A DNA stretch of 32,961 nucleotides from Pelomyxa schiedti. Lineage: Eukaryota; Protista; Evosea. Location of the stretch: positions 1 through 32,961 of the forward strand of contig JAHLWZ010000987.1 of assembly GCA_020536535.1 (NCBI GenBank). Reading direction: 5' to 3'. Shown here piece after piece: positions 1-32,961 of the stretch. The notes beneath the pieces were generated by a model. It was not told where the DNA came from, did not search any database, and was given only the letters and a program-made list of their open reading frames with translations. Both the position numbers and the translations under genes were made by a program. Within the stretch, counting starts at the first letter, position 1. The number at the start of each line of letters is the position of its first letter.

Positions 1-307
1 ATTCTACCGGGAAACTCGACATGGCCCTTTTAGTTGTACCGATTATGTTCTTCCTGGCCTGTGTGATATGGATTGTAGCATGGCTTGTGGTGAAACAATC
101 CACAGCTGGGGAGGTAGCACCACAGTCTTAGGAGACCCACCATTGCCCTCCGAGGGATCAGTTTCCCCCGAGGTGGAATTGGATTCGAACACCTGTGGCG
201 AGGTGTAGGCACTCCCCACAACACCCTTTAAAATTTACATCACCCAGCAGGCGGCGCGACCAATTTTCGTGGAGCAAAGGTGCACACACACCAAAAGGGA
301 AACAAAA

Positions 308-315
308 TCCCACAA
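308..315 (+). promoter_or_regulatory. DUSE-like snRNA-type upstream element TCCCACAA
   Basis: Exact match to the Dictyostelium DUSE consensus WCCCAYAA. Followed by TTCCG, as in the element upstream of the U1 gene. About 62 nt upstream of a hairpin-rich segment. Confidence 0.4.
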
Positions 316-400
316 TTCCGCTCTCTGTTGTGGGGGTGTCGTGCGAGGGTGCCGAGAAGAAAACAAATCACCAAGAAAAAAATGGCCATTTCTTTCTTCA

Positions 401-483
401 GTCTTTTGGACCTTTCGGGGTCGTCGTCTTTTGGACCCTTCCGGGTCGTCGTCTTTTGGACCTTTCGGGGTCGTCGTCTTTTG
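401..483 (+). repeat. Tandem repeat, 3.3 x 25 bp (GTCTTTTGGACCYTTCSGGGTCGTC), one hairpin per unit
   Basis: Units start at 401, 426 and 451, with a partial unit at 476. Each has a GACCY-TTCS-GGGTC stem-loop. Confidence 0.95.
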
Positions 484-1222
484 TGCCGGCGCTGTAGAAC
501 TATGCACACTGGCACTTTTTTTTAAAAAAAAAAAAAAAAGGGGATTAATGTCTATGTAATGTGAGTTTTGAAGCAACAAAAAAGAAAAACTCACGGAGAG
601 GGTGGTGCGGACAGCTACGTCACTTGCGGTGGGAAGGAACGGTGTGTCGTGTCACTCGCGTGTTGTGCGGGCGAGAAGATCGCAATCAATACAACCAACT
701 GCGAATTTAAGGAACTAGTTAGACTGTTGCCAGGCTGTTGCGTTCATCTCTGTCCCGACTGCCGGCTGATCTATGCTTTGTATCTGGGAGCATGATTCTT
801 CTAGGATTGGAATTTCCCATTACGGGAGCAACAGGGTGTGTAATTCCCAAGCTCCTCCCTCCCTCTCAGCCAAACTGAGTTTGAGGTATCTATTGCTTCC
901 TTCCTTCCTTGTGATTTTCTGTTGTTTCTTATGACATGACAAGATTAGGATGTTTTTAATTAAACACCACTAGTGTGCCCTCTCCTAAGAGCTGAATTCG
1001 AGGTAACTAGTAATCCTCATTTCTAATGACAAGATTAGGATTTGCACCGTGTCAATAAAGCCTACCTATTCTCATTGGACTGTGACGTGATAAGTTCTCA
1101 CTGTTCTTCCGGCTTTAGTTCATTGAAAAATAATTCGGTTTTTTCAGTTAAAAGGAAACAAAAAAGTGGCCAATTATTTATTTTATTATGCAACTACTCA
1201 AAATATTCTAGAGAAACGACAT

Positions 1223-2819
1223 TCATGGTGACTGGTGGTGAGTGGATTCATGGAATTCTGCTGGCCCATCGTTGTTGGTGACTGCTGTAGTAGTAGTGGG
1301 GGTGGAGCTTGTAGTTACAGAAGCAGAGGCAGCAAACTGTAATTATTTGGTTGTGTTGTTCATCATTGTCACCCTGATCGTGGAACCAGCCTTGAGATCC
1401 CTGGAAAGCAACATGTTTCCTATTGGCATCCCAATGTGTTCATCTAGCAAAGTCTCAACTTGGCAAGCTGACCCGTAGGCCAGGTCGGCAACAAACAGCT
1501 TGTCATCATCACCTATAATAAGAGTGACTCCATTCGCGCCTTTGACTCTCTTGGCCAGCCTGACAGGCATCAGTTCAACTATGCCAACGAAGTTCTGGCG
1601 TGTCAGGGGCTGGAAAATAACTAGTTGCGTAAGCCCATTGAGGAACTCTAAAAATAAAAGTCAATCAGTGCCACGGCACATACAGTCATTATATTTTTCT
1701 TAGATTAGATATGATCGGGTGCGATATGGGATATCTTTTTTTTACCTGGGCGGAACTTTGTGCGTACTAATTCAATGACTGAGTTAGAAACTTCCGGTGT
1801 CAGAGCAGCAGTTCCGGCGTCGTCTGGTGGAATGCTTTTCAACACAATATCAGATCCAATGTTTGATGTCAACAATACAATGGTGTGAGAGAAATCCACA
1901 GTTGTGCCCCAGGCTTCTGTCAGGCGGCCGTAATCCAGAACTGTTTGTTTTTGGGTTCCAAGTTAGTGTTGGACTGCAAACACAAAATAATTTCACGCAC
2001 TCTTGAAGAGAGGGAAGAACAAAAGGGATGATACTACCTTGAAGTAGGAGGTCACACAATTCTGGGTCAGCTTTCTCGATTTCGTCAAAAAGCACGACAC
2101 TGTGCGGCTTACGAAGCACTGGTCCAGTGAGCTGGCCACCTTGGTCATATCCCACGTAGCCTGGAGGGGATCCAATCAAACGTGCCACGGTATTCTTCTC
2201 CTTGTACTAGCAGATACAAAATGTGAGAATGTGAGTTAGGAGTTATAGTGTGCAATAGTGGGGAGCAACGCGCACACCTCGGAGCAGTCAAGGCGAATCA
2301 TATGACTTTCATCATCAAAAAGCTCTATTGCAAGGGCCCTGGCCACTTCAGTCTTGCCCACTCCAGAAGGACCCAGAAACTGATATTGTATAAGCAAGAT
2401 GAGTGAAAAAAAAGGGGGATGAATTATTATATTAGTAGTATGGGGGAACAAACAGTTACCATAAAGGAAAGGGGCTTATTTGTGGTTCCACTGGTCATGA
2501 TTGATCTTGCAACTGTGTTGACTGCCTTGTCTTGGCCAATGACCCTTCTGTGCAACTTCTCTGGCAGTTGCAGCAACACATCCCTTTCGTTTGTGTTTAG
2601 CTTGGTTGGAGTTATTCCAAATTCCAAAGCCATCATTGTACTATAGGTCTTAATATTGGAAATGGGGAATGTACTTGAATAAACGGGAATTATCCTTATT
2701 GGACAAAGCTTGTTTAAAGGGGGCCTATTCACTTTCTGCTCATTGAGGGATAACCCTTCGATATAGTTGACCTGCTTTTTTGTTTGGAATAAGTAAAACC
2801 GAATGTGAATTGTGCCCAT
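1223..2819 (-). CDS. ClpB/Hsp104-like AAA+ protein containing only NBD2 and the D2-small domain (multi-exon)
   Basis: Spliced exons give RVIGQDKAV, Walker [10 protein letters not shown], pore loop [11 protein letters not shown], Walker [18 protein letters not shown] and FRPEFLN. The start codon and last exon are tentative. Confidence 0.85.
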
Positions 2820-2884
2820 TCGATGGTTGTTGTATTGAGGCGGAGTTGTGCACCGCAGTTCGTCGTACTGGGTTTTTTTCTTTT

Positions 2885-3104
2885 GAGACGGGGCACTTCA
2901 CACGGAAGTGCCCTCTGTCAAAAATAAGTGGGATTGTGATATGCCTGCCTCCAAGTGTGCTTGAGAGGCATTTCAAAAATAGGTGCGGAAAAGCGGGATT
3001 AGAGCACAGCGTTAGCCTCTAGGACCCCCTTTAAAAGAGTTTCCCCAAGATCGCCGTGACAGACTTGTTCCCACACCAGAGCATTCACTCCCTTAGGTAG
3101 GTAT
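2885..3104 (-). ncRNA. Candidate novel U1-like Sm-class snRNA (5' end AUACCUACCU)
   Basis: TCCCGTAAT element at -62. U1-like 5' end. Closing helix GGGA-GTGA-ATGC/GCAT-TCAC-TCCC. 10-bp helix 3068-3077 with 2982-2991. Sm sites TATTTTTG at 2974-2981 and 2919-2926, each followed by a hairpin. G-U pairs favour the minus strand. Confidence 0.7.
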
Positions 3105-3157
3105 TTAGTTTTCCTAACAACCACCGGTTCGAACTTGACCGGCTTCCCCCCACTCCA

Positions 3158-3166
3158 ATTACGGGA
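3158..3166 (-). promoter_or_regulatory. DUSE-like element TCCCGTAAT
   Basis: One mismatch to WCCCAYAA. Lies 62 nt upstream of the ATACCTACCT start, versus 63 nt at the U1 gene. Confidence 0.6.
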
Positions 3167-3243
3167 CACCCACAACGACCGTTGTTTTGAGAAATGTTTT
3201 CTTCACTCACTCCTGGTGCGGCACATTCTGAAAAAGTCAGTCA

Positions 3244-6126
3244 TCAGACGCCATCGGTCATTTTGAATAGCCAGTCAAGGCCGTCAAGGACGCCATCACA
3301 AGTGATGGCACATGAGCCCCTAATTTGGTAGGGATGGCCAAATTGGGTGAGCAATCCAACTGAAAAGTACTCGGCGACTTCCTGTGGACTCATGCATGGT
3401 AATAGGTCCTGCTTGTTGGCTTTTTCGTTTTGGTTTTGTTAGATGGATTCAGTTAGTTTTTGGCAATCCTGGGGGGGAAGGGAAGAACCATAGAAGAGTA
3501 CAGGAAGACCGGAAAGCTCTGGAATGATCATCAACTGCAGGTAGGGGATTAGAAAGATGGTGAATAGAGTACATGGACAACCTTGTGGAACTCTGTCCTG
3601 GCTTCCTCTGCGCGATCAAGGTCACACGAGTCGACAACGAATATGATTCCAACTGCACCGTGATAGCCTTGTGGAAGTTAGAATTGTAGCTCGCCTTAAA
3701 AATTAACTACTCTGTTTCAAAAGTTGGCTGTATGTGATGCCTATAGATCATGAGTAAATTTCACCTGAACATAATGACATACAGGGCCAAATGTCCTGTG
3801 TAATGGTTAATGGCACGCGAGAATAGAAAAGAGCTCACCAAAGTAACAAAATGTAAATTCTTGAACTCCACTGTTTCAATATCTGATTATTTGTTTCATG
3901 CGTGTGTTCCAGTAAAAGGTTTTTCAAACTTACTGTACCCAAAGGAAGGTATGCTTGAGTAGCTCCCTGTATCATTCAACTTAATTTTATAAAGCATTGT
4001 GGTTTTTCCTAGAAATAAGATCATGAATGACAGTTAACTGGCAGGAGTACCTGCAGCATCTAACCCTAAAACTAGAACACGCCGCGGAATGGCATACCTG
4101 CTTATCCAATTGTGCACACCGAAAAAAATAGAAGAAAACAAAGAGTTATGTGGCTTGGAAGGTCTATAGATCTTGAGTGAATAAAATCCTTCCAAGGGAA
4201 ATCTTACGGGCTTCCTTCAGAAATGGCACATGAGGATAATCTTTTTGTTTCTTTGAGCAACGCTGCTAGATATCTCTTCTTCCAATTTCCATTGAATCCC
4301 CCCAATTTGATTTGAAGGTGGTCCTTGGAATAAGTGTAACATACAAAGAAAAGCTGAAATCAGTTACATTCATTAAAAATGCAGTAGTTCTTGACCAGGG
4401 ACGACTTTCATACAAAGTCTTCCAAATGTGGTCACTTGACGCAAAATGGTTCATTGTGCGGCACGTACAACAAAGTTTGCACAGACATGCAGCATCAAGT
4501 AGGGATAAAATGTGGCTAGGAAAAATTAGCAGCAACAAAAACAATTTCTTGAATACATCAGAACATTTGTATGTAGGGTTGCAAAAAGGCCTAACTCTTT
4601 CGAACGAGTTAATTTTGCACTTTACTTAAGAGAACACCTGTAGAAGTAGCAGGCGAGTTGTAGGGGGAGTAATATCTTACAACGCAAAAACTTCCAAATG
4701 AACAACAAGCAACATGGACAATGTCATTCTTCCCCTTAAGTGTGGCTATTTCTGTAGGTGTTGATCGATTGAGTGTATCTCCCAGGCCTGCAGACACTGA
4801 GATTTCGGAAAAAGGGAAATTGGAGGGACACACCAAGTTGCCCATGTTCATTTGATCCCCAACTATAAACTGAATTCTTTTTTGTGACAGCAATTGAATG
4901 TGAAGCAGTGCAACCAGCGGCAATTTGAGCAATACCATCAATTGCTACAAGGCATGGAATGTTACGATTTGCATTGTCTCCAAGACCAAGTTGGCCCTTG
5001 CTGTTTTCCCCAAATGAAAACAGCATTCCACACTCGTTTACTACAAGGGAGTGACTATCTCCACAGGCGATTTGTGTGACGGTACTTCCTTGAAAAAATG
5101 TAACACTTTCAGGAGAAACCTTGGAACACTACAGACAAGGTTACATTATTGTAGGGATTAAGTCATTTCACACGTAATCTCCATTTCCTATACTCGGTTA
5201 CACACTGAAGGAAACATGGAACATGTGGACGCACCAAGTTGACCTTGAAGGCCAAAACCCCAAGTGTACAGCGCACCTTCCGTGGAAAGTGCAAGGGTAT
5301 GTTTCGATCCCGCAGCTACTTTTTCAATTCTAATGTTGTGACTGAAACAACAGAGCCTAGGAACATTTGCTTGTGGCCTGTAAATTAGACCTGGGGGGAA
5401 GAGGAACTAAGTACACACCTGGAACACTCGCCAAGGGGTGCATCACATTGGTCATCAGTTACATTTCCTAATGAGAAAAGTGGCCCATATCTCGGTTCGG
5501 GTTGTATTAGTAAATGGTCCCCACCAGCAAAAATGTTACGGAAAACTACAGGCCCTTTGATATTCTATCAGTTCCATACTCTGGTATACAAAGAAGTACA
5601 TACGGATAAAAAAATTTTTAGGCAATCTGTTGCACCAGCTTGTACCGCTTGGAATAGAGGGCACTTCCAGGTCCCACACCCATATATGGTCATGAGTTCC
5701 AGAAATTGTCCACACAGTACTTCTTCCACAAGTTAACCTTTTGAGCCACAGTCAAAAATTTCGAATGGCCTCCCACAATCACATTGAAGCAGGGAGTCCT
5801 ACGTGCTGGCTCGATACGGGCCAAAAGGTAATTTCTGAGGAGCTGGAGCTTCACTCAGGCCCCACACCAAAATCTCCCCAGCAGCCAGCACGGCAACGTG
5901 CCTACCAACAAAATCATTCGTGTCATCAAAATTTTGAGCACAGTGCAAGAGGCTTTCGTTTTTTTGTTGTTGTTTTCTTGTGCCTTTGACCACAAGAGAC
6001 GTGGGTTATTCCACCCTCTAGTCCAGACAAACACGGCACCAACGTCGGCGTCGTTACGGCCTCCCCTAAAGCTACACCCTCACCAATTGGATGACCCCAG
6101 TAGAACACCTCCTCCACTACGGACAT
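3244..6126 (-). CDS. RCC1-repeat + F-box + ARF-family GTPase fusion protein (multi-exon)
   Basis: RCC1 repeats VAAGSKHTLALSTEGALYTWGFGLQGQLG and IACGDSHSLVV...FGENSKGQLGLGD. F-box HILSLLDAACLCKLCCTCRTMNHFASSDHIWK. ARF motifs VLGLDAAGKTT, GIIFVVDS, ANKQD, SCA and DGLDWL. Stop TGA at 3244-3246. Confidence 0.85.
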
Positions 6127-6295
6127 GAATCAAATCAACAAAATTTTTTCCTTTCGCCGTTCAAACGCTTCGACGGCCAACGAAGCGACCACGTAGGCTT
6201 GCTCATTTTACGTCGTGGGTTAGTCAACGAGCTCCGTATGCCGCCACGTATTGAACACGCGTTGCCGTCCCTCATCAGTACTACTGTGCGTAAGT

Positions 6296-8011
6296 ATGAT
6301 GCAGTCGCTTGTGGAGAGAGTGCTTGGGGCGCCCGAGTGCGTGGCGACGTCGACGCCGACCAAGCCCACGCTGACGGGGGAGCGCATGCGGTGCGTGCAG
6401 TGGTGGGCGCCCGGCGACGTCAGGGTGGCCGACGACAGCCGCCCGGGGATGGCCGACCCGAGAGACGCGGTGGTGCGGGTGTCGGTCGCGGCCATCTGCG
6501 GCTCGGACCTCCACCTGTACCATAATGAGCTCAGGGCAATGCAGCGCGGCGATATTCTGGGCCACGAGTTTGTTGGGGTGTGTGCAGTGCGTCGTTCCTC
6601 GTGATGTGTTTTGTGAGTTGGGGATTCGGCTTTGTTGTTGTTGTGTAAAACAAGAGGGTTGGATAGAACGAATAACCTGTTTAACTTCTTATTTTGTGAT
6701 GTGTAACTCTGTTGTCAGGTTGTGGAGGAAGTTGGGCCAGAAGTGCAAAATGTCAGAAAAGGGATGAGGGTTGCTGTGAGCGCAATTATTGCTGATGGAA
6801 CCTGTGACTACTGCAAAATGGGCATGTTCAGCTGCTGTGACACTACAAATTCCAGTGGCCTGATGGAGAAAGCAAGTCAACTAATTCATTGACAATTCTT
6901 CTAAGTTTGTTTTAGCTGTTTGGACATAGGACTGCTGGTCTCTTTGGCTATTCAAACTTGACAGGTTTGTCCTATATTTCACCTATTTTATCCAACGCAG
7001 CATTCACAGGAGCTTACCCTGGTGGCCAGGCACAGTTTGTTAGGTTTTGAGGAACTATTACCAGTAGAGGTGGTTTTTTTTTTTAATCCCAACCAGAGTT
7101 CCCTATGCTGATGTGAACTGCCTGGCTCTGCCCCCAGAGATAGAAGATGACATGGCCATATTTCTTTGTGATTCTCTGTGCACTGCTTGGCATGCAAATG
7201 ATATAGCACATGTTGGATCGGTGTTCCACAAAAATGTTGCAATATGGGGTGCGGGCCCAATTGGTTTATTAGCTACTGCTTGTGCTAAGGTATTCTCTTT
7301 ACCACGATTTTTCATCGAAATTTGACTTCAAAAAGAATAGAGGAGCAGAAAAAGTCATTGTTATCGACAGTGTCCCTCACCGATTAGAGCTGGCTCGGTC
7401 ACTTGGTGCTGATGGTATATTTCCCAATCATTTGTGCGGAGTTGACTTTTCCCACAGATGTTATCAATTTCAGAGAAGAAGATGTACTTGGTGCCATAAA
7501 AAGATTCTTCCCAGGTGGTCCTGATGTGTGCCTTGAATGTGTTGGATTCAGATACACGAAATCGTTGCTTCACAAAGTGGAGAAAACCTTGATGATGGAG
7601 ACTGATAGCATAGACACAGGCACGATGTTCTCGAATTTAACCTGTCTAATGAATTTATCAGTATCGGAAATAGTGAAAGCTGTTCGCAAAGGGGGGACAA
7701 TCAGCCTCATAGGGGATTTTCTTGGCTACACCAATCATTTCCCAAGTACCGTATTCTCTTTTCTTGGGTTTTTTCTCCCTAACACGAACCTAGTTGGAGC
7801 ATTAATGGAAAAGTCTATCACAGTTGTTGGCGGACAAGTTCATGTTCAAAAGTACTGGAAGCTTCTATTAGACAAAATTCTCAAAGCGGAACTCAACCCA
7901 ATGGCCATTGTGACACACAAACTTCCCCTTGACAAGGCACCTGACGCCTATGCCATGTTCGATAGCAAGACTGATGATGTTGTCAAAGTACTGCTTCTAC
8001 CTTGGCAATAG
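6296..8011 (+). CDS. Zn-dependent medium-chain dehydrogenase, formaldehyde-dehydrogenase-like (9 exons)
   Basis: ICGSDLHLY, LGHEFVG, structural Zn C-xx-C, FGYSNLTGAYPGGQAQFVRVPYAD, IWGAGPIG, THKLPLDKAPDAY. Confidence 0.93.
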
Positions 8012-8349
8012 TATCCCAAAGGAATACACCCTAGAACACCCGAATCAATAAAACCCCTGAGTTCAAAAAAAACCAAAAGATTTTCAAAAACACATGTTTC
8101 TACGAAACCCAGAAAGATGCGATGAGGAGCGGGGTGATAAGGACGCCGACCCCTCAATTGTGGGAATGAGTTCTTTGCTTGCACAGGCTCGTCGAAAACC
8201 GAGAGTCTGCAGAAGCAACTATGATAGGTACGAAAACCCACCACACTCCGCGTTTGTAATGACTGAGTCAATTGGCGAGTCCCTTTCAATTGGAAGGGAA
8301 AGGAGCTCCTTCAGTCGACGATCGCACTTCCAGAATCACTAAAACAAAG

Positions 8350-8767
8350 AGTTGCCCCAATGGCTTCGATTGTGTTATTATAGAACTACCATGGAAGCAT
8401 AAAAGTGCCCAATGTTTACCACACCCTATCTGATGAACTCTCGGCACTGCCCGTAGCCGTTCTGCTCAAACCACACTCTCGTGTGGCAGTGTGGGTAACA
8501 AATGACCCCAGGCTCTTGGTGTTCACTGCCCAAACTCTTTTTTCCCGTGACATCGCCCCGCGCGGCGTTCCAACCTGCACGAAGTGCTCCTCCAACCTCC
8601 CGTCTACCTACTACAACACCAATGAGGCGGTGTTGGACAGAACTACCAGGGCGACAGCTCCACGACTGAACAACAACCCCGGTTCTGTGAGTTATTTGCA
8701 AGGCATTTGGAGAACTTTCACTAGTTGGGGAAATCAAGTTCTCTTGTTCCGCACGAGAGCCTGTTGA
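8350..8767 (+). pseudogene. Degenerate MT-A70 / METTL4-like N6-adenine methyltransferase
   Basis: FDCVIIELPWKHKS (DPPW motif altered), LPVAVLL...VAVWVTND, ELFARHL and FTSWGNQVLLF. Frameshifts near 8409 and 8717. Central region apparently missing. Confidence 0.7.
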
Positions 8768-9298
8768 GGCACAATGGAAAACTTCCGTTTGCTTGCACCG
8801 GCGTTGTGGTTCACTTTCATGGTCAGCCAGTGCACAGAGGAATGGGAACCTCATGATCACTGGGGGAGCCAAATCCTGGTTATCTGGCTGCGTACCACAA
8901 CCAATAATAGTTACACCACGAAATCACTTCGACAAACATCATTCCCAGGGGTCGAAGCAACAACTGAGACTATCTTCGTTCAAAGTTGTTGTCCCTTTGC
9001 TCCACGTCATTCCCCTTGTGTAATGACTCACTTTACCACAAGCTCCAAGTTGGGGTCGTCCTGGTGACATAATTGTTTCAAACTGTAGGCTACTACTGCT
9101 CACTACAACCACGTGCCTACGACACATAACTACAGGGTCATTTCTAACCCCAAACCGAATACCCCCTCTGGGAGCAAAAAGTTCCGCGCCAAAATTTTTA
9201 CTTTTTAAGGGAAAATTTTAAAAAATAACAATTTAAAAAAAAAAACGGGAATAACTACCGGCAAAGAAGAGACAGCATGGAGAAAGTACGTCTAGTGG

Positions 9299-9520
9299 AG
9301 GAGTGCACTTGGGAGTGTCAACAGGTGCATAGCGTCTGGAGTGCAGTGCATTTGGAGCGGTGGGTGCATTTGGAGAGTGGTTGCAGTTTGGGTGCATTTG
9401 GAGCAGCAAGGAGCATTTGGGAGCATTTGGGAGCAAAGAGTGGGTGGTGTTGTGCAGTTTGGCTTGGGGTGGTGTGCATCATTTGGGAGCAGTTTGGGGT
9501 GGTGCATTCATTTGGGGATG
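9299..9520 (+). repeat. Degenerate G-rich minisatellite (GTGCATTTGG / GCAGTTTGG units)
   Basis: Roughly ten imperfect copies of GCATTTGG or GCAGTTTGG with GGT/GGA spacers. Confidence 0.8.
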
Positions 9521-9563
9521 GTAGTGGTGGGATATAATAATAACAGCCTTTCTGATAGATAAT

Positions 9564-9717
9564 ACAGGCGGGGGAGCCTCGTGCTCAGCACCGCCCTCAC
9601 TCAGTGAGGGTGAAGAGGTTCCCCTACAAGCCGTGACCAGTATTTTTGTGGCTGCGGTTGGTGTTTTGGTGCCGGTTCGCCCCTGAAACGCCATCCTCAC
9701 CCGGCAACACCCCCTGT
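9564..9717 (+). ncRNA. Candidate Sm-site structured small RNA
   Basis: Helix 9571-9580 with 9615-9624 encloses two hairpins that both have C-TCA-G loops. Sm site TATTTTTG at 9641-9648. Long 3' hairpin capped by GG-TTCG-CC. G-U pairs favour the plus strand. Confidence 0.55.
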
Positions 9718-9828
9718 TTCAAAGCTATCCAGTTTTCTACTCGCCAGTGCACTTTGCTTGAGAAAGCAAATACCTGAATTGATTTTTGTTTCGCTAGCAG
9801 ATCCAATCTTCTTGCAAAAACAAAGGGA

Positions 9829-10571
9829 ATGTCGTGGGACCAGCACGTGACACGGCGTACCGAAAATGAACTGGTGATAAAGGCAACAGGAAAGTCAATC
9901 ACAATAGTATGTCCCACAAGTTGTTACATGGTTTTTAGTGTTGTTGTTTGCTTGTTTTTGTACTTTTTGGTTTTGGTTTTGAATGGGCGGCGGTTATTGA
10001 AGAGGGTCTGAGGAGCGAGAATATTATTAGGAAAAGGAGGAGTCACCAATTTGGGGACATACTGCTGGTCAATTGGCACACAATTGGGCTCAATTGAGAT
10101 TCGGCAAGTTGCTGCTCAAGTGGTCTGATGTGTGCACTGAATCAGCAATTGCTTATTACTGGTATACATCGATTGTTGTGGCAATTTCGCGTCTATATCC
10201 CACATTTCATTTTTGTTTCACCATCGTATCTGAGTTTGCTTTAATACACTAATTATGCAGTGTAACTCATGTCATTAAAACAGTGATATTGGAACAGAGT
10301 TCTCGCATACACTGGAGTTAATTGACGAAGCAACTGGCGTAACAAAGGAGATATCAGTATCAGTTACAAACATGAGAGATGCCACAAAGAGCAGTGAGAA
10401 GAAGTACCCAGAAAACATGCAACATTGGCTTGATGCTGTTCTTGGTGGAATGGGTATTCTCTTTCCTTATCGTGATATTATTTTCTCATTTGGGCAATAG
10501 GAGTACCGGCCACCATAGAAAATTGGCAAGACTTTGCTAAACACTTTTCTCTTGCAAATTGGACAATTTGA
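9829..10571 (+). CDS. Hypothetical protein (about 155 aa, 4 exons)
   Basis: GT-AG splicing gives a continuous frame MSWDQHVTRR...EKEESPIWGHTAGQLAHNW...DIGTEFSHTLELIDE...GVPATIENWQDFAKHFSLANWTI*. No family recognised. Confidence 0.55.
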
Positions 10572-10623
10572 GGTTTTTAATTCCAAAATGTCTTTTTTTG
10601 TGTGTGTTTAAGGAATCGATTAT

Positions 10624-11637
10624 CTATGGTGTGCATTTTTTTGCAGCAAACAGAGAATCAACAAAAGATGTGGTTTGTTGGTTTGCACTAACAGGATCGT
10701 GGGTATCCAGCATTGTTTGCAACCAAAAATTTGCTGCTTCAATGGCACAGTTCTGGGCAAGGGCAAGGTGTTGCTGGGCCTGTGCAAAAGATGTAGCACC
10801 ATAGTTGTCCCATTTCACCATTTCCGACTTGTAAGCAACGTTTGCTACAATTGCCTGTGAGCAGGTTAGGTGTTTTCAGTATGCCAGGGTTCAAACTGGA
10901 GATTCTAGCCGGCATTGGTTGTCAAATTCGTCAGCAGAGTCTTTTGCTTGTGTATAATTCAAGGGAATGAAGGAGGTGTCGTAGTTCGAATAAAATTCAG
11001 AGGCTGCAGCAACAAAGGTGTAAACTGGATCACCATAGTCTTGGAGGAGGCGGAAGTCAAAACCATTGGTGCTCTTTGTAAGATAAGTGTCAACTGCCTA
11101 TACTTAGTATGAAGTATCAAGCCTATAACAAAAAACCAGCAAATTCCAGCTCATGGTCATATTCAGGAGTGAGGTAGCCGTCGGAATGGTGCCCAACCAT
11201 ATCTTCACAAAGGTGCCCACCTGTGGCAGGTGTAGGTGACGAATGGTAACACAAAAGCCAATACCATAACCAACAGAAAAGTTGTAGGTATCAAAAGAGG
11301 CAGAAGTGCAACTTGAATTAACCAAAACGCACAACAACTGATATCCAGCATATACCAGGCCGTGCATAGTAGAACGAAGCCCCTTGAATGCATCGGGAGC
11401 AGAACTATAGATAAAAAGAGATTACGGGCAAAAAAAAAAAAAAAAGTACTGGGACGGAGAAATATGGTAAAAAGGGGGTCTGAAAAACCTGCCCAAAACA
11501 AGAGGCCCATTTTGTAGCCCTTCGTCAGATGCGTAAGATCCAAATACTTGGTGAGTGTACGGACCCCAGCACTCAACAAATGCACATCCGCAAATGACAA
11601 CCAAAGTAGCCGCAGCGAGGAAAGAAAAAGATCCCAT
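10624..11637 (-). CDS. Secreted zinc-dependent phospholipase C / S1-P1-like protein (multi-exon)
   Basis: Signal peptide, then WGPYTH, LG-SSAPD, H, and GGHLCEDMVGH, the metal-ligand pattern of the Zn-PLC fold. Confidence 0.7.
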
Positions 11638-11970
11638 TGTGATTTGTTGCGTTATTGGACTAATAGGTTTTCGTTCTGTTCATCACGTTGATTGCGATAA
11701 CGGTTCGCCCGGAACTTTTGGTGTTCAAACGAGATCACCTTGATTTCTTTGCTGTTGATTAATATTCCTCACTCAGAAGCAACGCAAGACCAATCAAGTG
11801 CGCTCATGTCCAAAGCAGAAAAACCCTGGACCAATTGGTACCCGCAGCCTCCAACCCCATTCTCCCCGAAGAACAACGAAATAGGAATCGAGAAAAACCA
11901 AAGCAAATCTCAAGGGGAAAACCATCAAGCCCTCGAACGAGCGTTACTCTCGTGGTAGTGGTGGAAAACT

Positions 11971-14900
11971 ATGCCCGGAAAGAGACGTCGCAACAACGTA
12001 AGGGACGCACCGAAAGCGCCTTTCTCCAGCGGCGACGGCTTCCAGAAGGTTCGCGGCGGCAGATCTCACTACAACAACGCCAACCTCAACAAGAAAAAGC
12101 CTGCCTCCTCGTCTTCGGCAGCGTCGTCGTCGTCGGCGGCGGCGGCCGCTGTGGCGAGCCAAAAAGCCGCGGTGCAGCAGTATCGCCAGCAACGCGAGCA
12201 ACAGCCGACGCAGGAGCAACTGCAGCAGCGCGAAATGGAGAAATTCTGGATGGGTGTGAATGTGCAGACGCAGGGTGACGTCACCACCGAGCTACTTGTC
12301 AAATGCTTCAACTTGTCCCCCTGCCCTGGTTGGTTTTTATTTCTTCCTGCCAAAACCTATATCAGAGGGGGTTTCGCTATTTTAAATTACTGTTAGGAGA
12401 TGTATATTTAAGCACTTCACACTTCATTAATCAATGGGGAAACAGGAAAGCACACACTGTGTGAGGGAAGACCATTATGCCTTGCATCTGTGGGAACTAG
12501 TTTCAGTAAAGATGCTGACACAGCATTCACCAAAAAGCTTGAAGCTGAAGATCCTGCATCTAATCTCCGCACCAAATATGCTGGCCTTGTGGTAATTTTG
12601 CTCTGTGGGAGTTCACACCAGTAACTGAACTGTCCTCTTTCAGAATATGGGAGCAACCTGCTATTTGAACAGTTCCCTACAGGCACTGTTCCACTTGAAC
12701 TTGTTTAGACATGTTGTATATCAATGGAGTGAGGATTTGCAGGTAATCTCCGAATTGTACGATTTGTCTATGGTGCAGCAACAAACAAATCGCAGGAACC
12801 CCCAGGAGCTCCCCCAGAGCTTTCTATCATTGCTCTGGAGCTTCAAAAGCTTTTTTGTTCAATGCAGCACTCTCTTCATGCTGTTGAGGCACCTGGGAAT
12901 TTTGTTCGTGCCCTTGCTCTTACTCCATCAATTCAACAGGATCCTGATGAGTTGTAAACTTTTATTGTTGCCTCCCCTAATAGGCACATAGGTTTCTTAA
13001 ATTATTCATGGCGTGCCTGGATAAATGTTTCCGGTACAGCTTGAATCCCAGTGTAAAGAATCTCATCGCTTCACATTTTGAAGTATGCAAGGGAGAGTGA
13101 TATGAGCTTACCACTTGCTAGGGTAAGTTGACAAGTGTTACCAAGTGTAAAGTGTGCTCTACTCAATCTGAAAAAAATGATGTTTTCCTGGCACTTGGGT
13201 GCAACGTGAAGGTAAAAGCGGGTTCTCTTTTCCGAGACATTAACTCATTGGGAGTAGGGTTCCTCGTCCTTGGAAGAATGTTTGTTGTCGTACCTGCAAG
13301 AGGAAACACTCACTGGGGACAATAAATATCCTTTATTTTTAAAGCATCTTTCCCAGCGTTTTTTCTTAACAGTAAAACATATTTCTGTGATAACTGTGCC
13401 CAGCTGCAAGATGCTACCCGCAGTATATACCTTAAGGAGCTTCCTTCAGTACGTTACATTACCCAAGGTTCTTCAACTCTAAAATGGTTCCTGTTTAGGT
13501 TCTTATAATTCACTTAATGCGATTTGTTGTTGAAGTTGGAGCAAGTGGCTACACCAAAAAAAAATTACGAAACCCTGTACAATTTCCTTTGAGACTTGAT
13601 ATGGAACGATACACAAGTGAGAAGCATCCCTGCAGTTCTTATCGGCTGTGTGCCATTGTTCTCCACAAGGGTCCTTCTGCAAATGGAGGTCACTATGTGT
13701 GCAATGTTCAGCCAGAGGGGTAAGCACCTTCGCTATGACGCTCGTTTTTCAAAAAGAAAAAGGCAGGACAACTGGTTCGAATTTGACGACACTGTTGTCT
13801 CCTCCAAACCCAATGTAACTGACCTGACCGCTGCCGGGGAAGATAGCGTGAAGCAGGCAGGAGCAGGGTACCAATTTTCCGTTTTCTCCTTTTCTTTAAA
13901 TATATTACTTAGCAAAGTGAGTTCTACTGGAGCATATCTACTTTTTTATTGCCGTGAAGATAGAGAAGCTGTCAAAGATCCCGTTGCTCCAGCAAGGTTT
14001 TCCATCAATTCTTCCCTCCCATTTTCTTAGAAGAACAGATGGGAACAGTTGGTTGAACAATCAAACCAAGACTATCTTCAGGAAATTGAGAAATACACGA
14101 AGCATAAAGAAGAGGCAACATCTGTGCGTGAAATTCAGAAAGAGTTGTATGCCTCAATTTTCTCTATGTCGAAAGCTCTTCAACCTGTATGTGCAAGTTA
14201 TTAGGCAAGTACTAAAACATCAAAAGGATGCGTCATGTTTTTGGGTTAGCAAATCTTGGCTAAAGCAATGGATTACCTCTGATAAACATACAACGTCAAT
14301 CGACAATAGCGATATTGTTTGCCCTCATGGGAAAGTATCTCCAGCAAAAGTGTCACAGATGAAATTAATTCCACAGGTTTTTTCCCTTGTATGTTTAGTT
14401 CCCTGACCAATTTTCTCCTCGTGCTTAGTGTGCCTGGAACGCAATATTTTCTCACTTCGGGGGGGGCCCCACATTACCATTTGAGCCTTGCTTCGAGTGC
14501 CTGAAAACGTTTTGTACAGGTTTCTACAACAATATCCACAAAGTTATTTAACTGGGTCCTCAAGAGAAACATGACAATGCTACCTTCGAGCACCTTCGGC
14601 AGGAACAGATCGCCCAAATCAGGGGACTTCAAAATAAGTCTTTGAATCCCTCTGATTGTGTGTGGGTAGCAAAACAATGGCTTCAAGGCAAGAATCATTG
14701 TACTAATTCTATTTATTTAGAATCATATTAGATTGGTGCAAGCCGGAAAGAACAACGGAATTACCCCAGGATATCAACTTGGCACTCGTCTGTAAGCACA
14801 AACACATTGCTCCAGAAGCGAAAAAGCAGTTGATTCCAATTGCAGTATTTTCTTTTTGTAAGGAGTGAATTACTTAACTTTCTAGATTTGGTCCTATCTT

Positions 14901-16417
14901 CAAGTATTATTCCCAGAGTCGACCCTTTTTCCGGGAGAGGTTAGGAACTTCTTTTGTGGCAATTTAATAACTGTTGTTTGATTAGGAGTCAGTTTGCCCA
15001 GAGTGTCCTGTGGAAGAAGATGCAATGCAAGAATGGCGAAAAGCGCTAAAGGAAGAGAAAAGAGCATGTAGAAAACTCCTGTGGAATGCCCTTGGAGGCA
15101 CCAACACCCTGTCTTGCATTGATGAAGTGACAAAGCCTGGAAAACTCTTGTTGGTAATGCGTCTACATTTTCCCACCTTCGTCAATGAACGTTTGAAGGT
15201 ATCCAAACAATGGGCCCAGATATGGGTATCCTGGGTATCTGGCGAGGTCTTGGATGAGCCTCCTTCAATAAATAACAAGTACCGCAACTACCCACTACCT
15301 TGCATCCCTAAATAACATACACACAAGAGATCTGCTTTGCGAGCACAATCTCCTTTTATATGACCCTTCTGCAGAAGACTGTGCCCTATTAGTGACAGCA
15401 GAAAATTGGAGGCACATCGTGGACAAGTCTGCTCTCCTTTTCTGCGGTACTTTACACTGAAATTTTCTAGATATGGCAATCCAACAACAGTGGAAGTCGC
15501 CCAAGTGACTGTAAACACTGCTAGGACATATCAACCAAATGTTTGCTCTGTGTGCAGGAAAGCCCGGCTCGAAAGAGAGGCAACTCAAAGGTTCTGTTAA
15601 TAGTTAGAGATCCTTTTGATGCGTTAATCCACAACAGAAAGCAGTTTGTGGATCAAGACTTCTGTATTGAATATAAACGGTAACAACATCAAACAATAAT
15701 GAACAAGTTTTAACATTCATTAGAACTGGCAAAAAAAAAAAAGGTTAAGGGAGTGCTTTACCAAAATAAAATTAAAATGAAAAGGGAAAAACCCAAAAAT
15801 AACCATTTCTGGAATTGCGTATACAACGACAATACAAGAAGTGAAGCTCAACATCTTTCAGGTGTTCCTCATTGAAATATTTACATTTAGTTGCCAAAAC
15901 TGATCTATTAACTCAACTTTGTTGTGTGCAAATTCCAGTAGGTAAGGGAAGATTTACCCCCAGCACATCAGCACCTTTTTACCGATAATGATATTCCTCT
16001 GGAAAATGACTACAGCACCCTTAGTTCCTACGGTATTACAGCAGACAGCACTTTATACCTTCGTACGAGCACGGAAACACTGGAAAGTGTCGATGGTAAT
16101 TTGATACACTCGTGCCTCTTTCTTTTTTTTTTTTTTTTTTGATTCTAACACACTTTCCAGAATTACCTACTAGCCACGCAAAGGAGACCGGATTTGAAGG
16201 TAGTGTGTTCCACTGCATGGAAGAAAGAGCCTGCCTACGAGCCAGCAGCCCCACAACAACAACAACAGCCACAACATCAACCTCACTCACAACGTCCTCA
16301 TCATGTGAGGATGAGGGTGATAATGAAGTAGACCATGAATCGGGTGATGACAGTGCCATTGACGAGGAACCCAACGACGAGAACGAGTTCCACCAAGAAG
16401 AAGGGGAAGACACATGA
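11971..16417 (+). CDS. USP48: Ubiquitin-specific protease USP48/UBP26-like (USP + DUSP + UBL, multi-exon)
   Basis: Cys box GLVNMGATCYLNSSLQ, His box LHKGPSANGGHY, WFEFDD, DUSP repeats (WVSKSWLKQW...IVCPHG), C-terminal UBL and ETGFEGS motif. Confidence 0.9.
13326..13378 (+). other. U12-type AT-AC intron in the USP48 gene
   Basis: Donor ATATCCTTT, branch site TTTCTTAAC (13362-13370), acceptor AC. Removal restores GDNKYFCDNC. Confidence 0.9.
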
Positions 16418-16516
16418 AGGGGTAGTAAAAGAGTAGAGACTAAAATATATTTTCCACAGTTTGTGTTTGGTTTTTGGGTGCACCATATTCTGTTGCACTA
16501 TTCCGTGCCTGTTGCT

Positions 16517-17435
16517 TCAGTCATGGGGTGGTGTGTTGCCTGAGTGGATTATAACAGTTGGTTGTTGGTTATCGCTGTGGTTGTCTAGTTCCACCTCAGG
16601 GAAACTGGTGTGCTTTGGAAGTGAATGCACTGGGAACAGAGGCAGTGCTTCTGTATTTAAAGTGAGAAGTCTTGTACCGTGGATAGGTATTACCTGACAC
16701 TTCAGCGATGGCTATGTAAATCGCTAATAACCCAACACCAATGCCTTCAATGCCCCCGATGATTTGAATCACTTTTGCTCCCTTCTCCAGGCTATTTGAG
16801 GATGATTAAAATAATAAATAGTTTCATGAATATATACCCTCCGGCAGAGAGTGCATCTGAAATTCCCAGTAAAACAAATAAGATTACAAGAGTGCCGAAT
16901 AGACTACGTAGCATCCAGTTCAAACGAAGCTTAATTGTGCCAAAGAACATTCCAGCAGAAAACAAGCCCCACATAAACAGGTACGCAGAAACGCTACCCT
17001 ATTGGCAATCAGAATGTAAACAAGGTTATGATTGTAATAAGCACTCACAGCATCGAGAGGAAGTGCCATCCCAAGATCGGGAAGGAAGTGCATAAAACAA
17101 AAAGAGATCCAAAATGAACCATATGCAGTGAATGCAACCATTGGGAATGTATTGCCCTTTACAAATTCGAGAGTGCCAGCAATTAACTGCAATTTACATT
17201 TAAAAACCTACAAAGTGGGCATGCATCGTCACACCTGAGCAAAGCCACCAAAGAAAAGGCCCATTCCGAAAATCATACCAAGACTCGACTCGCCGAGTAT
17301 GTGAGCATTCCTTCAAGGGGAAAAAACCAAATGAGTTGTAGTGACAGAAGAGAAAGCAACAAACTTGAGGTTGAGTAAAGTTGTTGTTAGCCCGAAAGCA
17401 GACAGTCCCAACGGTCCTGCATTACCCAGCGGCAT
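16517..17435 (-). CDS. GPR1/FUN34/YaaH (SatP/AceTr) acetate channel (multi-exon)
   Basis: GNAGPLGLSAFGLTT, FFGGFAQLIAG..EFVKGNTF, AFTAYGSFW and several hydrophobic helices. Confidence 0.92.
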
Positions 17436-17655
17436 GGTTTCGTCCCTTTCAACTAGTATTTCGTTTTTTTTTCTACTTTTTTTTTTCCCTGTTGTCGCTG
17501 GGGAAATTATATGTGGATGTAAAGAAGATTCCGAGATAGCATCAGTGAAGAATTTTGCGGAAGAGGAGGTGGAATCAAACACGGAGTATCAAGCTTAATC
17601 AAACTGTGGCACATCCCTGAACATTCTTGAAAGTTCAATTTTTCCCTGGTTGGCC

Positions 17656-17664
17656 AACCATAAT
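17656..17664 (+). promoter_or_regulatory. DUSE-like element AACCATAAT of the U1 gene
   Basis: One mismatch to WCCCAYAA. Starts 63 nt upstream of U1 +1, matching the known Dictyostelium DUSE spacing. Confidence 0.7.
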
Positions 17665-17718
17665 TCCGTTTGCCCGGGGGCCGTATTCCCAGCGCGAAGT
17701 GTAAGATGTGTTCCTTTC

Positions 17719-17878
17719 ATACATACCTGACTGCGCACACCCTTGATCACCAAGGACGGGTGTGCTGTGGTGACTCCCGACTTGCACTCCTCGGCGGTCG
17801 CTGCATGAATTTCCGAAAGGAAAGCTCAGCAGTGTAATTTTTGTTTCGCTGGGAGCCGGCGCTCTGCGCTACTCCCTG
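17719..17878 (+). ncRNA. U1: U1 snRNA with variant 5' end AUACAUACCUG
   Basis: Helix H ACTGC/GCAGT. SL1 GCACACCC/GGGTGTGC with loop GATCACCAAG (U1-70K site). SL2 loop CTTGCACTCC (U1A site). SL3 TTTCC-GAAA-GGAAA. Sm site AATTTTTG. SL4 GGGAG...CTCCC. Confidence 0.95.
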
Positions 17879-17970
17879 AAAAGATGAAAAACAATGGCTT
17901 GGGATCCCTCTGGCAAGGGATCTCTTCATCTGAATCAAACGAAACTAAGTAGGGGCGTAACAGCGAAGAA

Positions 17971-19118
17971 ATGAGTTGCGTAGAGGCACCCACAATTACT
18001 GAGGTGGCGAGAGGTTGGGGAGTAATAGTTACATTGAAAAACCTCTTGCAGTCGAGGCACGGGTATGTTATTCATTTCCGGTCTCCTCTAAAGTAAACAG
18101 AGACTCTCGCGGGGAATTGTTTTCGGTTTGTGTGTTTGGAATCGGCCTTTCCGGTGGATTCTCACCTGAATTTGCTGAGGTTTCGTGTGCCCTAAGGGCT
18201 TATTCCTGTAAGTGTGAGCAGGGCTCATGCAACTGCGACCACAATTGTGCCAATAAGGTACCGTGTGAGCTGCATGTTGTGGATATCTGTGAGGAAGCAC
18301 TTCGAAAAGTGTCAGCCTCAACAGTGCAGTACTGGCCACCACACCCCTCATTTATGTACAATATGCCAGAGAAACGCATGTCAGTTGTGCAGCTGGTCAT
18401 GGATTGTTCAACAGCGGTAGCATGTGAAGCTGTCAGTGCAATGCCGTTGGAACACGAAGAAAGTACTCAAGTGACACCACAACCATGTGATATACCTCCC
18501 CCTCCACCTCCGACTCCACCTAAAAGCCCCCTGAAGAGCTTGATGGGAAATGACATTGGCAGTACCACATGGAGAATTCGTGAAATCCACTTCCCAGAGT
18601 GCAAGTTGGGAATTCCGCGAGTCGAGAATCTTATCGGAGAAGCTGCAACGACTGTATGTCCCATTGGCAGGCACGTATCATGCAAATGCTGTGCCATTGT
18701 GACTCACTTGACAGACTTTTCCTCAGTCGTGATGCAGCCATCATCTTTTGACTGCATTATTGCCATGCACTCATTGCTTTACCTCTTCAATCCCAAGGCG
18801 TATGGTGCAACAATACTCAGCACAACCAGCTCCCACAATTGTGAAATGCCCAAGTCAGCTCGCCGCTCCTACTGCGCGGCACTGGCGAGGGCTCTAAAGC
18901 CCACTGGCGGGGCATTAGCCATCAGCTCAGAGACTTACTATATGCTCACGGATGTAGAACACCTTGGTGAGATTGGGGTGTCCAAGCCACCGCTGGCCTC
19001 CAGCCATCAAGTGTCATTATGGGAAGGCCACTGGCCACCTGGTGAATGGGTGCTACTTCGAGAGCCCCACAGTTCCTCGGTCTGGGAAACTTATGTATTT
19101 TGCCGTCACCCTGCCTGA
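17971..19118 (+). CDS. Class I SAM-dependent methyltransferase-like protein, CheR-like motifs
   Basis: One short intron after MSCVEAPTITEVAR. Motifs VCVFGIG, LHVVDICEEAL, FDCIIAMHSLLYL and ALKPTGGALAISSE. Confidence 0.65.
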
Positions 19119-19291
19119 AGTTGTTCTTGAAGAGACATAACATAAGAAAAAAAAAAGTGACCACTCTCAATGTTGCCACCTTCATTGTCCCGCTCATAAT
19201 CCGGAGTTGGAGGTGCAGTGAAGCTTTGCTACTTGGGGAGATGCCGCCCGAGCAGGATTGTTCCAAGAGAGGTTGTGTGCCAATTAGACAT

Positions 19292-19470
19292 ATTTCCACC
19301 TGCTTCAGTTTGGATTACGGGATGGAGGCGCTGGTGCCTTAATCTAAAATCGCCGGTGAAGCTGATTTGCTGGCGATGGATTCTGTTGTTCACCTTGTAA
19401 TTCACAACTGAAGGAAGATCGGTTTTTGATGATGCATGATGGCACCGGGAAATTGTCAGTCCATCTATTT
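19292..19470 (+). ncRNA. Candidate structured intergenic RNA (long hairpin)
   Basis: 19303-19326 pairs with 19389-19413. Inner hairpin ATCGCCGGTGAA-GCTGA-TTTGCTGGCGAT. Then GGTTTTTGA and a GAAA-capped hairpin. Confidence 0.4.
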
Positions 19471-19484
19471 TTCTGTTTATTACG

Positions 19485-22400
19485 ATGTTGCGGATCAGCG
19501 GACAGAGCACACCTACGACACAGAGAAAGATCGTATTCAAAGGGTTCAAAGGTAGGAAGTTGGGTGCCGCTTCTGTGGCCGTTTTTTTTTTTTTTTTTTT
19601 TCCCCTTACCAGGCGCCTTTTAATGCCGTTAAAGTGCCCCCGTCACTTCCCACGGACTTCCAGGAGAAAAATACTGAACTCCTAGTTGGTGCTATTCGAG
19701 CAATCCACGAGCATACGACAGTGACAGGCAGTCTCGAGGACTTGTACAAGGCTGTTGAGGATTTGTGCCGCAACAAATGTGCGCCTGCGTTGTATGATCG
19801 CGTGAGCGAAATGTGCAGCTCTCGTATGAAGACACTCTTACCACCCTTACTCAAGTTTGTTGTCTTTCTCTGTGGTTTTTTTTTCCCCCTTGTATGGCAT
19901 TACCTTATGCTTTCAAAGGCAAATGCAATTACACCAACAACAACAACCAGACATGGCACTACGGCATCTTGACACAATGTGGCACGAACATTGCAATCAA
20001 ATGGTGCCTTTTGGAGACTCTCGTTTCCTTCTTTTTTTCCTCATATTCCAAAGACCCTTATTCGAAATATATTTATGTATCTTGATAGATCGTATGTCCT
20101 TCACCTCACTGGTATACACTCTCTGTGGTATGAACTCAGTATTTCACAAAAATGCTAAGCACCCAATGAAATACTTGTAATACAGGAATTTGGCTCTACA
20201 ACAATTCAGAGACATCATAATGTCCAATGATGCTGCACTTCCAATTTTTATGGACTGCATTCTGAAACTGATTTCTAATGAACGTGAGGGTGAAATTGTA
20301 GACAGGATGCTCCTTAACAGTGCACTTCACATGGCAAATGACCTTGGCTTATACAAAACAATTTTTGAACCCCAATTCCTTCAGGTCCTGACCAATTCAC
20401 AAAATTTTCATACCAATTGCACTCCAGAAAACAATAGCCCACTATGGCGAAGTTAGCAAAAAGCATACTCAAAGTATGGATGTTCCAGAGTATCTCCGCT
20501 ACTGTGAAGCCAGAATTAAGGAAGAGGGGGAGCGGGTCTTACATTATTTATTCCCTGGAACAAAAAGTCTTCTGCTGTCGGCAGTTCAAGAACAATTGCT
20601 TAAAGCACACACAAGTTTTCTTCTTGAGAAAGGTTTCTTTGAACTACTTTTGTCGTATCAACCTGTGTGAAAGGCTTTGATAGTCTTGTACAAAACGAGA
20701 GACACACTGATCTTGAGCGAATGTATGACCTTTTTTCCCAAGTAGAAGAAACTGGCTCCATTAAACAGTTCTTTGTAAATTACATCAAGGTGCTTCAGTC
20801 ACCATCTTTCCTTCCCTCTCAATAATTTAAGGATAATTCAGAATACTGGAAAGCAGCTTGTTATGGATCCGTCTCGAGATAGTTCGATGGTACAAGATCT
20901 TCTGGCGTTCAAGTCAAAATTGCTTCAAGTTCTGGAGAAGTCTTTCCACAACGAGTCTGTTTTTGCCCAGAGCTTTAAGGTAGGTTGCTTCTTTGCTTAT
21001 ATATAACAAAGTTAATCTTTACAAGGACTCTTTTGAAAGCTTCATCAATGAAAGACCTAGTAAACCTGCGGAAATGATTGGTATGGCTGAGAGTGAGTTT
21101 TCTTTCCAGTAAATTTGTACTCCAAGCAAAATATGTTGACCAGTACCTGAGATCAGGGAATAAAGGCATCAGTGACAGTGATTTAGAGGCGATACTTGAT
21201 AATGCGATGTCACTCTTTCGATACATTAGTGGCAAAGATGTCTTTGAGGCTTTTTACAAAGTTTTTCTGTCTCGCAGGCTCCTACTTGGGAAAAGTGCCT
21301 CTCTAGACATGGAAAAAGCCATGGTCACAAGACTTAAGGCCGGTATGTTTTTACTTACCGTGCTTTATTCAACACCCAAAATTAGAGTGTGGCAGTGGTT
21401 TCACGAGCAAACTTGAAGGGATGTTTAAGGATATTGACCTGTCAAAGGATCTTCTCTCTCTATTCAAGTCAACGGTCGGCCACCATTTTCCAAAGACAAC
21501 CCACTGACACGTTTTACAATAAAACAGGCAGCAACACAAATGCCACAAAATCTGCAGGATATTGATCTTAACGTTTTCATTCTGACACAGTCATGTTGGC
21601 CCTCTACACCCACCATACAGGTTAAACTGCCAACGGAGGTAAGCTGCCTTTTCTGTCTGTATTCAACTAACTTCACCAGCTCAATTTACTGCAACAACAC
21701 TTCACTGATTTCTATTTGAAAAAATATGGAGGTCGCAAACTTCAATTCAATACTGCCATGGGATCATGCCTACTAAAGGCCTATTTTCCTACTGTGAGAG
21801 GAGTTTATTTCTCTTTTCCCTTATAATATAAGACAGATGAGGAAGGAATTTCATATGTCCCATTTTCAAGCAAGCGTTCTTTTGATGTTTAATCAATCAC
21901 CATCGTTGACTTTTGCTGAGATAAGAGAAGCAATTGGTCTAGGTTGCAGTGGCTTTCAATAAGTTTTCCTTTAATTCTGTGGCAGGGGAGTCAGAGCTGA
22001 AAAATGTGCTCTTGTCTTTGACTGGGAATAAAGTACCAATTTTGTCTAAAAGTCCAGTGGTAGTGCATTTCCTTGACCCACACTATTTTAATGAGACTCT
22101 AGGGTGGAAGCATAGAAGAAAGCGATGCGTTCAATTGGAATCACAAATTCTCTTCTAAGCAACACCGAATCAAAATCAATTCACTCCAAATACAAGAGAC
22201 GGTATGTGTGCAAAATAAGTAGGTTCCCTTACATACTACACCAGCCTGAGGAGAATGCCAAAACGAAGGAGAGTGTTTTTCAGGATCGAATGTATGCAGT
22301 AGATGCAACAATAGTGAGAATAATGAAAACCCGGAAACAACTGCACCACAATCAACTGGTTGCTGAATTGTACAAGCAATTGAAGTTCCCAGCGACGGTA

Positions 22401-22576
22401 ACCACTCCCTTACCCCTACTTCCTGTGCTTATTTATTCAGCCGGCGGACTTGAAGAAAAGAATTGACTCCCTCATTGAGCGAGAATATGTGTGTTGCTTC
22501 CTCACAAAAATTCCCTTGCTGATTTGTGTAGATGGAGAAGAATGAAGAGACCCAAGTTTATGAGTACATGGCATAG
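19485..22576 (+). CDS. CUL4: Cullin-4 (about 19 exons)
   Basis: [62 protein letters not shown], and Nedd8 domain [18 protein letters not shown]...YEYMA*. Confidence 0.95.
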
Positions 22577-22701
22577 ATAGCCCCAGTTTGTTTTCCTGGT
22601 GTAGAATTGTCAATAGCCTAGCCTACTGCATCCCACAACAAAGCTTTGTTTTAACTCTAATGAGAAAAATTGGTGCCCTTAAGGGGTTTTTCTTTCCCTC
22701 A

Positions 22702-25700
22702 TTAAGACGTGGATTTGAAAATTCTCACTGTGCGCAAGACTGGTTGTCTGCACATAGGGCACTGCTTTCCAACGAGGGCCTTTGCACAGTCCTCACAAAA
22801 ACTTAGGTGACCACAATCTTTGGGAATTAGTTAGGATACTGCATCAAGTGGTAGGGGTGTGGGTTGAACCTAGTACAGCGGTGTCGGCTTGTTTGTCAAG
22901 GCATACAACACAACTACCTCCGTCCCTTGAGCCGTCGTCGGCTGTTGCCGCGGGAGTCTCTGCTGGTGTGGGACTGGCCGTTGGCTTCGTGGGGCTAATT
23001 GGTGGGGGTGAGAATACCGGAGGGAGAAAAGTTAACCGCACCTTGCTGCGCCTCTGCCTCTGCCCTTTCCACCTTTTCCTCTACCTGTAGGTACAGGTAC
23101 AGGTGTGACTTCTTTGTGTGGTGGAAGTGGTATTGGTTTTTTCATGAATTCACAGGCAACCTGCGCCGAATCACTGGTGTGAAGATGAGTGACACGGATC
23201 TTACCTTCAACCCGCCTTTTTCTAAGACGGTTGTGAGTCTCTGGACTTGCACGTAGAAGTGAGAAGACTCAGAGGCAAGCAACCCTAACAGTGAATCGAG
23301 TTTTGTCAAATCTGGTCTTGCACCGTCCAGTTTGAATTGGATGGGAACGATTCCTGCGAGTCGTTAGATATCACCTCGTATTTAAAAGGTAGGGAACAAC
23401 AAATCAGGAGGGAAGTGGGTACCCATGTTTTCGAGGGCAGAAACCATCCTACCCTTGATAGGAAAAGTGAGATAAATCAGTTAGACCAAGTTTGAGAATA
23501 TACCTTTACAGCAGGATTTTCCAAGAAACTCACAAAAACGAGTGTACAGTCAGGAGCGATTTCTCTCTTGTATTTCATGAAGAGTGTGGGGAAGAAGGAA
23601 TCCTTTGTTTTCACTGTTATGTTTGGGATAAAGGGATGTGCTACACACTCGGAATTTGACATTTTCGATCTCGTCTGTAACCATAATTAAAAATTTGATT
23701 GGCCGTCTGTTGGTGAGGTAATTCCAGATGACACAGCCAGGAGCAGTCAAACCGTCTGCACGTACAGAACTGGTAACATCCAGAACCTGCGAAATCGTTC
23801 TTGGGATAACTGTGCAAGTGTAAATAACAGTCCGCGGTCTCTTGTACAGTAATACCAGGTGGATCAAGGACTTTATCATTGAAGAATTTGAGCTCTGCAT
23901 TAGTCAGGCATGACAGCACACTCCCAATAATAGTAGAGCATCTTATAGCTACATCCATGGAGTAAGAGGCATCTCCGGCACTTGGGGGAGGCGTTTAAGT
24001 GCTGTACAGAGAGGGAAACACACATACCACACAACAGGTGGTTCCAAAACTAATTGAATTTCCTGCAGAGAAACAAAAGAAATGAGAAGAAGGTTGCAAT
24101 AATAAAATTGTCACCTTCAGTCGACGCTCAGCAATAGGTAGTAGGTACTCAGTGAAAGGAGCTGAAACAGTGCGGAAATAAAGTAATCGTTCCATCAACT
24201 TGCCATAGCCAAGTTGTGGCTCTTCTCCCGAACGTAGACGATCCAAGAGAACGCGGTCGACTTCTGGATTTGCCAGTTCCTCATAATACCAGATGAGTTG
24301 ATCTAATGTTGTGTACCTAAGGCCCGTTAGCCTAAGAAAGTGTTAATGAAACGTACTCCGCGATTCTGGGCTTAACGTCATCTGGAATAGGCTTTACATG
24401 GAGACGAAGGAAAGAATAAGGCACTTCGAAGCGAGAACAAACATCTGCAATGTTGTGGACATTCACGTTCTCACAAACCTTGAAGATGGATGCCTAGAAC
24501 AGATGTGAACTTTCGTGACAGAAAAACCTTGCACGAACCTCTGGTGGTGCTTCACCAAATGCAATATTCAAGAAGTTGCCGTGTTGCTTGCCAACCGAAC
24601 GGACAAGTGCAGTTGGTGGGATTACCGCCGTTGGAGAGGCTGTTGGGGAAGTTGTGATAGGGGGTGGCAGAAGGCTCACCTGCCGTATTGAGTAATGGTT
24701 TACTTTAGTGGAAAAGGTTTACCTCTGGTTTCTGTAATGGTTGGAAATCGCGAAGTGGGTGGAGATGGATCATATCTGCAAGTTCTTGCCAAGGCTCCCT
24801 TTTCAGTTGGTGCAGATTCAGAAAACAAAAAGGACATTTACAACCACACCTTGGCATCACTAAGGCATAGAACATAAGTTTATTTGCCGGAATAGAGCAG
24901 ACCCATTTTCGAACGTGTTTAGCCAGAGAGCCACTCAAACTACCAATAGGAGCCTCTAATTCTAGGTCATGCAAACGACTCCTCAGAAGCCCAATTTTAG
25001 CTGGTTTGGCAGTGCCCAACTTTTCTAGAGCCGCTAATTTGGGTCTCAATTGACGAACCTTGCGGGGTGCATCAAGGAGGTTAAGGGCTGCAAGCACCTA
25101 GCGAGAATAAGAACCATCTGTGGATGATGTACTAACTTGGGGCAGTTGGAAATAATCTTCTTTGGTAAGAAGATATTCAGCAAGATGGTAGTCACGTCTG
25201 GCCCATGCTGAGGCTAAAATTTTGGGACGGCAAGCACGGGTAATTTCTACACACTATTGCTTGAAATAAATAAAGGCCGATACGAGACACAAGTTACCTG
25301 GTGCATCAAGAGAAGAAGAGTGGAGGTGTAGATGTAGTATTCCGTTTTTTGACTATTGAAGTGCTCCTTCATTTTTTTTATGCAGGTAAGGTTTTTCAAG
25401 AAGGATGAATTGTGTGTTACCAATAGAGTGCTGTCTTTAAGGAAAAGTGGCTTTAAATCACTAATAGGGGGCAACTTTACAGGGGGTGCCTTATACCCAA
25501 GTTGTTTCTATCCATGTGTAAAAAAAATGGTTTGCTCAGATTTAAAAGAGGAATACAGTTTGCCCAGGGTAATCTGAAGGCAGGCTGTTCTCTTGTGCAG
25601 GGTTGAAGACATAAACGCCAGTGCCAGTAGCAGTCAAAAAAGCAATAGCGCGGCTCACGTCATTATCATTTACTACGACGTTTTAACAACCACAGAAGGA

Positions 25701-25838
25701 CCAACTCCAGAGTACAAGATCTTAAGATTAAAAACTGAAAATAGTACCAGCCAACACAGCCTCCAAAGCATCGCGGTCCAGTTGATTGCCAAAGTGACGA
25801 CGTAACTGCGCTATGTTAGCCTCCAAAGCGTCCGACAT
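22702..25838 (-). CDS. CUE + TROVE/Ro60-like helical region + vWA + C-terminal RING protein (multi-exon)
   Basis: N-terminal CUE-like LRRHFGNQLDRDALEAVLAVNDNDVSRAIAFL. MIDAS DASYS and MVTDE. RING CVVC...DCGHLSFCEDC...CPMCR. The TROVE call is tentative. Confidence 0.8.
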
Positions 25839-26048
25839 GGCCGATGATCTACTTTATGTTTTTTTTTGTTTGTTGTGTTTGGTGTTTTTCGTTTTGAAAA
25901 AACTCTTTCCGTTCTGGGACATTATTCTCTGACTCAGCCACTCCACAGCCATTCACCCCTTTAATGCGGACGGAACAAGGCACTGCATTCTGGCCCAGAA
26001 CATTGAGGTGCTGGGCCTGGAACTTGTTGATCTCTGCAAGTTCCCGGC

Positions 26049-29000
26049 ATGAACGTTTTCGATCTTCTCAGAATAGTCACATTTTGTAGGTTTTTTCAGC
26101 GGAGAGTCATGCGGGGCGTGTTGTACGTGCCGCCGGAAATAACGCACAATCGGTCGAGATCTCACTCACTGCACCAAGAGAAACCAGGTGCCACAAGCAC
26201 CATCGCGTCAGCCGTAGCCGCATTACCACCTTCTCTCACAACACCATCTACGCACCCGTCGTCAGTCGTACCAGAAAAATCACCGCCTACATCGTCGCAG
26301 TCCTCTTCGTCGCCTTCGCCGTCACAGTCGCCGTCGGTCCCCGCAGATGCATCGAAACCGACGCCTGCAAAAACTACAATAGCGGAGGTACACAGCACTA
26401 CTTTGGGCGACCCAAACCACCGACGGAGTTGGTCTGGTTCAAAAGAGGCGCCCACGCCAACCACACCACCACAACCAATTAAACCAAACACTGCAAATAC
26501 TAACGAAACACCACCCTCGGATCCGACTCACAGACGGAGCTCTTCTGGTTCAAAGGCACAAACGAGTGTTCAACCTTCTAGTCTAACACCCCAGTCTGTG
26601 GATACAATTACCAAACCTACATTCATTCAACCCACAACTAATGCTTCAACACCAACACTCACTAAAACCCCAACAGTGACGATCACAAGCCCATCATCAA
26701 CAAAACCTCCCGCCACCTCGAATACCACTCCACTCAAACCAGTTAACTCCACATCACCTAATACCGCTGGAGCCACCAAAACTAATACAGCCTCTCCTTC
26801 ACATCCTGCATTAAATGAGTCCGTCTCCCCTCACGCAATATCCCAACCAACACGACCAGCAAGTGCAGAACACATTTCTCTATCTACCCAACCTACGTGG
26901 TCTAACGCTACAAAGCCATCTCCCTCCACAAACCCTAGTTCTGCACATCCCGAGCCACCCCCTACAGCAAAAAATTCTCCTCCAAATTCACAAAGCACTG
27001 TCTCTCAATTCATGTCTGCGCCGCAGGTGTCCAATTCTCCAGTGATGCAACACCCTGTACTGTATGGTCCCCAAGGTGGGCTTGATAATACTAATACTGT
27101 GTTCAAAAACCCCCCTCAACAAGCCCCAATGCGGTCATCAACAACCAATTCTCAAAATATATCACGTGCACGTTCACCTTCACCAGCCCCAATACCATCC
27201 TCCACACCAGCTGCTCTACCATCGAGGAATCCATCTCCCCCTACCCAACCTCGGGCACCACCTTCCCCTTCTGCAAACTCTTCCGTAGCACCTCCAATCA
27301 CTCTCAACAAGCATTCCACTCACTCTACACCCCTAACATCATCTACCACAAGTGCCCCAAAAAAAGCATCAAAAAGAAGAAGTCTTAGCATCCCAGCCAG
27401 TGCTGTTGCTCAATCTCTTGACAGAGATTTACTAACGAAGGAGGCATTTAAATATGATCCAGAGTTTGAGAGAGCTGCTCAAGTACAAATTATTGTTCAA
27501 TTTTCTTGCTTGTGACTGGAATCTCCAGACGTGGATTGAACATGTAACTAAAGAACCACTGCCAACTGGGGTTAGCCTACCAGCTGCACTGAAAGATGGG
27601 TCAGTCTTATGTAAACTGTTGAATGCAATAAGACCAAACACTGTAAGAAAAATACATGTAGGAGTAAAGCTAGCAGCCTTTCACAGGTGAGAATCCAAGT
27701 TAATAAATAAAAAAAACCCTAATATATTGGTTCTTTAGGGAGAATATACAGAACTATTTTATTGGTTGCAGAACACTTGGGATGAATGTGACGAGTCTTT
27801 TTGATGAAAACGGTTTTTTTTCCCATTTACTCTGTGCTCCGAGTGACCCATATTACAACAGATCTATATGAAAATAAAAACTTTAACATTGTCCTCATAA
27901 ATATTCAAGCACTTGCGGCACTGGTGAGTAACCTCCAATAAAAATTCAGACTTGTTTACATACAGCAGGTTACAAAACTTTTCCCCACATTACCAAAAAT
28001 GGATATACCACGGCCAAATGATTGCCTGAGTGTTGCATTCAAAGATGGCACCAGCTCCAAATCAAAATTTGAAGTCACTCCAGAGCAACAAGAGTATATT
28101 GGCTGAAGGTTTTCTTGTTATAATTATATTCAGGCAACTCACTGATTTGACTGCTTGGACCAACTCACATTTAGTTGAATGCGGATTATCTGGTATTACA
28201 GATGTCACAAGGGAACTGCAAAGTGGCGTCGAGCTCATTTTCTTACTTGTACAGAATCGCCTGCTGCAAAAGTGATTAATGACATAGCACAGGAGCGACT
28301 TACTGGGCAGAGTTTGGGTATATACTCGGCGGAGCCTGAAACGGCATGGAATAAGATGCAAAACATAGCGTTGGTGCTAAAATTTGTTATTGAGCAATCT
28401 GGCATGCATCCATCTGAGCTCTGCTCCTGCACCGATTTGTACATCGGGAAACCACAAGCAATAATAAAGTACTTCATCTTTCATGTTGTTCACACCTCTT
28501 ACCTACAATCTCAAGGCTTCTTACTACGTTACGAGATAAATTTGATATGGTTTCAGCTCAGAATTATCGGAATATTCTAATGTTGTCTATCTTAGGCTTG
28601 CACTCTCTCCAAATTACCATCAGCTCAGAGAAGGCCCTACATCATCTCGGTAAATTTCTTTCCCTATTTTTTTTCCCGTTAAGTATGCAAAAAGGAAGTC
28701 GTCTCCACTGAACAACGTTACGTTACACAGTTGCAACGGTAGTCCTAGCAAAAACTCTGCCCCAATTGACCCTTTTTACCATTACAGTATCGAGGAAGGA
28801 CTAATAACTCCTGCAAAATCCTGTGCTCCTCAAATGATGACTAAAGAAGAGTTATCAGGGATTTTTGGTAATATTGATCAAATCATGGTCCGGCATGCAG
28901 CAATTCTTCGTCAACTTCAACAAGGCTATCCTCCAGGAGATCCCCAGGCATTATTAAGAATAGACACAATTGTTGAAGTATTTACTGGTCTGTGAGTTTT

Positions 29001-30000
29001 TACCTTTTATTAGTAACATAACTTAGGGATGTTACCCTGGACAAAGCATGCCTATTCTTCCTACATTCTGAATTATGACAATAGTATCGCAATCACGAAT
29101 ACCTTGAAGAAAAACACATCCTGGCAAGCACTACTTAAAAGGTATTTAAGGTAACTTTTTGGTCTATGGTGTGAAGAAACCTTAGATTTGAGGAAGCCTA
29201 TGGAATGGATATTTCATCTTTCCTTGTTGCACCAGGTTCAATGATAAATTATTTTCTTCAATGACTAACCTGTTTATCTAAAATCGTTGTAGTTCAAAGA
29301 TTACCGCGATATCTTCTCTTACTAAGAGAACTCGTTTCGTGTACTCCTAAAACAGACCCAGAGTATCAAATTCTTCAGGACTTGTGGACAAAATCACAAG
29401 CGGTAACATTTGTTCGTTCAAAATCTCTCCAACACAATTTTATGAAGATTCTTCAAGCAGTGAATGAAAGCAAACGAGCAGTTGACAATGCAAATAAGCT
29501 TCTTCAAATCGCAAAATCCATTACTGGAGATTGCGAACCTTTTGTATCACGAAATCAGGTATTTCTTGTGTCTTTCTAGTCTGCCACTAACACAAGAACA
29601 AGCACTTCATTAAGGAAGGTTTCCTCGAGATCGCCGATGCCGATGACGACATGGAATCCAGCTACTTTTTCCTTCTTGCTGATAGGCTGGTTTTCCCCCC
29701 TCAATTTCTCATGTCATCTCACCAAATTAAAGATCCTTACTATATACAATTCAGAGGCAAAGAATTTTGACTACCGAGAGGCGTTTATGTTAAAAGACAT
29801 AGAACTGGTTGAAGAAAGGGACTCTGAAGAGGATGATTACAGTGTGGCTCTCTCTATGGCCGAGTTCGAGATGGAATTACTAGGTACCAGTCATATCAGA
29901 ATCTGTGTCTAACTTTCCCTACACAGCCACCAACAAAGCCCAACGAGACAGTTGGTTCACTGCAATTGACTCTGCTGTAGAAGAAGCCAAAAAAGGGTAG
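26049..30000 (+). CDS. RhoGEF: Pro/Ser/Thr-rich region + two CH domains + DH-PH (multi-exon; start uncertain)
   Basis: CH1 ALKDGSVLCKLLN, CH2 ELQSGVELIFLL, DH STEQRYV...IFGNIDQI...PVQRLPRYLLLLREL, PH ending RDSWFTAI. Confidence 0.88.
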
Positions 30001-30178
30001 TGGCTACACTGTCGTTCATTCTCTCATTGGATGGCTTCCTCGCCACCGCGCCGGCTTTCTTTTCCACTTGTCAGTGTAACGTCATTCACATTGCCGTTGA
30101 TTTGAGAACGGTGGTAACTCTCCCGTTCTACAACAGTAACAGTAACAACAAAAATATGTATGTTGGCTTTTCTTTTCC

Positions 30179-31778
30179 TTATGGTGGGGATTTCTTTCTG
30201 ATGTGGGGCACATGTTTTTTGGTTGTGGGGGTGTCACATTTAACCTTGAGTGACTGGAATTTTGGCAATTCTGATGCGAAAAGAACACTGTGGGCCCACC
30301 CAGCATAGCACCCAAAGGCATCCCTTGTTAGTTTGTTAGTTCGAATGTTTCTGATTGTTTTGGAAAAAGATCGAAAGAGCGTGGATAGGTTATTCCAAAC
30401 CTGAACAGTTTGTGTACAGTACTGTGGTCCCTAAGAGTAGGTTTCTGCGGTAAAGAAGGGAGGCACTGGCGAGCAATTTGCCAGACGTGGGTATCAACCT
30501 ATTAGGTTTGGTGAGTTTCAGAAGGGAAAGAGTAGCACCTACAGGAACTAGATCAAGTTTGCTCATAGAGAACAGACTTACACAATCCGCCACCTTCGGA
30601 CCAACTCCGGTCAGTTGTGTCAACTCACTATAGGCAGGTTATCAGGTCGAATTTTCTTTGTGGAAGTACAGGGGTTTACCTCCGCACAATATCAGTGGGA
30701 AGTGACTTTAACCCAAGAAGCCAAGGAAGGCCTCCTCTATCTTGCACCTGTTGTGCTGCTTGTGGAATATATCTAATTCCTCCATCAGAAGACAGGCGGG
30801 GAACTACTCAACCTTGCACGATATCCAAAGCCCATTTCTCGTAGGTGTTCCTCAGAGGCAGTCAGCAGAGAGCCAAGAGTAGGGAAAGTGAAGTAGGATT
30901 TGTTTGAATCTGTGAAACGGTTGGCACATTTTTACACTTCCATCAGCGAATTGTCTTGGGTGTTTCAAAACGATTCTCACAATCCGCAATTTTGGTTCCA
31001 TACTCGGCTCTGAGGCGAGTAAGCATGGATGTTATTCTAGAAATATTATTGTTTTGAGAGCAGATGAAAGAAAACAAGCACTCAACAGGGTCTTGACAAA
31101 GAAGCCGCAATCCTGGAGGTAATATTTTATTCTCCATCATGTCATGAAACCAATGAAGTGAATACCAGAGAAACAAGGAGCAGCGGTCCTCATCATGCTA
31201 TGAAGTAAAGTTGTCCCCCGGCACCAGGACTGAAGCATTTCTCCCTAATAGTTCACTCTGAGATTGTCTCGACAAGCACAAATCAATTACCATGGCAGTG
31301 TCCAATCTGAGGTATTCGCGTAACTTCTGAGCAATTGCAGCCACAAATTCAACACTGGGAGTAGTAGGTGCCACAACTTTGAACTTCAACTGTCGGCTAT
31401 CCATGGCGCCGTTATCTGCGGCACCGCCGGCCACTCCCAGAATGACCACTGCATTGTCCACAACCCCAGAATAGCACAAATCCCCACCCTCTTGCTCACA
31501 CTCCTCCCATTGGAAACACTGACCGCTCTCAAGCGTCAACTACAAAGGGGGAACACCAATAATTAAAAAAAAAAAAAAAAAGGACACTTAACACGCGTGG
31601 CAGTTGTTGTGGAGAAGCGCACTCGTAGATTGATGCAGTCGCTAGCAGGTAGAGTCAATTCGTGCCACGCACAGGGGTCCCCGTCCTCGTCGGAGGAGGA
31701 GGAGGAAGATTCAGTCACAGACGTTGTGGTGCTTGTGGTAGTTGTGCACTCGGGCACGGGTGGTGGTTGCGCCGCCAT
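30179..31778 (-). CDS. OGG1: 8-oxoguanine DNA glycosylase (multi-exon)
   Basis: TLESGQCFQW, QDPVECLFSFICSQNNNISRI, GFGYRA, HhH GVGPKVADC with catalytic Lys, PVDTHV, YAGWAH. Confidence 0.95.
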
Positions 31779-31841
31779 GATTCACGGTACCCGGGTCACT
31801 GACGGGAAAAAAAAGACAAAAACAAAAACGAATCAAATCAG

Positions 31842-32421
31842 ATGGACACGAACGAGGCAACAAACAGCACTACAACAACAACGGCGACCACAACACAAAT
31901 GCACGCGGGAGGCATTGTGATAACCGAGGTGCTGCCGAAATCGGGGCTGTTGTTCTCTGAGAAGGCCCAGCTGACAGAGCTGTTGTGCCAGCCAAAGGCA
32001 ACACACAACCCTCCCTGCCTATCTGTTACTGTTACTGTGACTATGGCATTGTCGTTTGCGTGTTGTTTTTCTTGTTGTCTCACAACACCACAAGAAAGAT
32101 GTTGCCAATTAAGTCATCCAGTTTGGAGAAGCTCGAAGCCCAAAAGAGGGAAATGGCAAAGCAACCACCAAGTACATGTTCTACTCATATGAACTATGGC
32201 TCAGTACAACTAACACGTTCTTTTCCTTTCCCCCATCCCTAATAGTTACAGCACCACCAGCAGAGAGACCAACTTCAACAAGCAGCAGGCCTCACTCCCA
32301 ACACACGCCACACATAGCCAAACCATCCCCACCAACATCGTCATCACAACCAACCTCCCCTTCTGGCAGCCCCCACGTTTCTCACCCAAAACGGCCCTCT
32401 ACTGCATCCCAACGTTCATGA
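31842..32421 (+). CDS. BBIP1: BBSome-interacting protein 1 (BBIP10/BBS18), 3 exons
   Basis: EVLPKSGLLFSE...LCQPK|MLPIKSSSLEKLE matches the BBIP1 core after removing a GC-AG intron at 31998-32098. Confidence 0.85.
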
Positions 32422-32621
32422 ACTGTATATCCTTCGTTGAAAAAATTGGAAAAATCTTTGTTTCCCAAGGTGTTACAAAGAAACAGTGGGGTTTCTGTTG
32501 TGCTTGTCGTTGTCTGCTATGCAAGCCGACACTTCCTCCGGATTCGAAAGTGGTGATGTGAGAGTAGCCAATCTACAGCACGAATTCTGACAACTTTGAA
32601 CTTCACGCTGCTCTTAATCAT

Positions 32622-32961
32622 TCAACTACAAATCTGTTGTAAAGCTGGTGGCACGATAGGGTAGTCCTTTCTGGATGGTGCCGGCCAATCCACTTCATCC
32701 CATAGTCGGAAGTTGCGACTTTGGAGCCACCCCAAGGCCGAAGGAACTACCTCTGACACTGGGACAAACCATACGCTGCCCTGTGGAACCGCCGCTGAAA
32801 CGGCATAACTGAACACCAGCTCCTTTGCACATGCAGCAAACTTGGGACGGCCAATGGAGTTTACTCGAAAATATAAAAAAATTGCTTTCTTTGCAACGCA
32901 GGGCTGTCTCTCAACCGAAACAAGGTCATAAATATACAAATAGCGTTGGGAAGACATGGTG
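32622..32961 (-). CDS. Hypothetical protein, possibly the 3' part of a gene running off the window
   Basis: Open frame of at least 111 codons at the window edge. No motif recognised. Confidence 0.35.
   Translation of the reverse strand, partial: TMSSQRYLYIYDLVSVERQPCVAKKAIFLYFRVNSIGRPKFAACAKELVFSYAVSAAVPQGSVWFVPVSEVVPSALGWLQSRNFRLWDEVDWPAPSRKDYPIVPPALQQICS

Follow-up and report, generated by a model that had tools for sequence, protein, structure and literature searches.

The 32,961-nt stretch of Pelomyxa schiedti DNA analyzed here (hereafter: the window) contains on its minus strand a gene for a predicted RNA of ~220 nt (positions 2885-3106) with two Sm sites, delimited by its fold, its copies, the borders of its most distant paralog and RNA-Seq contigs. 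Judged from the sequence, this snRNA-type gene, present in four copies, is a genuine feature, which we leave unclassified. The explanation we prefer, and consider possible though somewhat short of probable, is that the product is a non-canonical Sm snRNA derived from U1 that would serve as an auxiliary reader of 5' splice sites. The initial annotation described an unrecognized U1-like snRNA; an Sm-class snRNA on a U1-like plan is indeed well supported by promoter, fold, copies and Sm sites, but since the RNA fails membership in the U1 family on the U1-70K loop and the junction, we do not file it as a U1, even if it may work like one. All genome-wide searches covered the P. schiedti assembly (52,367,397 bases in 5337 contigs); the published genome comprises 52.4 Mb, 5337 scaffolds and 149,016 introns (PMC8887013).

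The gene is housed in an intergenic gap of ~425 bp, flanked by two other minus-strand genes, a ClpB-like AAA gene that starts near 2819 and an upstream gene (3244-6126) that ends at 3244 and encodes RCC1 repeats with a C-terminal Arf-like piece. Besides the window copy, three paralogs were found (L002, L003 and L004; identities of 96, 94 and 88%), L004 being the most distant; a covariance model identified no further copies among 150 scored candidates in the genome. L004 aligns with the window copy only over 2888-3168, an interval that runs from the promoter word to where the RNA ends; it differs at 20 positions of the body but has retained its promoter, its helices and both of its Sm sites. 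The terminal hairpin is followed on its 3' side by an A-rich run (2873-2884, minus strand), as seen after other Pol II-type snRNA genes.

The promoter is of the snRNA type, with a DUSE-like and a CG element at the spacing known from snRNA genes. The upstream element TCCCGTAAT (3166-3158, minus strand), a motif common to such genes, resembles the Dictyostelium DUSE, which is located ~60 nt above the start (PMC7919456), and the corresponding word is found 59-65 nt above the annotated starts of the U1, U2, U4, U5, U11, U12 and U6atac genes of P. schiedti. As the initial annotation had claimed, ATACCTACCT starts at 3104, 62 nt below this element, and the spacing is nearly that of the U1 gene of the window, which has AACCATAAT 63 nt above its start. 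The promoter word is intact in L003 and L004 and mutated in L002. The second element is a CG dinucleotide (3130-3131, minus strand), located 25-27 nt upstream of the start and retained by all four copies; here it is at -27, and almost every U1, U4 and U5 gene, as well as one U12 gene, has a CG at -25 to -28. A fixed CG ~26 nt above the start is seen upstream of U1, U2, U4, U5 and U12 genes (L005-L058); the U6atac gene is devoid of it. The distance from the promoter element to the ACCU of the predicted RNA is 67 nt (66-68 nt in U1 genes), and that from the CG is 33 nt (32-33 nt in U1 genes). In 24 of the 25 U1 genes of the genome the first A is preceded by TC, and by this rule the RNA would start at 3106; the start proposed earlier, 3104, thus falls within the predicted range of 3104-3106, but the arm may carry one or two additional A residues at its 5' end. 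A genome-wide search for the promoter followed by ACNNACCTR and an Sm site gave 16 matches, namely 14 U1-type genes and two copies of the two-Sm-site RNA, and none in the control. We do not propose a head-to-head partner on the basis of a reverse promoter-like word at 3168-3176: the word is not accompanied by a CG element and is missing from the paralogs. Elsewhere in the window, a hairpin-rich stretch with one ATTTTTG (9540-9717, plus strand) has no promoter word above it, either by reading or in the promoter scan.

The computed fold (minimum free energy -82.8 kcal/mol, z -3.84; none of 200 shuffled sequences as good) comprises a free arm and an outer helix P1 that encloses a junction with P2, Sm site 1 and P3; downstream of P1 follow Sm site 2 and a terminal hairpin. 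The free 5' arm, closing helix, Sm site and terminal hairpin that had been proposed as the U1 plan are all recovered, and so are the extra Sm site and hairpin; the two Sm sites map to 2980-2974 (site 1, AUUUUUG) and 2925-2919 (site 2). The arm (3093-3106; all parts of the RNA are given for the minus strand) is single-stranded, with an unpaired probability of 0.95-1.0, and contains in the U1 register the U1-like AUACCUACCU (3104-3095), with C at U1 position 5. P1 is formed by residues 3080-3092 and 2930-2945. In place of U1 stem-loop 1, there is P2 (2982-3077), a long irregular hairpin of 96 nt with a UUA tip and GCUAAC exposed in an internal loop, whose helices are 98-100% paired in all copies. 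Sm site 1, which has six U residues in L004, lies in the three-way junction that P1 closes and is single-stranded in all four copies; P3 (2946-2970) follows, with a tip at 2960-2955 that resembles the U1A loop when compared with U1. Sm site 2 is positioned 4 nt past the closing helix, and the terminal hairpin GGGCACTTC/GAAGTGCCC spans 2891-2913. Both Sm sites are present in all four copies, i.e. each copy exhibits two unpaired PuAU4-6G motifs next to hairpins.

These copies might be non-functional, recently duplicated pseudo-snRNAs. No homologs were recovered outside the species, and one metagenome scan with the pattern GGCTAACGC plus two Sm sites returned 32 matches, none of which fitted the family model; covariation therefore rests on four close copies. 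L004 exhibits two two-sided changes (both UA to CG), of which one affects P1 and the other the terminal hairpin; this total was reached in 27 of 500 shuffles, so with only four sequences the evidence from two-sided changes is weak. The lack of recovered homologs, the paucity of two-sided changes and the broken promoter element of L002 would all suit pseudo-snRNAs, but a paralog with 20 body changes that keeps its helices, Sm sites and promoter, and whose likeness to the window copy stops at the gene borders, would not. Neither would the RNA-Seq contigs from two environmental samples that fall inside the gene. Two wastewater RNA-Seq assemblies contain one short contig each that maps wholly within the predicted RNA (166 nt with 5 differing letters, mapping to 2928-3091, and 183 nt with 11 differing letters, mapping to 2913-3093); Sm site 2 is spanned by contig X6. 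The runs are flagged as possibly DNA and the contigs carry no ends, strand or level; we read them as RNA, because DNA would be expected on the flanks too. Over the surrounding 5 kb, the other pieces from the same two assemblies are short partial matches to protein-coding stretches. The confinement of the contigs to the gene suggests that it may be transcribed, and we consider pseudo-snRNAs a very improbable explanation.

Rfam searches up to an E-value of 10, carried out for sequences of 801 nt and 156 nt and for the three paralogous loci, gave no meaningful match to any family; likewise, scores with U1 and U5 models built from the P. schiedti genome were not significant. The RNA contains neither CUGA nor RUGAUGA as boxes C/D of U3, and no CCCUAA telomerase template, although CCCUAA may not be the telomere repeat of this species. 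The genome itself yields 25 U1, at least 27 full-length U2, 8 U3, 10 U4 and 18 U5 matches, and it also encodes U6, U6atac, U11 and two U12. The idea that the RNA supplies a missing Sm site to U2 was discarded, given the at least 27 full-length U2 genes. Among the other snRNA genes, we observed a second class of U4 (L041, L042 and L043) that is distinct in its 5' end (CACC/CGCC) and its 3' domain, a second U12 copy (L033:1501-1637; 41 bits) with a shortened 3' stem-loop, and more than a dozen near-identical U6 copies (82-nt matches); in the three of these that were read (L062, L066 and L067) a short stem replaces the usual 5' end and the 75 nt around the match contain no promoter word.

As an alternative, a divergent U11 had been named whose AAGGGA would recognize U12-type donors, and the RNA does share its overall plan with U11 in a genome that contains ~90 minor introns (PMC10639083). 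However, an ordinary U11 (67.5 bits) is encoded on another contig, as detected by a search that did not list the two-Sm-site gene, and with this the alternative falls. Moreover, AAGGGA is mostly held in the closing helix, with GGGA paired in P1, the pairwise likeness to the local U11 is insignificant (p=0.42), and the RNA exhibits neither the free A-rich 5' reader nor the RF00548 match expected of U11. We regard this identity as scarcely credible.

It is also improbable that the RNA is a divergent U4atac or that it harbors a U5-like core within a longer sequence. Rfam detects no U4atac in the genome, nt 40-97 of the RNA can be drawn in a Y shape like that of paired U4atac and U6atac, and when this fragment is folded by itself with U6atac, stem II, a hairpin and stem I result. 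Against this, the score of the Y-shape is not significant (p=0.09), the shape is lost in L003 and L004, there is no K-turn between the would-be stems, and the full RNA binds U6atac with only -4.8 kcal/mol, compared to -19.3 kcal/mol for U4/U6. A better U4atac candidate is found on contig C676 (~50591-50740, plus strand): as judged from visual inspection of the pattern output, it has the promoter word ~60 nt above, a 9-bp 5' complement to the stem II strand of U6atac, CCAAUGA (as in the K-turn region of human U4atac), GCUAAC and an Sm site. This RNA is probably a U4atac overlooked by Rfam. In an earlier study, a K-turn was reported for every U4 and U4atac RNA identified there, and for Acanthamoeba and Physarum U11, U12 and U6atac were listed and U4atac was not (PMC2396436). 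Another U4atac-like pattern match, on C804, was rejected for want of a promoter element. As for U5, its dimensions are matched by P2 with Sm site 1 and P3, it ranks first among the pairwise snRNA matches (p about 0.007 if the Sm site is included), and a donor-complementary 5' end has been proposed for the U5 of Cyanidioschyzon merolae (PMC10158995). This likeness becomes insignificant once the Sm site is left out (p=0.15); loop 1 GCCUUUUAC is missing, the local U5 model misses the RNA, and 18 ordinary U5 genes exist.

The relationship to U1 (RF00003) is suggested by the promoter, the register of the arm, ACCU at nt 7-10 of a free 5' arm, the closing helix, an Sm site 4 nt after it, the terminal hairpin, and the GCACUC hairpin tip of three copies. 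The true U1 gene of the window (17719-17878, plus strand; RF00003, 75.2 bits), which belongs to the A5 class, served as the reference. The 25 U1 genes of the genome comprise 14 with A, 9 with U and 2 with G at position 5, and no ordinary U1 with C5 is found among them. Many of these genes (L005-L029, including that at 17719-17878) form head-to-head A5/U5 pairs ~140 bp apart with two promoter words in between, and four (L025, L026, L028 and L029) are ~139-nt variants devoid of stem-loop 3; A at position 11 is common to these four variants and to three copies of the two-Sm-site RNA. In register, the arm of the window copy matches U1 in 9 of 10 letters, while the other copies depart further. The arm differs in each copy, at positions 3, 3-4, 6 and 11, with C5 and ACCU invariant in all four, whereas true U1 arms hardly vary beyond positions 5 and 11. 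Change events affect 4 of 33 arm sites and 31 of 606 body sites (p=0.10 for a higher rate in the arm), 10 of 288 in P2.

The same comparison reveals clear departures from U1. The RNA is 220 nt long versus 160 nt, it has a three-way junction instead of the four-way junction of U1, it contains an extra internal Sm site, its arm is variable among copies, it has no stem-loop 3, and its terminal hairpin is another one, without the GCG/CGC core that is (nearly) invariant in U1 stem-loop 4. The U1-70K loop GAUCANNAAG of stem-loop 1 is missing: the RNA contains no GATCA and only a GATCT inside a helix of P2. The earlier statement that the RNA is devoid of both the U1-70K and the U1A loops is correct for the former but needs qualifying for the latter, as P3 ends in a U1A-like GCACUC in three copies (GCACAC in the window copy). 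GCACUC is contained in the loop of stem-loop 2 in 22 of the 25 U1 genes, and 0.8% of shuffles place it in a hairpin loop (p=0.008); compared to the U1A loop (UGCAC), the tip AAGCACUC of the three copies is a smaller loop that lacks the preceding U residues. For the stretch between the two Sm sites, the best alignment is obtained with a U1 variant that has no stem-loop 3, in its stem-loop 2 region (p=0.005 for L003 and about 0.15 for the other copies). The U1 model built from P. schiedti genes gives only 6.4 bits (E-value 0.55), and a profile of U1 cores produced no match with the RNA.

This missing model-level likeness would be natural if the RNA were an unrelated new member of the Sm class whose U1-like start reflects chance and a common preference for AUAC starts, for instance a guide in some other pathway, e.g. 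3' end processing of the U7 type via a purine-rich target. U2 begins with AUACCU and the probable U4atac with AUAC, so the first letters of the arm carry little weight and only about five are specific to U1. On the other hand, this would require coincidence for those five additional in-register letters, the U1 layout and the GCACUC tip alike, and we find an unrelated origin decidedly unlikely. The frame of the RNA looks U1-derived; its history could have involved retention of the arm and helix, enlargement of stem-loop 1, insertion of an Sm site, shrinkage of stem-loop 2 and loss of stem-loop 3.

The donors that such an arm could read do occur in P. schiedti. The two cullin donors to which the initial annotation drew attention, AG/GTAGGA at 19552 and AG/GTAGGT at 20980, hold up: they keep an open cullin-like frame in a hand-built model with 16 introns, in which the joined reading was checked for an open frame and G occupies position +4 in 4 of the 16 donors. 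Over 487 introns predicted by a seeded rough gene finder, in which +4 was unscored and 14 of 16 seed introns were recovered exactly, the +4 letter is T in 40, C in 24, A in 23 and G in 13% of cases. G at +4 is not enriched over the intron background of 12.8%; scaled genome-wide, 13% corresponds to roughly 19,000 introns. The word AGGTAGGT is likewise not enriched in the genome (1014 observed versus ~990 extrapolated), and the genome-wide counts of donor words by +4 letter (A 1250, C 692, G 1014, T 1679) follow the extrapolated background, with little statistical power. An apparent enrichment of AGGTAAGT and AGGTATGT in word counts at the examined loci was dismissed, as it stems largely from the U1 genes themselves.

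With AG/GUAGGU, the arm of the two-Sm-site RNA is predicted to form a duplex of -12.9 kcal/mol, versus -10.3 kcal/mol for the U5-type U1; the latter pairs with such donors by wobble, hence there is no strict need for a C5 reader. U1C stabilizes the donor duplex with the help of U1-70K and the Sm ring, which means that other proteins would have to substitute here; only one clear gene for U1C was found in the genome. The proposal that C5 reads AG/GUAGGU is thus favored by the arm register, the invariance of C5 and ACCU and the absence of C5 among the ordinary U1 genes, and weakened by the variation of the arm, the start shared with U2 and the binding of the U5-type U1. The variation itself is compatible both with a small repertoire of readers for +4 G donors and with a relaxed constraint. 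Reading of AG/GUAGGU donors is plausible and the best single interpretation, if below even odds.

A less likely possibility, and on balance a doubtful one, is that the RNA descends from U1 but has acquired a new job, e.g. as a protein scaffold, a store of Sm rings or a guide acting through the exposed GCUAAC loop, so that the arm and the GCACUC tip would be leftovers and selection would act on P2 and the two Sm modules. The body, P2 in particular, is at least as conserved as the arm, GCACUC is lost in the window copy, and no copy has lost an Sm site, as would be expected from such a change of function. It would not be expected, however, that C5 and ACCU remain invariant, that every change in the arm still suits a plausible donor, and that the arm stays single-stranded.

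If the RNA is instead an auxiliary donor reader derived from U1, known snRNA biology suggests that it would be transcribed by Pol II and receive a trimethyl cap, and that an Sm ring would assemble on site 2 and perhaps on site 1 too. The free arm could then pair with +4 G donors, GUAGGU in the case of the window copy and GUAGGG, GUGGGU and GUAGAU in the case of the other copies, and the particle may help or compete with ordinary U1 at +4 G introns. By analogy with U11 and its own proteins, U1-70K might be replaced by proteins bound to P2 or by the second Sm ring. We speculate, as an unlikely extension of this reading, that the RNA forms a third donor-reading snRNP beside U1 and U11, with two Sm rings and without U1-70K, in which the arms of the copies together cover +4 G donors.

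Partial parallels exist in other systems. The SmY RNAs of nematodes (RF01844) are ~80 nt long, have one Sm site and are tied to trans-splicing; they resemble the two-Sm-site RNA as auxiliary Sm RNAs with a hairpin-Sm site-hairpin arrangement, but differ in size, in the single Sm site and in having no U1-like arm, and the SmY match on Sm site 1 and P3 (10.9 bits) is at chance level. U11 (RF00548) sets a precedent for donor recognition by an RNA that is built like U1 but served by proteins of its own. As in U11 and U1, an Sm site (site 2) follows the closing helix of the two-Sm-site RNA at a distance of 4 nt, whereas the arm sequence is different from that of U11, there is no sequence likeness, and the true U11 is located elsewhere in the genome. 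The variant U1 snRNAs of vertebrates can be aligned to U1 over the whole length, while the two-Sm-site RNA has a replaced core and two Sm sites. These variants are described as expressed offshoots of U1 with an uncertain role in splicing (PMC3561869, PMC10870369). Changed U1 arms are known from Entamoeba, Mastigamoeba and Physarum, with the U1 hallmarks kept where described (bioRxiv 10.1101/2022.06.08.495308). In C. merolae, which has no U1, the U5 with the proposed donor-complementary 5' end also carries extra domains (PMC10158995). Like the RNA described here, it is a non-U1 snRNA with extra domains and a 5' end that could pair with donors; it is, however, the cell's own U5, while 25 U1 and 18 U5 genes exist in Pelomyxa, whose two-Sm-site RNA has no U5 loop 1.

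A limited literature search returned no earlier report of this RNA or of any snRNA with two Sm sites. To our knowledge, the donors are read by U1 or U11 in every well-studied spliceosome. Pelomyxa donors are almost free at position +4, and if the two-Sm-site RNA reads those with G, loose splice signals would be met by a new reader assembled from U1 parts without the U1-70K site, and the minimal needs of U1 would become testable. Should it indeed form a third snRNP, it would complement the A5, U5 and G5 classes of U1 such that each of the four +4 letters has a Watson-Crick reader. If its job is another one, it would still represent a conserved Sm RNA in a genome whose known snRNA slots are filled by other genes.

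Follow-up and report, generated by a model that had tools for sequence, protein, structure and literature searches.

Variant U1 snRNAs have been described in several organisms with which the amoeba Pelomyxa schiedti can be compared. Single variant U1 arms were published for the related amoebae Entamoeba (ACAAAC) and Mastigamoeba (ACGUAC) (bioRxiv 10.1101/2022.06.08.495308), and Physarum polycephalum was reported to carry both the standard ACUUAC and a variant ACAUAC arm (Roy & Bowser, bioRxiv 10.1101/2022.06.08.495308). Physarum, an amoebozoan like Pelomyxa, shows a U-to-A change at arm position 5 beside a standard U1, and its donors favour a GUAUGU-type sequence with U at +4; in contrast to Pelomyxa, no third (G) class was reported and no head-to-head pairs of U and A genes were described (bioRxiv 10.1101/2022.06.08.495308). 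In the archamoeba Mastigamoeba balamuthi position 5 changed from U to G, as in two U1 genes of Pelomyxa, and this change was read as complementary to +4 C; however, a single U1 candidate was reported in Mastigamoeba, whereas the G class of Pelomyxa is a minority beside U and A classes. Entamoeba, also an archamoeba, has a U1 arm that co-evolved with its donors (bioRxiv 10.1101/2022.06.08.495308), but each genome holds a single U1 that is changed at two positions and faces a uniform GUUUGU donor, which represents replacement of the arm and not a panel. Humans, like Pelomyxa, have several U1 paralogues, some with altered arms, and the human variants (vU1) are transcribed and processed (PMC3561869, PMC5159530). 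These are minor and differentially expressed beside a dominant U1, whereas the variant classes of Pelomyxa are old and as numerous as the standard one.

The window analyzed here is a stretch of 32,961 nt of the P. schiedti assembly (contig JAHLWZ010000987.1). A preliminary description of this DNA had pointed to two RNAs beginning with AUAC-N-UACCU and sharing promoter spacing. Both observations were reproduced: ATACATACCT at 17719 (+ strand) and ATACCTACCT at 3104 (− strand) fit ATAC-N-TACCT without a mismatch, as no other site of the window does, and each is preceded by a CC(A/G)TAA element with its CC at −61 and −60, respectively. In both RNAs a Sm-type site, AUUUUUG, also precedes a 3′ hairpin rich in G+C. 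When one mismatch is allowed the motif occurs 5 times in the window vs 4.5 expected, which is not above chance; its placement at a predicted start behind a promoter element is not chance. The explanation that we consider probable for the whole is that the window contains one U1 gene with A at position 5 (A5), that a U1 panel of three classes exists at the genomic level, that the RNA at 3104 (hereafter X) derives from a non-U1 snRNA gene, and that two further candidates, at 9540 and 19292, are to be rejected.

The features of the U1 gene are as follows (positions in the window).
17719-17878, + strand: U1 snRNA gene of the A5 class (arm AUACAUACCUG), detected with Rfam RF00003 and the species model R2.
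17657-17664, + strand: proximal promoter element ACCATAAT, with the CC of its CCATAA core 61 nt upstream of the U1 start.
17719-17729, + strand: arm reading the 5′ splice site, with A instead of U at position 5 (17723).
17745-17755, + strand: predicted loop of stem-loop 1, GAUCACCAAGG, a U1-70K type site; GAUCA..AGG is invariant in 19 genes.
17782-17790, + strand: predicted loop of stem-loop 2, UUGCACUCC, a U1A type site; GCACU is invariant in 19 genes.
17836-17843, + strand: predicted Sm site AAUUUUUG (a sequence motif), followed by the stem-loop 4 hairpin.

The RF00003 model aligned with this gene over its full length (model positions 1-166) with 75.2 bits (cut-off 69.5; E 4.5e-17), and the species-specific U1 model R2 gave 139.7 bits. 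With the start set by the promoter element at −61, the arm lies at the transcript start in the form A-U-A-C-N-U-A-C-C-U and departs from the standard arm at position 5 alone. Both characteristic loops, the Sm site and stem-loop 4 are present and the stems are backed by covariation among 19 genes. The window bears this one genuine U1 snRNA gene, which looks functional, belongs to the A5 class, is solitary and lacks a head-to-head partner.

A genome-wide search combining the arm and the stem-loop 1 loop yielded 31 matches vs 1 in the control; a total of 25 U1 loci with three arm classes were found in the assembly, the census adding no further U1 genes. At least 19 of the U1 genes are intact; among the 19 that were aligned, position 5 was U in 7 (of 8 full-length U-armed loci), A in 10 and G in 2, and arm positions 1-4 and 6-11 showed no variation at all; a U1 with a canonical body and C at position 5 was absent from the assembly. 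The bodies of these genes are 64-68% identical inside classes and about 50% between classes, and the stems are preserved through both-sided changes at 33 of 39 pairs, with 91.7% of the cells paired (slid controls 40-55%), a level of covariation reached by none of 500 shuffles. Seven loci consist of head-to-head pairs of a U-type and an A-type gene sharing one palindromic promoter region, and these pairs were duplicated as units. In 23/23 U1 loci that have an upstream flank, a CC(A/G)(T/C)AA element is found between −58 and −63; it also precedes the U12, U2 and U4 genes. The ACAGAGA region of U6 is the same in 19/19 genes, so the variation is specific to U1. Judging from these alignments, several conserved U1 classes, unlike only at the base predicted to read intron +4, hold at genome scale. 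The idea that a U1-like family substitutes for a single U1 is thus borne out for the genome, with its U, A and G classes, but not as a four-member panel within the window, where only a single candidate out of four proved to be a U1. The three lineages are old, and the fixation of position 5 in each of them, together with ten other letters that are invariant despite body identities of about 50%, points to selection on the arm, position 5 included.

Donor sequences were obtained from RNA contigs assembled from two single-cell runs, compared over positions 2500-8499 of the window; these contigs leave the snRNA genes uncovered and support the following introns.
6578-7793, + strand: eight introns of an alcohol-dehydrogenase-like gene (6297-8010), with joints in RNA contigs of the two runs.
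6578-6718, 6872-6915, 6965-7009 and 7044-7096, + strand: introns 1-4.
7290-7335, 7415-7457, 7620-7661 and 7746-7793, + strand: introns 5-8.

The eight donors (GTGTGT, GCAAGT, GTTTGT, GTTTTG, GTATTC, GTATAT, GCACGA and GTACCG) bear out in part the heterogeneity that had been described for the local donors; GTCC, GTGC and GTAG, which were named in that description, are not among them. In this one gene +4 is U in five donors, C in two, A in one and G in none, and the best-matching arm is A5 for five, G5 for two and U5 for one, an arm with C at position 5 being the best for none. A possible mechanism is one in which every U1 class would build an ordinary U1 snRNP and arm position 5 would pair with intron +4. 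U6, reading +4 to +6 later in splicing, is uniform. The U class would correspond to +4 A (and G by wobble), the A class to +4 U, and the G class to +4 C (and U by wobble), so that, taken together, the three classes would give one more base pair to the donors of this organism, which are very degenerate and rich in pyrimidines. From the eight introns of this gene we infer that the arm spectrum is linked to donor usage; the selective benefit of one extra base pair is unproven. Genome-wide, sites with full complementarity to the A5 arm were not enriched (AGGTATGT, 1679 vs 1764 in the control; AGGTATGTAT, 117 vs 100), indicating that extended pairing to any one arm is rare.

The RNA at 3104 is of a different nature, and its features are listed below.
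2886-3104, − strand: orphan Sm-type snRNA gene X, 219 nt, one of four genomic copies, apparently not a U1.
3158-3166, − strand: promoter element TCCCGTAAT, whose CCGTAA core has its CC at −60 relative to the predicted start; kept in 3/4 copies.
3095-3104, − strand: 5′ tail AUACCUACCU, single-stranded in the predicted fold.
2974-2980, − strand: first Sm-like site, AUUUUUG, in a multiloop; invariant except for one U inserted in one copy.
2919-2925, − strand: second Sm-like site, AUUUUUG, directly ahead of the 3′ hairpin; invariant in 4/4 copies.
2890-2915, − strand: terminal G+C-rich hairpin; in the copy named C609 a U-A pair is replaced by C-G, a compensatory change.

X shows all the generic features of a Sm-class, Pol II-type snRNA gene, namely the element at −60, with a spacing that matches that of the U1, U2 and U12 genes, the Sm sites, the 3′ hairpin and an A-rich 3′ flank that is conserved in the copies. 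The four copies in the genome are 88-100% identical and the folding z-score is −3.84; among these only four close copies, the predicted structure is accompanied by 2 compensatory and 3 wobble-compatible changes, with 97.5% of the cells paired (slid controls 36-53%), and 25 of 500 shuffles equal it. With canonical U1 (RF00003) X shares the AU start, YACCU at positions 6-10, a closing helix that encloses inner stem-loops, a Sm site, a 3′ hairpin, and the promoter element and its spacing. In contrast to U1, it measures 219 nt and has two Sm-like sites and an arm that varies among copies. A 256-nt stretch including it had no Rfam match at E<=10, the R2 model gave just 6.6-7.2 bits (E about 1) and aligned at the arm alone, and the U1-70K (GAUCA..AGG) and U1A (UGCAC) loops were absent from all loops of the predicted structure. 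Letters 1-6 of the tail AUACCUACCU are those of the 5′ end of the organism's U2 and letters 6-10 those of U1; the window copy agrees with the U1 arm in 9/10 letters, and the other copies bear AUCCCUACCU, AUACCCACCU and AU--CUACCU, that is, four copies with four different tails that have CYACCU in common. The canonical U2, U4, U5, U11 and U12 genes all sit elsewhere in the genome, which sets aside an identity of X with another of these snRNAs. The proposal that the RNA at 3104 is a C variant of U1 fails in every U1 body comparison made, with the models and with the loops, and outside CYACCU the arm is not conserved over the four copies. X is, as far as can be read from its sequence, a real snRNA-type gene of a four-gene orphan family distinct from U1; its tail resembles the U1 arm only in YACCU, following an AUACCU start that is common to U2.

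The two weaker candidates of the preliminary description were not upheld as snRNAs.
9534-9701, + strand: fragment of a dispersed repeat adjoining a GGAGCATTTGGG-type satellite.
19292-19470, + strand: intergenic DNA flanked by a 367-codon ORF and a cullin-like gene.

The repeat at 9534-9701 has 34 matches in 27 places of the genome, in pieces with 69-98% identity, which makes at least 27 partial copies. The putative arm at 9540 is unconserved in the other copies, its "Sm site" was made by an internal deletion in the window copy, and a promoter element looked for at −60 was not found. The sequence at 19292 is single-copy and folds with a z-score of −1.63 (12 of 200 shuffles were as good), with no relevant Rfam match and no promoter element on the + strand. 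These candidates are, respectively, a repeat fragment and an unsupported stretch of intergenic DNA on the grounds of their sequences.

With regard to the U1 classes, they could be redundant or differently regulated isoforms (e.g., stage-specific) instead of specialized readers, with donors recognized mainly by proteins and position 5 having little effect. With donors this degenerate, sites complementary to a whole arm show no enrichment; yeasts, Giardia and Trichomonas kept a standard U1 despite +4 U donors (bioRxiv 10.1101/2022.06.08.495308), and variant U1s of humans and other animals are known mainly as regulated isoforms (PMC3561869). Against this, position 5 does not vary inside any of the old lineages, beside ten invariant arm letters in bodies that are about 50% identical, the classes fit the pyrimidine-rich +4 observed locally, and arm and donors co-vary in related amoebae (bioRxiv 10.1101/2022.06.08.495308); we thus regard such isoforms as unlikely and specialized reading of +4 as the preferred interpretation. 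For X, a comparable, rather doubtful reading is that it serves as a fourth U1-like reader, rebuilt in structure and bearing C at position 5, directed to donors with +4 G (AG|GURG), in which the arms of the copies were deliberately diversified. Its tail coincides exactly with the start that the promoter element predicts and is single-stranded in the predicted fold, C5-Y6-A7-C8-C9-U10 is retained in 4/4 copies, the single substitution of C for U at position 6 leaves pairing with a +3 purine intact, the copy named C4 has G at position 11 as in U1, and the order of tail, closing helix, inner stem-loops, Sm site and 3′ hairpin is U1-like. The lack of an Rfam U1 hit at E<=10, the low score with the U1 model of the own species and the missing U1-70K and U1A loop motifs speak against it, and 4 of 11 tail positions changed among copies whose bodies are 4-12% apart, whereas the U1 arm is unchanged at 10/11 positions in 19 far more diverged genes. 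Since U2, too, begins with AUACCU, only five letters of the tail are U1-specific, which counts against a C reader as well. In addition, +4 G occurs in 0/8 verified donors, the perfect target AGGTAGGTAT occurs 43 times vs 89 in the control, and the U-class arm is already able to wobble-pair with +4 G.

X is very unlikely to be a strongly diverged U4atac, the snRNA that is missing from the minor spliceosome set. U11, U12 and U6atac are present in the assembly, 90 minor introns were reported (PMC10639083), and the Rfam U4atac model (RF00618) finds nothing anywhere in the assembly. In X, GCUAAC faces GUUAGC of U6atac and an upstream stretch of 10 bp plus 9 bp faces the U6atac stem II strand, in the correct order, with a constrained pairing score of −30.2 that is attained by 2% of genomic windows and 6% of shuffles. 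However, two of the copies score marginally and the other two no better than background, the U58C change preserves an intramolecular pair instead, and X itself has no match to the U4atac model at E<=10 and no obvious K-turn. Its 5′ end is also extended by 38 nt, its long closing helix is supported by a compensatory change, and it occurs in four copies, whereas the remaining minor snRNAs have one or two each. That X could be a spliced-leader RNA donating a 27-nt 5′ part to mRNAs at the GU of position 28 is hardly credible: Sm sites are present and a GU follows a short variable 5′ segment, but 219 nt and two Sm sites are atypical, the GU sits in a conserved helix, and no leader was detected in the one mRNA contig seen. 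To our knowledge, trans-splicing of spliced leaders is not known in Amoebozoa.

Altogether, X is most likely a lineage-specific Sm-class snRNA whose 5′ tail would not be a constrained splice-site reader; the core C-Y-A-C-C-U, being kept in 4/4 copies, leaves room for a splice-site-pairing role of this tail. It is quite improbable that the X family constitutes a rebuilt, non-U1 Sm snRNP whose tail reads donors with +4 G, with individually diversified arms in its copies, beside the three true U1 classes. If X did read +4 G, this organism would own a complete four-letter set of readers for +4, one of them built on a new RNA scaffold.

Exactly one member of an Rfam family was detected in the window, a U1 snRNA gene that is solitary, outside any head-to-head pair, and whose arm is AUACAUACCUG, A occupying position 5. 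This arm position faces intron position +4 in the U1 snRNP. A search of the assembly (52,367,397 bases, 5337 contigs) with RF00003 revealed 25 U1 loci genome-wide, including the classes U5, A5 and G5, named after the letter at arm position 5 (contigs are abbreviated as C plus number):

17719-17878 (+), window: U1 snRNA, full length, RF00003 75.2 bits (cut-off 69.5)
Genome: eight full-length U1 genes with U at position 5
Genome: ten full-length U1 genes with A at position 5, the window gene among them
Genome: two U1 genes with G at position 5
C22:72485-72641 (-): hybrid U1, U-type body, arm carrying A (position 5) and U (position 11)
C1151:13912-14050 (+), C1151:15335-15473 (-), C918:64-202 (-), C918:246-385 (+): truncated U1-like copies, 139-140 nt

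The preliminary description had proposed a family of U1 variants from four candidates in the window. Both its observation and its interpretation hold in part: the family exists genome-wide as three classes (U, A and G), but only one of the four candidates is a U1, as the 219-nt gene at 3104-2886 (-), here called X, is not a U1 and the candidates at 9540 and 19292 are rejected.

The hybrid U1 has an A-class gene as its head-to-head partner and, at 53.9 bits, lies under the Rfam cut-off; conversion may have given rise to it, or it may be decaying. All four truncated copies lack stem-loop 3 and carry the arms AUACAUACCUAA or AAACUUACCUAG and a weakened Sm site; two of them are identical and lie inverted at a distance of 1.3 kb. 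The four represent either pseudogenes or a shortened type of U1.

A census of the whole genome with a pattern combining the arm and the loop of stem-loop 1 gave 31 matches vs 1 in the control and zero U1 genes beyond the RF00003 loci, and the same pattern with C set at position 5 had no match in the genome. Six census matches of the form ATACTTACCTGT...GATCA were rejected as U1 genes, being the antisense of the CAG|GTAAGTAT donor of a repeated gene. The copies of this near-identical gene or element, at least six (C174:5259, C294:9306, C482:43647, C1186:3179, C2434:99 and C4804:20), represent a trap for U1 searches by pattern. Matches to promoter plus arm on C59, C873, C1460, C100 and C638 were likewise discarded as antisense donor sites or chance.

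Across 19 aligned intact U1 genes, the arm is invariant in columns 1-4 and 6-11, as are the loops for U1-70K (GAUCA..AGG) and U1A (GCACU) and the Sm core. The bodies share 64-68% identity inside classes and about 50% across them. In the consensus structure 91.7% of cells are paired and 33/39 pairs show changes on both sides, a covariation that was reached in 0/500 shuffles, with pairing falling to 40-55% when partners were slid. Invariant arms and loops, diverged bodies and covariation argue, at the level of sequence, that the classes are old lineages, all selected for U1 structure, in each of which a different letter is fixed at position 5. At seven loci (C455, C448, C966, C290, C171, C716 and C1082) a U-type and an A-type gene lie head to head, 140-300 bp apart, flanking a palindromic promoter region. 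Since the partners co-vary across loci (e.g., C171 with C716, C448 with C455), the U/A pairs were duplicated as units. U6, which reads +4 to +6 later in splicing, is encoded by 19 genes that do not differ in the ACAGAGA region, so that the variation is specific to U1. In U2 (215 nt, C129:20844-21058 and about 30 more loci) the transcript starts with AUACCUUCUCGG instead of AUCGCUUCUCGG and the corresponding segment in the U6 3' region is CGAGAAGUAU, so that U2/U6 helix II seems to have co-varied.

Besides the U1 at 17719, the only exact match to ATAC-N-TACCT in the window is that at 3104 (-), with C at position 5, the start of X. The shared promoter spacing claimed for these two RNAs was borne out, a CC(A/G)TAA element being located 60-61 nt upstream of both starts. 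Genome-wide, the same element occurs between -58 and -63 in all U1 loci with upstream flank and also precedes U12, U2 and U4 genes; therefore, it is the general snRNA promoter of Pelomyxa schiedti. A promoter-like TCCCACAAT at 8164 (-) lies 60 nt upstream of a stretch with GUGUUUUUGAAAA (~8104-8030, -) complementary to the mRNA 3' end of an alcohol-dehydrogenase-like gene; the arrangement may mark a small gene for an Sm-type RNA or be due to chance.

X folds well beyond its shuffles (z -3.84), contains two AUUUUUG sites and one terminal hairpin, and has three further genome copies (88-96% identity) sharing a promoter of about 70 nt and an A-rich 3' flank of about 40 nt, with unalignable outer flanks. 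Among its stem substitutions, two pairs are compensatory and three wobble-compatible. The fold, the Sm sites, the copies and the compensatory stems thus identify X, as far as its sequence tells, as a genuine snRNA-type gene family. The preliminary description had taken it as a U1-like "C variant", a claim that did not hold: no Rfam family matched X at E<=10, R2, the model built on the organism's own 19 U1 genes, scored 6.6-7.2 bits from the arm alone, and the U1 protein-binding loops are absent. The tails of the four copies all differ (AUACCUACCU, AUCCCUACCU, AUACCCACCU and AU--CUACCU), with 4 events in 11 positions vs ~28 in 204 in the body (Poisson estimate, p ~0.07); for comparison, 10 of 11 arm positions are unchanged in the 19 U1 genes. 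U2 of P. schiedti also begins with AUACCU, and therefore YACCU alone is U1-specific in the X tail. The complement of a 19-mer of the tail, allowing up to 3 mismatches, had 11 matches in the genome (4 being the X genes themselves) vs 11 for the control, so that extended targets of the tail do not exceed chance. A genome search for remote relatives with R1, the model of X, returned only the four copies, an exact 22-mer of X had no match in metagenome contigs, and no snRNA genes adjoin the X genes.

X was also rejected as U2, U4, U5, U11 or U12, as canonical genes of each are present elsewhere in the genome (at least 30, at least 8, at least 18, one, and one or two, respectively). U4atac is the sole Sm-class snRNA that was not found, the Rfam U4atac model giving nothing in the whole genome at E<=10, in an organism with 90 published minor introns (PMC10639083) in which U11, U12 and the following gene were detected:

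C841:53279-53397: U6atac

The U4atac of P. schiedti is either very divergent or located in the unassembled part. That X itself is this RNA is very improbable: although a pairing of correct topology between X and U6atac is possible, it is only marginally above background in two copies and not above it in the other two, and one differing base preserves an intramolecular pair of X rather than pairing with U6atac. The X family represents an undescribed Sm-class snRNA of a lineage in which U4atac has yet to be identified.

The candidates at 9540 and 19292 (+), formerly proposed as further Sm-like RNAs, turned out to be a dispersed repeat and plain intergenic DNA. The former lies inside a repeat with 34 matches, in pieces, adjoining a satellite; other copies have a different "arm" and lack the "Sm site", which is confined to the window copy because of an internal deletion. 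The tandem GGAGCATTTGGG-type satellite (9300-9530, +) is directly upstream of this repeat (9534-9701), fuller copies of which have CTGATAG...CTATCAG inverted ends, and the repeat may be a small mobile element inserting at or carrying the satellite. The sequence at 19292 is single-copy, with an ordinary fold, without promoter element or family match.

The annotation of P. schiedti comprises 149,016 introns (7.43 per gene), 98.41% GT-AG and 1.59% GC-AG (PMC8887013). Donor statistics were based on RNA-supported introns only, ab initio calls being excluded, using RNA contigs from two single-cell runs that were aligned to window positions 2500-8499. These contigs support eight introns in one gene, that of the dehydrogenase-like protein, with the donors GTGTGT, GCAAGT, GTTTGT, GTTTTG, GTATTC, GTATAT, GCACGA and GTACCG. 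At +4 these carry U in five, C in two, A in one and G in none. When base pairs are counted over positions -3 to +6, the best-pairing arm is A5 for 5/8 donors, G5 for 2/8, U5 for 1/8 and the C arm for 0/8, which fits the idea of +4 reading in a sample of eight donors of one gene. Two of the eight introns are GC-AG (6872-6915, 44 nt, and 7620-7661, 42 nt, +), and the 42-, 45- and 48-nt introns of this gene are in frame and stop-free, so that they can be taken for coding sequence by gene finders. Ab initio calling over ~149 kb (ORF bridging, chain dynamic programming with iterative retraining, strict-flank filters) recovered 2-5 of the 8 known introns and performed no better for GT than for the control "donors" GA, TG, CT, GG and AT, which yielded as many calls.

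Genome k-mer counts, a test of little power, revealed no excess of arm-complementary words even for the A5 target (AGGTATGT, 1679 vs 1764 for the reversed control), with a roughly two-fold lower count for the C5 target. With 1679 occurrences of AGGTATGT in a genome of 149,016 introns, donors that match an entire U1 arm must be rare. The donors are therefore loose to the point that long pairing is rare with all of the arms, which limits how much the U1 panel can matter. Beyond the U1 genes, their classes, conservation and promoter, which are demonstrated, we infer that the classes share out the labour of +4 reading.

To our knowledge, U1 arms are almost invariant over eukaryotes, even with donors that do not match, and the few co-evolved arms known so far are each a single replacement. 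Entamoeba has the arm ACAAAC, Mastigamoeba the arm ACGUAC, and a remark in the same study indicates that a standard and an ACAUAC U1 are both present in Physarum (Roy & Bowser, bioRxiv 10.1101/2022.06.08.495308). No literature on Pelomyxa U1 was found, the papers retrieved on snRNA in this genus dealing with minor introns or tRNA arrays only; a panel of three classes, with genes arranged in pairs, is therefore a new form of an already known phenomenon. The presence of three U1 classes, all equally intact and distinguished solely by the base that reads +4, with many of their genes hard-wired as U/A pairs, in a genome with 7.4 introns per gene and very loose donors, would constitute a natural test of the share of base pairing in 5' splice-site choice, and the panel offers a direct handle on it, as depletion of one class should act according to the +4 letter.

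What the first reader, a model, noticed from the sequence alone, without database searches (positions are those of the whole stretch)
17719..17878. Intact U1 snRNA with U5A change, complementary to GUAUGU donors
Seen: all U1 structural elements are present, but the nearly invariant AUACUUACCUG is AUACAUACCUG, and the SL1 loop has G>C (GAUCACCAAG). Inference: A5 gives a Watson-Crick pair with +4 U. A hand count of 26 donors from my own dehydrogenase and CUL4 models gave +4 = T 12, C 5, G 5, A 4, consistent with U1 co-evolving with a GURUGU-type consensus. Established: yeast GUAUGU donors are read by a canonical U1 with a mismatch, so a compensatory U1 change would be unusual.
Basis: partly seen in the sequence, partly recalled or inferred. 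Interest (0 to 1): 0.8.

Follow-up and report, generated by a model that had tools for sequence, protein, structure and literature searches.

The report
A5-variant U1 splicing RNA gene
This is a real, structurally intact gene for the U1 splicing RNA with A instead of U at position 5 of its intron-reading arm. It is one of ten such genes beside eight standard and two G-variant U1 genes in the amoeba Pelomyxa schiedti, whose intron starts show no preferred fourth letter; the same U1 change is already reported from the slime mould Physarum.

Summary
Window 17719-17878(+) is a U1 snRNA gene (Rfam 75.2 bits, cut-off 69.5) with 5' arm AUACAUACCUG, a U1-type four-way fold, an Sm site and a promoter-like motif at -62.

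A5 is not an assembly error. The genome matches the published Pelomyxa schiedti assembly (52.4 Mb, 5337 scaffolds). It holds 10 intact A5 genes, 8 canonical U5 genes and 2 G5 genes. Most A5 genes sit head to head with a canonical partner; this copy is solo.

The two body types form deep clades. Within the A5 class, 17 of 42 stem pairs show compensatory changes. U6 is invariant in 20 of 20 copies.

In 35 homology-anchored introns, +4 is U12 A11 C7 G5, the same as intron background composition. There is no GUAUGU consensus; +4 is simply free.

My best reading is that a family of U1 arm variants reads an unconstrained +4.

The change is not unprecedented: Physarum has ACAUAC, Mastigamoeba ACGUAC and Entamoeba AACAAAC (bioRxiv 2022.06.08.495308). 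This scan had already reached the three-arm reading on other contigs.

The parts
17657..17665 (+). Promoter-like upstream element ACCATAATT at -62 (a PSE-like motif)
   Evidence: The motif nCCA(C/T)AA lies at -59 to -64 in 23 of 25 U1 copies of all three arm classes. This copy has ACCATAATT, the same variant as L011.
17719..17729 (+). 5' splice-site-reading arm AUACAUACCUG; A5 is base 17723
   Evidence: The arm is identical in all 10 A5-class genes. It is unpaired in the centroid fold.
17730..17734 (+). Helix H, 5' strand (ACUGC), pairing with 17829-17833
   Evidence: Centroid fold. The helix covaries by class: ACUG/CAGU in A5 and G5 bodies, GUAC/GUAC in canonical bodies, GUUG/CAAC in L017.
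17735..17765 (+). Stem-loop 1, with loop GAUCACCAAG at 17745-17754.
   Evidence: The loop core GAUCA..(A/G)AGG is kept in all intact copies, and the two middle letters vary freely.
17766..17804 (+). Stem-loop 2, with loop UUGCACUCC at 17782-17790 (the U1A-site-like motif)
   Evidence: TTGCAC/TAGCAC is conserved across the copies.
17810..17823 (+). Stem-loop 3 (UUUCC GAAA GGAAA)
   Evidence: Compensatory changes occur in this stem within the A5 class.
17829..17833 (+). Helix H, 3' strand (GCAGU)
17836..17843 (+). Sm site AAUUUUUG
   Evidence: The site is invariant in the 10 intact A5 copies.
17851..17875 (+). Stem-loop 4 (3' terminal hairpin)
17879..17894 (+). A-rich tract just after the 3' end, a possible 3' processing signal
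   Evidence: An A-rich run follows the 3' end of nearly all U1 copies. Its function is inferred only.

Best explanation
Window 17719-17878 is a genuine U1 snRNA gene of the A5 class of Pelomyxa schiedti. It is probably transcribed from an snRNA-type promoter and assembled into a U1 snRNP like any other U1.

Its arm ACAUAC pairs with donors that have U at intron position +4. That closes the gap in the middle of the conserved core (G-1, G+1, U+2, A+3, G+5), which a canonical U1 would leave mismatched.

It works beside two other arm types. Canonical U5 pairs with +4 A and wobbles with +4 G. G5 pairs with +4 C and wobbles with +4 U. Almost any fourth intron letter therefore finds a partner. That fits the finding that +4 carries no information in this genome.

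Shown here: the gene's anatomy, the family census, conservation within each class, and donor composition. Inferred: expression, snRNP assembly, and class-specific use on donors.
For: U1 identity and fold are shown.

The whole genome holds 10 A5, 8 U5 and 2 G5 intact arms and no other arm on a U1 body.

Eight A5 genes lie head to head with a canonical-body U1 (one of these partners, L023, is decayed). The two start sites are 132-152 bp apart.

A PSE-like motif lies at -59 to -64 in 23 of 25 copies, including this one at -62.

The tree has two deep body clades (100/100): U5 bodies against A5 plus G5 bodies. Partner genes co-duplicated: the (L012, L013, L014) group pairs with (L018, L016, L004), and (L002, L010) pairs with (L009, L007).

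Identity is about 75% within the A5 class and 54% between the A5 and U5 classes.

Seventeen of 42 stem pairs show compensatory double changes within the A5 class alone.

Position 5 is fixed within each class over about 1.7 and 1.85 substitutions per site of tree length. By my rough calculation branch lengths, the chance of this at a neutral average-rate site is about 0.03. The one canonical-body copy that changed position 5 (L023) sits on a long, decayed branch.

Donors: +4 is U12 A11 C7 G5, the background composition, while +3, +5 and -1 are constrained.

Mean predicted arm:donor duplex energy is -5.44 kcal/mol with the canonical arm only and -6.93 with the best of the three arms; 19 of 35 introns improve.

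U6 is not diversified: 20 of 20 copies hold ACAGAGA plus 18 identical following bases.
Against: This copy is solo, with no canonical partner and no inverted partner motif upstream. It has a C.C mismatch in stem-loop 1 that no other A5 copy has. Its terminal branch is 0.22 against a median of 0.074. It could therefore be a weaker or decaying member.

Many donors pair poorly with every arm; several have only 4 Watson-Crick matches out of 11. U1 base pairing may thus be a minor determinant in these 41-58 nt introns.

The donor sample is small (35 introns in 7 genes). Four CUL4 junctions rest on my own reading of the protein, and six more were resolved partly by it.
Confidence: 0.65

Rival explanations
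1. The A5 class is functional, but this particular solo copy is a silent or decaying paralogue that contributes little or no RNA.
For: It is one of only two A5 genes without a head-to-head partner. It has a unique C.C mismatch in stem-loop 1, three pairs below the U1-70K-type loop. Its terminal branch is about three times the median. The first letter of its promoter motif deviates: ACCATAAT instead of CCCATAAT.
Against: All 11 arm bases, helix H, both protein-site loops, the Sm site and stem-loop 4 are intact. Its Rfam score is mid-range for the class: 75.2, where the class runs from 71.2 to 79.3. The promoter motif is at the correct distance, and the same variant occurs in the paired copy L011. 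Clearly decayed copies look different: L021, L022 and L024 are truncated, and L023 is a chimera on a long branch.
Confidence: 0.15
2. There is neutral tolerance and no division of labour. Donor recognition in these tiny introns hardly depends on pairing at +4, so position 5 of U1 was free to change. A5, G5 and U5 RNAs are used interchangeably.
For: Positions +4 and +6 sit at background composition, and many donors pair weakly with every arm. Introns are very short, with a mode of 43 nt, which fits intron-definition mechanisms that lean less on U1 pairing.
Against: Position 5 is invariant within each old, roughly 25%-diverged class: 10/10 A, 8/8 U, 2/2 G. The rest of the arm is invariant in all 20 genes, so the arm is clearly under selection. 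The canonical/A5 gene pair was kept as a unit through repeated duplication. A central mismatch costs about 4 kcal/mol on GUAUG donors.
Confidence: 0.15
3. One reading: U1 changed to match a new genome-wide GUAUGU/GURUGU donor consensus, a one-to-one compensatory co-evolution like that proposed for Entamoeba.
For: ACAUAC is the exact complement of GUAUGU. GUAUGU is the single commonest donor hexamer in my sample (3 of 35), and U is nominally the commonest +4 base (12 of 35).
Against: +4 U at 34% is not above the 40% T content of intron interiors, and A is as frequent (11 of 35). A true +4 U share of 55% or more is unlikely given 12 of 35 (binomial, my calculation, about 0.01). Canonical U1 genes were retained in eight intact copies, and a G5 class exists too.
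Confidence: 0.05

Closest known systems
Physarum polycephalum U1 snRNA with arm ACAUAC (as reported in Roy & Bowser, bioRxiv 10.1101/2022.06.08.495308)
   Same: It has the identical U5-to-A change in the splice-site-reading arm and is also from an amoebozoan. The preprint also says that further scrutiny finds both standard and modified U1 variants in Physarum.
   Different: Physarum is described as having GUAUGU as its commonest donor. In Pelomyxa I find +4 at background composition. Here there is also a third (G5) class and a conserved head-to-head canonical/A5 gene pair. I could not compare the sequences themselves, because no Physarum sequence was available to the tools.
Mastigamoeba balamuthi U1 candidate with arm ACGUAC (same preprint)
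   Same: It is from a related archamoeba and changes the same arm position. The G5 arm is identical to that of Pelomyxa's two G5 genes (L005, L020).
   Different: In Mastigamoeba the G5 RNA is presented as the clear U1 candidate, matched to a GUGCGC-type donor preference. In Pelomyxa, G5 is the minority class and lies within the A5-type body clade, and canonical U1 is retained.
Entamoeba U1 with arm AACAAAC (same preprint, abstract)
   Same: This is an archamoeba lineage in which the U1 arm has changed along with its donors.
   Different: Entamoeba is intron-poor, with a nearly universal atypical donor, and has two arm changes plus extended pairing. Pelomyxa has 7.4 introns per gene, degenerate donors and several coexisting arms.
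Saccharomycotina, Giardia and Trichomonas: +4 pyrimidine donors read by a canonical U1
   Same: Donors with U at +4 are common in these lineages.
   Different: They keep the ACUUAC arm and tolerate the mismatch: 69 of 69 yeast species searched have the canonical arm. Pelomyxa has a matching arm.
Vertebrate variant U1 (vU1) genes
   Same: These are multi-copy U1 families in which some copies carry changed arm bases (mentioned as an unresolved case; otherwise my own knowledge).
   Different: The vertebrate variants are minor, mostly low-expressed and heterogeneous. Here the variant arm is the most numerous gene class, and it is uniform and old.

Membership tests
U1 spliceosomal snRNA (Rfam RF00003) | The covariance-model score reaches the curated gathering score over the full model | tested here: met
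   75.2 bits against 69.5, model positions 1-166, not truncated.
U1 spliceosomal snRNA (Rfam RF00003) | Single-stranded 5' arm AUACUUACCUG that pairs with the 5' splice site | tested here: not met
   Ten of 11 bases match. Position 5 is A, not U. The arm is unpaired in the centroid fold. This single deviation is what defines the variant; it does not remove the RNA from the family.
U1 spliceosomal snRNA (Rfam RF00003) | Four-way junction (helix H, stem-loops 1-3), an Sm site, then stem-loop 4 | tested here: met
   The centroid structure of the RNA alone shows this. Helix H and the stems covary across paralogues. The Sm site AAUUUUUG lies at 17836-17843.
U1 spliceosomal snRNA (Rfam RF00003) | Stem-loop 1 loop of the U1-70K-binding type (AUCACGAAG) and stem-loop 2 loop of the U1A-binding type (AUUGCAC) | tested here: inconclusive
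   Loop 1 reads GAUCACCAAG, with one change at a position that varies among all the Pelomyxa U1 genes. Loop 2 holds UUGCAC. Protein binding was not testable.
U1 spliceosomal snRNA (Rfam RF00003) | Transcribed, capped and assembled into a U1 snRNP | not testable with these tools
The only support is a shared upstream motif at -62.
Compensatory U1 / donor co-evolution (Entamoeba, Mastigamoeba and Physarum type) | A changed base in the arm at a donor-pairing position | tested here: met
   A5. The same letter is reported for Physarum.
Compensatory U1 / donor co-evolution (Entamoeba, Mastigamoeba and Physarum type) | A genome's preferred donor carries the complementary base at the matching position | tested here: not met
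   +4 is U12 A11 C7 G5 in 35 introns, equal to the intron background (p=0.94 at n=33). There is no preference. The sample is small and comes from 7 genes.
Compensatory U1 / donor co-evolution (Entamoeba, Mastigamoeba and Physarum type) | The changed arm is the organism's (main) U1 | tested here: inconclusive
   By gene number A5 is the largest class (10 of 20), but 8 canonical and 2 G5 genes coexist. RNA abundance is unknown.

The most novel reading that the evidence does not exclude
Pelomyxa schiedti buffers a degenerate splice signal with a diversified reader. A family of U1 isoforms differs only at arm position 5 (U, A, G), and a U1-like RNA with C at that position, 14.6 kb upstream in this same window, may extend it. 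Together they give every possible +4 base a partner. That has released +4 from selection all the way to background composition, while U6 stays invariant. This would be the first case in which snRNA gene-family diversification, rather than a one-to-one compensatory change, explains the shape of a genome's splice-site logo.
Probability: 0.35. Interest if true: 0.75.

Novelty: new member of a known kind. Interest (0 to 1): 0.5.

Why it matters
The U1 arm is among the most conserved RNA sequences in eukaryotes, and whether splice signals and the snRNAs that read them co-evolve is an old, thinly documented question.

Pelomyxa offers an unusually clean natural experiment. Old, well-preserved U1 lineages differ at one reading letter, and two of them are kept as a gene pair. 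The genome is intron-rich, and its matching donor position is exactly at background composition.

If the classes are expressed and used on matching donors, the relation between reader diversity and signal degeneracy becomes directly testable. Suitable methods are class-specific blocking, crosslinking, and comparison with Mastigamoeba, Entamoeba and Physarum.

For this particular window the gain is modest. It is one more copy, a solo one and slightly less tidy than the rest, of a family that this scan has already met on other contigs.

Tried and rejected
I later used two 15-base U1-arm patterns in the genome search and the DNA search and say so here.

2. De novo intron finding. I tried ORF bridging with EM over donor and acceptor matrices and length, paired long ORFs with background subtraction, and a frame-discriminating codon model. 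All were swamped by chance open frames. In hindsight this is because donors carry almost nothing beyond GT. Only a roughly 6% excess of GT-AG candidates at 40-55 nt was visible.

3. More genome DNA.

4. Whole-protein NCBIfam searches of the genome for PMCA and XDH scored too few exons in the loci I held. I replaced them with exon-by-exon scans.

None had U1 features. I took none of these contigs for human.

7. Literature. No paper in the library links Pelomyxa with U1. I did not find the primary Physarum U1 paper.

8. I considered and rejected assembly error (ten diverged paralogues share A5) and foreign contamination (A5 genes sit 132-152 bp from canonical U1 genes on the same contigs).

Exons were searched one by one, by reference.

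Full report
**Observation**

Rfam's U1 model matches window 17719-17878 on the + strand over its whole length at 75.2 bits, against a gathering score of 69.5 (E 4.5e-17). It is the only Rfam family found in the window.

Folded alone, the centroid structure is the textbook U1 layout (-59.3 kcal/mol; z -2.94 against shuffles):
- a free arm (nt 1-11);
- helix H (12-16 with 111-115);
- stem-loops 1, 2 and 3;
- the Sm site AAUUUUUG (17836-17843);
- stem-loop 4.

**Organism**

The window's assembly has 52,367,397 bases in 5337 contigs. The published Pelomyxa schiedti single-cell assembly is described as 52.4 Mb in 5337 scaffolds, with 7.43 introns per gene and 98.4% GT-AG introns (PMC8887013). The matching statistics are my own check of it.

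**The gene family**

A whole-genome Rfam search gave 25 U1 matches. Reading their 5' ends shows three arm types:
- ACUUAC, the canonical arm;
- ACAUAC, the A5 arm;
- ACGUAC, the G5 arm.

An exact pattern search for the arm plus the first bases of helix H confirms the census over the whole assembly. It finds 10 A5, 8 U5 and 2 G5 intact arms, plus one unscored A5-like site on contig C1614. No other letter occurs on a U1 body.

Eight of the ten A5 genes lie head to head with a canonical-body U1 gene, with 132-152 bp between the two start sites. The contigs are C455, C448, C966, C290, C171, C716, C1082 and C22; on C22 the partner is decayed. The window copy and L017 are solo.

**Are the A5 genes real genes?**

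Five lines of evidence bear on this.

1. An upstream motif nCCA(C/T)AA sits at -59 to -64 in 23 of 25 copies of all classes. The window copy has ACCATAATT at -62 (17657-17665), the same variant as the paired copy L011. In gene pairs the two motifs face each other.

2. Almost all copies start after YTC and are followed by an A-rich tract.

3. The A5 genes are only about 75% identical to each other and about 54% identical to canonical genes. Yet the 11-base arm, the loop cores, the Sm site and helix H are kept. Seventeen of 42 consensus pairs show double compensatory changes within the A5 class alone. Helix H itself covaries by class: ACUG/CAGU, GUAC/GUAC, and GUUG/CAAC in L017.

4. The maximum-likelihood tree has two deep clades with 100/100 support. 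One holds the canonical bodies. The other holds A5 bodies, with the two G5 genes on a long branch among them. Partner genes of the pairs group congruently, so the pair was duplicated as a unit.

5. Position 5 never changed within either clade, over roughly 1.7 and 1.85 substitutions per site of tree length. By a rough calculation of mine, the chance of this at a neutral average site is about 0.03. The exception, L023, is a canonical body with A5 and U11 on a branch of length 1.0. It looks decayed.

By contrast U6 is uniform. Twenty Rfam matches score 62-105 bits (19 of them above 100), and all 20 hold ACAGAGA followed by the same 18 bases.

**This copy in particular**

The window copy is intact in every named element, and its Rfam score is mid-range for its class. 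Three features set it apart:
- it is solo;
- it has a C.C mismatch in stem-loop 1 (17742/17757) where the other nine A5 genes have C-G or G-C;
- its terminal branch is 0.22 against a median of 0.074.

The other apparent mismatches listed for it lie in stem-loops 2 and 4. They are at least partly alignment artefacts, because both hairpins fold cleanly on their own.

It says nothing special about this copy.

**Donor sites: method**

I could not use RNA-seq, and unsupervised intron finding failed. I therefore anchored introns on protein homology, as follows.
- I scanned exon-sized open frames one at a time, by reference, against Pfam or NCBIfam, or took exon matches from whole-genome family searches.
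- A small script listed every GT/GC...AG pair that joins two neighbouring exon matches in frame, without stops, and that keeps the profile coordinates continuous.

This gave 35 introns in seven genes:

| Gene | Location | Introns |
|---|---|---|
| CUL4 | window, 19.5-22.6 kb | 13 |
| Pyruvate:ferredoxin oxidoreductase (PFO) | L029 | 9 |
| ClpB | window, minus strand | 2 |
| PMCA-type ATPase | L031 | 4 |
| EF-1-alpha-like GTPase | L027 | 3 |
| Xanthine-dehydrogenase-like | L041 | 2 |
| DEAD-box helicase | L030 | 2 |

Confidence in the junctions varies. Twenty-five were picked by the rule alone: smallest departure from profile continuity, with GT preferred over GC. Six needed my reading of the protein to break a tie. 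Four CUL4 junctions (20004, 20980, 21081, 21943) rest on my reading only.

**Donor sites: results**

- Introns are tiny: 30 of the first 33 are 40-58 nt, with a mode of 43 nt.
- At n=33, -1 is G in 24 introns.
- At n=33, +3 is A19 G7 C4 T3 (p=9e-6 against intron interior composition).
- At n=33, +5 is G18 C8 T4 A3 (p=1e-11).
- At n=33, +4 is A9 C7 G5 T12, against an expectation of 8.0, 7.5, 4.3 and 13.2 from interior composition (p=0.94).
- +6 is equally unconstrained.
- With the two helicase introns added, +4 is U12 A11 C7 G5.
- The rule-only subset gives the same picture: A9 C5 G3 T8.

The donor is therefore roughly AG|GUAnGn. There is no GUAUGU consensus, although GUAUGU is the commonest single hexamer (3 of 35). 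There is also no trace of the usual +4 A preference, despite the eight canonical U1 genes.

**Mechanism**

In the standard register, U1 C8 pairs with G+1, A7 with U+2, nt 6 with +3, nt 5 with +4, C4 with G+5 and A3 with U+6. The preprint cited below uses the same register. Position 5 thus sits in the middle of the only conserved part of the Pelomyxa donor.

A mismatch there splits a helix of five or six pairs. With ViennaRNA duplex energies, GUAUG-type donors gain about 4 kcal/mol with the A5 arm. GUAC and GUGC donors gain 3-5 kcal/mol with G5, and GUAAG and GUGAG donors lose about 4 kcal/mol with anything but U5.

Over all 35 introns the mean energy is -5.44 kcal/mol with the canonical arm alone and -6.93 with the best of the three arms. 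Nineteen introns improve.

From textbook knowledge rather than a test here: U at +4 can also pair with the A of the U6 ACAGAG box, so GUAUGU donors would be fully paired at both steps.

My preferred reading is that the three arm classes together make +4 free. The reverse causation is the main rival: relaxed donors may have allowed the arm to drift. The class-wise fixation of position 5 and the preserved gene pair argue against that rival.

Some donors pair badly with every arm (for example GUCGGC, GUCCUG, GUCAAA). Other cues must therefore matter in these very short introns.

**Comparison with what is known**

Roy and Bowser (bioRxiv 10.1101/2022.06.08.495308) make these points:
- Entamoeba has a U1 arm AACAAAC that matches its atypical donors.
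- Mastigamoeba balamuthi has a U1 candidate with ACGUAC.
- Thecamonas, Mamiellales and 69 yeast species with +4 pyrimidine donors keep the canonical arm.
- The one earlier report of a compensatory change is Physarum polycephalum, with GUAUGU donors and a U1 arm ACAUAC. Their own further scrutiny finds both standard and modified variants there.

The U5-to-A change is therefore already on record in an amoebozoan, and the G5 arm in an archamoeba.

I found no paper that links Pelomyxa with U1, and that preprint did not include the Pelomyxa genome. The following seem to be new for Pelomyxa:
- three arm classes coexisting in one genome;
- the conserved head-to-head canonical/A5 pair;
- +4 sitting at background composition.

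I file the gene as a new member of a known kind.

This scan had already reached the three-arm reading on other contigs. My sample agrees only nominally: U 12 against A 11.

**Limits**

- There is no expression evidence.
- The donor sample is small and comes from conserved, probably highly expressed genes.
- The Physarum and Mastigamoeba sequences could not be compared directly.
I took no contig for human.

Noticed in passing
window 2885-3104 (- strand; the RNA starts at 3104): A second small-RNA gene in this window starts ATACCTACCT, a U1-type arm with C at position 5. It has two ATTTTTGA Sm-like sites, and the motif CCCGTAAT lies at -61, the same distance as the U1 promoter motif. It matches no Rfam family, even at E up to 10. 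A C5 arm would pair with +4 G, the one base that no U1 proper pairs with by Watson-Crick. Another finding of this scan already covers it.
   Followed up: partly
L021 (C1151:13912-14050), L022 (C1151:15335-15473), L024 (C918:64-202), L025 (C918:246-385): Three near-identical short (about 139 nt) A5-type copies have arm ATACATACCTA (G11 to A), no stem-loop 3 and a weakened Sm site. Beside one of them lies a canonical-body copy with arm AAACTTACCTA. L021 and L022 keep the upstream motif; the C918 pair does not. They are either a truncated sub-family or pseudogenes.
   Followed up: no
L023 (C22:72485-72641, - strand): This canonical-body U1 has arm ATACATACCTT (A5 and U11), a tree branch length of 1.0 and an Rfam score of 53.9 bits. 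It is the head-to-head partner of the A5 gene L003, which is itself the most diverged intact A5 copy. The pair looks decayed.
   Followed up: partly
G000:C1614:2843-2857 (- strand): One further exact hit, ATACATACCTGGTTC, was not among the Rfam-scored candidates. It may be an eleventh A5 gene or a chance match (the reversed control pattern gave 3 hits).
   Followed up: no
window 19.5-22.6 kb and loci L027, L029, L030, L031, L041: Introns are extremely short (mostly 40-58 nt, mode 43). Beyond GT they show only -1 G, +3 A and +5 G. No obvious branch-point or polypyrimidine signal was visible by eye in 13 CUL4 introns.
   Followed up: partly
G000 contigs C68, C177, C277, C804, C4, C757, C573, C379: There are at least eight loci for pyruvate:ferredoxin oxidoreductase. 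Some are nearly intron-free (C277 and C177 have open frames of about 1350 aa), while others are split into a dozen exons (C804, C757, C4).
   Followed up: no
L029 5073-5567 (= C804:65073-65567, - strand): The PFO exon match contains an in-frame TAG, although its length equals the profile span (165 aa for 165 positions). My junction solver could not place the next intron there. The cause (a short in-frame intron, an error or a recoded stop) was not examined.
   Followed up: no
G000, 20 U6 loci (for example C93:75881-75986): U6 is present in at least 20 copies. All carry ACAGAGA and the next 18 bases unchanged, in sharp contrast to the diversified U1 family.
   Followed up: yes
window 18003-19115 (+): A 371-codon open frame starts 125 bp after the U1 gene and has no Pfam match. 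The 494-codon frame at 26031-27512 has none either.
   Followed up: partly
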